This document shows, piece by piece, positions 1 through 64,000 of a stretch of 64,000 nt of DNA. Where the stretch lies: NCBI RefSeq assembly GCF_016026235.1, contig NZ_CP065613.1. One strand, given 5' to 3'. The translations under genes were made by a program, and so were the position numbers. The number at the start of each line of letters is the position of its first letter. Within the stretch, counting starts at the first letter, position 1. The stretch is from Escherichia coli (lineage in GTDB: Bacteria > Pseudomonadota > Gammaproteobacteria > Enterobacterales > Enterobacteriaceae). The notes below the pieces were generated by a model. That model ran no database searches, was not told where the DNA came from, and saw only the letters and a list, made by a program, of their open reading frames with translations.

Positions 1-10129: not shown

Positions 10130-10225
10130 TTAAATTCTAAAATAATCACGAAAAAAATTTTACTTCCGCCTCATGCGGCGAATGTGGGAATTGCCCAGGC
10201 GGCGGGGGATAGGGGCTGGAGACAG

Positions 10226-10248
10226 TTATCCACTATTCCTGTGGATAA
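10226..10248. promoter_or_regulatory. Pair of inverted DnaA-box-like 9-mers (ttatccact / tgtggataa) in the uvrB upstream region
   Basis: Matches to TTATNCACA; uvrB is reported to have a DnaA-regulated promoter. Confidence 0.45.
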
Positions 10249-10550
10249 CCATGTGTATTAGAGTTAGAAAACACGAGGCAAGCGAGAGAATACGCGGCTT
10301 GCACGCGAATTGGCGTTAAAGACGGCTCAAAGAAATATCTTTTATTTTTTAACTGGTTAGATAAATGCAATGGCAGTCACTGAACAGGCATCTCTTGCCA
10401 TAAAACTGTCATCACTCATCTTGACAAATGTTAAAAAAGCCGTTGCTTTGGGGATAACCCGGTAAGGCCGGAGTTTTATCTCGCCACAGAGTAAATTTTG
10501 CTCATGATTGACAGCGGAGTTTACGCTGTATCAGAAATATTATGGTGATG

Positions 10551-10570
10551 AACTGTTTTTTTATCCAGTA
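10551..10570. promoter_or_regulatory. LexA (SOS) box of uvrB: aactgtttttttatccagta
   Basis: CTGT-N8-ACAG-type motif about 80 nt upstream of the uvrB start. Confidence 0.8.
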
Positions 10571-10644
10571 TAATTTGTTGGCATAATTAAGTACGACGAG
10601 TAAAATTACATACCTGCCCGCCCAACTCCTTCAGGTAGCGACTC

Positions 10645-12666
<2,022 letters not shown>

Positions 12667-12703
12667 CAGGATAGCGAAGAAGACTGATGACAAACGGAAA
12701 ACA

Positions 12704-12801
12704 GCCTGATGCGCTACGCTTATCAGGCCTACATTTTCTCCGCAATATATTGAATTTGCGCGGTTTGTAGGCCGGATAAGGCGTTCACGCCGCATCCGGC
12801 A
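12704..12801. repeat. BIME: two REP elements (gcctgatgcgctacgcttatcaggcctac and gtaggccggataaggcgttcacgccgcatccggc)
   Basis: Canonical E. coli REP palindromes between convergent uvrB and ybhK. Confidence 0.85.
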
Positions 12802-12857
12802 TAAACAACGCGCACTTTGTCTTCAATAGGAAGCCGGAATTTTCCTTCGGATTTCCG

Positions 12858-13826
<969 letters not shown>

Positions 13827-13963
13827 TTAACCTGCCAATATTGAGGATACAAACTATTTTCTTCTACCTCTAAAGGACGATGCACGCTATGCCTCCCTGA
13901 TGATGTATATCAAAGTAAAACCGCCATTTTCCCTTATTCTGTAGCGAAATAGCACGATCATGA

Positions 13964-13987
13964 CGCTATATACATGATTACATAGCG
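13964..13987. promoter_or_regulatory. Putative ModE operator (cgctatatacatgattacatagcg) in the moaA promoter
   Basis: Palindromic CGCTATAT...ACATAGCG resembling the ModE site class. Confidence 0.4.
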
Positions 13988-14029
13988 AAAGTGTGGATGG
14001 TAAAAATCTCATTTACACGCTAGTATCGG

Positions 14030-14160
14030 CATAACCACTAAACACTCTAGCCTCTGCACCTGGGTCAACTGATACGGTGCTTTGGCCGTGACAATGCTCG
14101 TAAAGATTGCCACCAGGGCGAAGGAAGAAATGACTTCGCCTCCCGTATCTGGAAAGGTGT
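14030..14160 (+). ncRNA. Moco (molybdenum cofactor) riboswitch region in the moaA 5' leader; boundaries approximate
   Basis: Long structured leader immediately upstream of moaA where the Moco RNA motif is known in E. coli; boundaries not computed. Confidence 0.45.
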
Positions 14161-14162
14161 AC

Positions 14163-15152
14163 ATGGCTTCACAACTGACTGATGCATTTGCGCGTAAGTT
14201 TTACTACTTGCGCCTGTCGATTACCGATGTGTGTAACTTTCGTTGCACCTACTGCCTGCCGGATGGCTACAAACCGAGCGGCGTCACCAATAAAGGCTTT
14301 CTTACCGTCGATGAAATTCGCCGGGTTACGCGCGCCTTCGCCTGTCTGGGCACCGAAAAAGTGCGCCTGACAGGCGGTGAGCCGTCTTTACGCCGCGACT
14401 TTACCGATATCATCGCCGCTTTGCGGGAAAACGACGCTATCCGCCAGATTGCGGTCACCACCAATGGTTACCGTCTGGAACGCGATGTGGCGAACTGGCG
14501 CGATGCGGGACTTACTGGCATTAACGTCAGTGTCGACAGTCTGGACGCCCGCCAGTTTCACGCTATTACCGGGCAGGATAAATTCAACCAGGTCATGGCG
14601 GGGATTGATGCTGCATTTGAGGCCGGTTTTGAGAAGGTCAAAGTCAATACCGTGCTGATGCGTGATGTTAATCATCACCAGCTCGACACCTTTCTGAACT
14701 GGATCCAGCATCGCCCTATCCAGCTGCGTTTCATCGAACTGATGGAAACGGGCGAGGGCAGCGAGCTCTTCCGTAAGCATCACATCTCTGGTCAGGTTCT
14801 GCGTGACGAGCTACTGCGTCGCGGCTGGATCCACCAATTACGTCAACGCAGCGACGGTCCCGCGCAAGTCTTTTGCCATCCAGATTACGCCGGAGAGATT
14901 GGCCTTATCATGCCGTATGAAAAAGACTTCTGCGCCACTTGCAACCGCCTGCGCGTTTCCTCCATTGGTAAACTCCATCTCTGCCTGTTTGGTGAAGGCG
15001 GCGTTAACCTGCGCGATCTGCTGGAAGACGATACCCAGCAACAGGCGCTGGAAGCGCGTATTTCAGCGGCGCTGCGGGAGAAGAAACAGACCCATTTCCT
15101 GCATCAAAACAACACCGGTATTACGCAAAACTTATCGTACATTGGCGGCTAA
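14163..15152 (+). CDS. moaA: GTP 3',8-cyclase (radical SAM), 329 aa
   Basis: ORF 14082..15152 trimmed to [31 protein letters not shown]. Confidence 0.95.
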
Positions 15153-15173
15153 AACGTCAAAAGGAGAGATCAG

Positions 15174-15686
15174 ATGAGTCAGGTAAGCACTGAATTTATC
15201 CCGACCCGTATTGCTATTCTTACGGTTTCTAATCGTCGCGGTGAAGAAGACGATACCTCCGGTCACTATCTGCGCGATTCGGCGCAAGAAGCGGGCCATC
15301 ACGTTGTCGATAAAGCCATTGTGAAAGAAAACCGCTACGCTATTCGCGCTCAGGTATCTGCGTGGATCGCCAGCGACGATGTACAAGTGGTATTGATTAC
15401 GGGTGGTACTGGCCTGACGGAAGGTGATCAGGCTCCCGAAGCATTGCTGCCGTTGTTCGACCGTGAAGTTGAAGGTTTTGGTGAAGTGTTCCGGATGTTG
15501 TCGTTTGAAGAGATTGGCACTTCCACGTTGCAATCTCGTGCGGTAGCGGGCGTCGCCAACAAAACGCTGATTTTCGCCATGCCGGGTTCGACCAAAGCGT
15601 GCCGTACCGCATGGGAAAATATCATCGCGCCGCAGCTGGATGCCCGTACGCGTCCGTGTAATTTCCATCCACATTTGAAGAAATAA
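15174..15686 (+). CDS. moaB: Molybdenum cofactor biosynthesis protein B, 170 aa
   Basis: ORF 15174..15686. Confidence 0.95.
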
Positions 15687-15688
15687 GT

Positions 15689-16174
15689 ATGTCGCAACTG
15701 ACCCATATCAACGCCGCTGGCGAAGCGCACATGGTGGATGTCTCCGCCAAAGCGGAAACCGTGCGTGAAGCGCGGGCGGAAGCCTTTGTCACCATGCGCA
15801 GCGAGACGCTGGCGATGATTATTGATGGTCGCCACCACAAAGGCGACGTATTTGCCACTGCGCGTATTGCCGGTATTCAGGCGGCAAAACGCACCTGGGA
15901 TCTGATCCCGCTCTGTCATCCGCTGATGCTCAGCAAAGTTGAAGTCAATTTACAGGCCGAGCCGGAGCACAATCGGGTGCGTATAGAAACCTTATGCCGC
16001 CTGACCGGGAAAACCGGTGTCGAAATGGAAGCATTAACCGCGGCCTCCGTGGCGGCGCTGACCATTTATGACATGTGCAAAGCGGTGCAAAAAGATATGG
16101 TGATTGGTCCGGTACGTTTGCTGGCGAAGAGCGGCGGCAAGTCGGGTGACTTTAAGGTGGAAGCGGATGATTAA
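15689..16174 (+). CDS. moaC: Cyclic pyranopterin monophosphate synthase, 161 aa
   Basis: ORF 15689..16174. Confidence 0.95.
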
Positions 16175-16412
16175 AGTTCTTTTTTTCGCCCAGGTGCGCG
16201 AGTTGGTGGGAACAGATGCAACCGAAGTGGCTGCGGATTTCCCAACTGTTGAAGCGTTACGCCAGCACATGGCTGCGCAGAGCGATCGCTGGGCGCTGGC
16301 GCTGGAAGATGGCAAATTACTGGCTGCCGTCAACCAGACGCTGGTGAGTTTTGACCATCCGCTGACTGACGGCGACGAAGTAGCTTTCTTCCCGCCGGTA
16401 ACCGGAGGTTAA
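16167..16412 (+). CDS. moaD: Molybdopterin synthase sulfur-carrier subunit, 81 aa, C-terminal GG
   Basis: ORF 16104..16412 trimmed to [12 protein letters not shown]; ends ..VTGG. Confidence 0.9.
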
Positions 16413-16413
16413 G

Positions 16414-16866
16414 ATGGCAGAAACCAAAATTGTTGTTGGTCCGCAGCCGTTCAGCGTAGGAGAAGAGTACCCGTGGCTGGCGGAGCGTGACGAAGACGGT
16501 GCGGTAGTCACCTTTACCGGTAAGGTGCGCAACCATAACCTGGGCGACAGCGTCAAAGCATTAACCCTCGAACACTATCCGGGGATGACTGAAAAAGCAC
16601 TGGCAGAAATTGTCGATGAAGCGCGTAACCGCTGGCCGCTGGGGCGCGTCACGGTGATTCACCGCATCGGGGAATTATGGCCGGGCGATGAAATCGTTTT
16701 TGTCGGTGTCACCAGTGCGCATCGCAGCAGTGCGTTTGAAGCCGGGCAGTTTATTATGGATTATCTCAAAACCCGCGCACCGTTCTGGAAGCGCGAAGCC
16801 ACGCCTGAAGGCGACCGCTGGGTCGAAGCTAGGGAGAGCGATCAGCAGGCGGCAAAACGCTGGTAG
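16414..16866 (+). CDS. moaE: Molybdopterin synthase catalytic subunit, 150 aa
   Basis: ORF 16414..16866. Confidence 0.95.
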   Translation: MAETKIVVGPQPFSVGEEYPWLAERDEDGAVVTFTGKVRNHNLGDSVKALTLEHYPGMTEKALAEIVDEARNRWPLGRVTVIHRIGELWPGDEIVFVGVTSAHRSSAFEAGQFIMDYLKTRAPFWKREATPEGDRWVEARESDQQAAKRW

Positions 16867-17002
16867 TTTTTTGTTAGCCGGATAAGGCACCGCTGCGTCC
16901 GGCAATTTTGCCGCTCAGTACATGCGTTTACGCTGCGTCGATGCACAGCCTCATCATTTTGCAGTATCCTTAAGATATTCCTTATATCTTCAGGAGATCG
17001 TC

Positions 17003-17707
17003 ATGGACAGATTCCCACGTTCTGATTCAATCGTACAACCCCGGGCTGGCTTGCAAACTTATATGGCGCAAGTCTATGGCTGGATGACCGTTGGCTTGTT
17101 GCTGACCGCATTTGTTGCCTGGTATGCAGCTAATTCTGCGGCCGTGATGGAGCTGTTATTCACTAACCGTGTCTTTTTAATCGGTCTGATCATCGCGCAA
17201 TTAGCATTGGTTATTGTGTTATCAGCGATGATTCAAAAGCTGAGCGCAGGTGTAACGACGATGCTCTTTATGCTTTATTCGGCGCTGACGGGTCTTACGC
17301 TTTCCAGTATTTTCATTGTCTATACCGCTGCTTCTATCGCCAGTACTTTCGTCGTTACTGCCGGGATGTTCGGCGCAATGAGCCTGTACGGTTACACCAC
17401 GAAGCGCGATTTAAGTGGCTTTGGCAATATGCTGTTTATGGCGTTAATCGGCATTGTGTTGGCATCGCTGGTCAACTTCTGGCTGAAAAGCGAAGCGTTG
17501 ATGTGGGCAGTCACCTACATCGGCGTGATTGTCTTTGTGGGGCTGACCGCATACGACACCCAGAAACTGAAAAACATGGGTGAGCAGATTGATACCCGCG
17601 ACAGCTCTAACCTGCGTAAATACTCCATTCTCGGCGCATTAACGCTGTATCTCGATTTCATCAACCTGTTCCTGATGTTGCTGCGGATCTTCGGCAACCG
17701 CCGTTAA
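17003..17707 (+). CDS. ybhL: BAX-inhibitor-1 family inner membrane protein, 234 aa
   Basis: ORF 16922..17707 trimmed to MDRFPRSDSIVQPRAG with SD ggaga upstream; multiple TM segments. Confidence 0.9.
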   Translation: MDRFPRSDSIVQPRAGLQTYMAQVYGWMTVGLLLTAFVAWYAANSAAVMELLFTNRVFLIGLIIAQLALVIVLSAMIQKLSAGVTTMLFMLYSALTGLTLSSIFIVYTAASIASTFVVTAGMFGAMSLYGYTTKRDLSGFGNMLFMALIGIVLASLVNFWLKSEALMWAVTYIGVIVFVGLTAYDTQKLKNMGEQIDTRDSSNLRKYSILGALTLYLDFINLFLMLLRIFGNRR

Positions 17708-17725
17708 ATTCTCTTCTTCCTGCTG

Positions 17726-17752
17726 ATCCCGGCCTGGTGCCGGGATTTTTTC
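17726..17752 (+). terminator. Rho-independent terminator of ybhL (cccggc ctggt gccggg attttttc)
   Basis: GC stem plus T-run 20 nt after the ybhL stop. Confidence 0.7.
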
Positions 17753-18043
17753 GGATTATATAAAGGCTGTTTCGCTCATTTTCATGAGAACTCAGTCGCT
17801 GCAAATGCCACACTATCCGTATGCGTCAATTCAGGGATAGATAACTCATTTGAACCGTCAATTCGCTGTCACTTACTTGCCCAGAAAAAACCGGCCCCTC
17901 AAAGGGTGGCTGGTAGCTGGCGGGATAAAACACTATTGCGATTTTATTCGCTTGTTTCGGTTTCCTGCCATGAACGCTCTTGTGCTTGTCTGGCCCAGGC
18001 ATTCACGGTGCAGGTAATGGACGCATATTGAAGAAATAAAATT

Positions 18044-18388
18044 ATGAAAGTGATAAAGATAATTATTGCGATTACAGGTGTTATGATTATGGTGATGGCA
18101 CATGACCTCGGTCACGAGATATATACGTCATATTTCAGGCCGTCAAGTCACGGAGTTGGTTTGGGATTTATCCGCTTTTATATGCTTTTTGTTCTCCTCC
18201 CCGTGGTATTCCTGACGCCATTTATAGCAAATAAGTACACGCACACACTATCTTGTATTGCAATATTATATTTATTGTTTTCGTGGGGCGGTTTGCATCC
18301 ATTGCGAGTTATTTTAATGATTTTATCATTCATGCTATCGTATATGTCGGTGTTATTTTTAAAGAAAATTGATGCAAAAAGGAAATGA
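18044..18388 (+). CDS. Hypothetical small inner-membrane protein, 114 aa, 3-4 predicted TM helices, basic C-terminal tail; low-GC gene
   Basis: ORF track 18044..18388; hydrophobic stretches by eye; strongly AT-rich compared with flanking genes; weak SD. Confidence 0.4.
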   Translation: MKVIKIIIAITGVMIMVMAHDLGHEIYTSYFRPSSHGVGLGFIRFYMLFVLLPVVFLTPFIANKYTHTLSCIAILYLLFSWGGLHPLRVILMILSFMLSYMSVLFLKKIDAKRK

Positions 18389-18439
18389 AATTCCAGATAT
18401 ATTTAAAAATATTTATGATATTAAACAAGAGAGGTTTTT

Positions 18440-18817
18440 ATGTCATTAGTTTGCACAATAGAAAATAAATATGTTGATAAATTTATGGCTATTCTGCTTT
18501 TAGGGGTTTTACACTCGCTGGAAAGGGGAGCAGTAACCATAGATGAATCTGAATTGCTTGTTTTCTGTCCTTTTTTTGCCCGTACTCTACGGAGGAAAGG
18601 TTGTGATAAAGAATTACTAGATATAATTTATCATGGTTGTGAGCTTGAAGATATTGAATCGCTGATCCCTGAAAGGCTCGAGACTGTCATACAAGAACTA
18701 ATTCTCCAAACAACCGATTTGATCTATACAAAAAGAGATGATTATCCCTTAAGTGATGAAAGGGAAAGCATGGTTTCCTTTGAATTTAGCAATAATAAGG
18801 ATTTGCAGAGTGTTTAA
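18440..18817 (+). CDS. Hypothetical acidic hydrophilic protein, 125 aa (possibly the N-terminal part of a roughly 196-aa frameshifted gene)
   Basis: ORF track 18440..18817 with good SD (gagagg) 6 nt upstream of the ATG; low GC (about 25% in the first 60 nt, counted by hand). Confidence 0.4.
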   Translation: MSLVCTIENKYVDKFMAILLLGVLHSLERGAVTIDESELLVFCPFFARTLRRKGCDKELLDIIYHGCELEDIESLIPERLETVIQELILQTTDLIYTKRDDYPLSDERESMVSFEFSNNKDLQSV

Positions 18818-19031
18818 AGATAAAACTGTCGCAGCAGAAATTAGTGCATTAATGCTTGAGATTGGTGCGAAATTAGATAATTCCGTTTCACTTGTTCAGA
18901 AAAGTTGCGATGAATCTGAGCTTAATACTTATCGTTCCGCCGTCGGTGAAATTATGGGGCGCATGTTAATCGACATCATGAACCCCATCTATAAACAGCA
19001 CTCCGAACTCAAACCTGAACAACTTAGCTGA
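18753..19031 (+). CDS. Hypothetical protein, 92 aa, other frame, overlapping the previous ORF by 65 nt (a separate overlapping gene or the C-terminal part of a frameshifted gene)
   Basis: ORF track 18753..19031; its stop is 3 bp from the convergent ybhN stop. Confidence 0.35.
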   Translation: MMKGKAWFPLNLAIIRICRVFKDKTVAAEISALMLEIGAKLDNSVSLVQKSCDESELNTYRSAVGEIMGRMLIDIMNPIYKQHSELKPEQLS

Positions 19032-19034
19032 ACA

Positions 19035-19991
19035 TTACATCGCCGCTTCATTTTTCGCCCGTAGCTTCTTCGCCTGGCTTTCCAGCAACAGGTAACAGAT
19101 CAGCGCCAGCAGCAGTGGGATAAAGTAATACAGCACACGATAAGCGAGTAGGGCGGCGATAATTGTGCCTTTAGATGTATGCTCCCCTGCCAGTAGCGCG
19201 ATAAATACCGCTTCCAGCACACCAATTCCCGCCGGAATATGCACGATGACACCAGCAATACTACTAACCAGCAACACGCCCAGTACAAAGAAATAGTTCA
19301 CGCTTTGACCAAGTAACAGCCAGATAATCGCTCCCATTACCATCCAGTTAACGCTGGAAATCAGCATCTGAGCGAGGGCGAATTTCCATGAAGGCAGCAC
19401 CAGCTTTTGCCCTTTGATGGTCATATGGCGGTGCTTCGCGAAAGCGCAAAACCACAAATAAACCGCGATAATCATCAGTAAGCCAATGCCGAGAATGCGC
19501 AGCGTGGTTTGATCGACATACCAGTGGTCCGGCAACTCCACCACGCCTGCGGTAAATATAATCCCTGCCAGTAAAATATAGCCCAGCCAGTTGGTGGTAA
19601 TACTGAGCGAGAAAATCCGCGTAATAGTGCTGCCCGGTAACCCTAGTCGGGAGTACAAACGATAGCGCATACCAATGCCGCCGACCCAGGTACTGAGCGT
19701 CAGGTTGAAGGCGTAGCAGATAAACGACACCAGCATCACCTGGCGCTTCGCCAGTTTGTGACCGCAGTAAAAGCGGGCGAGCAGGTCATAGCAGCCGTAA
19801 ATCAGATAGCTGACGACCACCAGCCCGACCGCACTAAGCAGCGCAACGCGATTGTAGTCGCGGATGACCTTCCAGACCTCTTCCCAGTCCACTTTTTTGG
19901 CGTAGATCACCAGCAACACAATCACCGCGATAAAAAACAGCCAGGTGAGGATCTTCTTTGCTAAGCGCCAGCGCGGGTGTGATTTACTCAT
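19035..19991 (-). CDS. ybhN: Inner membrane protein YbhN (UPF0104/lysylphosphatidylglycerol-synthase-like TM domain), 318 aa
   Basis: ORF 19035..19991. Confidence 0.9.
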   Translation of the reverse strand: MSKSHPRWRLAKKILTWLFFIAVIVLLVIYAKKVDWEEVWKVIRDYNRVALLSAVGLVVVSYLIYGCYDLLARFYCGHKLAKRQVMLVSFICYAFNLTLSTWVGGIGMRYRLYSRLGLPGSTITRIFSLSITTNWLGYILLAGIIFTAGVVELPDHWYVDQTTLRILGIGLLMIIAVYLWFCAFAKHRHMTIKGQKLVLPSWKFALAQMLISSVNWMVMGAIIWLLLGQSVNYFFVLGVLLVSSIAGVIVHIPAGIGVLEAVFIALLAGEHTSKGTIIAALLAYRVLYYFIPLLLALICYLLLESQAKKLRAKNEAAM

Positions 19992-21232
19992 CAGGGTTTT
20001 ACCCCCGTGTTTTCAGTTTCTACCCGATCCTGCGTTTCCATTGTCGGTTGTGCGGGGGGATCAACCTGCGCCAGACGTGGTGTGTGTGCCGGAAGCCAGC
20101 CAACCAGTGCCGGGAAGTGGCGTAAAAAGTGGAACGCCAGCACGCTTTTGGTCAGGTTCCACCAGGTGCGTTTGGGCAGCATGGTTTCATCCACCTGCTG
20201 ACAATCTGCGGCGATAATGCCGTTCAGATTATCGCGCAGCGTCTGGTTAAAATGACGATCGTGGATGATGACATTTGCTTCGAGATTCAGTGACAAACTG
20301 AGCGGATCGAGATTACTGGACCCTACTGTCGCCCAGTGATCGTCCATCAATGCTACTTTGCCGTGGAGCGGGCGGCGGCGGTACTCAAACACCTGAACGC
20401 CACCTTTTACCAGATAGTTATACAGCAAGCGCGCACCGACTCTGACAATCGGCATATCCGGTTCGCCCTGAATGATCAGTTTGATCCGCACCCCGCGCCG
20501 TGCCGCTTTACGCAAGGCGTGTAAAAATCGATAGCCGGGGAAGAAGTAGGCGTTGGCGATAATGACTTCTCGCCGCGCCTGAGTGAGCATTTTCAGATAG
20601 TGACGTTCAATATCATCGCGATGTTCTTCGTTATCGCGCCAGACCAGCAATACCTGCGCTTCTCCCGGCTGGCGGTTCTCTTCCGCTTTGTGATGACGTC
20701 GCCACCAGCGTCGTGCCGCGCTCTGTCCAGGCAGGTTTTCCAGCTCAAACTGGAGAATATCTTCGACAATCGGCCCTTCAAGGCGTACCGCGTAATCCTG
20801 TTTAGCCTCTGGACCGTAGCTGGACATATGCTCGGCGGAGTAATTCAGCCCGCCAATAAAGGCTATACGCGCGTCGATCACCACAATTTTGCGATGCATC
20901 CGGCGAAACACATTGGTGCGCATACCAAAAAGGCGAGGGCGGGGATCGTAGTAGCGGAACACTACGCCAGCTGCCGTCAGTTCATTGACAAACTCATCGC
21001 TGAGATCCGGCGAACCGTAGCCATCCAGCAAGACTTCCGCTTTAACCCCGCGTTGCGCTGCTGCCAGTAGTGCCGCATGCAGTTGTTTGCCGACGTCATC
21101 CTCAAACCAGATAAACGTTTCAAGAATGATGCGTTCTTGTGCCTCGCCAATCGCCTTAAACACCGCGGGATAATATTGCTCGCCGTTTTCCAGCAACTGG
21201 ATCTTATTGCCTTCGCGCCAGCTACATTTCAT
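19991..21232 (-). CDS. clsB: Cardiolipin synthase B (phospholipase D family), 413 aa
   Basis: ORF 19991..21232; HxK-type PLD motifs; stop/start overlap with ybhN. Confidence 0.9.
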
Positions 21233-21990
21233 AAATGAATCTCCGCACTTAAAGGGGCATGATCAGAAAGGTGTCGCCATGTCCGCAGCGGCAACGCGGT
21301 TGGCGCGCTGGCGCTGGCATTTTTGACGTAGATCCTGTCCAGTCGTAGTAGAGGAAATTGCACCGGAAACGTGCGCGCTGGGCGTCCGTGGGCGCGGGTA
21401 AAAATCTCATCCAGTCCGGCCTGCACTTTTAACGGATGATTAGCTTTTTGCTGCCAGTCATTGAAATCACCCGCCACCAATACCGGTTCGCCGTCCGGTA
21501 GCTCATTCACCCATTCGGCGAGCATCGCAAGCTGCGCCTGACGGTGCGCCTCACGCAGGCCCAGATGTACGCACATCACATGAATCGCTTTTCCGGTCAT
21601 CGGCGGCACAATGCGGCAGTAGAGCACGCCGCGCTTTTCCGCACCATCGACCGAAACATCGCGATTCTCATAATGTTCAATGGGATAACGCGACAGTACG
21701 GCGTTGCCGTGATGCCCTTCCGGGTATACGGCATTGCGACCGTAGGCAAAATCGCTCCACATAGTGTCGGCGAGAAACTCGTAGTGCGAGGTATCGGGCC
21801 AGTTTTCCACATGCAGCGGATGAACTTCGTGCGCGCCCATCACTTCCTGCAGGCAAACAATATCGGCGCTGACGGTACGCACGGCATCGCGAAGTTCCGG
21901 CAAAATGAAGCGTCGGTTAAACGCGGTAAAGCCTTTGTGAATATTGATGGTGAGCACCTTGAACGAAAATTGTTGTGTTTGATCGGGCAT
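21229..21990 (-). CDS. ybhP: Endonuclease/exonuclease/phosphatase-family protein, 253 aa
   Basis: ORF 21229..21990; overlaps the clsB start. Confidence 0.85.
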
Positions 21991-22122
21991 AATTTTCCTG
22001 TCTTTGCCTCTTATCTCATTGAAATAGTGTAGTCGGCGTCACAAAAAGGTGCGGTCTTACGGAATTTTCCGTAAAGTTCGGTACTCTGAGTAAGTAGAGA
22101 TAAATTCTTCAGGAGAGAAGCC

Positions 22123-22533
22123 ATGAAGTGGCAACAACGTGTTCGTGTCGCAACGGGTCTAAGTTGCTGGCAGATTATGTTGCATTTACTGGTAGTGGCG
22201 CTGCTGGTGGTGGGCTGGATGAGTAAGACTCTGGTTCACGTCGGCGTGGGATTATGCGCACTGTATTGTGTCACGGTAGTGATGATGCTGGTGTTTCAGC
22301 GCCACCCCGAGCAACGCTGGCGTGAGGTGGCAGACGTGCTGGAAGAGCTGACCACGACCTGGTATTTTGGCGCAGCGCTGATTGTGCTGTGGCTGTTGTC
22401 CCGCGTACTGGAAAACAACTTTTTGCTGGCAATTGCAGGGCTGGCAATCCTTGCCGGCCCGGCGGTAGTGTCTTTGCTGGCGAAAGATAAGAAGTTACAT
22501 CACCTTACGTCTAAACATCGCGTACGCCGCTGA
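22123..22533 (+). CDS. ybhQ: Inner membrane protein YbhQ, 136 aa
   Basis: ORF 22123..22533; its 3' end overlaps convergent ybhR by 39 nt. Confidence 0.8.
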
Positions 22534-23601
22534 CCCTGTCGTGGCCGTTATCACCAGTAGCGGCCACAAACTATTCCACACAATATCCAGACTCGCATCC
22601 TTCAAATAAATCTGCTTGGTAATGTCCGTAAAGTGGCGAATAGGGTTAATCCACGTCAGGTTTTGCAGCCATACCGGCATGTTTTCCACCGGAGAAACGT
22701 AACCGGAAAGGAGAATGGCGGGCATCATAAAGACAAACACGCCGATAAACGCCTGCTGTTGTGTTGAACAGAGTGATGAAATCAACAGACCGAATCCCAC
22801 CAGCGATAAACCATAAATCACCATCGTAAAGTAGAACAGCGCCAGCGATCCGGCGAAGGGGATTTGATACGCCCAGATACCAATCGCCAGCACAATGGTG
22901 GCCTGGAAGGTGGCGACAATTAACGCCGGTACGGCTTTGCCGATGAAGATCTGCCAGGTGGTGAGCGGCGAAACCAGTAGCTGATCGAGCGTACCTTGTT
23001 CACGTTCGCGGGCGACGGAAAGTGAAGTGACGATCATTACGCCGATAGTGGTGATCATGGCGATCAGTGACGGCACCACAAACCATTTGTAGTCGAGATT
23101 CGGGTTATACCAGTTGCGTACCACCAGCTCGCTGTTGTTAGGTTTCGGTTTTCCTTCCAGCAGCTCCTGCTGATAATTTTTGACGATCTGTTGCAGGTAG
23201 TTGGCGGCAATTTGCGCACTGTTGGAGTTACGCCCGTCGAGGATCAACTGCAAAGGCGCGGTCTGGAAGGTATCCAGTTTGCGCGAGAAGTCAGCCGGGA
23301 AACGCACCAGTAGTAACGCCTTTTGTGTGTCGATGGTTGGGCGGATCTCCTGTGGGCTTTTCAGCAGCAGCACATGAGTAAAGGCGCTGGCGCGGGCAAA
23401 ACGTTGGGTCAGCTCCACCGAATGCTCGCCGTTATCTTCATCGTAGATGGCGATGGTGGCGTTAGTCACTTCCAGCGTGGCGGCGAACGGGAACAGGATC
23501 ACCTGAATTAGCACGGGTAAAATCAGAATCGCGCGGGTTTGCGGTTCGCGCAGCAACGACTGCAACTCTTTGCGGATTAACGTCCATAAGCGATGAAACA
23601 T
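22495..23601 (-). CDS. ybhR: ABC-2 type transporter permease, 368 aa
   Basis: ORF 22495..23601. Confidence 0.9.
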
Positions 23602-23611
23602 GCTCTTCTCC

Positions 23612-24737
23612 CTAATCCAGCCGACGTTTGGTTTTCAGCCACGTCAGGCCGATAAACATCACCGCCGAAGCGATCAAAAACAGCACGTTTACCACCAGCA
23701 CCACTGGAATATTCCCGGCGAGGAACAGGCTTTGCAGGGGGCTGACGAAATAACGAGCGGGAATAATGTACGTCACCGCGCGGATCACCGCGGGCATACT
23801 GTCGATCTGAAAAATAAAGCCGGAAAGCATAATCGACGGCAGGAACGCGGCGTTCAGGGCGACCTGAGCGGCATTGAACTGGTTGCGGGTAATCGTGGAA
23901 ATCAGCAGCCCCATCCCCAGGGTACTGAGTAAAAACAGGCTGGAGATAAAAAACAGAATCAGCAGCGAACCGCGATACGGCACGCCGAGAATAAACACTG
24001 ACACCAGCATACACAGCAACATCGCCAGCATACCGAGAAAGTAATAAGGGATCAGCTTACACAGCAGCAGTTCCGTGCGGGTAATCTCCGTAGAGAGCAG
24101 AGCCTCCATGGTGCCGCGTTCCCACTCCCGCGCCACCACCAGCGAGGTGAGAATCGCGCCGATGACCGTCATGATGATGGTCACCGCACCGGGGATAATG
24201 AAGTGCTGGCTAATCGCCGCCGGGTTAAACCAGTAGCGGGTTTGTACATCAATAAGCGGTTCAAAAGTCTGCCCGTTGTCCTCCGCTCGCTGCATTTGCC
24301 AGATCTGCCAGATCCCTTCGACATACCCCTGTACAAAGTTAGCGGTATTCGGCTCACTGCCGTCGGTGATCACCTGAATCGGTGCGGTGGCGTTGGCGCG
24401 CTCCATCTGTTCCGCAAAATCCACCGGAATAACCACCAGACCGCGAATTTTCCCCGCCTGCATTTTGGCGATCAGTTCCTGACGGTTATCGCTGATGGTG
24501 GCGTCGATGTAGGGCGAACCGGTCATAGTGTGGGTGAAATCCAGCGCCGCTTCGCTACGCTGTTCCAGTAAAATCCCGACCCGCAGCTTGCTGGAGTCGA
24601 GGTTAATGCCGTAACCAAAAATAAACAGCAGCAACAGCGGGATCACTACCGCAATCAGCCAGCTACTCGGATCGCGAACGATCTGCCGCGTCTCTTTGAC
24701 GCACAGCGCCCGCACGCGACGCCAGGAAAGGATCGGG

Positions 24738-24745
<8 letters not shown>
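23612..24745 (-). CDS. ybhS: ABC-2 type transporter permease, 377 aa
   Basis: ORF 23612..24745. Confidence 0.9.
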
Positions 24746-28136
<3,391 letters not shown>

Positions 28137-28149
28137 CGCACAGTCCATT

Positions 28150-28171
28150 CTTAATCAAATGATTGATTAAG
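28150..28171. promoter_or_regulatory. Perfect 9-4-9 palindrome cttaatcaa-atga-ttgattaag immediately upstream of ybiH; candidate TetR-type (CecR) operator
   Basis: Read directly; lies in the ybiH/rhlE divergent region at the ybiH start. Confidence 0.45.
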
Positions 28172-28364
28172 ATTATGACTCCATAGGGGAGTTGTCCAGT
28201 ATGGCTAAGAATTTTAGCTACGCCAGTCACAGGGATAATTTATGCGCTGCGTCACAAAAACTGCTACACTCCGCTCCCTCATGACATTGTGGTTTTTGTC
28301 ATTTTCCTTTTCAGTATCTCCCTGAAAACTACACCGGTAACGGTCGGGGCGGTTCGGAGTAGTT

Positions 28365-29729
28365 ATGTCTTTCGATTCTTTGGGTTTAAGCCCTGATATC
28401 CTGCGCGCCGTTGCCGAGCAGGGTTACCGTGAACCCACCCCTATTCAGCAGCAGGCGATCCCTGCGGTGCTGGAAGGCCGCGACCTGATGGCTAGCGCCC
28501 AGACCGGCACCGGCAAAACAGCGGGCTTTACGCTGCCGCTGTTGCAACACCTGATCACTCGCCAGCCGCACGCCAAAGGGCGTCGTCCGGTACGTGCTCT
28601 CATTCTTACCCCGACCCGTGAACTGGCTGCGCAGATTGGCGAAAACGTCCGTGATTACAGCAAATATCTGAACATTCGTTCGCTGGTGGTGTTTGGCGGT
28701 GTCAGCATTAACCCACAAATGATGAAGTTGCGCGGCGGCGTTGATGTGCTGGTGGCAACGCCGGGACGTTTGCTGGACCTGGAACATCAGAATGCAGTGA
28801 AGCTGGATCAGGTTGAAATCCTCGTCCTCGATGAAGCTGACCGCATGCTCGACATGGGCTTTATCCACGATATCCGTCGCGTGTTAACAAAACTACCTGC
28901 GAAGCGCCAGAACCTGTTGTTCTCCGCGACCTTCTCTGACGATATTAAAGCCCTGGCGGAAAAACTGTTGCACAACCCGCTGGAAATCGAAGTGGCACGC
29001 CGCAATACCGCGTCTGATCAGGTGACCCAGCATGTTCACTTTGTTGATAAGAAGCGCAAACGCGAATTGCTGTCGCACATGATTGGGAAAGGGAACTGGC
29101 AGCAGGTGCTGGTGTTTACCCGTACCAAACATGGCGCTAACCATCTCGCTGAACAGCTTAATAAAGATGGCATCCGTAGTGCGGCGATCCACGGTAATAA
29201 ATCGCAAGGTGCGCGTACCCGTGCGCTGGCCGATTTTAAATCGGGCGATATTCGCGTACTGGTAGCAACTGACATCGCCGCGCGCGGCCTGGATATCGAA
29301 GAGTTGCCGCACGTCGTCAACTATGAGCTGCCAAACGTACCGGAAGATTATGTCCACCGCATCGGGCGTACCGGTCGCGCGGCTGCTACCGGTGAAGCGT
29401 TGTCGCTGGTGTGTGTTGATGAACACAAACTGCTGCGTGATATCGAAAAACTGCTGAAAAAAGAGATCCCGCGCATTGCGATTCCGGGCTATGAGCCGGA
29501 CCCGTCAATCAAAGCCGAACCGATCCAGAACGGTCGCCAGCAACGTGGCGGCGGTGGTCGTGGGCAGGGCGGTGGTCGCGGTCAACAGCAACTACGCCGT
29601 GGAGAAGGTGGTGCAAAATCTGCAAGCGCGAAGCCTGCAGAAAAACCGTCTCGCCGCCTCGGCGATGCCAAACCGGCAGGCGAACAACAACGTCGCCGCC
29701 GTCCGCGTAAACCTGCCGCTGCGCAGTAA
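28365..29729 (+). CDS. rhlE: ATP-dependent DEAD-box RNA helicase, 454 aa
   Basis: ORF 28365..29729; DEAD box (VLDEADRM), basic RGG-rich C-terminus. Confidence 0.95.
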
Positions 29730-29782
29730 TCTTTTATGCCGGGCTATGCCCGGCATCAGGCTGATGAACAAACGCAAAACTG

Positions 29783-29880
<98 letters not shown>

Positions 29881-29960
29881 TTTCACAACAAGCACTTGTC
29901 AGCAATTTGAGAACACGGGAAAAAATTTATCTGTTTTACCGCCCATAAGCCACCGAGACG

Positions 29961-30443
29961 TTACTTCTCTATAGCCAATTGTTCGCGCAACTCCATTAAA
30001 AGGTAGCCCAGTCGATTCTTGCCCTTACCATTACCACCGTCTCCCCAGTAAGCATCGTTTTCCGTATGCTCAACCAGTTTTGCGGGCGCGGTTGCCAGCA
30101 AGAGCACACGTAGTTCTGCATGCTGTTCGAATTTAGCACGAAGTGCTTTACGCATCACCTGTTCTTTAACCGACTCCCAGTTTTTACGAAGTGGCTTGGA
30201 ACGATTACGCCCCATGCGAGCGGCGACCATGGGGGAAGAAACCCGACGGATCTCTTCGCGGTATTTTTCATCAAGGAATTTTTGTGCCTGAAAATAGTGT
30301 TCGGAGGTGGGCCAGGTTTTCCCGTCAACCTTGATGGGCCAGGCGGCAAAGTTAGAAAAATCACCGTAGTCATCGCTGGTGCTGTAGAAATTTATGATGG
30401 TGTCTTGCATGACGTGTTGGATCCTTTGTGCTCGAACGGGCAT
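29961..30443 (-). CDS. ybiA: YbiA N-glycosidase family protein (DUF1768), 160 aa
   Basis: ORF 29961..30443. Confidence 0.85.
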   Translation of the reverse strand: MPVRAQRIQHVMQDTIINFYSTSDDYGDFSNFAAWPIKVDGKTWPTSEHYFQAQKFLDEKYREEIRRVSSPMVAARMGRNRSKPLRKNWESVKEQVMRKALRAKFEQHAELRVLLLATAPAKLVEHTENDAYWGDGGNGKGKNRLGYLLMELREQLAIEK

Positions 30444-30528
30444 TAAACCGCATTATGTTGGTGGTTATTGCGAGCCGCTTTCCAGAAACAGAAAAACCAT
30501 TACCCCTGAAAACCGAAAAATGCCACAA

Positions 30529-30548
30529 TATTGGCTGTTTATACAGTA
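30529..30548. promoter_or_regulatory. Non-canonical LexA box of dinG (tattggctgtttatacagta)
   Basis: CTG...CAG palindrome with shortened spacer about 20 nt upstream of the dinG start, consistent with the reported dinG SOS box. Confidence 0.6.
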
Positions 30549-30562
30549 TTTCAGGTTTTCTC

Positions 30563-32713
30563 ATGGCATTAACCGCCGCGCTTAAAGCGCAAATTGCCGC
30601 CTGGTATAAGGCGCTTCAGGAACAGATCCCCGACTTTATTCCCCGTGCGCCGCAGCGGCAGATGATTGCGGACGTCGCCAAAACGCTGGCCGGAGAAGAA
30701 GGGCGGCATCTGGCGATTGAAGCACCCACCGGCGTTGGGAAAACGCTCTCCTATTTGATTCCCGGCATCGCCATTGCCCGCGAAGAGCAAAAAACGCTGG
30801 TGGTGAGTACCGCCAACGTGGCATTGCAGGATCAGATCTACAGCAAAGATTTGCCACTGCTGAAAAAGATCATTCCCGATCTTAAATTCACTGCCGCTTT
30901 TGGGCGTGGGCGCTACGTTTGCCCGCGTAATCTGACGGCGCTTGCCAGCACTGAACCCACGCAACAGGATCTGCTGGCGTTTCTTGACGACGAACTGACG
31001 CCAAATAATCAGGAAGAGCAAAAACGTTGTGCGAAGCTGAAGGGCGATCTCGACACTTATAAATGGGATGGTCTGCGCGATCATACGGATATCGCTATAG
31101 ATGATGATCTCTGGCGTCGTTTGAGTACCGACAAAGCCAGCTGCCTCAACCGTAACTGTTACTACTATCGTGAATGCCCGTTTTTTGTTGCTCGTCGGGA
31201 GATTCAGGAAGCGGAAGTGGTGGTGGCAAACCATGCGCTGGTGATGGCGGCGATGGAAAGCGAAGCCGTACTGCCTGACCCGAAAAATCTGCTGCTGGTG
31301 CTGGACGAAGGTCATCACCTGCCAGATGTGGCCCGGGATGCGCTGGAGATGAGCGCTGAAATCACCGCGCCCTGGTATCGACTACAGCTGGACTTGTTCA
31401 CGAAACTGGTCGCTACCTGCATGGAGCAGTTTCGCCCGAAGACCATCCCACCGCTGGCGATCCCTGAACGTTTGAATGCGCATTGTGAAGAGTTGTATGA
31501 GCTTATCGCCTCGTTAAACAACATTCTCAATCTCTACATGCCTGCCGGGCAGGAGGCAGAGCACCGTTTTGCGATGGGCGAACTGCCTGATGAAGTGCTG
31601 GAGATCTGCCAGCGGCTGGCAAAACTCACCGAGATGCTGCGTGGTCTGGCGGAGTTATTTCTTAACGATTTAAGTGAGAAAACCGGCAGCCATGACATTG
31701 TACGCCTGCATCGGTTGATTTTGCAGATGAACCGCGCGTTGGGGATGTTCGAGGCGCAAAGCAAACTCTGGCGGCTGGCGTCTCTGGCGCAATCTTCCGG
31801 TGCGCCGGTGACCAAATGGGCGACGCGGGAAGAGCGCGAAGGGCAGCTGCATCTCTGGTTTCACTGCGTGGGGATACGTGTCAGCGATCAGCTGGAAAGG
31901 CTGCTGTGGCGCAGTATTCCGCACATTATTGTTACCTCCGCAACCTTGCGTTCGCTGAATAGTTTTTCGCGTTTGCAGGAGATGAGTGGTCTGAAAGAGA
32001 AAGCGGGCGACCGTTTTGTGGCGCTGGATTCCCCCTTTAACCACTGCGAACAGGGCAAAATTGTTATTCCCCGGATGCGCGTTGAGCCTTCCATCGACAA
32101 CGAAGAGCAGCATATTGCCGAAATGGCGGCCTTTTTCCGTAAGCAGGTGGAGAGCAAAAAACATCTCGGTATGTTGGTACTGTTTGCCAGCGGACGGGCG
32201 ATGCAGCGCTTTCTCGACTATGTGACGGATTTACGTCTGATGTTGCTGGTTCAGGGCGATCAGCCGCGTTACCGTTTAGTTGAACTGCACCGCAAACGCG
32301 TCGCCAACGGTGAGCGCAGCGTGCTGGTGGGCTTACAGTCATTTGCCGAAGGGCTTGATTTGAAAGGTGATCTGCTCAGCCAGGTGCATATCCACAAAAT
32401 CGCTTTTCCGCCCATCGACAGCCCCGTGGTGATCACCGAAGGGGAATGGCTGAAAAGCCTCAACCGCTATCCGTTTGAGGTGCAAAGCCTGCCGAGCGCC
32501 TCGTTTAACCTGATTCAGCAGGTTGGGCGACTGATTCGAAGCCACGGTTGCTGGGGCGAAGTGGTTATCTACGACAAACGCTTGCTGACCAAAAATTATG
32601 GCAAGCGACTACTGGATGCATTACCGGTATTTCCGATAGAGCAACCGGAAGTCCCTGAAGGTATAGTTAAAAAGAAAGAAAAAACGAAATCCCCACGCCG
32701 TCGGCGGCGTTAA
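30563..32713 (+). CDS. dinG: ATP-dependent DNA helicase DinG, 716 aa
   Basis: ORF 30428..32713 trimmed to MALTAALKAQIAAWYKALQ. Confidence 0.95.
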   Translation: MALTAALKAQIAAWYKALQEQIPDFIPRAPQRQMIADVAKTLAGEEGRHLAIEAPTGVGKTLSYLIPGIAIAREEQKTLVVSTANVALQDQIYSKDLPLLKKIIPDLKFTAAFGRGRYVCPRNLTALASTEPTQQDLLAFLDDELTPNNQEEQKRCAKLKGDLDTYKWDGLRDHTDIAIDDDLWRRLSTDKASCLNRNCYYYRECPFFVARREIQEAEVVVANHALVMAAMESEAVLPDPKNLLLVLDEGHHLPDVARDALEMSAEITAPWYRLQLDLFTKLVATCMEQFRPKTIPPLAIPERLNAHCEELYELIASLNNILNLYMPAGQEAEHRFAMGELPDEVLEICQRLAKLTEMLRGLAELFLNDLSEKTGSHDIVRLHRLILQMNRALGMFEAQSKLWRLASLAQSSGAPVTKWATREEREGQLHLWFHCVGIRVSDQLERLLWRSIPHIIVTSATLRSLNSFSRLQEMSGLKEKAGDRFVALDSPFNHCEQGKIVIPRMRVEPSIDNEEQHIAEMAAFFRKQVESKKHLGMLVLFASGRAMQRFLDYVTDLRLMLLVQGDQPRYRLVELHRKRVANGERSVLVGLQSFAEGLDLKGDLLSQVHIHKIAFPPIDSPVVITEGEWLKSLNRYPFEVQSLPSASFNLIQQVGRLIRSHGCWGEVVIYDKRLLTKNYGKRLLDALPVFPIEQPEVPEGIVKKKEKTKSPRRRRR

Positions 32714-32740
32714 TGATGTGAGTCAGGTAAGGAGTCGTAA

Positions 32741-33703
<963 letters not shown>

Positions 33704-33709
33704 TTCTTT

Positions 33710-33786
<77 letters not shown>

Positions 33787-33831
33787 ACGCCCGGCGTGCA
33801 GCATAAAAATACAACAAACACATAACATAAA

Positions 33832-34929
<1,098 letters not shown>

Positions 34930-35034
34930 AAAAAAGCCCGTCCAGTGGCGGACGGGCAAACAAGGGTAACATAGGATCAATGAGGGTTAGAGCATATGCG
35001 TCTGTCGGCAAACAGACAGGGAAATACTTGTGCT

Positions 35035-35154
35035 GGACGTAGCGTAAACGCCTGATCCGTCCAACGGTTCGGATTTTGTAGGCCTGATAAGACGCGGTAG
35101 CGTCGCATCAGGCATCTGTTGCCGGATGCGGCGTAAACGCCTTATCCGTCCTAC
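35035..35154. repeat. BIME cluster (three REP-like palindromes) between ybiC and ybiJ
   Basis: gtaggcctgataagacgcggtagcgtcgcatcaggc and gccggatgcggcgtaaacgccttatccgtcctac. Confidence 0.8.
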
Positions 35155-35157
35155 GAA

Positions 35158-35418
35158 TTACTTATAAATTACCGCAGTACCGCTTAATTTATTGTTGTTG
35201 GTGGCGGAAGTGATGCTGTATCCACTGGCACCGGCTGCCGCGGCTTTCTCAGCCAGTTTCGCTTCCAGGGCATCGAGGGTGGATGCGCCATCGGCAGAAA
35301 CCACGCCGATTTTATTCATGTTCTGTGCCTGGGATGCCGTTACCGGTTCCGCCGCGAACACGCCAAATGACAGAGTTGAAAGAGCCATAGCAGCAACAAC
35401 AGTATTGATAGTTTTCAT
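35158..35418 (-). CDS. ybiJ: DUF1471 (YhcN-family) periplasmic protein with signal peptide, 86 aa
   Basis: ORF 35158..35418. Confidence 0.85.
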   Translation of the reverse strand: MKTINTVVAAMALSTLSFGVFAAEPVTASQAQNMNKIGVVSADGASTLDALEAKLAEKAAAAGASGYSITSATNNNKLSGTAVIYK

Positions 35419-35682
35419 AATTAATCTCTCGCAGGTGATTTTTGTATAAGTGACGTTGTTTCGTCGATGTGATGAGTATCACGTTTTTTTACGAGAGATA
35501 AAATCGAAGAGAATTGACCGCCTTGTTCAAATAAATTGATTGATATCTAACATACTGATAAACCATTTATTTGTTGTACTTATGAACTTGTTTTATACCG
35601 CGTGGCAGTCACAGCAGCGTTAAAGGCACGGAATGCCACGCAAAATACAAATTATACTCGCTATGCATCTCGCCAGTTGTAG

Positions 35683-35949
35683 TTAACGTAACTGGCTGTC
35701 TTTCGAACCTCTGCGATTATATCCTGTATAAGCTGGTTTTTGTAAATCTTTCTCCTGCTGACAATGAATACATAAGCGCACGCCAGGAATGGCTTCCCGA
35801 CGGGCCTGCGGGATGGGGTCACCGCACTCTTCACATTCATCCAGGCTTTCGCCGCGCGGAATTTCACCCCGAGCGCGGGCAATCGCATCTTCAATTGTAC
35901 TGTTGATCTGTTCGTTGACGGCGTCATCGTTAGCCCAACCGGATGCCAT
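35683..35949 (-). CDS. ybiI: DksA/TraR-family C4-type zinc-finger protein, 88 aa
   Basis: ORF 35683..35949; CxxC...CxxC motif. Confidence 0.85.
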   Translation of the reverse strand: MASGWANDDAVNEQINSTIEDAIARARGEIPRGESLDECEECGDPIPQARREAIPGVRLCIHCQQEKDLQKPAYTGYNRRGSKDSQLR

Positions 35950-36022
35950 ATCGACCTCCCCATATCAATACTTGTACAGTTAAGTGTAGCTAATCCAGGG
36001 ACGAACTCGGGCAGTTCAAGCA

Positions 36023-36700
36023 TCAGATCTCCGACCATTCCCGCAGCAGATTATGATAAAGATTAAGCAGCGACAGGATCTCTTCACTTTCGCCGTAGCG
36101 GCTTTTCAGCGACTGAATATTGTTGTCCAGTTCAAACAGCATGGCGCGCTTTTTATCATCGCGGATCATCGACTGGATCCACATAAATGATGCCACTCGT
36201 ACGCCGCGGGTTACGGGTGTCACGCAATGCAGGCTGCTGGAGGGATACAACACGAGATCGCCTGCCGGGAGTTTTACCCGATGTTGTCCGAAGGTGTCAT
36301 TAACGACCAGTTCGCCGCCGTCGTAGCTTTGTGGATCGCTTAAAAACAGCGTGGCAGAAAGGTCAGTACGCATCCAGCCGTTTTGTGGATGGCTGCGTAC
36401 TGCGCCATCCACATGGAAACCATAGGTTTCATTGTTCTGATAGCGATTAAACAGCGGCGTGGAAAGGGTACGCGGCAAGGCCGCGGCAAAGAACAAAGCA
36501 TGTTGGTTAACCGCGTTCAGCACCTCATTTTGCAGGGCGGCGTATAACGTGCTGCGGGTGTCGACCTGTTGATTGTTCTTAACTTGCGCACCTTGTGCGC
36601 CGGTGGTGACGCGTCCATCCACCCATTCGGCTTGTTCCAGTTGTTCGCGAAACCGGGCGACGTCCTGTGGCGATAACACGCCGGGAATGTGGTACATCAT
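36023..36700 (-). CDS. ybiX: PKHD-type Fe(II)/2-oxoglutarate-dependent hydroxylase, 225 aa
   Basis: ORF 36023..36736 trimmed to [14 protein letters not shown]. Confidence 0.85.
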
Positions 36701-38718
36701 ACAAGTTCTCCAAAAAGTGGGGCCTGCGCCCCACATCTGAATCAGAAATGCATATTGGCTGTGAGCAAGAAGGTTCTTGGCTCGCCCGGGTGATAACGGT
36801 AGCCGCTCTTGTTGATTGAGGCGACGTAATCAGTATCAAACAGGTTGTAGACGTTTAGCTGGAAGTTGAGATTGCGATTAACCCGATACCCCAGTTTGGC
36901 ATCGGCGACCCAGTAACCTTCGGTAAATGCTGGCGTTCCCACCGCGCCGTCTGAACCTTTATGCATACTGCCGATATAGCGTGCGCCCGCGCCAACAGAG
37001 ATATCGTCGGTTGCCTGATATTGGCTCCATAAGGTGAAGGCGTGCTCCGGGGTATACGGCAGCGATGAGGAACCATCCTGGGCAACATCTTTGCCGTTTT
37101 TGATGGTTGCTTTTTGCTGGGTATAGCCGCCAATCACCTGCCACGCGGGAGTGATATTCCCGGCCACGGATATCTCATAGCCTTCGACGCGTTTCTTACC
37201 GTATTGCGAGTAAGTTCCGTCATCATTTTGCTCAACTTCATTTTCGATATCAGTACGGAACAGCGCGCGGTGAGCAACAGACGTTTATCCAGAACCTGCC
37301 ATTTGGTGCCAATCTCGCTGGTGTTGGCTTTTTGCGGTTTAAAATCGGTGCGGTTGGCACTGTTACCGCTGCCAGACTGCGCAAGGGCGAAGTTGTTGCC
37401 GCCCGGAGGCTGCTGGGAAACGGCATAGTTAATATAGACATTACCGTTTTCCGTCAGGTGATACAGCGCCCCGGCTTTCCAGTTCACCAGATTGCCCGAC
37501 TTGGCGGTGTCGACGGTGGTGACCGGAGAACCTTTTGCCACACCAGCTGGGCAGGTGATGGCACCGCGTCCGCTGCCGCCGCAGGCGGTGGCACTGTCAT
37601 ATTCAGTATGATAATTATCCAGACGGATCCCGCCGTTCAGCTCAAAATCACGGGTGATTTGCAGCGTATCGAAGGCGTAAATTGCGAAGGTATCCGTCTG
37701 ACCATTGGCGTTTGCGCCGTTGCGCGTCAGGCCGCCGGGATGAATGCTGCTGTCAGGATGATAAATATTTACCGCGGGTAACGTCACCGGATTAACGCCG
37801 TAGTTAGTCTGCGTTTCACGGGTAAATTCCACGCCGGTACTGACATCATGACCGATAGAACCGGTATAGAACGTCGAGGTCAGGTTGGTCTGGTTGGTGA
37901 GAATTTTATTACTCACATCTTTGGTATTCGCCGTGCGTGACCAGGTCCAGCTATTCACATCGCTGGTGGGCTGAGTAATATTCGACGCCCCGCCCATAAT
38001 CGCCGTCATCAGGTAATCCTGCTTTACGCGCGACCAACGGGTAGTATTGCGAATGGTGGTGTTATCGTTGATGTCGTGCTCAAAACGCATGGTGGCGGTG
38101 TCGGTGGTCGAATCGTCGTAATCGGAATCCGTGCCGTAAAAGTTATGAGTATCAACTTTTCCGGAATGATTCAGAGCCGCTGTTCCCGCAGATGGGGCAG
38201 AATAACCCGGCAAACCGATGGTCGGAATGCCGCCGTCTGGCGTGTTGTGCTGGGTGACATGCAGATAATTAAGATACAAACGATTCGCTGTACCAAGGCC
38301 AAAAGCGATAGAAGGGGCGACGCCGTAACGCTCATTTTTGACTTTGTCGCGTCCGGCATCGTGCGTTTTTTCGCCCATCACATTCAGGCGCACCGCAGTG
38401 GTATCACCAATGACCTGATTGACGTCCAGCGTGCCGCGGCGGAACCAGGCGCTGCCAATACTGGCGGAGGCGTCAATGCCGGAATCATTGCGCGGCTGCT
38501 TGCTGATCATATTGATCGAGCCCGTCGGCGCGCTGCGCCCGTAGTCGGTGCCGGAAGGCCCTTTAATCACTTCGACCTGCTCAGTATTGAAGGTGTCGCG
38601 CGAGACGCTGCCGATATCGCGAATGCCATCAATATAAATACTGTTAGAGGTATCAGCACCGCGCATATAAATGGCGTCGCCAGTGGTGGAGTTACCGTTC
38701 TCACCCGCAAAAAACGCA

Positions 38719-38730
38719 CCCACGCCGGGG
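38719..38730. repeat. Target-site duplication cccacgccgggg, left copy
   Basis: Identical 12-mer immediately flanking both IS4 ends. Confidence 0.85.
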
Positions 38731-40156
38731 TAATGCCGATCAGTTAAGGATCAGTTGACCGATCCAGTGGCTGTGTAAGAATCCGGAAACGCTCACTTGT
38801 TTCCGGATTTTTTTATGCACATTGGACAGGCTCTTGATCTGGTATCCCGTTACGATTCTCTGCGTAACCCACTGACTTCTCTGGGGGATTACCTCGACCC
38901 CGAACTCATCTCTCGTTGCCTTGCCGAATCAGGTACTGTAACGCTACGCAAGCGCCGTCTTCCCCTCGAAATGATGGTCTGGTGTATTGTTGGCATGGCG
39001 CTTGAGCGTAAAGAACCTCTTCACCAGATTGTGAATCGCCTGGACATCATGCTGCCGGGCAATCGCCCCTTCGTTGCCCCCAGTGCCGTTATTCAGGCCC
39101 GCCAGCGCCTGGGAAGTGAGGCTGTCCGCCGCGTGTTCACGAAAACAGCGCAGCTCTGGCATAACGCCACGCCGCATCCGCACTGGTGCGGCCTGACCCT
39201 GCTGGCCATCGATGGTGTGTTCTGGCGCACACCGGATACACCAGAGAACGATGCAGCCTTCCCCCGCCAGACACATGCCGGGAACCCGGCGCTCTACCCG
39301 CAGGTCAAAATGGTCTGCCAGATGGAACTGACCAGCCATCTGCTGACGGCTGCAGCCTTCGGCACGATGAAGAACAGCGAAAATGAGCTTGCTGAGCAAC
39401 TTATAGAACAAACCGGCGATAACACTCTGACGTTAATGGATAAAGGTTATTACTCACTGGGACTGTTAAATGCCTGGAGCCTGGCGGGAGAACACCGCCA
39501 CTGGATGATACCTCTCAGAAAGGGAGCGCAATATGAAGAGCTCAGAAAACTGGGTAAAGGCGATCATCTGGTGAAGCTGAAAACCAGCCCGCAGGCACGA
39601 AAAAAGTGGCCGGGACTGGGAAATGAAGTGACAGCCCGCCTGCTGACCGTGACGCGCAAAGGAAAAGTCTGCCATCTGCTGACGTCGATGACGGACGCCA
39701 TGCGCTTCCCCGGAGGAGAAATGGCGGATCTGTACAGTCATCGCTGGGAAATCGAACTGGGATACAGGGAGATAAAACAGACGATGCAACTGAGCAGGCT
39801 GACGCTGAGAAGTAAAAAGCCGGAGCTTGTGGAGCAAGAGCTGTGGGGTGTCTTACTGGCTTATAATCTGGTGAGATATCAGATGATTAAAATGGCGGAA
39901 CATCTGAAAGGTTACTGGCCGAATCAACTGAGTTTCTCAGAATCATGCGGAATGGTGATGAGAATGCTGATGACATTGCAGGGCGCTTCACCGGGACGTA
40001 TACCGGAGCTGATGCGCGATCTTGCAAGTATGGGACAACTTGTGAAATTACCGACGAGAAGGGGAAGGGCCTTCCCGAGAGTGGTAAAGGAGAGGCCCTG
40101 GAAATACCCCACAGCCCCGAAAAAGAGCCAGTCAGTTGCTTAACTGACTGGCATTA
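38731..40156 (+). mobile_element. IS4: Complete IS4 insertion sequence (1426 bp) with terminal inverted repeats
   Basis: Ends taatgccgatcagttaagg ... and reverse-complement partner ...taactgactggcatta; length equals canonical IS4; flanked by a 12-bp direct repeat. Confidence 0.9.
38815..40143 (+). CDS. insG: IS4 transposase, 442 aa
   Basis: ORF 38797..40143 trimmed to [16 protein letters not shown]. Confidence 0.9.
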
Positions 40157-40168
40157 CCCACGCCGGGG
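40157..40168. repeat. Target-site duplication cccacgccgggg, right copy
   Basis: Identical 12-mer immediately flanking both IS4 ends. Confidence 0.85.
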
Positions 40169-52112: not shown

Positions 52113-52580
52113 ATGAGTCGTCGCGCAGGTACGCCAACAGCAAAAAAAGTGACGCAGTTAGTGAACGTGGAAGAGCACGTTGAAGGGTTCCGCCAGGTCA
52201 GAGAGGCGCATCGGCGCGAGCTTATTGATGATTACGTTGAGCTGATTTCTGACTTGATCAGGGAAGTGGGGGAAGCTCGTCAGGTAGACATGGCTGCTCG
52301 TTTGGGAGTTTCGCAACCGACGGTGGCTAAAATGCTTAAGCGGCTGGCAACCATGGGGCTGATTGAAATGATCCCCTGGCGTGGCGTGTTTTTAACGGCA
52401 GAAGGAGAGAAGCTGGCGCAGGAAAGCCGCGAGCGACATCAGATAGTCGAAAATTTCTTGTTGGTGTTGGGCGTCAGTCCGGAAATCGCCCGTCGCGACG
52501 CGGAAGGCATGGAGCACCATGTTAGTGAAGAGACGCTGGATGCCTTTCGTTTGTTTACCCAGAAACACGGTGCCAAATGA
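52113..52580 (+). CDS. mntR: Manganese-responsive transcriptional regulator (DtxR family), 155 aa
   Basis: ORF 52113..52580. Confidence 0.95.
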
Positions 52581-53695
52581 GCCTGCCTTTTTTACGCACG
52601 CTGCAAGGCGATCGTTTTTTTCAGTTATTAATTCTTGTTGGTATCGGATTAAGTTTTTTCGTTCCCTTTGCACCGAAATCCTGGCCTGCTGCTATCGACT
52701 GGCACACTATCATCACCTTAAGCGGCCTGATGCTGCTGACCAAAGGTGTGGAGTTAAGCGGTTATTTTGATGTGCTGGGGCGCAAAATGGTGCGCCGCTT
52801 TGCTACGGAGCGTCGGCTGGCAATGTTTATGGTGCTGGCGGCGGCGCTGCTTTCTACCTTTCTGACCAACGATGTCGCGCTGTTTATTGTTGTTCCGCTG
52901 ACTATCACGCTAAAAAGACTGTGTGAGATCCCGGTTAATCGGCTGATTATTTTTGAGGCGCTGGCAGTCAATGCTGGTTCGCTACTGACGCCAATTGGCA
53001 ACCCGCAAAATATTCTTATCTGGGGACGTTCTGGTCTTTCGTTTGCCGGATTTATTGCCCAAATGGCACCACTGGCTGGCGCAATGATGCTGACGCTCCT
53101 GCTCTTGTGCTGGTGTTGTTTCCCTGGAAAGGCACTCCAATACCATACGGGGGTGCAAACGCCGGAGTGGAAACCGCGGCTGGTGTGGAGTTGTCTGGGA
53201 CTGTATATCGTCTTTCTGACGGCGCTGGAGTTAAAACAAGAGCTGTGGGGACTGGTGATTGTGGCGGTGGGCTTTGCGCTGCTGGCACGTCGCGTGGTGT
53301 TGAGTGTGGACTGGACGCTGCTGCTGGTGTTTATGGCGATGTTTATCGACGTCCATTTACTGACCCAGCTTCCAGCGTTGCAAGGCGTGTTGGGTAACGT
53401 GAGTCATTTATCTGAACCCGGGTTATGGTTAACGGCAATCGGTTTATCGCAGGTGATCAGTAACGTGCCGAGTACCATATTGTTGCTGAACTATGTGCCG
53501 CCGTCTTTATTACTGGCATGGGCGGTAAACGTAGGTGGCTTTGGGTTATTACTCGGATCGCTGGCAAATTTGATTGCGCTACGTATGGCGAACGATCGCC
53601 GCATCTGGTGGCGTTTCCATCTCTATTCAATACCGATGCTGTTGTGGGCGGCGCTGGTGGGATATGTTTTGTTGGTTATGATCCCGGCCTGGTAA
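52577..53695 (+). CDS. ybiR: Ion-transporter-superfamily (ArsB/NhaD-like) inner membrane protein, 372 aa
   Basis: ORF 52577..53695; 4-bp overlap with mntR. Confidence 0.85.
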
Positions 53696-53705
53696 GGTCT
53701 GGCAA

Positions 53706-53744
53706 ATAAAAAAGGCGGATTATGAGTCCGCCTTTGTTTTACGT
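53706..53744. terminator. Bidirectional intrinsic terminator between ybiR and ldtB (aaaaaaggcgga ... tccgcctttgtttt)
   Basis: Stem-loop flanked by A- and T-runs. Confidence 0.75.
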
Positions 53745-53752
53745 TTTGACGA

Positions 53753-54673
53753 TTAATTCAGACGAACCGGCATCCCGGAACGATTTTTGATCGCTTCATC
53801 AAGAACAACCTGATCAACATCTGGCTGACCGGTCACTGTCTGCACGCTCTTCGTCAGGGTAATTGGCACAATTTCCTGACCTTCAAACTGGGCTTCGGTG
53901 GTAGACAGCGGATTATGGACTTCAATATAACGGCTGCCGTCTGGCTCGGTGGTCGCTTTTACCGGCTCATCAATAAACTGTACGCGGGTACCGACCGGTA
54001 CTTTCTCGAACAGGAATTTGATGTCTTCGTTACGCAGACGCACACAACCATGACTTACACGCAGGCCGATACCGAAGTTGGCGTTGGTGCCATGGATAGC
54101 ATACAGGCGACCGATGTAGAGTGCATACAGCCCCATCGGGTTATCCGGACCTGCCGGAACGACAGCCGGAAGCGGTTCGCCCGCAGCGCGGTACTCTGCG
54201 TGCATTTTGGCGGTCGGCGTCCAGGTCGGGCCTGCTTTCTTACGCTCAACTTTGGTGGTCCAGTTGATAGGCGTATCTTTGCCTAACTGACCAATGCCGA
54301 TCGGCAGCACGATAACGGTGTTGGTCCCTTTCGGATAGTAATACAGACGCATCTCTGCACTGTTAATGACGATGCCTTCATGAACAGTATCCGGCAGGAT
54401 CAGCTGCTGCGGAATGTTCAGTACAGTACCGCCTTTCGGCAGGAAGGTATCCACACCCGGGTTCGCTTCCATCATATTGGAAAGCCCCATCTGGTACTCC
54501 GCGGCAAAATACTCCAGCGGCTGAGTGTTACCTTCAGGAATGGTGATCACCTGATTCTGACCAACCAGGCGACTCCCGTCGGTTGGCAGAGGATAAGTTA
54601 CCGCAGAGGCGGTACTGCAAAAGCCGACAACAGCGAAGGCCGCTGCGAATAATGTTTTCAATTTCATATTCAT
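53753..54673 (-). CDS. ldtB: L,D-transpeptidase (YkuD domain), 306 aa
   Basis: ORF 53753..54673; signal peptide; catalytic SHGC motif. Confidence 0.9.
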
Positions 54674-54891
54674 GTTAAGCGAGATTTTGTGCCTGGCAGG
54701 CCATTGGGTTGAGAATATTAGAGTATTGGAAGCGCATTATAAGTTCATTCCAGCTCACAGTGAAATCAGATGTGTACGAAATCACATTTTTTGCCTTTGG
54801 CTTGAGTGTAGACCTTAAGCGAGGAGCAGGATCTTCTTTCAGACTTATGGCATAATGCGCGGTTTGTCATATCTCTTTTCAGGATACGCCT

Positions 54892-56484
54892 GTGTTAGTT
54901 TCCAGTAACGTCACCATGCAGTTCGGCAGTAAGCCGTTGTTTGAAAACATTTCCGTCAAATTTGGCGGCGGCAACCGTTACGGCCTGATTGGCGCGAACG
55001 GTAGTGGTAAATCCACCTTTATGAAGATCCTCGGCGGCGACCTTGAGCCGACGCTGGGTAACGTTTCCCTCGATCCCAACGAGCGCATTGGTAAGCTGCG
55101 TCAGGATCAGTTTGCCTTTGAAGAGTTCACTGTGCTGGATACGGTGATCATGGGGCATAAAGAGTTGTGGGAAGTGAAGCAGGAGCGCGACCGCATCTAT
55201 GCTTTGCCGGAAATGAGTGAAGAAGACGGCTATAAAGTGGCCGATCTGGAAGTTAAATACGGCGAAATGGACGGTTACTCTGCGGAAGCTCGTGCCGGTG
55301 AATTGTTGCTTGGCGTGGGAATTCCAGTGGAACAGCACTACGGCCCGATGAGTGAAGTTGCTCCTGGCTGGAAGCTGCGTGTGTTGCTGGCGCAGGCGCT
55401 GTTTGCTGATCCGGACATTCTCCTGCTCGACGAACCGACCAACAACCTCGACATCGACACCATTCGCTGGCTGGAACAGGTGTTGAACGAGCGTGACAGC
55501 ACCATGATCATCATCTCGCACGACCGTCACTTCCTTAACATGGTTTGTACCCACATGGCGGATCTGGATTACGGCGAGCTGCGCGTTTATCCGGGCAACT
55601 ACGATGAGTACATGACGGCGGCGACCCAGGCGCGTGAACGTCTGCTGGCTGATAACGCCAAGAAGAAAGCGCAGATTGCTGAGCTGCAATCTTTCGTTAG
55701 CCGCTTTAGCGCCAACGCCTCGAAATCTCGCCAGGCAACTTCGCGCGCGCGCCAGATTGATAAAATCAAACTGGAAGAGGTGAAAGCCTCCAGCCGTCAG
55801 AACCCGTTCATCCGTTTTGAACAGGATAAGAAACTGTTCCGTAACGCGCTGGAAGTGGAAGGTCTGACCAAAGGGTTTGATAACGATCCGCTGTTTAAAA
55901 ATCTCAACCTGCTGCTGGAAGTCGGTGAAAAACTGGCGGTACTGGGTACCAACGGCGTCGGTAAATCAACGCTGTTGAAAACGCTGGTGGGCGATCTGCA
56001 ACCGGACAGCGGCACCGTAAAATGGTCTGAAAACGCGCGCATTGGTTACTATGCTCAGGACCACGAATATGAGTTTGAAAATGATTTGACCGTGTTCGAA
56101 TGGATGAGCCAGTGGAAGCAGGAAGGCGATGACGAGCAGGCGGTGCGCAGTATTCTCGGTCGTTTGCTGTTCAGCCAGGACGACATCAAAAAGCCTGCTA
56201 AAGTGCTTTCCGGTGGGGAAAAAGGGCGGATGCTGTTTGGTAAGTTAATGATGCAGAAGCCGAACATTCTGATCATGGACGAACCGACCAACCACCTGGA
56301 TATGGAATCCATCGAGTCACTGAACATGGCGCTGGAACTGTATCAGGGCACGCTGATCTTTGTTTCACACGACCGTGAGTTCGTAAGCTCCCTGGCGACC
56401 CGCATTCTGGAAATCACCCCGGAACGCGTGATCGACTTTAGCGGTAATTACGAAGATTACCTGCGTAGTAAAGGGATCGAGTAA
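54892..56484 (+). CDS. ybiT: ABC-F family ATPase (two ABC domains, no TM domain), 530 aa, GTG start
   Basis: ORF 54892..56484; two Walker A motifs ([18 protein letters not shown]). Confidence 0.9.
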
Positions 56485-56544
56485 GTTATTATCCGTCACC
56501 CCGATACTGTCGGGGTGACGGCGGCTGATGACAAACGCAAGATT

Positions 56545-56642
56545 GCCTGATGCGCTATGCTTATCAGGCCTACGCAGTACCTGCAATATATTGAATCTGC
56601 AGGACTTTGTAGGCCAGATAAGGCGTTAACGCCGCATCAGGC
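56545..56642. repeat. BIME / REP pair downstream of ybiT (preceded by hairpin gtcaccccg atactgt cggggtgac at 56495-56519)
   Basis: gcctgatgcgctatgcttatcaggcctac and gtaggccagataaggcgttaacgccgcatcaggc. Confidence 0.8.
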
Positions 56643-56724
56643 ATTAAGAAAGCGCATTTGTCAGCAATCTGAGTAACGTCGAATCGATTTTCTTAATCCC
56701 ACATCAATTCACTTACATTAACTC

Positions 56725-57990
56725 TCAAACATCCATGCCCAACGCTCGCTTACCGTGAATGTTGAGGTCGGCAAGCGTAAAGCGTCCTTCCCAGTTTGTT
56801 TCATAGTCCTCGCGCGGGAAGTCGCCCGGCGATGCGCCTTTTTCCAGTGCGGCCTTCACCTTGTGCGCGTAGGCAAGATTTTTCTCGCACATCGGTGCCG
56901 CAGGAATGTACATCACGTTGCCCCAACCCTGTTGATTTTCAACGGGGGCAACGGAATGGATGACGTCGCAGTGCCACCAGACGGAGTCTCCGGCCTCGAG
57001 TTTTGGAATGCTGGTTAACGCCTCAATTAACAGTGGATGCCATTGCTCTGATACCGGCAACACTCTTCCGGGCGCTACGCCGCACAGTTCATCCTCCGGC
57101 ACATCATCAAGCAGCGGACGTAACAGTACGTACGCCATGGCTTCAGGAATGGGCACGACGTGCAGCAGCCCCTGGCCAGGCAGCATATCAGAGAGCGCTG
57201 TCCAGCCCTGGAATGTCCGAAACACGGAACATTTGGTGGTGTTGTCCACCGTGTACTCTTCAACTTCCGTACGATGTGCCGCATGCCAGGGATCATATTG
57301 CGCCAGATTGCCATTAAAGACGTTGGCGAAAACGCGCTGATACGCTGGAAGCAGCCAGCGTTCCAGTGCCCCAGAGTCGGTATGCGCTCCAAGACCTTTG
57401 GAGGTCGTTCCGGGCGGACGGCGGCGGATACGGTCAGGGTAGATGACGCTCACATCCGGGTTAAACCATTGCTTTCCATCACTTTCAAATGTCCACAGAC
57501 GATTGAGAAACGACTGCGCATTCGCCATTTCTTCACTCTGGCGAGCCTGCATTTGCGCCTGCGACCAGTAGATGGGGTAAATCTCGGGACGTGAAGCGCT
57601 GAGCGTCCCGAAGAAATTATCGCCGGGGCCTTTGTAGACCTCGTCAAAGCGGTTGCGGTCCAGATAGTCCAGCATCGACTGATCCCAGCCTAGCGCTTGT
57701 TCGCGGGGGAAATGGCCTTTTATCACCGCACAACCGCGACGTTTAATCTGTTCGCGCTGCTCTGCAGTAACATGACCTGCTTTGATATCGGCATAAGACA
57801 GCACCGGCCAGACGGCATCGCCCTGTGCTTTGAGTGCGTTGATTTCAGCCACTCGCGTGGCAATGTCATCGCTTAGCTGATTAAAGATCTGCTGGACGTC
57901 GCCAAGCTGCGCCCGCAGCGCGTGCTTCATCTGACGGATAGCTGCTTTGTGATCGGCAGGCAATGTGTCGCTGGTAAAAGTAGTAGCCAT
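56725..57990 (-). CDS. ybiU: DUF1479-family protein YbiU, 421 aa
   Basis: ORF 56725..57996 trimmed to MATTFTSDTLPADHK. Confidence 0.85.
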   Translation of the reverse strand: MATTFTSDTLPADHKAAIRQMKHALRAQLGDVQQIFNQLSDDIATRVAEINALKAQGDAVWPVLSYADIKAGHVTAEQREQIKRRGCAVIKGHFPREQALGWDQSMLDYLDRNRFDEVYKGPGDNFFGTLSASRPEIYPIYWSQAQMQARQSEEMANAQSFLNRLWTFESDGKQWFNPDVSVIYPDRIRRRPPGTTSKGLGAHTDSGALERWLLPAYQRVFANVFNGNLAQYDPWHAAHRTEVEEYTVDNTTKCSVFRTFQGWTALSDMLPGQGLLHVVPIPEAMAYVLLRPLLDDVPEDELCGVAPGRVLPVSEQWHPLLIEALTSIPKLEAGDSVWWHCDVIHSVAPVENQQGWGNVMYIPAAPMCEKNLAYAHKVKAALEKGASPGDFPREDYETNWEGRFTLADLNIHGKRALGMDV

Positions 57991-58141
57991 AACCACCTCG
58001 CATTAACTTTCATTCGAAACTAGGTTGATTTACATATGACAATATAAGTTATAAATAAGTTAATGCAAGTTTAATGATTTGATGTGATGTACAGGATGTA
58101 AAAAGAAGGGAAAACCGGAGCGCATGGCTCCGGTAGAGAGG

Positions 58142-58957
58142 TCAGCTGTTAAAAGGGGATGTGTTATCCAGCACAGCCTGAATCACATTCAGCGCGCCTT
58201 CATGATTATTATCATCGGTAGCGTAACGGGCGATTTGTTTAATGTTTTCCGTAGCATTGCCCATCGCAAAGGAATAACGCGCCATTTTCAGCATCTCCGC
58301 ATCGTTACCGCTGTCGCCAATCGCTACCACATTTTGCGGTGACAGATCCCAGCGTTTCAGTAACCGCGAAATACCGTTTGCTTTATGTAGACCGGGAATA
58401 ATCAGGTCGATAAAGCCAAAACCACTGGTAACGGGTTTCATAATGCCATCCAGTGCTATGTGCAGTTTGTCGATCACTAACGGGATTTGTTCATCTGGCA
58501 GGTTGAGCGAAAACTTGAACAGTACGTCGTCAATCTCCTGATAATCTTTTACAGCTTTCAGGCGATGGTAGTGTTTTGCCATCAGTGCGACAAATGCTTC
58601 GGGGGCATTTTCGCTGACATATGCACTTTGCAGACCGCAGGCGACAAAATTGAGTTGCTTATCTTTTAGCAACTCGCCAATAACAATCCGCGATTCATGT
58701 CGGGTCAGTTCGCCGTGGAACAGTTGCTTGCCATGTTCGTAAACCAGTGCGCCGTTTTCCGCGACAAAAGAGATCTCATCCTTTAGCTCAGGAAAGAACG
58801 AAATAAGCTGGTAATACTGATTACCGCTGGCGACAACGAACTCAATGCCGCGCTTTTTCAGTTCCTGATATTGCGCCATAAAACGTGGTTGGTTGTACGT
58901 TTTGGCGTCGTTAAGAAAAGTACCGTCCATGTCTGTGACGATAACTTTTACGCTCAT
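58142..58957 (-). CDS. ybiV: HAD-superfamily Cof-type sugar phosphatase, 271 aa
   Basis: ORF 58142..58957; DxD motif (VTDMDGT). Confidence 0.9.
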
Positions 58958-59102
58958 AGGTGTGCTCCTGGCTCGAAAATGAAACCGTAACAGTGTAATA
59001 ACAATGTGACGCAGAGCACAAATTATATTTCGAATGAAAGTAAGGATGAAATTGATGATGTGAATGATTTAGCCCAGCGACGCCGCAGCCGGGCCGAAGA
59101 GA

Positions 59103-61535
59103 TTACAGCATATGTTCAGTACGAGCGATGATATCGTCCTGAGCGTCTGGAGAGAGCGCGGTGAAGAAGGCGGAATAACCCGCGACACGCACTACCAGAT
59201 CGCGGTACTGATCCGGATGTTTTTTCGCCTCCAGCAGCGTTTCGCGGGAAACGATGTTGTACTGAATATGCCAGCCTTTATGCACCTCGAAGAAGGTGCG
59301 CAGCAGGATCATCAGCTTCTGCTTGTCAGATTCGTTCTCCAGCGTTGCCGGATTCAGTTTCTGGTTGAGCAACACGCCGCCGAGAATCGCTGCCGTAGGC
59401 AGTTTACCCACCGAGCCAATGACCGCAGTAGGGCCAAGATGATCAGTACCGGAAGCCGGGCTTGCGCCTTCTGCCAGCGGGGTGTGGGCTTTACGCCCGT
59501 CCGGCGTTGCCATAGTTTGCGCGCCAAACGGTACGTTAGCGGAGATAGACGACGTACCCGCGTAATAGTTGCCGCCAACCGGACCACGACCGTAGCGCGG
59601 GTTATGGTACTGCTTCAGTTCGTCGATATAGGTCTGATAAGCGCGAGCCAGCAGCGTATCGACAGTATCATCGTCGTTGCCGTACTTCGGCGCACCGTTA
59701 ATCAGCCGCTGACGCAGTTGCTCATGAGTCAGGCCGTCGAAGTCATCCGCCAGTGCGGCAGCCAGCTGTTGCTGACCAATCGCGCCCTGTTCAAATACCA
59801 GTTTCTTCACGGCCACCAGGCTGTTGCCGAGGTTGGCAATGCCAACCTGCAGGCCAGAAACCCAGTCATATTTCGCGCCGCCTTGCTTGATGCTTTTCGC
59901 TCGCTCAATACAGTCATCCACCAGCGCCGAGCAGAGAATATCGTGCACGTTCTCTTCCAGCATGGTGTCGACGACATATTCGATTTCGATTGATTTACGC
60001 GTGTAGTAACGGATTTGCGTATCCCACGCGTCCATTACTTCATCGAAATTGTTAAAGTTACCCGCTGACAACGCTTTTTCTTGTGGCAGGAACACTTTGC
60101 CGCTGGTGGCATCCCGACCGCCTTCCAGCGCCGCCAGCATCACGCGGGCGAAGTTGATAAAGCTCATACCGGTACAGCGATACCCCCATTTGCCACCGAC
60201 GGCGGTTTCGATACAACCAATCGCTGCGTAGTCGTAAGCGTCCTGCGGTTCAATACCGAGTTTAATAAATTCCGGGATGACGATTTCGTCGTTGTTGAAG
60301 GCAGGCATCCCGAAGCCGCAACGGATCACCTGTACGCAGGCGTCGAGGAAATCGTTGCTCATTCCCGCGTGGTAACGCACGCTGAGGTTAGGCTGAGTGG
60401 AACGCAGGCGACCGCAGGATTCGAGGATCGCGTAAGAGAGTGGATTCACCGCGTCCATTGGTTGACCATCAACCAGAGTTTGTCCGCCAATGGTGACGTT
60501 CTGATACAGAGGACTTCCCGCAGAGGCTTTTGAGTGTGAGCCTGAGCGGATTTTGTTCACTTCCAGCAATTTCAACCAGCAGCTATGCAGCATCTCGATG
60601 GCGTGTTCGCGATCCAGTGTCTGGTTCAGTTCAACGTCGCGGTGATAATACGGGTACAGATACTGATCCATACGACCAAAAGATACTGAGTGACCGTTAG
60701 ATTCGATCTGCAAAATCAACTGGATGAAGTAACACAGTTGCAGCGCCTGCCAGAAAGTCTGCGGCGGTTGGTGGGCGATAAGATCGCAGTTTTCTGCTAT
60801 CGCTAGCAGTTCATCGCGACGGTTTTCGCGAGTTTCGGTCGCGGCCATTGCACGCGCCAGGGCAGCGAAACGTTCAATGTGTTCACTGACCGCCACCAGC
60901 ACGATATCAATCGCTTTCAGGAACTGTTCGCCGTGCAGATCTTCCAGCACCGTCAGATTGATGCGCGAGCGACGCTCTGCCACTTTCTCGCGCAGACCAT
61001 CAAGCCCTTTTTCCAGCAGCAGCGGGAAATTGACCGCCAGGTGCGCATCGCCGGAGGTCATATTGCCTTCCGCTTTAATGATTCCGGTCGCCAGCAGACC
61101 TTTTTGCTCATCGGTAAACATGCCGTAGCAGCGATCCTGTACGGTCTGACCGCGCCACCACGGGCACACTTCATGCAGAACGCGTTTGTTCTCTTCGCTC
61201 ACCGCAAAACCAGCACCGGGACGATCCGCCAGATCATCAATCTCTTTTTCGATCCAGGAGACAGTATATTCCGGGAAGATCGGCGCGGCGCGAACTTCGC
61301 TTGCCTGGTTGCCGATGATCAACTCATCGTGCTTGATCCAGATGGTGCGATTCGCCAGGTGATGCGCCAGTGCCAGCGCGCGACGTACCGGGATCGGCTT
61401 ATCGAGATGTTGTTGATACATCTCGGTATAGTGCTGCGCGCGCTCGGTACAGACTGGCGGTTTCACAATATGCACCAGCGCATTTTTGTGTGCTTTAATG
61501 CGGTCGCTGAGCGTGTCCAGTTTCAGTGTGGTCAT
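59103..61535 (-). CDS. ybiW: Pyruvate formate-lyase-like glycyl radical enzyme, 810 aa
   Basis: ORF 59103..61535; C-terminal glycyl radical motif (..RVAGYSA..). Confidence 0.9.
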   Translation of the reverse strand: MTTLKLDTLSDRIKAHKNALVHIVKPPVCTERAQHYTEMYQQHLDKPIPVRRALALAHHLANRTIWIKHDELIIGNQASEVRAAPIFPEYTVSWIEKEIDDLADRPGAGFAVSEENKRVLHEVCPWWRGQTVQDRCYGMFTDEQKGLLATGIIKAEGNMTSGDAHLAVNFPLLLEKGLDGLREKVAERRSRINLTVLEDLHGEQFLKAIDIVLVAVSEHIERFAALARAMAATETRENRRDELLAIAENCDLIAHQPPQTFWQALQLCYFIQLILQIESNGHSVSFGRMDQYLYPYYHRDVELNQTLDREHAIEMLHSCWLKLLEVNKIRSGSHSKASAGSPLYQNVTIGGQTLVDGQPMDAVNPLSYAILESCGRLRSTQPNLSVRYHAGMSNDFLDACVQVIRCGFGMPAFNNDEIVIPEFIKLGIEPQDAYDYAAIGCIETAVGGKWGYRCTGMSFINFARVMLAALEGGRDATSGKVFLPQEKALSAGNFNNFDEVMDAWDTQIRYYTRKSIEIEYVVDTMLEENVHDILCSALVDDCIERAKSIKQGGAKYDWVSGLQVGIANLGNSLVAVKKLVFEQGAIGQQQLAAALADDFDGLTHEQLRQRLINGAPKYGNDDDTVDTLLARAYQTYIDELKQYHNPRYGRGPVGGNYYAGTSSISANVPFGAQTMATPDGRKAHTPLAEGASPASGTDHLGPTAVIGSVGKLPTAAILGGVLLNQKLNPATLENESDKQKLMILLRTFFEVHKGWHIQYNIVSRETLLEAKKHPDQYRDLVVRVAGYSAFFTALSPDAQDDIIARTEHML

Positions 61536-61540
61536 GGTTG

Positions 61541-62440
61541 TTATCCTCGTAAGGTCGCGGTTAACCCTTTCTGGCAGGCATACTGCTGGGCAAAGTCGAG
61601 CAGTTCTGGCGCATCAAGCGGTTTTTCCGGGGCGTCATAGGGCAGATTAAGTAAGTGATATTTGTTGATGCCCAGCGTGTGGTAGGGCAGGAAATGAATT
61701 TCGCCAACGTGCAGCTCGTCGGCGGCAAAATCGGTAATGGCTTTTACAGAGGTTTCGTCGGCATTAAAGCCCTGAATCAGCGGCACGCGGATAATGATTT
61801 TTTTGCCCGCTGCGGCGAGTTTTTTCAGGTTATCCAGCACCCTGGCGGCGTTACCGTCGGTCCACTGTTTAAACAGCGCGTCGGCAACGTGTTTTAAATC
61901 GGCAAGAAACAGATCGATATAGGGCAGAGAAGGGGTGATATATTTCCACGGCACATGCAGACAGGTTTCTACCGCAGTATGAATGCCGGCCTCGTGGCTG
62001 GCTTGCAGTAGCGCCGTCGCCATTTCCGGCTGCATAAAGGGTTCACCGCCAGAAAGTGTTAAGCCGCCGCCGCTGCGATCGTAAAACGGTTTATCGCGCA
62101 AAACGGTCGCCATGATCTCCTCAACGCTTTTCACTTCACCACACACGGTTAACGCCTGTGTCGGGCAGCAGTCGGTCAACGCCGTCAGATGCTCCGGGGT
62201 TAACTTTTCCCGATGAATAAGCAAACCATTCAACGCGCGCTCAATCACGTCCGGCGCGGCCTTAGCGCACAGCTCGCAGCCTTCCAGACACAGTCGTGCG
62301 TCATACAGCAGATCCTGCGTGCGGGCGCGGCTTTCCGGGTTCTGACACCAGCGGCAGCCCAGCGAACAGCCTTTAAGAAATACGACCGTGCGGATACCGG
62401 GGCCATCATGGGTCGAGTAGCGCTGAATATTGAAAATCAT
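61541..62440 (-). CDS. ybiY: Glycyl-radical-enzyme activating protein (radical SAM), 299 aa
   Basis: ORF 61541..62440; CxxxCxxC (CSLGCRWC). Confidence 0.9.
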
Positions 62441-62570
62441 AGTTGCCTCTCTGTTTCGTTCAAATATTAAAATACTTTCGAATGAAAGTTAGATTGATGT
62501 GCGTCAACTGTTCAGAGAGTTTTCCCGTGATAGTCTACATTCAGACAAAAAGTACATTTTGAGGATGGTT

Positions 62571-63233
62571 ATGGAACTGTATCTGGATACTTCAGACGTT
62601 GTTGCGGTGAAGGCGCTGTCACGTATTTTTCCGCTGGCGGGCGTGACCACTAACCCAAGCATTATCGCCGCGGGTAAAAAACCGCTGGAGGTTGTGCTTC
62701 CGGAACTTCATGAAGCGATGGGCGGTCAGGGGCGTCTGTTTGCCCAGGTAATGGCTATCACTGCTGAAGGGATGGTGAATGACGCACGTAAATTGCGTTC
62801 TATTATTGCGGATATCGTGGTGAAAGTTCCGGTGACCGCCGAGGGGCTGGCAGCGATTAAGATGTTAAAAGCGGAAGGGATTCCGACGCTGGGAACCGCG
62901 GTATATGGCGCGGCACAAGGGTTGATGTCGGCGCTGGCAGGTGCAGAATATGTTGCGCCTTACGTTAATCGTATTGATGCTCAGGGCGGTAGCGGCATTC
63001 AGACTGTGACCGACTTACACCAGTTATTGAAAATGCATGCGCCGCAGGCGAAAGTGCTGGCAGCAAGTTTCAAAACCCCGCGTCAGGCGCTGGACTGCTT
63101 ACTGGCAGGGTGTGAATCAATTACTCTGCCGCTGGATGTCGCACATCAGATGATTAGCTATCCGGCTGTCGATGCCGCTGTGGCGAAGTTTGAGCAGGAC
63201 TGGCTGGGGGCGTTTGGCAGAACGTCGATTTAA
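62571..63233 (+). CDS. fsaA: Fructose-6-phosphate aldolase 1, 220 aa
   Basis: ORF 62499..63233 trimmed to [14 protein letters not shown] with SD gagga. Confidence 0.9.
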
Positions 63234-63308
63234 CCGGACGTTCTGCATCCTCATAAATTGCTGATGACGTGGCGGAGTGCCGCGTCTTATCCGGCCTGGA
63301 GGTGGCAA

Positions 63309-64000
63309 TTACTGCCCGCACACCTCACACCCCGGATTGCGCATCAGTTTCATTTCGCGAAACTGACAGGTCATCGCATCGTACATGACGATTTTCCCGC
63401 TGGCCGGTTTACCATAACCTGCCAGCAGTTTGATCGCTTCCATTGCCTGCAACGAACCAATTACGCCGATCAACGGTGCCATCACGCCTGCTTCTACGCA
63501 GGTTAACGCGTTCTCGCCAAACAAACGGCTGAGGCAGCGATAGCAAGGCTCGCCGTCCTGATAAGTGAAGATCGTGATTTGACCTTCCATACGAATTGCC
63601 GCGCCGGAAACCAGCGGCACCTTCGCGGCAAAACAGCCTGCGTTCAGTTGATTACGTACCGCAACGTTATCCGTACAGTCGAGCACAAGATTGTGTTCAG
63701 CAATCAATGCTGCAAGTTCTGCGTCATCCAGCAGTGCATTGACTGGCGTAATCGCGATATGTGGGTTGATCCGCGTCAGGGCGTCACGGGCGGATTCCAC
63801 CTTCGGTTGCCCGACCGTGGCATCACTGTGCAGTGTCTGGCGTTGCAGATTCGAGAGCGAAACCGTGTCGAAGTCGAGCAGCGTCAGGTTGCCGACACCG
63901 GCGCTTGCCAGATACTGCGAAGCTGCGCAGCCGAGTCCACCGAGGCCGACTACCAGCACACGAGAATCTTTTAGCGCCTCCTGACCGTCAAAATCAAAAC
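63309..64000 (-). CDS. moeB: Molybdopterin-synthase adenylyltransferase, partial (N-terminus beyond the window end)
   Basis: ORF 63309..63959 continues in frame to the window edge; ThiF/MoeB fold with C-terminal CxxC pairs. Confidence 0.85.
   Translation of the reverse strand, partial: FDFDGQEALKDSRVLVVGLGGLGCAASQYLASAGVGNLTLLDFDTVSLSNLQRQTLHSDATVGQPKVESARDALTRINPHIAITPVNALLDDAELAALIAEHNLVLDCTDNVAVRNQLNAGCFAAKVPLVSGAAIRMEGQITIFTYQDGEPCYRCLSRLFGENALTCVEAGVMAPLIGVIGSLQAMEAIKLLAGYGKPASGKIVMYDAMTCQFREMKLMRNPGCEVCGQ

What the first reader, a model, noticed from the sequence alone, without database searches (positions are those of the whole stretch)
10226..10570. uvrB control region: DnaA-box pair plus LexA box
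Two inverted DnaA-box-like 9-mers (ttatccact, tgtggataa) sit about 400 nt upstream of uvrB, and a canonical LexA box (ctgtttttttatccag) lies about 80 nt upstream. This matches the reported multi-promoter architecture of uvrB and shows that the 578-bp bioD-uvrB gap is regulatory rather than empty.
Basis: partly seen in the sequence, partly recalled or inferred. Interest (0 to 1): 0.25.

Follow-up and report, generated by a model that had tools for sequence, protein, structure and literature searches.

The report
DARS1 and the uvrB promoters
The motifs are real, but this is a well-studied stretch of the E. coli chromosome: the DnaA boxes are the core of DARS1, a site that recharges the replication initiator DnaA, and the LexA box is the known SOS operator of the uvrB repair gene, so the finding is correct but ordinary.

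Summary
TTATCCACT (10226-10234, +), TTATCCACA (10240-10248, -) and the LexA box (16-mer 10553-10568, 20-mer 10551-10570) lie in the 578-bp bioD-uvrB gap of E. coli. The gap differs from MG1655 at one base. Bare consensus counts are at chance, but formal tests are not. The head-to-head pair at 5-bp spacing is expected 7e-4 times per 64 kb. The LexA 20-mer scores 24.2 bits, top of the window by 10 bits, and no shuffle reached it.

The three boxes form the published core of DARS1. They have the same 5-bp and 3-bp spacings as DARS2. DARS1 strips ADP from DnaA to regenerate ATP-DnaA for replication initiation. The same boxes overlap uvrB promoter P3 and repress it. The LexA box fills the spacer of promoter P2.

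The triple sits upstream of uvrB in 37 of 80 gammaproteobacterial loci. A strong LexA box is confined to Enterobacterales.

Two side observations may be new. An IHF-consensus site lies 83-87 nt after box III in most species but is degenerate in E. coli. A conserved TTATCCCCA box lies at the published DnaA ChIP-seq peak centre.

Novelty: already known.

The parts
10226..10234 (+). DARS1 core DnaA box I, TTATCCACT, one mismatch to the consensus. It is DnaA-box7 in Wurihan 2018.
   Evidence: Searches give sequence and score. It is invariant in 18 Enterobacterales. Its orientation is opposite to boxes II and III, as DARS is defined.
10240..10248 (-). DARS1 core DnaA box II, TTATCCACA, a perfect consensus. 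It is DnaA-box6 in Wurihan 2018.
   Evidence: Primer 1210 identifies this 9-mer as DnaA-box6. A TG-to-CA change here raises P3 activity 5.9-fold. It is the only full-consensus box of DARS1, as published.
10252..10260 (-). DARS1 core DnaA box III, TAATACACA, one mismatch to TTWTNCACA. It is DnaA-box5 in Wurihan 2018.
   Evidence: With box II it forms the 'double DnaA box' cTAATACACAtggTTATCCACAg listed for DARS1 in the ChIP-seq table.
10261..10326 (.). Conserved flank of the DARS1 core. It includes TTAGAAAAC (10264-10272, a possible degenerate box III') and AAGCGAGAGAATACGCGGCTTGC (10280-10302). It probably holds the published ~50-bp stimulatory region of the 101-bp DARS1.
   Evidence: The alignment is nearly gap-free across 20 Enterobacterales (one 1-nt indel), with invariant columns. 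No consensus RNA structure was predicted. The literature describes a stimulatory flank and a box III'. The assignment to these coordinates is my inference.
10219..10262 (+). Approximate position of uvrB promoter P3. Its core promoter overlaps the three DnaA boxes.
   Evidence: Wurihan 2018 places boxes 5-7 in uvrBp3, and the active P3 fragment runs from -567 to -280, which is window 10045-10332. The exact hexamers and start site could not be read (they are in a figure), and the consensus scan found no promoter here. These coordinates are inferred.
10347..10370 (+). Conserved block GTTAnATAAAnnCAA. Its 5' part (TTTTAACTGGTTA, 10347-10359) is a degenerate copy, with 2 mismatches, of an IHF-consensus site that is exact in many other species at the same offset from box III.
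   Evidence: An RpoS-holoenzyme SELEX peak is reported near here, at about window 10368 if the paper uses older MG1655 coordinates.
10420..10437 (.). Conserved block CTTGACAAATGTTAAAAA, function unknown. It contains a perfect TTGACA but no usable -10 hexamer at 16-18 bp.
   Evidence: Identical or nearly identical in the ten sequences from E. coli to Erwinia in alignment A1. The sequence was read.
10449..10457 (-). Additional DnaA-box-like site, TTATCCCCA, one mismatch. It lies within the conserved TTTGGGGATAAC (10447-10458).
   Evidence: It is identical in 15 of 18 Enterobacterales and differs by one base in a sixteenth. The published DARS1 ChIP-seq peak centre, 813,331, maps to window 10450.
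10551..10570 (.). LexA (SOS) box AACTGTTTTTTTATCCAGTA. It is LexA-box1 and the operator of uvrB promoter P2.
   Evidence: 24.2 bits and heterology index 4.1. Published as the uvrB SOS box. It is footprinted at the lowest LexA concentration. A TG-to-GC change gives about 3-fold derepression. It is conserved in 19 of 20 Enterobacterales.
10546..10581 (+). uvrB promoter P2. The weak -35 is around GATGAA (10547-10552) and the -10 is TATAAT (10569-10574). The start site is near 10581.
   Evidence: The LexA 16-mer fills the spacer between the two hexamers. The start site 31 nt upstream of P1 is from my memory of Sancar 1982, which is not held in the library.
10578..10612 (+). uvrB promoter P1. The -35 is TTGGCA (10578-10583), the -10 is TAAAAT (10601-10606) and +1 is 10612.
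   Evidence: The promoter scan scores it 10 of 12. The +1 position was fixed by mapping four published primers and their stated coordinates onto the window.
10645..12666 (+). uvrB coding sequence, 673 aa.

Best explanation
The 578-bp bioD-uvrB gap of E. coli holds two known, overlapping control systems.

(1) Three DnaA boxes form the core of DARS1: box I, then 5 bp, then inverted box II, then 3 bp, then box III. ADP-DnaA binds box II first. It then recruits protomers to box I (head-to-head) and box III (head-to-tail). The head-to-head contact makes the box I and box II protomers release ADP. The resulting apo-DnaA falls off and rebinds ATP, which raises ATP-DnaA for the next replication initiation. 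Because the same boxes overlap the upstream uvrB promoter P3, bound DnaA also represses P3.

(2) A high-affinity LexA box fills the spacer between the -35 and -10 hexamers of promoter P2. A LexA dimer there excludes RNA polymerase until RecA-stimulated LexA cleavage. P1, 31 nt downstream, gives basal expression.

Shown here: the sequences, their geometry, their significance, their mapping to published coordinates and their conservation. Taken from the literature for this essentially identical sequence: binding, ADP release, repression and phenotypes.
For: Identity. The window is E. coli. The gap matches MG1655 at 577 of 578 bases, and the difference (10071) is outside all elements.

Geometry. 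The window holds exactly one I-5-II-3-III triple, with mismatches of 1, 0 and 1. The same template finds the DARS2 core in the rppH-mutH gap, with mismatches of 1, 1 and 1, as published.

Significance..

Mapping. Wurihan 2018 primers place P1 +1 at 10612. They identify box II as DnaA-box6 and the LexA box as LexA-box1.

Literature. DARS1 consists of these boxes. Boxes I and II release ADP, and this depends on DnaA Gln208. DnaA is detected at this locus by ChIP-seq. DnaA and LexA both footprint the region. Mutating box II raises P3 5.9-fold and mutating the LexA box raises P1-2 about 3-fold. uvrB induction by UV depends on LexA. Deleting DARS1 gives larger cells with fewer origins.

Conservation. 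The triple lies upstream of uvrB, on the same strand, in 19 of 20 Enterobacterales and 18 of 60 other gammaproteobacterial loci. It occurs nowhere else in 80 loci of about 4.6 kb each. Spacer lengths are fixed while spacer sequence varies outside Enterobacterales. The LexA box is conserved at -53 to -145 from the ATG in Enterobacterales. The core 60-mer is found in 5424 of 5426 complete E. coli genomes. In the one single-mismatch variant examined, the change is at 10219, outside the boxes.
Against: Nothing contradicts the identification. Four caveats apply.

(a) The published DARS1 ChIP-seq peak centre maps about 200 bp downstream of the core. This is the largest offset among nine peak-to-box pairs checked (the others are 1-147 bp). 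In vivo occupancy may therefore not be centred on the triple.

(b) P3 could not be located by consensus scanning. The primary papers that mapped it (Sancar 1982, van den Berg 1985, Fujimitsu 2009) are not in the library.

(c) LexA boxes 2-4 and most of the extra DnaA boxes of Wurihan 2018 do not reach any formal threshold here.

(d) The widely used DARS1::cat allele removes about 440 bp (window ~10080-10519), so its phenotypes are not specific to the boxes.
Confidence: 0.93

Rival explanations
1. The DnaA boxes are only a transcriptional operator for uvrB promoter P3, with no role outside uvrB.
For: Mutating box II raises P3 activity 5.9-fold, and DnaA footprints the site. The triple is always linked to uvrB in the same orientation.
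Against: The same three-box geometry occurs at DARS2, which has no uvrB. Published in vitro ADP release and replication phenotypes are assigned to this site. The triple persists where uvrB has no LexA box. In Pseudoalteromonas a MatE gene lies between it and uvrB. Repression needs one good box, not a fixed I-5-II-3-III arrangement.
Confidence: 0.05
2. The inverted boxes matter as an RNA hairpin, for example an intrinsic terminator or attenuator for bioBFCD read-through or for P3 transcripts.
For: The scan lists a 9-bp stem at 10225-10249 as terminator-like. As RNA it folds at -13.9 kcal/mol with z = -2.3.
Against: The tail CCATGTGTATT is a poor U-run. Stem, loop and the flanking third box are invariant, with no compensatory changes. 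In distant species the 5-nt spacer changes in sequence but never in length, which fits protein spacing rather than a hairpin. A stronger hairpin lies directly after bioD at 10078-10129.
Confidence: 0.02
3. The gap encodes a small protein, such as the formerly annotated ybhU or the 48-aa + strand ORF at 10173-10319, and the conservation reflects coding sequence.
For: ORFs of 45 and 48 aa span the boxes. ybhU was once annotated here and its transcript is UV-induced like uvrB.
Against: Both frames carry in-frame stops in most orthologues, including E. albertii for the minus-strand frame and Citrobacter for both. Conservation is confined to the box region. Current RefSeq annotates no gene in the gap.
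Confidence: 0.02
4. The motifs are chance matches in an A+T-rich intergenic region.
For: Single-consensus counts in the window are at chance level.
Against: The pair and triple architecture and the LexA PWM score are far beyond the shuffles. Both are conserved in orthologous positions.
Confidence: 0.005

Closest known systems
DARS1 (DnaA-reactivating sequence 1), bioD-uvrB intergenic region of E. coli K-12 (Fujimitsu, Senriuchi and Katayama 2009)
   Same: It is the same locus and effectively the same sequence. It has three boxes, with box I inverted relative to II and III and spacings of 5 and 3 bp. Box II is full consensus, and boxes I and III have one mismatch each.
   Different: Nothing differs in the core. 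The extent of the 101-bp minimal element could not be read from the primary paper, so the flank coordinates given here are inferred from conservation.
DARS2, rppH-mutH intergenic region of E. coli
   Same: The core geometry is identical: TTATTCACC-5-TGTGGATAG-3-TGTGAAGAA at L002 20212-20246. It has the same biochemical role.
   Different: DARS2 needs IHF and Fis sites. Its box II has one mismatch, and it is not next to a repair-gene promoter. In E. coli the DARS1 region has only a degenerate IHF-like sequence, although many other species have an exact one.
uvrB P1/P2/P3 promoter cluster with its LexA operator (Sancar 1982; van den Berg 1985; Wurihan 2018)
   Same: It is the same DNA. P1 +1 is at 10612. 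The LexA box lies between the P2 hexamers. P3 overlaps the DnaA boxes.
   Different: None. The extra LexA boxes 2-4 reported in 2018 score below 7.1 bits with the matrix used here and would not be called by formal scanning.
'Double DnaA box' sites (nrdA, polA, purH, mioC, datA; ChIP-seq study of 2024)
   Same: Boxes II and III form a direct pair with a 3-bp gap, like those sites, and are listed with them.
   Different: DARS adds an inverted box I at 5 bp. That box creates the head-to-head contact needed for ADP release. The other sites are operators or titration sites.

Membership tests
DARS (DnaA-reactivating sequence) | [quoted passage not shown] | tested here: met
   The boxes are at 10226-10234, 10240-10248 and 10252-10260, with 1, 0 and 1 mismatches to TTWTNCACA.
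DARS (DnaA-reactivating sequence) | Box I is oriented opposite to boxes II and III (head-to-head I/II, head-to-tail II/III) | tested here: met
   Box I is on the + strand. Boxes II and III are on the - strand.
DARS (DnaA-reactivating sequence) | The spacing between boxes is the same at DARS1 and DARS2 | tested here: met
   One template with 5-bp and 3-bp gaps finds both the window site and the DARS2 core at L002 20212-20246.
DARS (DnaA-reactivating sequence) | DARS1 lies in the bioD-uvrB gap at 0.81 Mb of the E. coli chromosome | tested here: met
   The window maps to MG1655 at an offset of 802,881, and box II is at 813,121-813,129. The gap is 577/578 identical.
DARS (DnaA-reactivating sequence) | ADP-DnaA oligomerises on the core and releases ADP; deleting the site lowers ATP-DnaA and delays initiation | not testable with these tools
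   This is reported for this sequence in the literature. It was not tested here.
DARS (DnaA-reactivating sequence) | DnaA occupies the site in vivo | tested here: inconclusive
   A ChIP-seq peak (16x) is assigned to DARS1, but its centre maps to window 10450, 200 bp from the core.
LexA (SOS) box of Gammaproteobacteria | CTG-N10-CAG within a 20-mer close to TACTG(TA)5CAGTA, with a heterology index below about 15 | tested here: met
   AACTGTTTTTTTATCCAGTA scores 24.2 bits with a heterology index of 4.1 on my matrix. The published value is 4.26 and the threshold is 15.
LexA (SOS) box of Gammaproteobacteria | The box overlaps the core promoter of the regulated gene | tested here: met
   The 16-mer at 10553-10568 lies between GATGAA (10547-10552) and TATAAT (10569-10574) of P2.
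LexA (SOS) box of Gammaproteobacteria | The box is conserved at the orthologous promoter | tested here: met
   It scores 19-24.5 bits in 19 of 20 Enterobacterales, at -53 to -145 from the ATG. Salmonella uvrB has one box 73 bp from the ATG.
LexA (SOS) box of Gammaproteobacteria | LexA binds, and induction depends on LexA and RecA | not testable with these tools
   The literature reports a footprint at the lowest LexA concentration, about 3-fold derepression by the box mutation, and LexA-dependent UV induction.
Sigma-70 promoters uvrB P1, P2 and P3 | -35 and -10 hexamers at 16-18 bp, upstream of a mapped start site | tested here: inconclusive
   P1 is met: 10 of 12 matches, with +1 at 10612. 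P2 has a perfect -10 but a weak -35, and the scan did not call it. No P3 hexamers were identified.
Intrinsic (rho-independent) terminator | A G+C-rich stem followed by a U-run, with the stem kept by covariation | tested here: not met
   The stem has 4 G-C pairs out of 9 and a poor U-tail, and it is invariant rather than covarying.
Rfam RNA families | A match to any curated covariance model | tested here: not met
   No match at E <= 1 in 9800-10900. RNAalifold predicts no consensus structure in the conserved flank.

The most novel reading that the evidence does not exclude
The uvrB-linked DARS1 may be ancestrally a larger, DARS2-like nucleoprotein module.

An exact IHF-consensus site (WATCAANNNNTTR) sits on the same strand, 83-87 nt after box III, in Enterobacter, Serratia, Erwinia, Photorhabdus, Pasteurellaceae, Aeromonas, Aliivibrio and others. 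It is exact in 15 loci and has one mismatch in about 13 more. In the background of the same regions there were no exact matches in 14,410 position-strands. In E. coli DARS2 the IHF site IBS1-2 lies at an offset of 73 nt.

Escherichia and Citrobacter carry only a degenerate copy. That would explain why E. coli DARS1 works without IHF.

A further conserved DnaA-like box (TTATCCCCA, 10449-10457) lies under the published ChIP-seq peak centre. DnaA occupancy in vivo may therefore extend beyond the 101-bp minimal DARS1.
Probability: 0.3. Interest if true: 0.45.

Novelty: already known. Interest (0 to 1): 0.12.

Why it matters
As reported, the finding rediscovers a textbook locus, so it adds nothing new. 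Its value is as a check that sequence reading alone can recover real regulatory sites.

The correction does matter for annotation. The DnaA boxes should be labelled DARS1, a replication-control element with measurable fitness effects, and not merely an accessory of uvrB.

The comparative results give specialists two cheap, testable leads. The first is a possible IHF-assisted form of DARS1 in most Gammaproteobacteria. The second is a second conserved DnaA site under the ChIP peak.

They also carry a caution. One commonly used DARS1 deletion removes P3 and both of these elements along with the core.

Tried and rejected
- **Bare consensus scans.** Scans for DnaA and LexA motifs are at or near chance and cannot validate the finding. 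I replaced them with architecture counts and a position weight matrix.
- **Rfam.** The search of 9800-10900 found nothing.
- **RNA structure.** RNAalifold on the conserved flank 10261-10372 in 20 species gave no consensus structure. The 5'-UTR and the hairpin-like stretch at 10452-10490 are not better than shuffles.
- **Small ORFs.** The ybhU-type ORFs have in-frame stops in orthologues.
- **Terminator reading of the box hairpin.** Rejected because of the invariance and the poor U-tail.
- **Promoter scan.** It did not find P2 or P3. P3 could not be placed exactly.
- **Primary papers.** Fujimitsu 2009, van den Berg 1985 and Sancar 1982 are not held. The paper cap stopped me from reading Kasho 2014.
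- **LexA boxes 2-4 of Wurihan 2018.** No other 20-mer in the gap reaches the lowest score listed, 7.05 bits.
- **LexA matrix.** I built it from boxes recalled from memory. Sixteen of them were later confirmed verbatim by the table in PMC3009722, and two more.

Full report
**What is in the sequence.** The window is E. coli chromosome. A 701-bp query across the region matches 5424 of 5426 complete E. coli genomes, with bioD and uvrB annotated on either side. In the window, bioD ends at 10066 and uvrB starts at 10645, so the gap is 578 bp. The gap differs from MG1655 at one base, 10071. Window coordinate plus 802,881 gives the MG1655 (NC_000913.3) coordinate.

**Is it more than chance?** Plain consensus counting does not show it. 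TTWTNCACA occurs 4 times against 5.1 expected. CTGT-N8-ACAG with one mismatch allowed occurs 30 times. Formal tests do show it.
- A head-to-head pair of boxes, each within one mismatch of TTATCCACA and separated by 5 bp, occurs once in the window and in none of 150 shuffles. It is expected 7e-4 times per 64 kb.
- I built a symmetrised LexA matrix from 26 other E. coli SOS boxes. I wrote these from memory. Sixteen were later confirmed verbatim by a published table and two more.
- With this matrix the uvrB 20-mer AACTGTTTTTTTATCCAGTA (10551-10570) scores 24.2 bits with a heterology index of 4.1. It is the best hit in the window by 10 bits, and none of 500 shuffled windows reached it.
- The known dinG box at 30529-30548 came out as a control. 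Published heterology indices for uvrB are in the same range (4.26).

**What the DnaA boxes really are.** There is a third box, TAATACACA on the - strand at 10252-10260, 3 bp after the second. The arrangement is box I (+), 5 bp, box II (-), 3 bp, box III (-). This is the defining core of a DnaA-reactivating sequence. The literature places DARS1 in exactly this gap and says it consists of these boxes. Its box II is the only full-consensus box, and the others have single mismatches. The window matches that description.
- The same search template finds the DARS2 core in the rppH-mutH gap of a K-12-like genome (TTATTCACC-5-TGTGGATAG-3-TGTGAAGAA). Its spacings are identical and each box has one mismatch, as published.
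- According to that literature, ADP-DnaA assembles on the three boxes. The protomers on boxes I and II touch head-to-head through Gln208 and release ADP. Box III stabilises the complex head-to-tail. Apo-DnaA then leaves and binds ATP.
- Deleting DARS1 gives larger cells with fewer origins and a more active dnaA promoter.

None of this biochemistry can be tested here. What I tested is identity of sequence, geometry and position.

**Relation to the uvrB promoters.** I mapped the primers and stated coordinates of Wurihan et al. 2018 onto the window. Primer 54 starts at 10045 (-567). Primer 57 ends at 10644 (+33). Primer 79 starts at 10535 (-77). Primer 71 ends at 10332 (-280). All four are consistent with P1 +1 at window 10612.
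- **P1** is TTGGCA-17-TAAAAT (10578-10606), the only + strand promoter the scan called.
- **P2** has a perfect TATAAT at 10569-10574, and the LexA 16-mer exactly fills its spacer. [quoted passage not shown]
- **P3.** The mutagenic primer 1210 shows that their DnaA-box6 is box II. Changing its TG to CA raises P3 activity 5.9-fold, and mutating the LexA box raises P1-2 about 3-fold. Both proteins footprint the region.

The boxes do double duty, as DARS1 core and as P3 operator. I could not place the P3 hexamers: the scan finds none and the mapping papers are not held.

**Conservation.** I fetched 80 uvrB loci from across Gammaproteobacteria.
- The triple, with the same spacing and the same orientation relative to uvrB, is present in 19 of 20 Enterobacterales, 344-470 nt before the ATG. 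It is also present in 18 of the other 60 loci: four Pasteurellaceae, Aeromonas, Aliivibrio and many Alteromonadales.
- It occurs nowhere else on either strand of those loci.
- Within Enterobacterales the whole core is nearly invariant, including the mismatched last base of box I, mostly T and never the consensus A, and the ATTCC spacer. Further away the spacer sequence changes but never its length.
- In Pseudoalteromonas a MatE-family gene lies between the triple and uvrB.
- A strong LexA box (19-24.5 bits) is found at -53 to -145 in 19 of 20 Enterobacterales. Among the other 60 loci the best upstream hit passes 13 bits in only four, and only one of those is within 300 nt of uvrB. The DnaA triple is therefore the older and more widespread partner of uvrB.
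- Within E. coli, the core 60-mer is present in 5424 of 5426 genomes. About half of them carry a single mismatch. In the one such variant examined, the change is at 10219, outside the boxes. This agrees with a published survey of 59 strains.

**Rivals.**
- The inverted boxes can fold as a hairpin (-13.9 kcal/mol, z -2.3), and the scan lists it as terminator-like. But the tail is poor and the element is invariant rather than covarying.
- The gap once carried a gene name, ybhU. However, the ORFs that span the boxes have in-frame stops in orthologues, and no gene is annotated there now.
- Rfam and RNAalifold find nothing.

**Other things in the gap.** The alignment of 18 Enterobacterales shows further conserved blocks:
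- the flank right after box III (10261-10326), which probably holds the published stimulatory region and the degenerate box III';
- GTTAnATAAAnnCAA (10355-10370);
- CTTGACAAATGTTAAAAA (10420-10437);
- TTTGGGGATAAC (10447-10458), which is TTATCCCCA on the - strand.

Two of these deserve a note. First, the 13-mer starting 83-87 nt after box III matches the IHF consensus WATCAANNNNTTR. It matches exactly in 15 loci from four orders, plus one unclassified Enterobacterales genome, and with one mismatch in about 13 more. There were no exact matches in 14,410 background positions. E. coli, E. albertii and Citrobacter have only degenerate versions (TTTTAACTGGTTA, 10347-10359, in the window). In E. coli DARS2 a one-mismatch site lies at offset 73, next to the PciI site said to overlap IBS1-2. 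Published work says E. coli DARS1 needs no protein cofactor, which fits the decay of the site in this lineage.

Second, the ChIP-seq peak called DARS1 is centred at 813,331. I checked that the table uses NC_000913.3 coordinates, although its footnote says version 2. On that basis the centre is window 10450, on the TTATCCCCA box and 200 bp from the core. For eight other peak-to-box pairs the offset is 1-147 bp. The peak is weak (16x), so this is only a lead.

**Verdict.** Everything central here is already known. The IHF-like site and the second conserved DnaA box are side observations that may be new and are testable.

Noticed in passing
window 10347-10359; L008-L059 at 83-87 nt after box III: An IHF-consensus site (WATCAANNNNTTR) lies at a fixed offset from the DARS1-like core. 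It is exact in 15 loci from four orders plus one unclassified Enterobacterales MAG, and has one mismatch in about 13 more. It is degenerate in E. coli, E. albertii and Citrobacter. It lies outside the 101-bp minimal DARS1, and the papers I could read do not mention it.
   Followed up: partly
window 10447-10458: TTTGGGGATAAC (TTATCCCCA on the - strand) is identical in 15 of the 18 aligned Enterobacterales and differs by one base in a sixteenth. It sits exactly at the published 'DARS1' ChIP-seq peak centre (813,331), 200 bp from the core. This is the largest peak-to-box offset of the nine I checked.
   Followed up: partly
window 10420-10437: The block CTTGACAAATGTTAAAAA is conserved in the ten sequences from E. 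coli to Erwinia in the alignment. It contains a perfect TTGACA but has no -10 hexamer at the right distance. Its function is unknown.
   Followed up: no
L091 (E. coli ZH063); junction at window 10411/10412: In this strain a prophage is inserted in the gap. Its genes include terminase large and small subunits, the small one of the P27 family. The insertion separates DARS1 and P3 from P2, P1 and uvrB.
   Followed up: partly
window 10078-10129: A long hairpin starts 12 nt after the bioD stop codon. It has a 14-bp stem, folds at -20.9 kcal/mol and has z = -4.9. It is present only in Escherichia. It could be the bio operon terminator or a repeat element.
   Followed up: partly
window 30529-30548: The known dinG/ybiB LexA box TATTGGCTGTTTATACAGTA scores 13.7 bits. 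I used it as an internal positive control.
   Followed up: yes
window 3639-3658: A LexA-like 20-mer, CGCTGGCTTTAAGTACAGTT, scores 14.3 bits with a heterology index of 10.0. It lies inside the ybhC coding sequence and is probably a chance or non-functional site.
   Followed up: partly
L002 20528-20562 (E. coli rppH-mutH gap): A second DARS-like triple, TTATCCCAG-5-TGTGGATAA-3-GGTGTAAGA, lies 316 bp from the DARS2 core. Its boxes II and III are the double box listed for the strongest DARS2 ChIP-seq peak.
   Followed up: partly
L045 625-2004: In Pseudoalteromonas a MatE-family gene (Pfam E = 3e-50) sits between the DARS1-like triple and uvrB and overlaps the uvrB start. In L045 the triple therefore lies about 400 bp upstream of a likely two-gene unit. 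In several other Alteromonadales loci the triple is a similar ~1.7-1.8 kb from uvrB, but I did not check what lies between.
   Followed up: partly
window ~10080-10519: The DARS1::cat deletion of Frimodt-Moller 2015 was reused in later work. Judged from its primers, it removes nearly the whole gap: the core, P3, the IHF-like block and the TTATCCCCA box. Its phenotypes are therefore not specific to the three boxes.
   Followed up: partly
PMC11317965 Table 1 against L003, L004 and L085-L089: The footnote of the ChIP-seq table says the coordinates are NC_000913.2. All nine boxes I checked are found only if the coordinates are read as NC_000913.3.
   Followed up: yes
L065, L068, L073, L075, L077, L080, about 470-590 nt before uvrB: A 20-mer, TCCGGGTAGGACACCCAGTA and close variants, recurs upstream of uvrB in several non-enterobacterial Gammaproteobacteria. 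It may be part of a tRNA or another conserved RNA gene.
   Followed up: no
Two plasmid records in the E. coli collection carry a copy of the bioD-uvrB gap, including the DARS1 core.
   Followed up: no

Follow-up and report, generated by a model that had tools for sequence, protein, structure and literature searches.

Genomic context of the moaA control region

The stretch of DNA analysed here (64 kb, referred to below as the window) is part of the Escherichia coli chromosome, and carries, in this order, uvrB, yvcK (ybhK) on the minus strand, moaABCDE and ybhL. The moa genes are located at the following positions, taken from the list of open reading frames (ORFs) and from RefSeq.

14163-16866, plus strand: moaABCDE, the regulated operon (ORF list and RefSeq annotation of the identical locus)
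14163-15152, plus strand: moaA (ORF list, RefSeq)
15174-15686, plus strand: moaB (ORF list, RefSeq)
15689-16174, plus strand: moaC (ORF list, RefSeq)
16167-16412, plus strand: moaD (ORF list, RefSeq)
16414-16866, plus strand: moaE (ORF list, RefSeq)

The intergenic region between yvcK (ybhK) and moaA is 396 bp long (13767-14162). We compared 901 nt of the window with positions 816400-817300 of the K-12 strain MG1655, where a window position equals the K-12 position minus 802881, and found that the intergenic region does not differ at a single position from that of MG1655 (816648-817043). Consequently, published experiments performed with K-12 are directly applicable to the sequence studied here. 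The only four mismatches in the 901 nt compared (positions 14343, 14345, 14375 and 14378) are all located within moaA, and these differences include the codon for the Cys in the sequence “...RAFACLG...” of the window strain. Over positions 13767-14300, many complete E. coli genomes have exactly the same sequence (100% identity), and the moaA control region was found in 5424 of the 5426 complete E. coli genomes. We conclude that this is almost certainly the known region through which moaABCDE, the E. coli operon for the biosynthesis of the molybdenum cofactor (Moco), is controlled in three layers.

The Moco riboswitch upstream of moaA

A screen of the window with cmscan against Rfam 15 resulted in a match to the Moco family RF01055 at positions 14031-14175 of the plus strand. 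The score was 103.6 bits (E-value 1.1e-24), the gathering score of the family being 36 bits, and the match comprises model positions 1-135 of 135 and is not truncated. In RefSeq (PGAP), the feature with exactly these coordinates is named “molybdenum cofactor riboswitch” (3265-3409 of the identical locus, corresponding to 14031-14175 of the window). These results confirm the Moco riboswitch that a first-pass annotation, made from the sequence, had placed in the moaA leader. That annotation had described a structured, GC-rich segment; a structured RNA is indeed present between the palindrome described below and moaA, but the aptamer is not GC-rich, its G+C content being 50.3%, compared to 52.2% for the window and 41% for the promoter part. 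The end of the region, which had been set at 14160, has to be moved 15 nt further, to 14175, which is 13 nt into moaA; these last 15 nt include the 3' strand of helix P1 and the start codon.

The structure line of RF01055 was mapped onto the window, resulting in 41 base pairs distributed over five helices. The riboswitch and the signals for translation that it contains are as follows.

14031-14175, plus strand: Moco riboswitch, aptamer and expression platform (RF01055 match, PGAP feature, covariation)
14033-14047 pairing with 14156-14169, plus strand: helix P1, which holds the Shine-Dalgarno sequence (mapped structure line of RF01055)
14050-14066 pairing with 14071-14086, plus strand: helix P2 (mapped structure line of RF01055)
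14088-14092 pairing with 14109-14113, plus strand: helix P3 (mapped structure line of RF01055)
14116-14126 pairing with 14131-14141, plus strand: helix P4, with a GAAA loop at 14127-14130 (mapped structure line of RF01055)
14142-14143 pairing with 14151-14152, plus strand: helix P5 (mapped structure line of RF01055)
14154-14159, plus strand: Shine-Dalgarno sequence AAGGUG (sequence, pair map)
14163-14165, plus strand: moaA AUG, located in an internal loop of P1 (sequence)

GGUGUA (14156-14161), the inner 3' strand of P1, forms the core of the Shine-Dalgarno sequence AAGGUG. The riboswitch thus lies in the 5' UTR of Moco biosynthesis genes, adjoining and overlapping the start of moaA and with the Shine-Dalgarno sequence inside P1. 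Helix P3 is present, and the element is therefore of the Moco type, as opposed to the proposed Tuco type that lacks P3. The loop closing P4 is a tetraloop of the GNRA type. In this family, the receptor of the tetraloop is expected in the bulge of P2, and at the corresponding positions the sequence of E. coli is CCUGGG...UACGG, compared to CCUAAG...UAUGG in the family consensus, which we take to be the canonical 11-nt tetraloop receptor; other enterics have CCUAAG. The element is the same as the K-12 moaA Moco riboswitch (RF01055) described by Regulski et al. 2008 (PMC2408646): the regulatory sequences are identical, the same helices P1-P5 are present, including P3, the ribosome binding site (RBS) is located in P1, and the covariance model matches over its full length.

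Folding of the single sequence 14032-14180 by minimum free energy recovered P3 and P4, and did not recover the consensus P1 and P2; its stability was not unusual (z = -1.54). Such folding of one sequence is uninformative here, being less telling than the covariance model and the covariation analysis.

The window contains other matches above the Rfam gathering scores. These are naRNA4/CssrE (RF02564; 78.4 bits, 35081-35151, minus strand), a nucleoid-associated RNA derived from REP sequences, and ES036/CssrF (RF02751; 41.6-43.4 bits), which is present in three copies, at 12725-12766, 29803-29845 and 56566-56608 (minus strand). The matches to both families look like repetitive extragenic elements.

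Covariation and distribution of the Moco motif

We analyzed covariation in an alignment of 12 gammaproteobacterial homologues, from Escherichia, Citrobacter, Pseudocitrobacter, Kluyvera, Budvicia, Vibrio, Shewanella and Marinimicrobium. As controls, the 3' partners were slid by 1-3 columns, and the alignment was shuffled 500 times. In the 12 homologues, standard pairs were present in 80.6% of the cells, compared to 32-45% when the partners were slid, and compensatory double changes were detected at 22 of the 41 pairs, compared to 7-12 for the slid controls. None of the 500 shuffles reached the observed values for pairing and covariation. The P3 helix was 91.5% paired, with four of its five pairs covarying, and the outer part of P1 was weakly supported (51.7% paired). 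Covariation thus supports the RF01055 fold of the moaA leader. Counting was restricted to this gammaproteobacterial set of 12 sequences because the MAFFT alignment of a more diverse set misaligns P2 and P3.

We then scanned for the pattern CGCCTCCCGNNNNTGGAAAGG, which contains 17 specified bases from the P4/P5 core. This very general pattern was present in at least 120 genomes or loci belonging to many phyla, which are mostly distant (only nine Enterobacterales were among the matches listed), and about 10 of the 71 matches sampled lacked the aptamer core and were hence chance matches. The scan illustrates that the Moco motif is widespread.

The start of moaA

Mechanical ORF calling resulted in an ORF from 14082 to 15152 that starts with TTG and encodes 356 amino acids (aa). 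RefSeq MoaA starts at the ATG at 14163 and is 329 aa long. The difference corresponds to the following feature.

14082-14162, plus strand: spurious 27-codon N-terminal extension of moaA, located within the riboswitch (mechanical ORF calling, TTG at 14082)

The first-pass annotation had regarded these 27 codons over the leader as artificial, and the RefSeq start bears this out. Three mechanically called ORFs of 40-51 aa on the minus strand (13887-14012, 14009-14164 and 14065-14187) were rejected as genes; they are unannotated in RefSeq genomes.

Control of moaA translation

The 131-nt leader, which has exactly the sequence present in the window, was reported to confer more than 3-fold Moco-dependent repression, and analysis of the P3 mutants M1 and M2 showed that disruption of the helix causes derepression and that compensation restores repression (PMC2408646). 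The same study noted that the RBS is located within the nucleotides forming P1, and concluded that control is translational. In addition, CsrA was reported to bind two sites in the aptamer and to activate translation (PMC7652899); the GGA motifs at 14123-14125 and 14151-14153 are candidates for these sites.

The riboswitch might instead act mainly by premature Rho-dependent termination, that is, by attenuation rather than by occlusion of the RBS. Two published results are in favour of this. Term-seq revealed a strong and abundant 3' end at K-12 position 817052, which corresponds to window position 14171, 8 nt into moaA and directly downstream of the P1 3' strand, and expression of a moaA fusion increased more than 2-fold in the rhoR66S mutant (PMC7815308), suggesting a secondary Rho component in the control of moaA. 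However, the Rho score of this 3' end was low (1.24) and it was flagged “No” (PMC7815308), the plus strand lacks an intrinsic terminator-like hairpin downstream of the aptamer, both the Shine-Dalgarno sequence and the AUG are inside P1, and Regulski et al. concluded in favour of translational control (PMC2408646). Moreover, Rho-dependent termination is most simply explained as a consequence of the mRNA being untranslated. We therefore consider attenuation as the main mechanism unlikely. The 3' end at 14171 implies that a riboswitch fragment about 139 nt in length is stable.

Another possibility is that Moco status is sensed by a protein or another trans-acting factor, and that the leader is not controlled by direct binding of a ligand. 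The instability of the cofactor made a test of direct Moco binding impractical (PMC2408646), a 2024 paper states that the exact effector metabolite has not yet been identified (PMC10845959), and a protein, CsrA, does bind the aptamer (PMC7652899). On the other hand, the element is a structured RNA of 135 positions that covaries and occurs in many phyla (at least 120 genomes being matched by the 17-base core pattern), its GNRA loop and multi-stem junction are typical of metabolite aptamers, and no such protein had been identified as of Regulski et al. 2008 (PMC2408646). These features make sensing by a trans-acting factor very improbable.

Promoters S1 and S2 and a putative FNR box

The sections of PMC2408646 that deal with the start sites, which cite Anderson et al. 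2000, describe two of them for the moa operon, named S1 and S2. According to these sections, S1 (+1) is activated by molybdate-ModE and is located 131 nt ahead of the moaA AUG, and S2 is FNR-dependent and located at -87 relative to S1 (legend to Fig. 2). The primer used to construct the S1-leader reporter begins at ACCACTAAAC (PMC2408646), and the primer used by Adams et al. 2021 to clone the 5' UTR begins at AACCACTAAAC (PMC7815308). Based on the published distance of 131 nt and the starts of these two primers we placed S1 at 14032-14033, and hence S2, being at -87, at about 13945-13946. The published start sites correspond to leaders of about 131 nt (S1) and 218 nt (S2). The first-pass leader of more than 300 nt is thus too long; the 396 bp are the intergenic distance.

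A scan of the region 13700-14300 with the sigma-70 consensus did not reveal a promoter-like site. This was to be expected because both promoters are weak and activator-dependent, but the scan does not lend them positive support. Consequently, the -10 hexamers were assigned on the basis of their conservation and of the start sites known from the literature. The features upstream of the riboswitch are as follows.

13900-13913, no strand assigned: FNR-type box ATGATgtatATCAA (9 of 10 matches to TTGAT-N4-ATCAA; pattern search)
13935-13940, plus strand: -10-like hexamer TATTCT, with the putative S2 start at about 13945-13946 (hexamer invariant in seven enterobacterial sequences)
13964-13987, no strand assigned: predicted ModE operator, a 24-bp palindrome CGCTATATA-catgat-TACATAGCG (consensus match, position weight matrix, conservation)
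14021-14026, plus strand: -10-like hexamer TAGTAT, with the S1 start at 14032-14033 (hexamer conserved)

TATTCT and TAGTAT are the putative -10 elements of S2 and S1, respectively. The FNR-type box, which is situated in the same regulatory region and was absent from the first-pass annotation, is conserved in Escherichia, Citrobacter, Pseudocitrobacter and Kluyvera, and has the sequence TTGATGTAAGTCAA in Budvicia. Sequences with 9 of 10 matches to TTGAT-N4-ATCAA are not rare, since the window contains five of them compared to 2.4 expected. The centre of the box would be about 39-41 bp upstream of S2; this distance is uncertain by 1-2 bp because S2 was placed from a secondary citation. In type and predicted distance the box may resemble those of class II FNR-activated promoters, where the dyad precedes the start by about 41.5 bp; it differs from their consensus in having one degenerate half-site (ATGAT).

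The ModE palindrome

The palindrome CGCTATATACATGATTACATAGCG at 13964-13987 consists of two arms (13964-13972 and 13979-13987) that are complementary at eight of nine positions and separated by a gap of 6 nt, and it is the sole inverted repeat in the intergenic region at the settings used. It contains an exact match to TATAT-N7-TAYAT (13967-13983), the only one in the 64 kb, compared to 0.07 expected. We constructed a symmetrised matrix from the 24-bp dyads located upstream of K-12 modA, dmsA and napF, which we take to be footprinted ModE sites; the moaA site was excluded. When the window was scanned with this matrix, the moaA palindrome ranked first with 24.7 bits, which is level with the scores of the training sites on their own matrix (24.6-26.2 bits). 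The next match in the window scored 16.5 bits, and the highest score obtained with 100 shuffled windows was 19.5 bits. The ModE-like palindrome that had been noticed ahead of moaA in the first-pass annotation is thus upheld by both its uniqueness and its matrix score.

The second-best match to the matrix, CGCTATGTATGCGTCACCATAATG (52079-52102, 16.5 bits), maps between mntS and mntR, some 34 nt ahead of the latter. We rejected it as a real ModE site; its score is lower than the shuffle maximum of 19.5 bits, and it is probably a chance match.

The arms of the moaA palindrome, CG[C/T]TAT...ATAGCG, are kept in Escherichia, Citrobacter, Pseudocitrobacter and Kluyvera, and the 6-nt spacer varies freely. 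In the right arm, Citrobacter sp. Cu233 and C. youngae have CAGCG, and the palindrome of Budvicia is a partial match. Taken over five enterobacterial genera, conservation was seen for the arms of the palindrome, for the FNR-type box and for both -10-like hexamers, and the sequences flanking these elements diverge.

The ModE operators of K-12 modABC, dmsABC and napF have the same 24-bp form, CGnTATATA-N6-TAyATAnCG, as the moaA site. At modA, ModE presumably represses by overlapping the promoter, unlike the situation at moaA. The moaA site is located upstream of the S1 core promoter (at about -57), and ModE activates (PMC2408646). With S1 at 14032-14033, the palindrome would span -69/-68 to -46/-45, and its dyad centre would be at about -57. 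Binding of molybdate-ModE and molybdate-dependent regulation at moaA are attributed to Anderson et al. 2000 in the part of PMC2408646 that cites that work, and the exact limits of the ModE footprint are predicted here from this secondary citation and from sequence analysis. In the first-pass annotation, the palindrome was counted as belonging to the leader. This is correct for the longer S2 transcript, which contains it, but for S1 it is promoter DNA; it is transcribed only from S2.

It is scarcely credible that the palindrome, instead of being a ModE operator, acts as a hairpin in the S2 RNA or is an AT-rich inverted repeat that arose by chance. In the S2 transcript it is foldable (-4.5 kcal/mol in E. 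coli, and -7.4 to -9.8 kcal/mol in Citrobacter sp. FP75, Pseudocitrobacter and Kluyvera). However, it scores like the modA, dmsA and napF sites, and the species differ by exchanges of allowed half-site variants (ATATA, ATGTA, GTATA) that do not preserve the pairing, an A-C mismatch being present both in E. coli and in Citrobacter Cu233. Outer arms that are conserved around a freely varying 6-nt spacer are the pattern of a site for a dimeric protein, and the dependence of S1 on ModE has been published (PMC2408646).

Possible RNA hairpins in the moa leader

The palindrome might, besides being the ModE operator, have a second role as a hairpin in the FNR-driven S2 RNA, such that the S1 and S2 mRNAs are regulated differently; we regard this as very doubtful. 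If true, the hairpin in the S2 RNA would end 45 nt before the aptamer (14032), and the stability or folding path of these transcripts would be unlike that of the S1 transcripts.

All the non-Escherichia enterics sampled (three Citrobacter, and one each of Pseudocitrobacter, Kluyvera and Budvicia) contain an extra 18-32 nt just after S1 (window position 14039/14040), within the internal loop of the P1 5' strand. The extra segment folds as a hairpin (-5.7 to -12.1 kcal/mol), whose sequence varies by genus and is flanked by the conserved sequences TCGGCATAAC and AAACACTCTAGCC. E. coli and E. albertii are without it. The segment may be a 5'-stabilising hairpin that was lost in Escherichia, and its absence could alter the stability of the leader in this genus.

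Discussion

The control region of moaA studied here is real and already known, its riboswitch is annotated in RefSeq, and it adds nothing new to biology. The first-pass reading of a ModE site and a Moco riboswitch upstream of moaA is supported, because Rfam, the ModE matrix, RefSeq and the K-12 literature (PMC2408646) agree at this site; its details need the corrections given above. Nothing in this analysis contradicted either assignment.

Combining our results with the published genetics, we propose that two weak, activator-dependent promoters, S1 and S2, drive moaABCDE. Under anaerobiosis, FNR at 13900-13913 would drive the distal promoter S2 (start at about 13945), and a molybdate-ModE dimer on the palindrome at 13964-13987 would activate the proximal promoter S1 (start at about 14032). 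The Moco riboswitch (14031-14175) is part of the transcripts of both S1 and S2. With Moco, or a close product of the pathway, in abundance, the aptamer would fold, and P1 would then pair 14041-14047 with 14156-14161, such that GGUG of the Shine-Dalgarno sequence is buried and the AUG is situated in the adjoining internal loop. Burial of the Shine-Dalgarno sequence would block translation of moaA, and the element would thus function as an OFF switch. Binding of CsrA to its two sites would open the aptamer and activate translation. Lower translation would probably also leave the mRNA exposed to Rho.

The practical value of the analysis lies in annotation: the 356-aa ORF is an artefact, MoaA starts at 14163, the riboswitch is bounded by 14031 and 14175, and the ModE and putative FNR sites have been placed. 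As for the biology of E. coli, the moaA region is a textbook case of layered control, in which transcription is under the control of FNR and ModE, and translation under that of the Moco riboswitch and CsrA.

Follow-up and report, generated by a model that had tools for sequence, protein, structure and literature searches.

The window, as we call the whole stretch of DNA analysed here (64,000 nucleotides from Escherichia coli, GCF_016026235.1 NZ_CP065613.1), has the gene order moaE-ybhL-islet-ybhN-clsB, then ybhP, and the AT-rich islet between ybhL and the convergent ybhN holds two small genes on the + strand. The first, gene A (18440..18817, RefSeq WP_001602040), runs from an ATG to a TAA and encodes a complete DUF3969-family protein of 125 aa; its stop, at 18815-18817 inside GTGTTTAAAG, lies where the original prediction had put it. 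The second, gene B (18810..19031, +, RefSeq WP_001602041), most likely starts at a GTG, ends at a TGA only 3 nt from the stop of the convergent ybhN, and encodes a protein of 73 aa (predicted N-terminus Met-FKDKTVAAEISALMLEIGAK), which is predicted to form a helical hairpin. The two genes overlap by the 8 nt GTGTTTAA (18810..18817, +), in which the GTG of gene B occupies 18810-18812 and the TAA of gene A 18815-18817. Each gene is preceded by a Shine-Dalgarno-like sequence: GAGAGG at 18429..18434 (+), read directly from the sequence 5 nt before the ATG of gene A, and AAGGA at 18797..18801 (+), inside the 3' end of gene A and 8 nt before the GTG of gene B, the latter being kept in the TAG-A-ATG and E. 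coli 042 alleles discussed below. Both products are acidic (pI 4.5 for A and 5.0 for B), as had already been said of the locus.

The segment had also been described as AT-rich, and so it is, with 29-38% G+C against 50-57% in the flanks (29-43% over the ~1.3 kb stretch between ybhL and ybhN). From 18000 to 19040 the sequence is 100% identical to that of strains FDAARGOS_943 and GDSC2227PM. Any part of genes A and B is present in 40 of 5,426 complete E. coli genomes, and both genes in 30 of the 5,426; the A-B islet is a rare accessory islet of this species. RefSeq gives two CDS in all of the complete genomes holding both genes (30/30), and PGAP names 18440..18817 "DUF3969 family protein" and 18810..19031 "hypothetical protein", of 73 aa.

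The gap between ybhL and gene A is filled by an open reading frame at 18044-18388 (+) for a very hydrophobic product of 114 aa (pI 9.9, GRAVY 1.0), unannotated in the RefSeq relatives and intact in four related loci. Compared with EC42405 it has 10 substitutions, distributed 3/4/3 over the codon positions, which gives no sign of selection, and it matches no family in PADLOC, PHROGs, NCBIfam or Pfam. We considered whether it could be a remnant of ybhM and rejected this idea, as it has no similarity to ybhM. The latter gene, which in most strains sits between ybhL and ybhN or the islet, is absent from the window; ~84 nt at 17926-18009 are 70-73% identical to the 3' end of a ybhM-like gene, and the segment 17700-17890 resembles the spacer downstream of ybhL. 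At the ybhL stop (17696-17752, +) there is a sub-threshold Rfam match to the SorX sRNA (22.4 bits, gathering score 46.6, E=0.014), which is probably due to chance.

The products of genes A and B

Gene A matches Pfam PF13108 (DUF3969) with 67.6 bits (cut-off 25, E=1.1e-18), its residues 10-91 corresponding to profile positions 4-85 of 106. Its length fits that of a stand-alone, single-domain protein, since the 36 DUF3969 homologues have 73-133 aa and the full-length ones among them 106-125 aa. In the AF2 model (pLDDT 84.9) residues 2-117 make up the whole fold, and the tail that covers the overlap with gene B (118-125) is disordered. Measured against diverged alleles, dN/dS is 0.24-0.38, indicating purifying selection on gene A in its own frame. 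Two candidate matches were discarded: P0059, a protein of 133 aa combining DUF3969 with a weak Fic match, is not accepted as a true fusion, coming from an assembly with a run of N, and the single, weak PDB match of the DUF3969 profile, to 9n69_F ("TIGR02646 family protein"; 26 residues, E=0.0014), is taken as chance. Fold searches returned generic helical bundles only, PADLOC, PHROGs and NCBIfam contain no match for A or B, and there is no mention of DUF3969 in the literature that we searched.

Gene A has been disrupted three times independently, each time at nearly the same point (18742-18755, codons ~102-106, CCCTTAAGTGATGA): by an IS1 insertion in RM9088, with a 9-bp duplication GAGTGATGA, by an IS2 insertion in AHM8C212RI and, in E. 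coli 042, by a rearrangement at which a duplicated remnant of the A 3' end begins. The clustering may reflect a local hotspot or be coincidental.

Gene B is likewise under purifying selection in its own frame (dN/dS 0.20-0.40); in the comparison with a metagenome homologue, pN is 0.27 and pS 0.78, synonymous sites being saturated. Its AF2 model (pLDDT 93) is a two-helix hairpin, with helices at residues 5-32 and 35-63. The protein has no Pfam match and belongs to a widespread family of proteins of ~73 aa for which Pfam has no model; a sequence search of the PDB returned nothing for it. An exhaustive search of 1.84 billion representatives retrieved 514 clusters at E<=1e-3, and the best 150 of these 514 are mostly of 70-80 aa and aligned from residue 1-5. 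In some lineages the gene looks damaged: E. albertii has ATA at the start position, E. fergusonii has a version cut to 52 aa, and there is an early stop in locus L022. Gene B may thus be dispensable or decaying. In the E. albertii homologue (L015/L018 3001-3003) the ATA stands where E. coli has ATG or GTG, with an out-of-frame ATG just upstream, which would suggest either a non-canonical start or no translation.

The A-B junction and its alleles

The original prediction saw in this locus one protein split across two frames, either by a recent 1-bp indel (pseudogenisation) or by a sequencing error, or else an unusual pair of genes overlapping by 65 nt. It was correct in that taking one T out of the GTTT run gives an open reading frame of 196 aa, which reads ..NNKDLQSVKDKTVAAEISAL.. 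at the join. However, this is uninformative, since a fusion by deletion of one nucleotide can be obtained from any adjacent co-directional pair in that relative frame.

The junction exists in several allelic forms. The window reads GATTTG-CAG-A-GTG-TTTAAAG, and 88-3493 and eight other genomes read GATTTG-TAG-A-ATG-TTTAAAG, so that the two forms differ by 2 substitutions (TAG>CAG and ATG>GTG) in 80 aligned nt, with no gap. Codon 123 of gene A (18806..18808, +) is CAG (Gln) in the window and a TAG stop in the 88-3493 / O169:H41 allele group, according to the junction comparison, and this difference sets whether A ends 1 nt before B or continues for 3 codons and overlaps B. In the TAG-A-ATG allele A stops at the TAG and the ATG of B comes one base on, whereas in the window A continues with Q-S-V to the TAA inside B. 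An intermediate form, CAG-A-ATG, is found in E. coli 042 and in L022, and the same CAGAGTGTTTAA as in the window is found in L020, an allele with just 68% identity to the window in its A protein. CAG is therefore present on several diverged backgrounds (window, L020, 042 and L022); either state of the stop, TAG or CAG, could be ancestral, and TAG could be the derived one. Most other alleles start gene B with ATG, and the GTG is probably derived; GTG is a weaker start codon than ATG.

The spacer between A and B varies still more, from -8 nt in the window to +1 (L007), +8 (PT62), +12 (E. albertii) and +13 nt (E. fergusonii), and the relative frame of the two genes changes with it. Judged from the sequences compared, such shifting of spacer and frame is the behaviour of an intergenic junction and not of an intragenic one.

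The idea of a single gene of ~196 aa, which a 1-bp insertion in the GTTT run would have interrupted not long ago, draws on the uninterrupted reading frame that deletion of one T restores, and on the other lesions that the original prediction had reported in the window. The comparative data refute it. The nearest allele differs by substitutions and has no indel; frame relation and spacer vary between species; and according to the models the fold of A would be complete by about residue 117 and that of B would begin at residue 5. No fusion of A and B was found among the 36 DUF3969 homologues, among 25 close B homologues (45-92 aa) or in the best 150 of the 514 B-family clusters, and in these best 150 no B was found at the end of a protein of ~196 aa. 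The two genes also occur apart: A is present without B in Salmonella, Providencia, Xenorhabdus, Pseudomonas, Moraxella and Bacillus, and B without an adjoining A in Burkholderia (two species, syntenic), in Salmonella and on a metagenome contig. Two genes separate A and B in E. coli 042, and IS1 or IS2 lies between them in other strains. In the orthologous loci of three Escherichia species, A and B are separate genes with their own starts, which is the kind of pattern that the original prediction had named as speaking against one protein split by a frameshift. A 65-aa open reading frame following the DUF3969 gene of L008 was also considered as a B homologue and rejected, as it is not homologous.

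An apparent frameshift created by an assembly or sequencing error at a homopolymer is refuted as well. There is indeed a short T run (TTT) at the site; on the other side, six complete genomes, sequenced independently by different laboratories and from different sources, share the 81-nt junction without a single difference, the exact products of 125 and 73 aa are encoded on 133 and 350 contigs, respectively, and no reference allele has one T fewer. Since it is identical in these six genomes and present in L020 as well, the junction of the window is neither an error nor a recent event.

The length of the overlap depends on where gene B starts. The second frame is open, as was stated, from GTG 18753 or ATG 18756 to the TGA ending at 19031, and B would have 91-92 aa, with a true overlap of 62-65 nt, if one of these codons were its start; a few database entries of 91-92 aa use such a start (e.g. 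P0003, with 92 aa). RefSeq nevertheless places gene B at 18810..19031, which reduces the overlap from 65 to 8 nt, and several observations are in favour of this choice. No Shine-Dalgarno sequence is present ahead of 18753 or 18756. Within gene A, frame B is interrupted by 11 stops, of which that at 18750 is the last, and a stretch of 19 codons without a stop has a probability of ~0.22 at the local composition. A stop closes the extension in the PT62-type allele. Finally, the distant B homologues of Burkholderia, Salmonella and the metagenome (42-60% identity), aligned from residue 1, lack the extension and begin at the residue matching 18810. Given the probability of ~0.22, the lack of a ribosome-binding site at 18753/18756 and the RefSeq start at 18810, we interpret the 65-nt overlap as a chance open stretch, i.e. 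an artefact of taking the longest ORF. Codon-position counts in the 57 nt of 18753-18809 are too few to tell the frames apart, so that the frame was called from the conservation of the start site and from the closure of the ORF in other alleles. We are thus quite confident that gene B starts at GTG 18810 and consider an upstream start very improbable; the mechanical 5' extension of ORF B (18753..18809, +, 19 codons, inside gene A) is most likely untranslated in frame B.

One could also imagine that a programmed +1 ribosomal frameshift at GUU_UAA_A yields an A-B fusion beside A, as B is in the +1 frame of A and a U-rich codon precedes the stop of A, loosely as at the prfB site. In prfB, +1 shifting is stimulated by a Shine-Dalgarno-like element ~3 nt from the stop; here, however, AAGGA is 13 nt from it. 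Re-pairing of tRNA-Val from GUU to UUU should create a mismatch at the first codon position, the RNA structure of the junction is not unusual (z=0.15), and there is no Rfam match at the junction. The frame relation, moreover, is not conserved, spacers of +1, +8, +12 and +13 nt placing B in other frames or behind an in-frame stop. We regard this possibility as vanishingly small. That the locus consists of two genes, with no frameshift, is on the contrary practically certain.

The alternative of an overlapping gene pair, in the original prediction, therefore stands as far as the pair is concerned, but neither as to the 65 nt, the overlap being of 8 nt, nor as to its unusual character, -8 nt ranking third in frequency. 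For 2.66 million co-directional gene pairs from prokaryotes the commonest distance is -4 nt, with -1 and -8 nt next, and pairs at -8..+10 nt, a range that includes the A-B distance, form a class regarded as likely to be coupled by termination-reinitiation (PMC10666635). The A-B pair is an ordinary one, with an 8-nt stop/start overlap and already two CDS in RefSeq. No promoter- or terminator-like site is present between A and B, and a single transcript would carry both genes. Ribosomes would load on B via its own Shine-Dalgarno sequence, or by termination-reinitiation at the stop of A, 5 nt past the start of B; co-transcription, with translation of B by one or both of these routes, seems likely from the arrangement of the signals.

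These results have two practical consequences. The locus should not be counted among the gene lesions of the window, as it contains no frameshift, pseudogene or exotic long overlap. It also illustrates a general trap, namely that the longest mechanical ORF overstates overlaps and that an edit of one nucleotide will "repair" any short out-of-frame overlap.

DUF3969 genes beside Rhs and CdiA toxin-like domains

The position of DUF3969 genes in other genomes provides a clue to the function of gene A. In a Salmonella Rhs orphan array, an ORF of 172 aa overlaps a DUF3969 gene by 4 nt, and the last ~85 residues of this ORF (..SIKDAPQYPKGF..GKWSKVYKDG..VSIHYFESQSGRVFNVKVKPEWSN) are kept upstream of DUF3969 in Xenorhabdus and in the E. 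coli locus L028. The same ~85-aa domain forms the C-terminus of an "RHS repeat protein", P0066, just past the core-end motif PLNPVTNTDPLGL. It ends a Moraxella bovis plasmid CdiA after the VENN motif (..EAVENNGL..), with DUF3969 next and a 4-nt overlap, and it ends a P. aeruginosa DUF637 protein, with DUF3969 next after a 13-nt gap. A DUF3969 gene comes next to this toxin-like domain in every case that we examined (L031 3057-3575, L035 ~2500-2764, L036 ~2326-2589 and P0066). The domain itself has no Pfam model and, by sequence search, no relative in the PDB. The product of gene A shares 34-42% identity (E=1e-19 to 2e-27) with the DUF3969 proteins encoded next to this domain.

In contact-dependent inhibition and Rhs systems the immunity gene lies directly downstream of CdiA-CT or Rhs-CT (delimited by VENN or PxxxxDPxGL, respectively), and orphan immunity genes exist and are expressed (PMC3150448). 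The DUF3969 family occurs in this position, downstream of a CdiA or Rhs toxin domain, whereas the copy of the window does not: no such toxin is encoded in the window, and no remnant of a toxin C-terminus precedes gene A. Islet variants of E. coli 042 and EC42405, for their part, contain a SUKH-4 immunity protein. Taking together the position of DUF3969 after toxin domains, the 34-42% identity, the lack of a toxin in the window and the SUKH-4 protein of the islet variants, we read gene A as an orphan immunity gene of the CdiI/RhsI type, and think that this assignment is probably right. Its product would bind and neutralise the ~85-aa toxin C-terminal domain delivered by the CdiA or Rhs proteins of competitors. 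Two observations go against this reading: the Escherichia DUF3969 clade linked to ybhM/ybhN, which shares 34-47% identity with the toxin-linked members, was in no case seen with a toxin gene as neighbour, and some DUF3969 genes are found in unrelated contexts, one of them following glsA in Bacillus thuringiensis and another lying on an integrative element of Providencia.

The larger islet found in E. coli 042 (L005, 877-2800) and EC42405 (L003, 2941-4504) consists of DUF3969, a protein of 152-154 aa without a family and SUKH-4 (27 bits, cut-off 25.5). In E. coli 042, SUKH-4 is followed by a short copy of ybhN 3'-end sequence, by the remnant of the A 3' end and by B. The junctions of these variants look like the product of cassette exchange by recombination.

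The case of gene B is more tentative. In the metagenome, B belongs to an array of small genes, one of them for a T6SS Tdi1-like immunity protein, and B might be a second orphan of the immunity type, a proposal to which we give somewhat less than even weight. The architectures of other family members are further hints in this direction. One homologue, P0250 (451 aa), has the B domain at the very end of an Rhs fragment, where it follows PVNYSDPSGL and a Cys-rich region; in P0114, P0136, P0139, P0150 and P0236, B-family domains are tandem duplicates or are fused to DUF4288, TPR, DUF3658 or DUF6968. In Burkholderia multivorans and B. cenocepacia (L038 6001-6222, L040 2501-2722) B has 73 aa and 42-47% identity, and lies, in the same syntenic position in both species, between a class II aldolase-like gene and a large NAD-glutamate dehydrogenase gene; the plasmid-collection records do not annotate it. 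Such a setting resembles core genome and not an immunity array, which goes against the proposal.

Instead of independent cassettes, A and B could be functional partners, forming a two-subunit complex or a toxin-antitoxin-like pair. They remain neighbours in E. coli, E. albertii and E. fergusonii, and in E. coli subunits of heteromeric complexes are 4.5-fold enriched among pairs at -8..+10 nt (PMC10666635). Yet many taxa have only one of the two genes, E. coli 042 has two further genes between them and other strains IS1 or IS2, neither A nor B matches a defence or toxin-antitoxin model (PADLOC, Pfam), and both products are acidic. We consider partnership unlikely, and think it very probable that A and B are two independent, co-transcribed small genes in a horizontally acquired AT-rich islet.

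One may go further and suppose that DUF3969 and the ~85-aa domain (..SIKDAPxYPxGF..GKWxKVYKDG..VSIHYFxxQSGxVFxVKV..WSN) are an undescribed toxin/immunity pair, common to the Rhs and CdiA delivery systems of five genera or more, that A-B is a two-gene orphan immunity islet, and that the B family is a second widespread immunity family. This extended scenario is rather doubtful as a whole; in its boldest version, A and B would be translationally coupled because they act together. What the present data offer more directly is a role for DUF3969 that can be tested, namely that of conferring immunity to an uncharacterised toxin domain present in Rhs as well as CdiA proteins. Orphan immunity-type genes appear to accumulate in E. 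coli strains at the ybhL/ybhM-ybhN junction, which would make it a small hotspot.

Comparison with known systems

In its arrangement, the A-B pair resembles the coupled pairs with overlaps of -4, -1 and -8 nt studied by Huber et al. in 2019 and 2023 (PMC6728339, PMC10666635): the genes are co-directional, the stop of A comes 5 nt after the start of B, the Shine-Dalgarno sequence lies inside the upstream gene and no promoter or terminator is seen between the genes. It differs from these pairs in that other alleles have spacers of +1 to +13 nt, so that the overlap is not conserved. Reinitiation is reported to be less efficient at a -8 overlap than at -4 or -1 (PMC10666635).

The origin of the overlap can be compared with the model of Fonseca et al. 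2013, in which overlaps arise mostly by loss of the stop of the upstream gene and its extension to the next stop (PMC3887535). The TAG and CAG alleles are indeed one base apart, and A of the CAG allele extends to the next in-frame stop, inside B. Unlike in that model, the change may here have gone in either direction, and TAG could be derived.

As a genomic feature, the islet recalls T6SS and polymorphic-toxin immunity islets such as the putative one of Salmonella Typhi (PMC7400221), being like them a short cluster of small immunity-type genes with no effector near and present in some strains only. The islet of the window differs in having just two genes, of which B is without an assigned family.

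The closest parallel to the proposed function is that of the orphan CdiI/RhsI genes described by Poole et al. in 2011 (PMC3150448). The window copy differs from these in that its islet lies between ybhL/ybhM and ybhN, away from any cdi or rhs locus, and in that the role of DUF3969 is predicted from context. It is like them in other respects: A is small, acidic and cytoplasmic, and its relatives follow a toxin domain, often with a 4-nt overlap, while the copy of the window has its own ribosome-binding site and lies, without a toxin gene, in a variable AT-rich islet.

Follow-up and report, generated by a model that had tools for sequence, protein, structure and literature searches.

We find that the genes ybhQ and ybhR of Escherichia coli share the last 39 nt of their coding sequences on opposite strands. 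This is very probably a genuine, long-conserved convergent coding overlap, in which each transcript ends inside the other gene through the action of Rho and the two mRNAs are partly duplexed. The window analysed here is a 64,000-nt stretch of E. coli contig NZ_CP065613.1, and positions refer to it unless stated otherwise. ybhQ (22123..22533, + strand, stop TGA at 22531-22533) encodes a small inner-membrane protein of 136 aa belonging to Pfam family PF11076, and ybhR (22495..23601, - strand, stop TAA, seen as tta at 22495-22497 on the + strand) encodes an ABC-2 type exporter permease of 368 aa. The shared stretch (22495..22533, both strands) holds YbhQ L125-R136 and YbhR S357-M368, which with the stops makes 13 codons per strand. 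The two sets of codons are in register, position 1 facing position 3, 2 facing 2 and 3 facing 1, and there are no free wobble sites in the overlap. A 39-nt overlap of the two coding ends had been proposed in a first-pass annotation, and it is borne out by the open reading frames and by the RefSeq annotation of the identical strain. The RefSeq annotation of K-12 MG1655 has the same 39-nt overlap (ybhQ 824630..825040, ybhR 825002..826108; the window coordinate is the MG1655 coordinate minus 802,507), and the locus was found in 5423 of 5426 complete E. coli genomes.

In a survey of annotated overlaps, convergent was the sole orientation in which long overlaps were judged possibly real, and 3'-end extension errors were found in 124 of 178 annotated convergent overlaps >60 bp (PMC2478687). 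On this precedent one of the two stops could be wrong, or ybhQ might not be a gene, so that no coding overlap would exist. For ybhQ/ybhR we consider such an artefact extremely unlikely. YbhQ matches PF11076 across the whole profile (2.4e-73, positions 1-132 of 132) and YbhR matches ABC2_membrane_3 (3.8e-51), both above the curated Pfam cut-offs, and orthologues of both are found across the Enterobacteriaceae. Both C-termini align end to end with those of the orthologues. The ybhR stop occupies the same position with or without the overlap, and each of the 63 overlapping species preserves the TGA or TAG stop of ybhQ by having the corresponding TCA or CTA in ybhR. Furthermore, ybhQ is transcribed and has a defined 3' end. 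Both members of the pair are real genes with correct stops, as a convergent overlapping coding pair requires.

The length of the overlap is not in itself surprising. In this register a stop on the + strand requires ybhR to have TTA, CTA or TCA, which together account for 4.3% of its codons. The probability that 12 codons are stop-free in the ybhQ frame is 0.59, and the length is therefore not beyond chance. What does exceed chance, to judge from the comparison of species, is the conservation of exactly 39 nt. We located both stops in 80 species loci that contain a gene for a YbhQ relative, taking a single genome for each species, all from the Enterobacteriaceae; 42 further, more distant ybhQ loci that were found lie outside this sample. 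The overlap is exactly 39 nt in 63 of the 80 loci and neither stop proved wrong against the orthologues, which disposes of the mis-assigned stop that the first-pass annotation had named as the outcome that would refute its claim. The genera with the 39-nt overlap are many and include Escherichia, Salmonella, Citrobacter, Leclercia, Kluyvera, Atlantibacter, Siccibacter, Yokenella and Superficieibacter, together with some Kosakonia and some Enterobacter. The ybhR stop, where it is TAA or TAG, always lies opposite a Leu of YbhQ (49 loci), and where it is TGA always opposite a Ser (14 loci). The ybhQ stop is TGA opposite a YbhR Ser encoded by TCA in 61 loci, and TAG opposite a Leu encoded by CTA in two. 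The TCA at ybhR codon -13 was considered as a sign of selection for the ybhQ stop and rejected, as TCA is the commonest codon there also in species without the 39-nt overlap (9 of 14 loci).

The remaining loci depart from this arrangement in three ways. In Kosakonia cowanii (one of the 80 loci) a Ser-to-Thr change in YbhR abolishes the ybhQ stop and the overlap is 48 nt; in 13 loci, Raoultella and some Kosakonia among them, the genes are separated by a gap of 2-206 nt; and three loci have damaged alleles. The overlap is thus not indispensable, since it has been lost in 13 of the 80 loci. In a neighbour-joining tree of ybhR the separated loci fall in about six places among the overlapping ones, on deep branches that are too short to trust. 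Probably the overlap is ancestral and has been lost more than once, the number of loss events being uncertain. Several alleles deserve mention in their own right. Escherichia albertii NBRC 107761 (L006, 529-576) has a premature TAG at ybhQ codon 16 with the 39-nt region and ybhR intact, and its ybhQ is likely a pseudogene in that strain. Kluyvera genomosp. 3 (L035) and Lelliottia nimipressuralis (L080) have each lost a single base of ybhR, independently, 30-45 nt beyond the ybhQ stop. One deletion falls in a C-run and the other in the 3' arm of the stem-loop described below; both shift to the same TAG and truncate YbhR, and the truncated genes could be true pseudogenes or assembly errors. In E. 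coli UTAK-1 (L002, 87.7% identity to the window) ybhR, ybhS and ybhF are all annotated as frameshifted, for which an error-rich assembly is a more likely explanation than biology.

The separated lineages suggest how an overlap of this kind may be resolved. In Raoultella the gap (L065 3436-3618, L067 3439-3644) holds one or two tandem copies of a repeat of ~100 nt, the core of which agrees with the ERIC2 primer (GTGACTGGGGTGAGCG) at 15 of 16 bases in L065. The edge of this repeat appears to encode the alternative YbhQ tail found there (...AANPxKHR), and a mobile repeat would thereby have provided YbhQ with a new C-terminus while moving the two genes apart. Elsewhere among the separated loci, the gap contains G+C-rich hairpins. 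In Phytobacter (L031 and L032, ~3400-3440) an inverted repeat (GGCGTAAGG ... CCTTACGCC) is made up of the 18-nt gap and the 3' end of ybhR, its loop containing the ybhR stop; part of the ybhR tail seems to have been duplicated in inverted orientation.

Comparison of the two protein tails indicates which reading frame leads. The YbhR tail, which ends in [VI][MA], is the same in overlapping and non-overlapping species, while the YbhQ tail varies by class and in the separated loci is either an unrelated ...FGLHQGGNAANPxKHR or a short ...PSKSFKV. The YbhR frame is therefore under the stronger protein constraint, and the YbhQ tail is largely dictated by YbhR. The basic KHRVRR end of YbhQ is largely the antisense of the Ala-rich end of the last membrane helix of YbhR, because GCG read backwards is CGC, an Arg codon. 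YbhQ does not seem to be a passive passenger for all that. In the inner half of the overlap (22513..22533, both strands), where YbhQ K-H-R-V-R-R-stop faces YbhR S-A-A-Y-A-M-F, both frames are conserved and the ybhR wobble positions are constrained. Wobble entropies of ybhR codons -13 to -7 are 0, 0, 0.28, 1.0, 0.52, 0 and 0.34 bits in the overlapping species and 0.95, 0.37, 1.26, 0.75, 0.95, 0.73 and 0.99 bits in the other 14 loci. It is this low variability opposite the YbhQ end that argues for a contribution from YbhQ. The outer five codons of the overlap vary freely in overlapping and other species alike, and among the YbhQ residues those at -7 to -2 are conserved and those at -13 to -8 (125-130) are variable.

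The overlap had also been said to leave no room for separate terminators, and this holds. There is no intergenic DNA, and a consensus scan finds no canonical intrinsic terminator after the ybhQ or the ybhR stop, just weak in-gene hairpins. The steady-state 3' end of the ybhQ mRNA, taken from the Term-seq data of Adams et al. 2021 (eLife), is at 22573 on the + strand (MG1655 825080), which is 40 nt beyond the ybhQ stop and lies 79 nt within ybhR. Supplementary file 1 of that study curates it as 'primary, antisense' (P:ybhQ A:ybhR) in two growth conditions, and the flanking sequence is identical to that of the window; no 3' end is reported for ybhR in these Term-seq data. Supplementary file 2 lists a Rho-termination peak on each strand, at coordinates that come from 800-nt windows and are approximate: one at 22675 (+; MG1655 825182), antisense to ybhR (score 3.95, p=5e-7), and one at 22422 (-; MG1655 824929), antisense to ybhQ and ~73 nt past the ybhR stop (score 3.85, p=2.2e-7). 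In the published data the ratio of downstream to upstream reads rises with bicyclomycin from 0.27 to 1.08 on the + strand and from 0.23 to 0.90 on the - strand. Termination is therefore Rho-dependent on both strands.

Two further features lie near the start of ybhQ. The Term-seq data include an ORF-internal 3' end at 22183 (+; MG1655 824690), 60 nt into ybhQ, with a Rho score of 0.6 and an intrinsic-terminator score of 4.9; premature termination or a short 5' RNA is possible. A perfect 8+8 palindrome at 22057-22074 (TTACGGAA-tt-TTCCGTAA) lies between ybhP and ybhQ, ~50 nt before the ybhQ start, and is followed on the - strand by a T-run 9 nt further on. It might bind a regulator, or form a hairpin that affects - strand transcripts reading through into ybhP.

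The ybhQ 3' end lies 6 nt after a stem-loop at 22541..22567 (+ strand; 11 bp, GUGGCCGUUAU / CACCA / GUAGCGGCCAC), which begins 8 nt past the ybhQ stop and is therefore in the 3' UTR of ybhQ and at the same time within ybhR codons 345-354. The tail after the stem is AAACUAUUCC, not a U-tract. As an intrinsic terminator the stem-loop was rejected on two grounds, namely this tail and the sensitivity of termination to bicyclomycin, and it is not an autonomous terminator. A precise end beside a stem without a U-tract, together with bicyclomycin-sensitive read-through, is the pattern of a Rho-dependent 3' end with a protective stem-loop, and we consider it most likely that the ybhQ RNA is trimmed by exonuclease back to this structure.

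We therefore favour an explanation in which the overlap is real and old and, for want of DNA between the genes, both transcripts terminate within the opposite gene. The final 12 codons of ybhQ are read from the strand opposite the final 12 codons of ybhR. Transcription of ybhQ continues into antisense ybhR until halted by Rho, and the RNA is then most likely trimmed to the stem-loop in ybhR codons 345-354 to give the precise 3' end at 22573. The ybhGFSR transcript continues into antisense ybhQ and is halted by Rho in the same way. The ybhQ and ybhR mRNAs are consequently complementary over ~150 nt, and some of them would form a duplex that is cut by RNase III. A regulatory consequence of the overlap is possible, and it is probably small.

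A stem-loop between convergent genes might also act in another way, as the bidirectional terminator described by Ju et al. 2019, where polymerases arriving from either side pause at the structure and are released, without Rho, by colliding head-on. The ybhQ/ybhR stem-loop does fold on both strands (mean dG -18.6 on the + strand and -17.5 on the - strand), and the class is found between convergent genes, lacks U-tracts and gives uniform 3' ends. Yet the class is described as Rho-independent, and here inhibition of Rho raises read-through about 4-fold, to ~100%, on both strands. The stem-loop moreover lies 46-72 nt upstream of the ybhR stop, and - strand transcripts ending there would be mRNAs without a stop. 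We consider a terminator of this kind very improbable at ybhQ/ybhR and retain Rho-dependent termination, followed on the ybhQ side by trimming, as the more satisfactory account.

Each of the 63 overlapping species has the stem-loop, at a dG between -12 and -22 kcal/mol. It is eroded in about five of the other 14 loci, K. cowanii among them, and is still strong in Raoultella, where the genes are separated. The difference between overlapping and other species is borderline (Mann-Whitney p=0.05, without correction for phylogeny). Across 64 sequences 92.8% of the stem cells are paired, a value that falls to 24-59% if the 3' partner is displaced by 1-3 columns. There is little covariation; two pairs have changed on both sides and most pairs are nearly invariant. 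The wobble positions are more telling. Codons -17 and -18 of ybhR, in the 5' arm, have entropies of 0 and 0.28 bits in the overlapping species, as against 1.41 and 1.15 bits in the other 14 loci. When the 27 conserved Ala codons of ybhR are ranked by wobble entropy, codons -17, -11, -18 and -9 take the four lowest places. Of the ~14 eligible codons (counted by eye) among the last 25 of ybhR, eight rank with the 20 least variable of 176 (hypergeometric p=1.3e-5). This synonymous constraint would be a stronger sign of selection on the stem-loop than the pairing data are. The structure is a local one: the 171-nt + strand region as a whole has no significant structure (z=-1.13) and only the stem-loop stands out, and the minus-strand fold is no better than that of shuffled sequences (z=-0.44). 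Upstream of the overlap the wobble positions of ybhQ vary freely (1.1-1.85 bits), so that no matching conserved element is seen for the 3' end of ybhR. An Rfam search gives no match within 21900..22900, even at E<=1. Elsewhere in the window the Rfam matches above the gathering score are a Moco riboswitch at 14031-14175 (+) upstream of moaA, one match to naRNA4 at 35081-35151 (-) and three to ES036 (CssrF) at 12725-12766, 29803-29845 and 56566-56608 (-), the naRNA4 and ES036 matches being probably REP-type repeats.

These data also bear on the possibility that the arrangement is a neutral relic. A deletion or the loss of a stop would have joined the ybhQ frame to antisense ybhR, and the result would have been kept solely because YbhR constrains the DNA, the YbhQ tail and the stem-loop having no function. 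A length within chance, the free variation of YbhQ residues 125-130 and the unrelated YbhQ tails of the separated lineages all agree with this, as does the fact that the arms of the stem-loop encode conserved YbhR residues (W-P-L...A-A-T). However, in the overlapping species the wobble positions of the ybhR codons that face YbhQ K-H-R-V-R-R, and of those in the stem's 5' arm, are much less variable than in the other 14 loci, and they are also less variable than those of other conserved ybhR codons, which is not what constraint on the YbhR protein alone predicts. We regard a wholly neutral origin and maintenance as unlikely, and prefer a conserved overlap in which the YbhQ end and the stem-loop may both be under some selection of their own.

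The two genes differ in their control. ybhR is the last gene of the cecR-ybhGFSR operon, which encodes an exporter controlled by CecR (YbiH) (PMC7190983), and ybhQ is a lone + strand gene between this operon and ybhP-clsB-ybhN, all of which are on the - strand. ybhQ is included in a published table of the sigma-E regulon (5-fold), and in Salmonella a sigma-E ChIP peak is located between ybhP and ybhQ. The converging transcripts thus answer to different signals, sigma-E on one side and CecR on the other, and this makes a coupling between them conceivable.

It had been suggested in the first-pass annotation that the overlap may couple expression, with antisense pairing as one means, and the pairing is supported at the RNA level. 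Complementary RNAs do exist. In the wild-type total RNA-seq of Huang et al. 2020 (mBio, Table S1c) the sense/antisense values in RPM are 111/5.0 for ybhQ, 14.2/24.0 for ybhR and 16.2/1.2 for ybhS, so that over ybhR antisense RNA exceeds sense RNA. The antisense reads over ybhR amount to 88-99 nt at the read density of ybhQ in all three strains, in agreement with an extension of 79 nt. In Table S1b of the same study, p19-captured RNase III dsRNA reaches 205-342 RPM on ybhQ and 230-354 RPM on ybhR, and 16-30 RPM on ybhS (four replicate datasets); the near-equal values for ybhQ and ybhR are consistent with reads from the shared region. The pair is listed by ExcludonFinder (NAR 2025, PMC12288877) among the 165 convergent excludons of MG1655, with the overlap seen in at least 50% of 58 transcriptomes, and on these published data the neighbouring transcripts do overlap as in an excludon. 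Elsewhere in the window, ybhN (~18.0-19.0 kb) has very high p19-captured dsRNA (434-1255 RPM in replicate datasets), and Adams et al. 2021 report a Rho region antisense to ybhN at MG1655 821989 (+), which suggests a strong antisense transcript over that gene. The sole other convergent coding overlap in the window, that of ybiO/rlmF at ~29797-29800 (locus L084 9250-9253), is 4 nt long, and this pair also appears in the published excludon list.

It is possible, if doubtful, that ybhQ-ybhR is an excludon in the functional sense, with the overlap kept for mutually exclusive expression. Induction of ybhQ linked to sigma-E would then lower ybhR and the output of the YbhFSR exporter, and the reverse, through collision of polymerases or RNase III cleavage of the duplex. 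The place of the pair in the MG1655 excludome, p19 dsRNA that is ~10-fold higher on ybhQ and ybhR than on ybhS, the excess of antisense over sense RNA on ybhR, the different signals to which the genes respond and the conservation of the arrangement all speak in its favour. Against it, the ybhR/ybhS RNA ratio is 0.88 in the wild type, 1.16 in rnc-14 and 0.91 in rnc-38, with no consistent effect of RNase III visible on ybhR RNA; both genes are weakly expressed, so that collisions should be rare; the genes are separated in 13 species; and constraint on two protein frames could by itself account for the conservation. We found no experiment on the ybhQ-ybhR pair in the literature. A bolder version, in which the ~80-nt stretch with its three layers (the YbhR end, the YbhQ end and a selected stem-loop) is an envelope-stress switch, such that ybhQ transcription trims the 3' end of the ybhGFSR mRNA and lowers YbhR relative to YbhS and YbhF, seems to us decidedly improbable. 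On balance we hold to an overlap that is genuine and conserved, with Rho ending each transcript inside the other gene.

The overlap itself is already known from the reference annotation, the published tables of 3' ends and Rho regions and the excludon list, and the idea of coupling is not new for this pair. What we add is the cross-genus conservation of exactly 39 nt, the pairing of stop codons with sense codons, and a stem-loop in ybhR codons that may be under extra synonymous constraint. The case is real but ordinary and has little import beyond the locus. It is nevertheless a clean, well-documented example of how an E. coli convergent coding overlap can be real and persist across genera, the signal for the end of one transcript being encoded within the codons of the opposite gene, and it could offer a setting in which to ask whether catalogued excludons regulate anything. 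If the coupling were true, a drug/ion exporter, of which YbhR is a part, would be tied through ybhQ to envelope stress.

There are 75 convergent pairs among the 663 overlapping gene pairs of the E. coli reference genome (PMC4161906), and ybhQ/ybhR resembles them in being a pair of annotated opposite-strand genes that share their 3' coding ends. It differs from most long convergent overlaps in the survey of PMC2478687, which are conserved just among very close species, whereas here the exact length is kept across genera. Among the convergent excludons of PMC12288877 the likeness is direct, as the pair is itself listed and its transcription units overlap in RNA-seq. However, excludons as usually described are 3' UTR overlaps that span a short intergenic region (mean 95 nt in E. 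coli), while in ybhQ/ybhR it is the coding sequences that overlap, and the pair is listed by virtue of its transcripts. The Rho suppression of antisense transcription described by Peters et al. 2012 is similar in that an untranslated antisense RNA is terminated by Rho, here on both strands; the ybhQ and ybhR antisense RNAs, however, are not spurious transcripts but the 3' extensions of two bona fide mRNAs. The closest parallel for the ybhQ 3' end is provided by Dar and Sorek 2018 (PMC6061677), who found that Rho-terminated mRNAs of E. coli end just past stable stem-loops lacking a U-tract, as a result of exonuclease trimming. ybhQ shares with these the stem-loop without a U-tract, the precise 3' end a few nt further on and the bicyclomycin-sensitive region further downstream. 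Unlike them, it has its stem-loop, to which the RNA would be trimmed, inside the coding sequence of the opposing gene, and the structure is therefore also constrained by the codons of YbhR.

Follow-up and report, generated by a model that had tools for sequence, protein, structure and literature searches.

The palindrome between cecR and rhlE of Escherichia coli is very probably the CecR operator and forms a conserved footprint in the Enterobacteriaceae

The intergenic spacer between cecR (ybiH) and rhlE of Escherichia coli contains a palindrome with the conserved core TTAATCAA-N4-TTGATTAA, at positions 28151-28170 of the 64-kb stretch of chromosome that was analyzed (the window). This core is very probably the operator of the TetR-family regulator CecR, at which the bound protein would block RNA polymerase and repress cecR together with the YbhG/YbhFSR export system until a ligand releases it from the DNA. 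The CecR box at this position is already known, and the site as such holds no novelty; the present analysis contributes a footprint across species, the distinction between an 8-4-8 core and a 10-4-10 form found in Escherichia only, the result that the spacer has no second site, and a predicted overlap with the cecR promoter.

The Palindrome and Its Genomic Context

The window is part of an E. coli chromosome. A 1051-nt stretch of it is 100% identical to FDAARGOS_943 and 99% identical to MG1655, and the same stretch was found in 5423 out of 5426 complete E. coli genomes. The RefSeq annotation of the 100%-identical record was carried over to the window coordinates, resulting in the following genes around the palindrome.

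22495-23601, minus strand: ybhR, ABC exporter gene (annotation)
23612-24745, minus strand: ybhS, ABC exporter gene (annotation)
24738-26474, minus strand: ybhF, ABC exporter gene (annotation, Pfam ABC_tran)
26467-27462, minus strand: ybhG (annotated hlyD), membrane-fusion protein (annotation, Pfam HlyD)
27465-28136, minus strand: cecR (ybiH), TetR-family regulator of 223 amino acids (RefSeq, Pfam TetR_N and CecR_C)
28365-29729, plus strand: rhlE, DEAD-box helicase gene, divergent from cecR (annotation, Pfam DEAD and Helicase_C)

A preliminary description of this DNA had placed a TetR-family gene at the head of a ybiH-ybhGFSR cluster, in agreement with the RefSeq assignment of cecR, its Pfam TetR_N and CecR_C domains and the divergent orientation of rhlE. 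[quoted passage not shown] Co-transcription of ybhG, ybhF, ybhS and ybhR with cecR is described in the literature (PMC5934670, PMC12998191). The cecR/rhlE spacer has a length of 228 bp (28137-28364) and the box lies inside it. In at least 65 out of 79 loci the divergent neighbor is rhlE, as it is at two distant CecR homologues with 49% and 46% protein identity.

The palindrome was resolved into the following parts.

28150-28158: first arm of the inverted repeat, cttaatcaa
28159-28162: central four bases, atga
28163-28171: second arm, ttgattaag, perfectly complementary to the first
28151-28170, no strand: conserved core of the CecR box, TTAATCAA-N4-TTGATTAA (conservation)
28149-28172, no strand: Escherichia-specific 10-4-10 extension of the repeat (repeat search and alignment)

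The perfect 9-4-9 inverted repeat CTTAATCAA-ATGA-TTGATTAAG was read from the sequence at 28150-28171, where it had been reported. The annotated start codon of cecR occupies 28136-28134 on the minus strand; the base of the repeat nearest to it is located at -14 and 13 nt separate the repeat from the ATG, which bears out the earlier statement that the repeat lies 14 nt upstream of the gene. A repeat search identified perfect arms of 10 nt (28149-28158 and 28163-28172) with 4 nt between them, making the repeat 10-4-10 in E. coli. The 9-4-9 extent of the preliminary description consequently holds for E. coli but not as the conserved unit, since only the 8-4-8 core at 28151-28170 is conserved. The 8-4-8 core, which is a perfect 20-bp palindrome in most genera, falls within the general size of TetR-family operators (a dyad of about 15-30 bp).

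An in-frame ATG is present at 28146-28148 (minus strand), 12 nt upstream of the annotated cecR start, and would give an open reading frame of 227 amino acids (MDCAMNN...). It adjoins the palindrome, with 28149 being the flank base of the 10-4-10 form. The columns of this upstream ATG vary among genera and the annotated ATG is kept in 75-76 out of 78 sequences; the upstream ATG is probably not used.

Conservation of the CecR Box

A total of 12 CecR orthologues were aligned and 80 species-level loci were taken from the GTDB genome collection, 79 of which were usable (Enterobacteriaceae). The core is identical at 16 out of 16 positions in 77 of the 79 orthologous spacers and the remaining two loci carry one mismatch each. 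Every one of the 79 loci contains exactly one box, located 12-17 nt from the start codon. Measured from the start of the tblastn match, the distance is 12-16 nt in 77 loci; in L070 and L080, where the match begins at query residue 9 or 5, an ATG follows 12 and 17 nt past the box.

In a MAFFT alignment of 78 spacer sequences, 14 of the 16 core columns are identical in all sequences and the other two in 77 out of 78. The box thereby forms an island of near-100% columns, and the bases between box and ATG as well as most of 28178-28232 vary freely. The flank columns 28149, 28150, 28171, and 28172 are variable among genera, and the outer C/G and T/A pairs occur only in Escherichia. The central four bases follow the pattern TC(G/A)(A/T): Escherichia has TCAT on the cecR strand and most genera have TCGA, which results in the perfect 20-bp palindrome TTAATCAATCGATTGATTAA. 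The helix-turn-helix region of CecR (residues ~32-55) is almost wholly invariant in the aligned orthologues, matching the invariant operator. As defined by conservation, the box TTAATCAA-N4-TTGATTAA transfers across the Enterobacteriaceae for genome annotation.

More distant CecR homologues were obtained by an exhaustive representative search. A homologue with 59% protein identity has the exact box within a 30-bp perfect palindrome, 16 nt from the start, and a homologue with 49% identity has a box with 15 out of 16 matches, 17 nt from the start, in a locus where a DEAD-box helicase gene is again divergent. No canonical box was found upstream of a homologue with 46% identity (2211-2500 of L088/L089; GCA_051692785.1, GCA_000527295.1), the best match there (TTAATTTAGATTGATGAA) being degenerate (13/16), wrongly spaced and 136 nt upstream. 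This homologue keeps the rhlE-like/cecR/ybhG/ABC gene order and an unchanged helix-turn-helix motif; its operator either diverged or lies elsewhere. Because the helix-turn-helix is kept in a homologue that lacks the box, the distant loci do not lend themselves to an argument from co-variation of regulator and operator.

Within E. coli, 5408 of the 5423 locus-bearing genomes contain an exact copy of the 30-mer centered on the box, the median number of places per genome being one. For comparison, exact copies of a 30-mer that spans the cecR start were found in 5365 E. coli genomes, and exact copies of a control 30-mer taken from a variable segment of this spacer in 2981. The next best match to the core elsewhere in the 64-kb window is 13 out of 16. 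The pattern of 18 specified bases formed by the 9-nt arms has one match in the window with up to three mismatches allowed, and none of 100 dinucleotide shuffles contained a match. What the genomes show directly is the sequence of the box, that it is unique and conserved, and that it is linked to cecR.

Perfect repeats by themselves are not rare. First-order Markov simulations give an expectation of about 0.75 repeats per 64 kb when the arms measure 10 nt or more and the spacer 0-8 nt, which scales to about 0.003 for the 228-bp spacer. With arms of at least 9 nt and the same spacers, about 2.75 arise by chance per 64 kb in the simulations and the real window contains about 12 distinct ones, a frequency that would allow the palindrome to be a functionless AT-rich inverted repeat. 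Taken alone, the palindrome is indeed only mildly unusual, and it is the combination of position and invariance across species that rules out chance: the core is invariant over about 79 species beside spacer bases that vary, its distance to cecR is fixed, the box is retained at 49-59% protein identity, and within E. coli it is steadier than the control segment of the spacer. To judge from the aligned sequences, a chance origin is already refuted by the conservation data, and its probability is negligible.

Identity with the Published CecR Site

Yamanaka, Shimada, Yamamoto, and Ishihama (Microbiology 162:1253, 2016) reportedly obtained one clear CecR site by gel shift and DNase footprinting. 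This site reportedly includes the complete palindrome AATTAGTT-AACTAATT. Read 5' to 3', neither AATTAGTT nor AACTAATT is present on either strand of the cecR/rhlE spacer. Their complements are TTAATCAA and TTGATTAA, each of which occurs once in the spacer, at 28151 and 28163. The reported palindrome can therefore be placed in the spacer only as the complement of 28151-28170, which would make the published site the present palindrome written on the complementary strand. A location of the known CecR site elsewhere, which the preliminary description had named as an observation that would speak against its proposal, is accordingly not what was found, and the literature likewise puts the site in the spacer. 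A full-text literature search that combined YbiH with the box sequence or its complement returned no paper, and the sequence alone returned unrelated papers only. Compared with the CecR box of Yamanaka et al., the locus, the regulator, the palindrome, the single target and the autorepression are the same and no substantive difference is apparent; their box is that of E. coli K-12 and the present window comes from a non-K-12 strain.

A recent paper attributes to Yamanaka et al. 2016 the placement of the CecR-recognized DNA sequence in the cecR-ybhGFSR/rhlE spacer, and cites reporter assays showing that control is negative for the cecR operon and positive for rhlE (PMC12998191, FEBS J 2025). Three papers list CecR among the regulators for which genomic SELEX gave a single target (PMC5934670, PMC5210515, PMC8249747). 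In Gao et al. 2018, ChIP-exo in vivo agrees with SELEX, the motif is a palindromic AT-rich inverted repeat and some extra CecR peaks are mentioned (PMC6237786). Gao et al. describe the inverted repeats as "separated by 7-nt" (PMC6237786), a wording that has no literal match in the 8-4-8 description.

These reports also bear on the question of which protein occupies the site. Nucleoid proteins often bind AT-rich palindromes near promoters, and another regulator might mainly bind or share the site, with the association of CecR being secondary. Against this, the box is strictly tied to cecR orthologues with one box per locus, it occurs only once in the E. coli genome, in contrast to the sites of global regulators, and genomic SELEX gave a single CecR target in the spacer (PMC5934670, PMC5210515). 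A main or shared role for a protein other than CecR is considered highly improbable.

A Predicted Promoter Overlaps the Box

The conserved columns upstream of cecR contain a promoter-like pair of hexamers.

28193-28198, minus strand: predicted -35 of the cecR-ybhGFSR promoter, TGGACA (conserved columns)
28170-28175, minus strand: predicted -10 of the cecR-ybhGFSR promoter, TAATCT, 17 nt from the predicted -35 (conservation)

Across 78 sequences the -35 columns are conserved as T in 78, G in 68, G in 78, A in 78, C in 78, and A in 70, within a surrounding stretch that is variable. The pattern TAnnnT is present in 78 out of 78 sequences, with T28175, A28174, and T28170 invariant, and the final T of the predicted -10 (28170) is the first base of the CecR box. 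A consensus promoter scan of 27900-28600 called no promoter; the predicted -10 was not called because of its score of 3/6, and the promoter model accordingly rests on conservation. The hexamer CATAAT (28177-28172, 15-nt spacer) was also considered as the -10 and judged less likely, as its final T is lost in 15 out of 78 sequences and the A at position 2 in 5 out of 78. With either choice, transcription of cecR is predicted to start within the left half of the box, at ~28162-28165. A conserved TGGACA-17-TAnnnT promoter would thus overlap the box in the usual geometry of a TetR-type repressor.

A palindrome so close to a start codon might act at the level of RNA rather than as protein-binding DNA, by forming a stem-loop in the cecR 5' leader that influences mRNA stability or translation. 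A transcript covering all of 28180-28137 would form a hairpin of 10 bp plus flanking pairs (-14 kcal/mol, z = -4.2 vs. shuffles), located 13 nt from the cecR start codon. However, both candidate -10 hexamers (TAATCT and CATAAT) would start transcription inside the left arm, so that the hairpin would not be transcribed whole, and the flanking pairs that stabilize it are specific to Escherichia. The stem columns are identical in 78 out of 78 sequences except for two at 77 out of 78, with no compensatory change and not even G-U substitutions; such invariance in the absence of covariation fits base-specific protein contacts and not a constraint on structure only. Each arm of the core has one G/C among its eight bases, a composition unlike the G+C-rich stem of an intrinsic terminator. 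A terminator scan of 27900-28600 found none at the palindrome, the sole terminator-like site being located within cecR and irrelevant here, and an Rfam scan of 28000-28500 (E<=1) gave no match. Recognition of a DNA sequence in the spacer by CecR is reported in PMC12998191. Taken together, there is very little to recommend a function of the palindrome as an RNA stem-loop.

The reading of 28151-28170 as the CecR operator leads to the following model. A CecR homodimer would contact the half-site TTAATCAA with one helix-turn-helix domain and the half-site TTGATTAA with the other. The first base of the box is also the last one of the predicted -10; with the expected transcription start of cecR inside the box, the bound dimer would occlude the -10/+1 region, and the resulting block of RNA polymerase would repress cecR and the YbhG/YbhFSR export system. 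Binding of a cephalosporin or chloramphenicol in the C-terminal tunnel of CecR would then cause the protein to leave the DNA and the operon to be derepressed. We infer how exactly promoter and box overlap, that repression is steric and that ligands release the protein, the last from the TetR-family paradigm together with the antibiotic binding to CecR that was measured in PMC12998191. No DNA-bound structure is reported in that paper (PMC12998191). The paper states that deletion of cecR makes cells more antibiotic-sensitive (PMC12998191), an outcome that is outside the prediction of a simple "efflux-pump repressor" model.

The operator and the autoregulation that had been suggested on the basis of the palindrome gain support from the literature on the spacer site and its negative control, from the footprint in 77 out of 79 loci, from the fixed distance to the start codon and from the conserved promoter-like pair. 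The TetR-type geometry is similarly consistent with a dyad that lies beside the regulator gene, is conserved together with it and overlaps the predicted promoter. The site would control an ABC-type export system, YbhG/YbhFSR, that is tied to cefoperazone, chloramphenicol, tetracycline and CCCP phenotypes. Since the box governs a drug-linked exporter, mutations in the operator or in cecR can alter drug tolerance. In a study of experimental evolution under CCCP, a cecR mutation and a cecR-rhlE intergenic mutation were selected in strain C-B11-1 (bioRxiv 10.1101/392977).

The rhlE Side of the Spacer

A second copy of the palindrome, thought possible near rhlE when the repeat was first described, was not found in 28137-28364. 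The next best full site in the spacer matches at 10 out of 16 positions, variable spacers did not improve the result, and no second half-site within one mismatch is present in this interval.

28262-28270, plus strand: predicted extended -10 of rhlE, TGcTACACT (prediction based on conservation)

The TA-A-T positions of this element are invariant in an alignment of 26 sequences and the TG is present in all 58 sequences listed. Variants of the hexamer are TAGACT, TAAACT, and TAGAAT. Further upstream of rhlE, GATAAT (28234-28239) is a second conserved -10-like hexamer.

Relative to the predicted rhlE start, the center of the CecR box is located ~116 bp upstream, an atypical distance for direct activation of rhlE, and the spacing between box and rhlE is loosely conserved (169-268 nt across orthologous loci). 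It is doubtful, if conceivable, that the single CecR operator, with no second site, also directly activates rhlE from this unusual distance. If it did, CecR would be a bifunctional TetR-family protein that acts via one shared site, for example by DNA bending, topology, or relief of competition between the divergent promoters.

The block 28233-28340 upstream of rhlE is the most conserved part of the spacer outside the box. Within the rhlE 5' leader (28277-28359, plus strand), which is highly conserved and appears structured, the following helices are proposed.

28277-28280 with 28356-28359, plus strand: CCUC with the Shine-Dalgarno sequence GGAG
28283-28286 with 28297-28300, plus strand: GACA with UGUC
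28289-28296 with 28325-28332, plus strand: GUGGUUUU with AAAACUAC, crossing the GACA/UGUC hairpin
28316-28324 with 28345-28353, plus strand: AUC.CCCUG with CGGGG..GGU
28333-28335 with 28342-28344, plus strand: ACC with GGU

Among 26 diverse sequences, the proposed leader pairs are formed in 98.9% of cells compared with 40-59% when the partners are slid. Compensatory changes occur in four pairs (12 cells, a number that 0 out of 500 shuffles reach) and come from two clades only. The leader matched no Rfam family (28000-28500, E<=1) and a literature search on an E. coli rhlE leader found no paper. By analogy, the leader may be an uncharacterized translational control element of rhlE; the analogous case is the leader-mediated autoregulation of deaD (PMC7430678).

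Other Palindromes in the Window

Further perfect palindromes in the window include the following.

48103-48130: perfect 28-bp palindrome CTGCATGGTTATGCATAACCATGCAG inside the ompX coding sequence, of unusual length for a coding region
40127-40152: perfect inverted repeat GCCAGTCAGTTGCTTAACTGACTGGC with arms of up to 11 nt, inside the rlmF coding sequence
10225-10249: perfect 9-7-9 repeat GTTATCCAC-tattcct-GTGGATAAC between bioD and uvrB, ~400 bp upstream of uvrB

Both arms of the repeat at 10225-10249 resemble DnaA boxes (TTATCCACA). Binding of DnaA close to a uvrB promoter has been reported.

Comparison with Other TetR-Family Operators

Besides CecR itself and the Salmonella orthologue, the nearest solved TetR-family relative of CecR by sequence is RutR, whose helix-turn-helix region gives the strongest PDB match other than CecR (E ~1e-6). 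The consensus of the E. coli RutR box is TTGACCAnnTGGTCAA. Like the CecR box, the RutR box is a site for a TetR-family dimer with dyad symmetry and short half-sites. The two boxes differ in geometry (7-2-7 in RutR vs. 8-4-8 in CecR) and in the sequence of their half-sites, and CecR has a single target where RutR has several.

The operators tetO (TetR), IR1 (QacR) and acrR/acrAB (AcrR) are likewise inverted repeats in the spacer beside the regulator gene. They overlap the efflux promoter or its start, and the repressor is released on drug binding; QacR binds its operator as two dimers. In contrast to this class, in which the regulator genes are divergent from their targets, cecR is co-transcribed with its target operon. 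CecR also differs from the regulators of tetO, IR1, and acrAB in its reported dual role, which includes activation of the divergent rhlE (PMC12998191).

What the first reader, a model, noticed from the sequence alone, without database searches (positions are those of the whole stretch)
30529..30548. dinG SOS box with a shortened spacer
The LexA-like motif upstream of dinG (ctgtttatacag) has CTGT and ACAG separated by 4 rather than 8 nt, consistent with the reported non-canonical dinG operator. It is a reminder that strict 16-mer scans would miss it.
Basis: established knowledge. Interest (0 to 1): 0.2.

Follow-up and report, generated by a model that had tools for sequence, protein, structure and literature searches.

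The report
Known dinG LexA operator, normal spacing
This is the already published LexA repressor binding site in front of the E. coli DNA-repair helicase gene dinG; it is unusual only because one arm reads TTG instead of CTG, not because its spacer is shortened, so the finding is ordinary.

Summary
Window 30529..30548 reads TATTGGCTGTTTATACAGTA and ends 14 nt before the dinG ATG (30563). It is letter for letter the published dinG SOS box. It is not what makes the operator non-canonical. The literature describes a 20-bp box of normal geometry whose left trimer is TTG instead of CTG (TTG-N10-CAG).

My tests agree with the literature:
- A heterology-index matrix built without dinG ranks this 20-mer second in the 64-kb window, after the uvrB box. 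Every shifted register scores far worse.
- An outgroup orthologue carries CTG-N10-CAG in exactly the same register relative to a conserved extended -10 promoter, and it has no inner CTGT.
- Two Enterobacteriaceae species have lost the inner CTG but keep the rest of the box.
- Erwiniaceae keep GGCTGTTT at the same promoter position outside their own, canonical, LexA box.

The inner CTGT is therefore best read as discriminator and start-site sequence. The site is right, LexA regulation is right, and strict CTG-N10-CAG scans do miss it. The "shortened spacer" reading is wrong. The feature is already known and of low interest. A side observation is that the operator's position has turned over between enterobacterial families.

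The parts
30529..30548 (+). dinG LexA operator (SOS box), 20 bp: TATTGGCTGTTTATACAGTA, which matches the consensus TACTGTATATATATACAGTA at 15 of 20 positions
   Evidence: It is identical to the published dinG box. Its heterology index is the second best in the window. It is 100% identical over a 62-bp query in 5401 of 5421 E. coli genomes and nearly invariant in 80 Enterobacteriaceae species.
30531..30533 (+). Degenerate left-arm trimer TTG, where the consensus has CTG
   Evidence: Read directly from the sequence. [quoted passage not shown] The first base is G in 76 species, T in 3 and A in 1 of 80, and never C. The outgroup locus L094 has CTG in the same register.
30544..30546 (+). Right-arm trimer CAG, exactly 10 nt after the TTG. 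The right half-site TTATACAGTA matches the consensus at 9 of 10 positions
   Evidence: Read directly from the sequence. ACAG is invariant in all the Enterobacteriaceae loci examined.
30535..30546 (+). Its CTGT occupies box positions 7-10 and is not a LexA arm
   Evidence: Located. The inner CTG is lost in Shimwellia (TTGT) and in Kosakonia cowanii (CCGT) while the rest of the box is kept. It is absent from the canonical outgroup box in L094. GGCTGTTT is present at the same promoter position in Erwiniaceae, where it lies outside their LexA box.
30521..30529 (+). Inferred extended -10 promoter element TGcCACAAT (TG at 30521-30522, -10 hexamer at 30524..30529). The last T is also position 1 of the operator
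   Evidence: TG and the A.AAT positions are invariant in 80 Enterobacteriaceae, while the 'n' base varies. The same TGn-xAxAAT element is found in Erwiniaceae, in Pectobacterium and in L094. No experimental start site was found in the papers held, and the simple consensus scan did not call it. This part is an inference.
30500..30505 (+). Possible weak -35 element TTACCC, 18 nt upstream of the -10
   Evidence: Only the TT is conserved (T in 80% and 97% of species). Pectobacterium and Erwiniaceae have CTGACG 17 nt upstream of their -10. This part is an inference.
30563..32713 (+). dinG coding sequence (716 aa, ATP-dependent DNA helicase DinG), the regulated gene
   Evidence: RefSeq annotation of an identical locus. 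Orthologues align from residue 1, MALTAA.

Best explanation
Window 30529..30548 is the LexA operator of the E. coli dinG promoter. It has the ordinary 20-bp SOS-box geometry. A near-perfect right half-site (TTATACAGTA, with CAG at 30544..30546) is paired with a decayed left half-site (TATTGGCTGT), whose trimer is TTG (30531..30533) rather than CTG, exactly ten bases upstream. One LexA dimer binds with one monomer per half-site. Most of the binding energy comes from the right arm, so binding is weak. The box starts at the last base of an extended -10 element (TGcCACAAT) and runs over the predicted transcription start, to about +13. Bound LexA should therefore block RNA polymerase, and RecA-stimulated LexA cleavage after DNA damage should release dinG at low damage doses. 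The inner CTGT that gives the appearance of a 4-nt spacer is discriminator and start-site sequence that happens to lie inside the box.

Shown here: the sequence identity, the scoring, the register, the conservation, and the positional homology to a canonical box in an outgroup.

Taken from the literature: LexA dependence, and damage induction with a low UV dose for half-maximal activation.

Inferred: the promoter elements, the start site and the occlusion mechanism.
For: 1. The sequence equals the published dinG SOS box. [quoted passage not shown] MEME in PMC3009722 aligns it with 17 other SOS boxes in the 20-mer register.

2. In a heterology-index matrix built from the 17 other boxes, the site scores 7.8 (asymmetric) or 11.4 (symmetrised). 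That is within the range of polB, dinB and ftsK, and rank 2 in the window after the uvrB box at 10551..10570. Every register within 10 nt scores above 24. Shuffled windows give 0.125 such sites on average.

3. The outgroup orthologue L094 (DinG 56% identical) reads TGgCAAAAT|GCTGGCTAAAAACACAGTT. This is a CTG-N10-CAG box in the identical register relative to the -10, and it has no inner CTGT.

4. In 80 Enterobacteriaceae, the block from the extended -10 TG to box position 19 is nearly invariant, while the sequence further upstream varies freely.

5. dinG is induced by UV and by ciprofloxacin, is co-expressed with SOS genes, and its promoter has a low UV dose for half-maximal activation (ED50), as expected of a weak operator. 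Salmonella dinG has one box 14 nt from the ATG, with a heterology index of 10.08 and 10.6-fold induction.

6. [quoted passage not shown]
Against: - The left arm is poor: positions 3, 6, 7 and 9 all differ from the consensus.
- A hypothetical model with the spacer shortened by 4 bp scores the inner 16-mer GGCTGTTTATACAGTA very well (pseudo-HI 3.9, best in the window, reached in 0 of 200 shuffles).
- Within Enterobacteriaceae the inner CTGT is at least as conserved as the first base of the outer trimer. Conservation inside that family therefore does not separate the two readings.
- I could not read the primary paper (Lewis et al. 1992) or the LexA ChIP-chip paper. I found no experimental start site.
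- The 20-bp probes used in published binding assays contain both candidate left arms.
Confidence: 0.93

Rival explanations
1. One reading: LexA recognises the inner palindrome CTGT-N4-ACAG, an SOS box whose spacer is 4 nt shorter than normal.
For: The palindrome exists. A collapsed half-site model scores it better than anything else in the window, and no shuffle reaches that score. As an isolated half-site, GGCTGTTTAT matches the consensus half-site at 7 of 10 positions, against 6 of 10 for the outer arm (read). The inner CTGT is invariant in 78 of 80 Enterobacteriaceae.
Against: - The literature defines the operator as TTG-N10-CAG and states that precise 10-bp spacing is required.
- Shimwellia (TTGT) and Kosakonia cowanii (CCGT) have lost the inner CTG but keep every other box position.
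- The outgroup L094 has canonical arms in the outer register and no inner CTGT.
- Erwiniaceae carry GGCTGTTT at the same place with no ACAG partner, and their LexA box is a normal CTGT-N8-ACAG elsewhere in the promoter.
- Moving one half-site 4 bp closer turns it about 137 degrees around the helix, which a dimer with packed DNA-binding domains should not tolerate. This last point rests on established knowledge of the LexA-DNA crystal structure and was not tested here.
Confidence: 0.03
2. The inner palindrome is a separate functional element that overlaps the LexA box. It could be the site of another dimeric regulator, or a small 5' hairpin in the dinG mRNA.
For: GGCTGTTT is retained at the same position relative to the -10 in Enterobacteriaceae and in most of the Erwiniaceae examined, whether or not it lies in a LexA box. 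The RNA can form a 4-bp stem, CUGU/ACAG.
Against: - The ACAG half of the palindrome is absent in Erwiniaceae, so only CTGTTT is shared, not the palindrome.
- The fold is no better than shuffled sequence (z = -1.16; 24 of 200 shuffles fold at least as well).
- The two natural changes in the stem or loop show no compensation.
- Constraint from the discriminator and start site of the promoter explains the conservation more simply.
- No candidate factor is known to me.
Confidence: 0.04
3. The match is a chance resemblance and LexA does not act here.
For: The left arm lacks CTG, and the strict pattern fails.
Against: The expected number of such sites in a 119-bp region is about 0.0002. The site is conserved across a whole bacterial family. 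dinG is damage-inducible and co-regulated with SOS genes in several independent data sets.
Confidence: 0.005

Closest known systems
The published E. coli dinG SOS box (Lewis, Jenkins and Mount 1992, as cited in PMC8265657 and PMC11332147)
   Same: The 20-mer is identical, at the same position 14 nt upstream of the dinG ATG, and shows the same non-canonical feature (TTG for CTG).
   Different: Nothing differs. This is that site.
Canonical gammaproteobacterial SOS boxes, for example the uvrB box in this same window (10551..10570, AACTGTTTTTTTATCCAGTA)
   Same: It has the same 20-bp frame, a CAG right arm, an A+T-rich interior, a position over a promoter, and a heterology index within the functional range.
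   Different: The left trimer is TTG rather than CTG, and positions 6, 7 and 9 are G, C and G rather than T, A and A. The operator is therefore asymmetric and weak. dinG is the only one of the 18 boxes compared that contains a second CTGT.
The Gram-positive LexA (DinR) 'Cheo box', GAAC-N4-GTTC
   Same: It is a LexA operator that really does have a 4-nt spacer between tetramer arms, so it resembles the inner palindrome in form.
   Different: The arm sequence is different, and it is bound by a different LexA orthologue. E. coli LexA is not known to use that geometry. This comparison rests on my own knowledge and was not tested here.
dinG operators of other Enterobacterales
   Same: They sit on the same extended -10 promoter. 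L094 has a box in the same register, and Enterobacteriaceae boxes differ from the E. coli box only at position 3.
   Different: Erwiniaceae carry a fully canonical box, TACTGTGTAAAAATACAG[G/C]C, 13 bp further upstream, over the -10 itself. Pectobacterium carotovorum has the promoter but no recognisable box (best heterology index 21.7).

Membership tests
Gammaproteobacterial LexA operator (SOS box) | Two trimers, CTG and CAG, exactly 10 bp apart within a 20-bp imperfect palindrome | tested here: not met
   The strict pattern does not match. The site reads TTG-N10-CAG: the spacing and the right arm are met, and the first base of the left trimer is not. This one-base exception is the documented peculiarity of the dinG box.
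Gammaproteobacterial LexA operator (SOS box) | Weight-matrix similarity: a heterology index within the range of proven operators (below about 15 according to PMC11002266) | tested here: met
   The leave-one-out heterology index is 7.8 or 11.4, comparable to polB, dinB and ftsK. It is rank 2 in the 64-kb window, and no neighbouring register scores below 24. The chance expectation is 0.125 sites per window.
Gammaproteobacterial LexA operator (SOS box) | The site overlaps the core promoter or start site of the regulated gene | tested here: inconclusive
   The box begins at the last base of a phylogenetically conserved TGn-CACAAT element. That promoter is inferred, not mapped. No start-site data were found, and the consensus scan called nothing.
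Gammaproteobacterial LexA operator (SOS box) | LexA binds the site, and the gene is derepressed by DNA damage in a LexA-dependent way | not testable with these tools
   This rests on the literature only. The box is described as experimentally characterised. The dinG operator was one of the native operator sequences engineered into synthetic recA promoters, and the dinG promoter reporter showed a low UV dose for half-maximal activation. dinG is induced by UV, by ciprofloxacin and, in Salmonella, by nalidixic acid. The primary papers are not held.
Gammaproteobacterial LexA operator (SOS box) | The site is conserved at orthologous promoters | tested here: met
   Of 80 Enterobacteriaceae species, 78 keep 19 or 20 of the 20 positions and the other two keep 18. 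Cedecea, Buttiauxella, Siccibacter and Shimwellia also keep the box. L094 has a canonical box in the same register.
Hypothetical 'short-spacer' LexA site (CTGT-N4-ACAG) | Both inner arms are required, and so are retained wherever the operator is retained | tested here: not met
   The inner CTG is lost in Shimwellia blattae and Kosakonia cowanii while the box is otherwise intact. It is absent from L094, which has canonical outer arms. It is present without an ACAG partner in Erwiniaceae.
Hypothetical 'short-spacer' LexA site (CTGT-N4-ACAG) | E. coli LexA can bind half-sites brought 4 bp closer together | not testable with these tools
   No such binding is reported in the papers I could read. 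PMC5999292 states that precise 10-bp spacing is required.

The most novel reading that the evidence does not exclude
The dinG promoter has a conserved extended -10 core on which the LexA operator has turned over between families. The operator lies over the -10 in Erwiniaceae and over the start site in Enterobacteriaceae and in one outgroup, and it is absent in Pectobacterium. In Enterobacteriaceae the left trimer may be held in a non-CTG state (G, T or A, never C, in about 85 species). If so, selection would be keeping dinG only weakly repressed, and the inner CTGT could act as a competing half-site that tunes LexA occupancy.
Probability: 0.1. Interest if true: 0.35.

Novelty: already known. 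Interest (0 to 1): 0.1.

Why it matters
The finding matters little beyond correct bookkeeping. The dinG box is a textbook example showing that SOS-regulon scans must use weight matrices rather than the strict CTG-N10-CAG pattern. In this window the strict pattern misses dinG and returns 30 hits, of which only the uvrB box is a known LexA operator. Recording the site as a "shortened spacer" would spread a wrong rule about LexA geometry. The cross-family comparison adds a small, tidy case of operator turnover on a conserved promoter.

Tried and rejected
- **Primary papers.** Lewis et al. 1992, Wade et al. 2005 (LexA ChIP-chip) and Zhang et al. 2010 (LexA-DNA structure) are not held. The experimental claims therefore rest on secondary citations.
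- **Start site.** I looked for an experimental dinG transcription start in three data sets and by a text search, and found nothing.
- **Promoter scan.** The built-in promoter scan found no sigma-70 site. The promoter is weak by consensus and was inferred from conservation instead.
- **Protein searches.** The first protein searches returned only close Enterobacteriaceae relatives. The 36-39% identical representatives (L083, L084) had no box and were too distant to be informative.
- **Box-to-box alignment.** I considered aligning the Erwiniaceae and E. coli boxes to each other, which would imply a 4-bp spacer deletion. I rejected this. Anchoring on the extended -10 gives 15 of 20 identities and similar distances to the ATG, and it places the two boxes 13 bp apart.
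- **RNA hairpin.** The predicted hairpin is not better than shuffled sequence.
- **Second palindrome.** The other CTGT-N4-ACAG, at 61865, is in coding DNA.

Full report
**What is there.** The window is E. coli chromosome: a 321-bp query around the site matches 5421 of 5426 complete E. coli genomes. RefSeq annotation of an identical locus places ybiA at 29961..30443 (minus strand), dinG at 30563..32713 (plus strand) and ybiB after it. The finding's coordinates, 30529..30548, read TATTGGCTGTTTATACAGTA and end 14 nt before the dinG ATG.

**Is it more than chance?** As a bare pattern, CTGT-N4-ACAG is unremarkable. It gives 2 hits against 0.63 expected, and the other hit (61865) lies inside a coding ORF. 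As a 20-mer the site is clearly non-random. I built a heterology-index matrix (the formula of Lewis et al., as described in PMC6590174 and PMC8072944) from the 17 other E. coli SOS boxes listed in PMC3009722 Table 4, leaving dinG out.
- The 20-mer scores 7.8 with the asymmetric matrix and 11.4 with the symmetrised one, in the range of polB, dinB and ftsK.
- It ranks second of all positions on both strands of the window. The first is the uvrB operator at 10551..10570, which serves as an internal positive control.
- Every other register within 10 nt scores above 24.
- Dinucleotide-preserving shuffles give 0.125 sites of this quality per 64 kb.

[quoted passage not shown] 1992. PMC3009722 aligns it with the other boxes in the ordinary 20-bp register. 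[quoted passage not shown] Read in that register, the site is TTG (30531..30533), ten bases, then CAG (30544..30546). It matches the consensus TACTGTATATATATACAGTA at 15 of 20 positions, and all five mismatches (positions 3, 6, 7, 9 and 11) fall in or next to the left half. [quoted passage not shown] That study used the dinG operator as one of the native operator sequences engineered into synthetic recA promoters. It also reports that the dinG promoter has a low UV dose for half-maximal activation, as expected of a weak operator. dinG is induced by UV, by ciprofloxacin and, in Salmonella, by nalidixic acid. The single Salmonella box is also 14 nt from the ATG and has a heterology index of 10.08.

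**Does the inner CTGT matter?** This deserved a real test, for two reasons. A hypothetical model with 4 bp removed from the spacer scores GGCTGTTTATACAGTA very well (pseudo-HI 3.9, best in the window, reached in 0 of 200 shuffles). The inner CTGT is also nearly invariant in 80 Enterobacteriaceae species. Within that family, however, the whole block from an upstream TG to box position 19 is invariant, so conservation there cannot separate the two readings. Wider comparison can.
- Shimwellia blattae (TAGTGGTTGTTTATACAGTA) and Kosakonia cowanii (..GGCCGTTT..) have lost the inner CTG but keep the rest of the box.
- In all families examined, the dinG upstream region contains TGn-xAxAAT. This is an extended -10 element in which TG, the A at position 2 and the final T are fixed while the 'n' base varies.
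- Anchoring on that element, an unnamed outgroup contig (L094, DinG 56% identical) reads TGgCAAAAT|GCTGGCTAAAAACACAGTT. That is a CTG-N10-CAG box (heterology index 10.4) in exactly the E. coli register, with no inner CTGT.
- Erwiniaceae (Pantoea, Erwinia, Tatumella and a Rosenbergiella-like contig) carry a fully canonical box, TACTGTGTAAAAATACAG[G/C]C, 13 bp further upstream, over the -10 itself. Downstream of the -10, three of these four still have GGCTGTTT, GCCTGTTT or GGCTGATT at the same position as E. coli, with no CAG arm after it; Pantoea has GGCCATCG there.
- Pectobacterium carotovorum (DinG 69% identical) keeps the promoter (CTGACG-N17-TGgGACAAT) but has no recognisable box.

The inner CTGT is therefore sequence at the discriminator and start region of the promoter. 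It exists independently of LexA boxes, and the E. coli operator is a normal-geometry box whose C at position 3 has decayed. That position is G in 76 species, T in 3 and A in 1 of 80, and never C. A rough calculation shows that one operator in a regulon of about 30 carrying a stray inner CTGT is expected by chance with probability about 0.7. dinG is the only one of the 18 boxes compared that does.

**How it most likely works.** The following steps are inferred. The promoter is the extended -10 element TGcCACAAT (30521..30529), with at most a weak -35 (TTACCC, 30500..30505). Transcription would start near 30536. The operator then covers about -7 to +13, so a bound LexA dimer would exclude RNA polymerase or block open-complex formation. 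The following is taken from the literature: LexA represses dinG, and damage induces it early and modestly. I could not find a mapped start site, and the simple consensus scan calls no promoter here. The small RNA hairpin the palindrome could form is no more stable than shuffled sequence (z = -1.16).

**Verdict.** The feature is real, functional and already known. In this window such a scan returns 30 hits against 14.7 expected, and the only known LexA operator among them is the uvrB box. The spacer is normal, and it is the left trimer that is degenerate. Interest is low. The only mildly new item is the operator turnover on a conserved promoter across Enterobacterales families. It rests on a handful of genomes, and the direction of change is not resolved.

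Noticed in passing
window 10551..10570: The uvrB SOS box AACTGTTTTTTTATCCAGTA lies 76 nt upstream of the uvrB ATG (10646). It has the best heterology index in the window (3.6 or 4.8) and served as a positive control.
   Followed up: partly
whole window: The strict pattern CTG-N10-CAG gives 30 hits against 14.7 expected, and no shuffle reaches 30. CTG and CAG are common E. coli codons, which could explain an excess within genes, but I did not map the hits to genes. The only known LexA operator among the hits is the uvrB box, so the strict pattern is both insensitive and unspecific.
   Followed up: partly
window 32610..32629: TACTGGATGCATTACCGGTA has a heterology index of 11.4 (asymmetric) or 12.4 (symmetrised) and is among the best-scoring sites in the window (third with the symmetrised matrix). 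It lies inside the 3' end of dinG, about 110 nt upstream of the ybiB ATG (32741). It has CGG where CAG is expected. It could be chance, since the median best index in shuffled windows is 13.6.
   Followed up: no
window 30428..32713: A longer ORF starting at GTG 30428 (761 aa) swallows the promoter and the operator. A 761-aa protein cluster with 11,659 member sequences, and many 725-aa Enterobacter entries, show that gene callers often choose an upstream start. Orthologue alignments begin at MALTAA (ATG 30563).
   Followed up: partly
L092 (NZ_OZ547226.1 3188300..3190100), equivalent to window 30535..30542: In E. coli blood isolate AHB21, an ISL3-like ISKox3 element of about 1.3 kb is inserted inside the dinG operator, with an 8-bp target duplication CTGTTTAT. 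The insertion separates the left arm and the promoter from the right arm and dinG. ybiA in that strain is annotated as a pseudogene.
   Followed up: partly
L082, L085-L087 (Erwiniaceae), L093 (Pectobacterium), L094 (unnamed outgroup), compared with window 30500..30562: The LexA operator has turned over on a conserved extended -10 dinG promoter. The box lies over the -10 in Erwiniaceae and over the start site in Enterobacteriaceae and L094. There is no box in Pectobacterium carotovorum.
   Followed up: partly
window 20408..20427: TACCAGATAGTTATACAGCA has a heterology index of 11.0 (asymmetric) or 13.1 (symmetrised), with CCA in place of CTG in the left arm. I did not examine its context.
   Followed up: no
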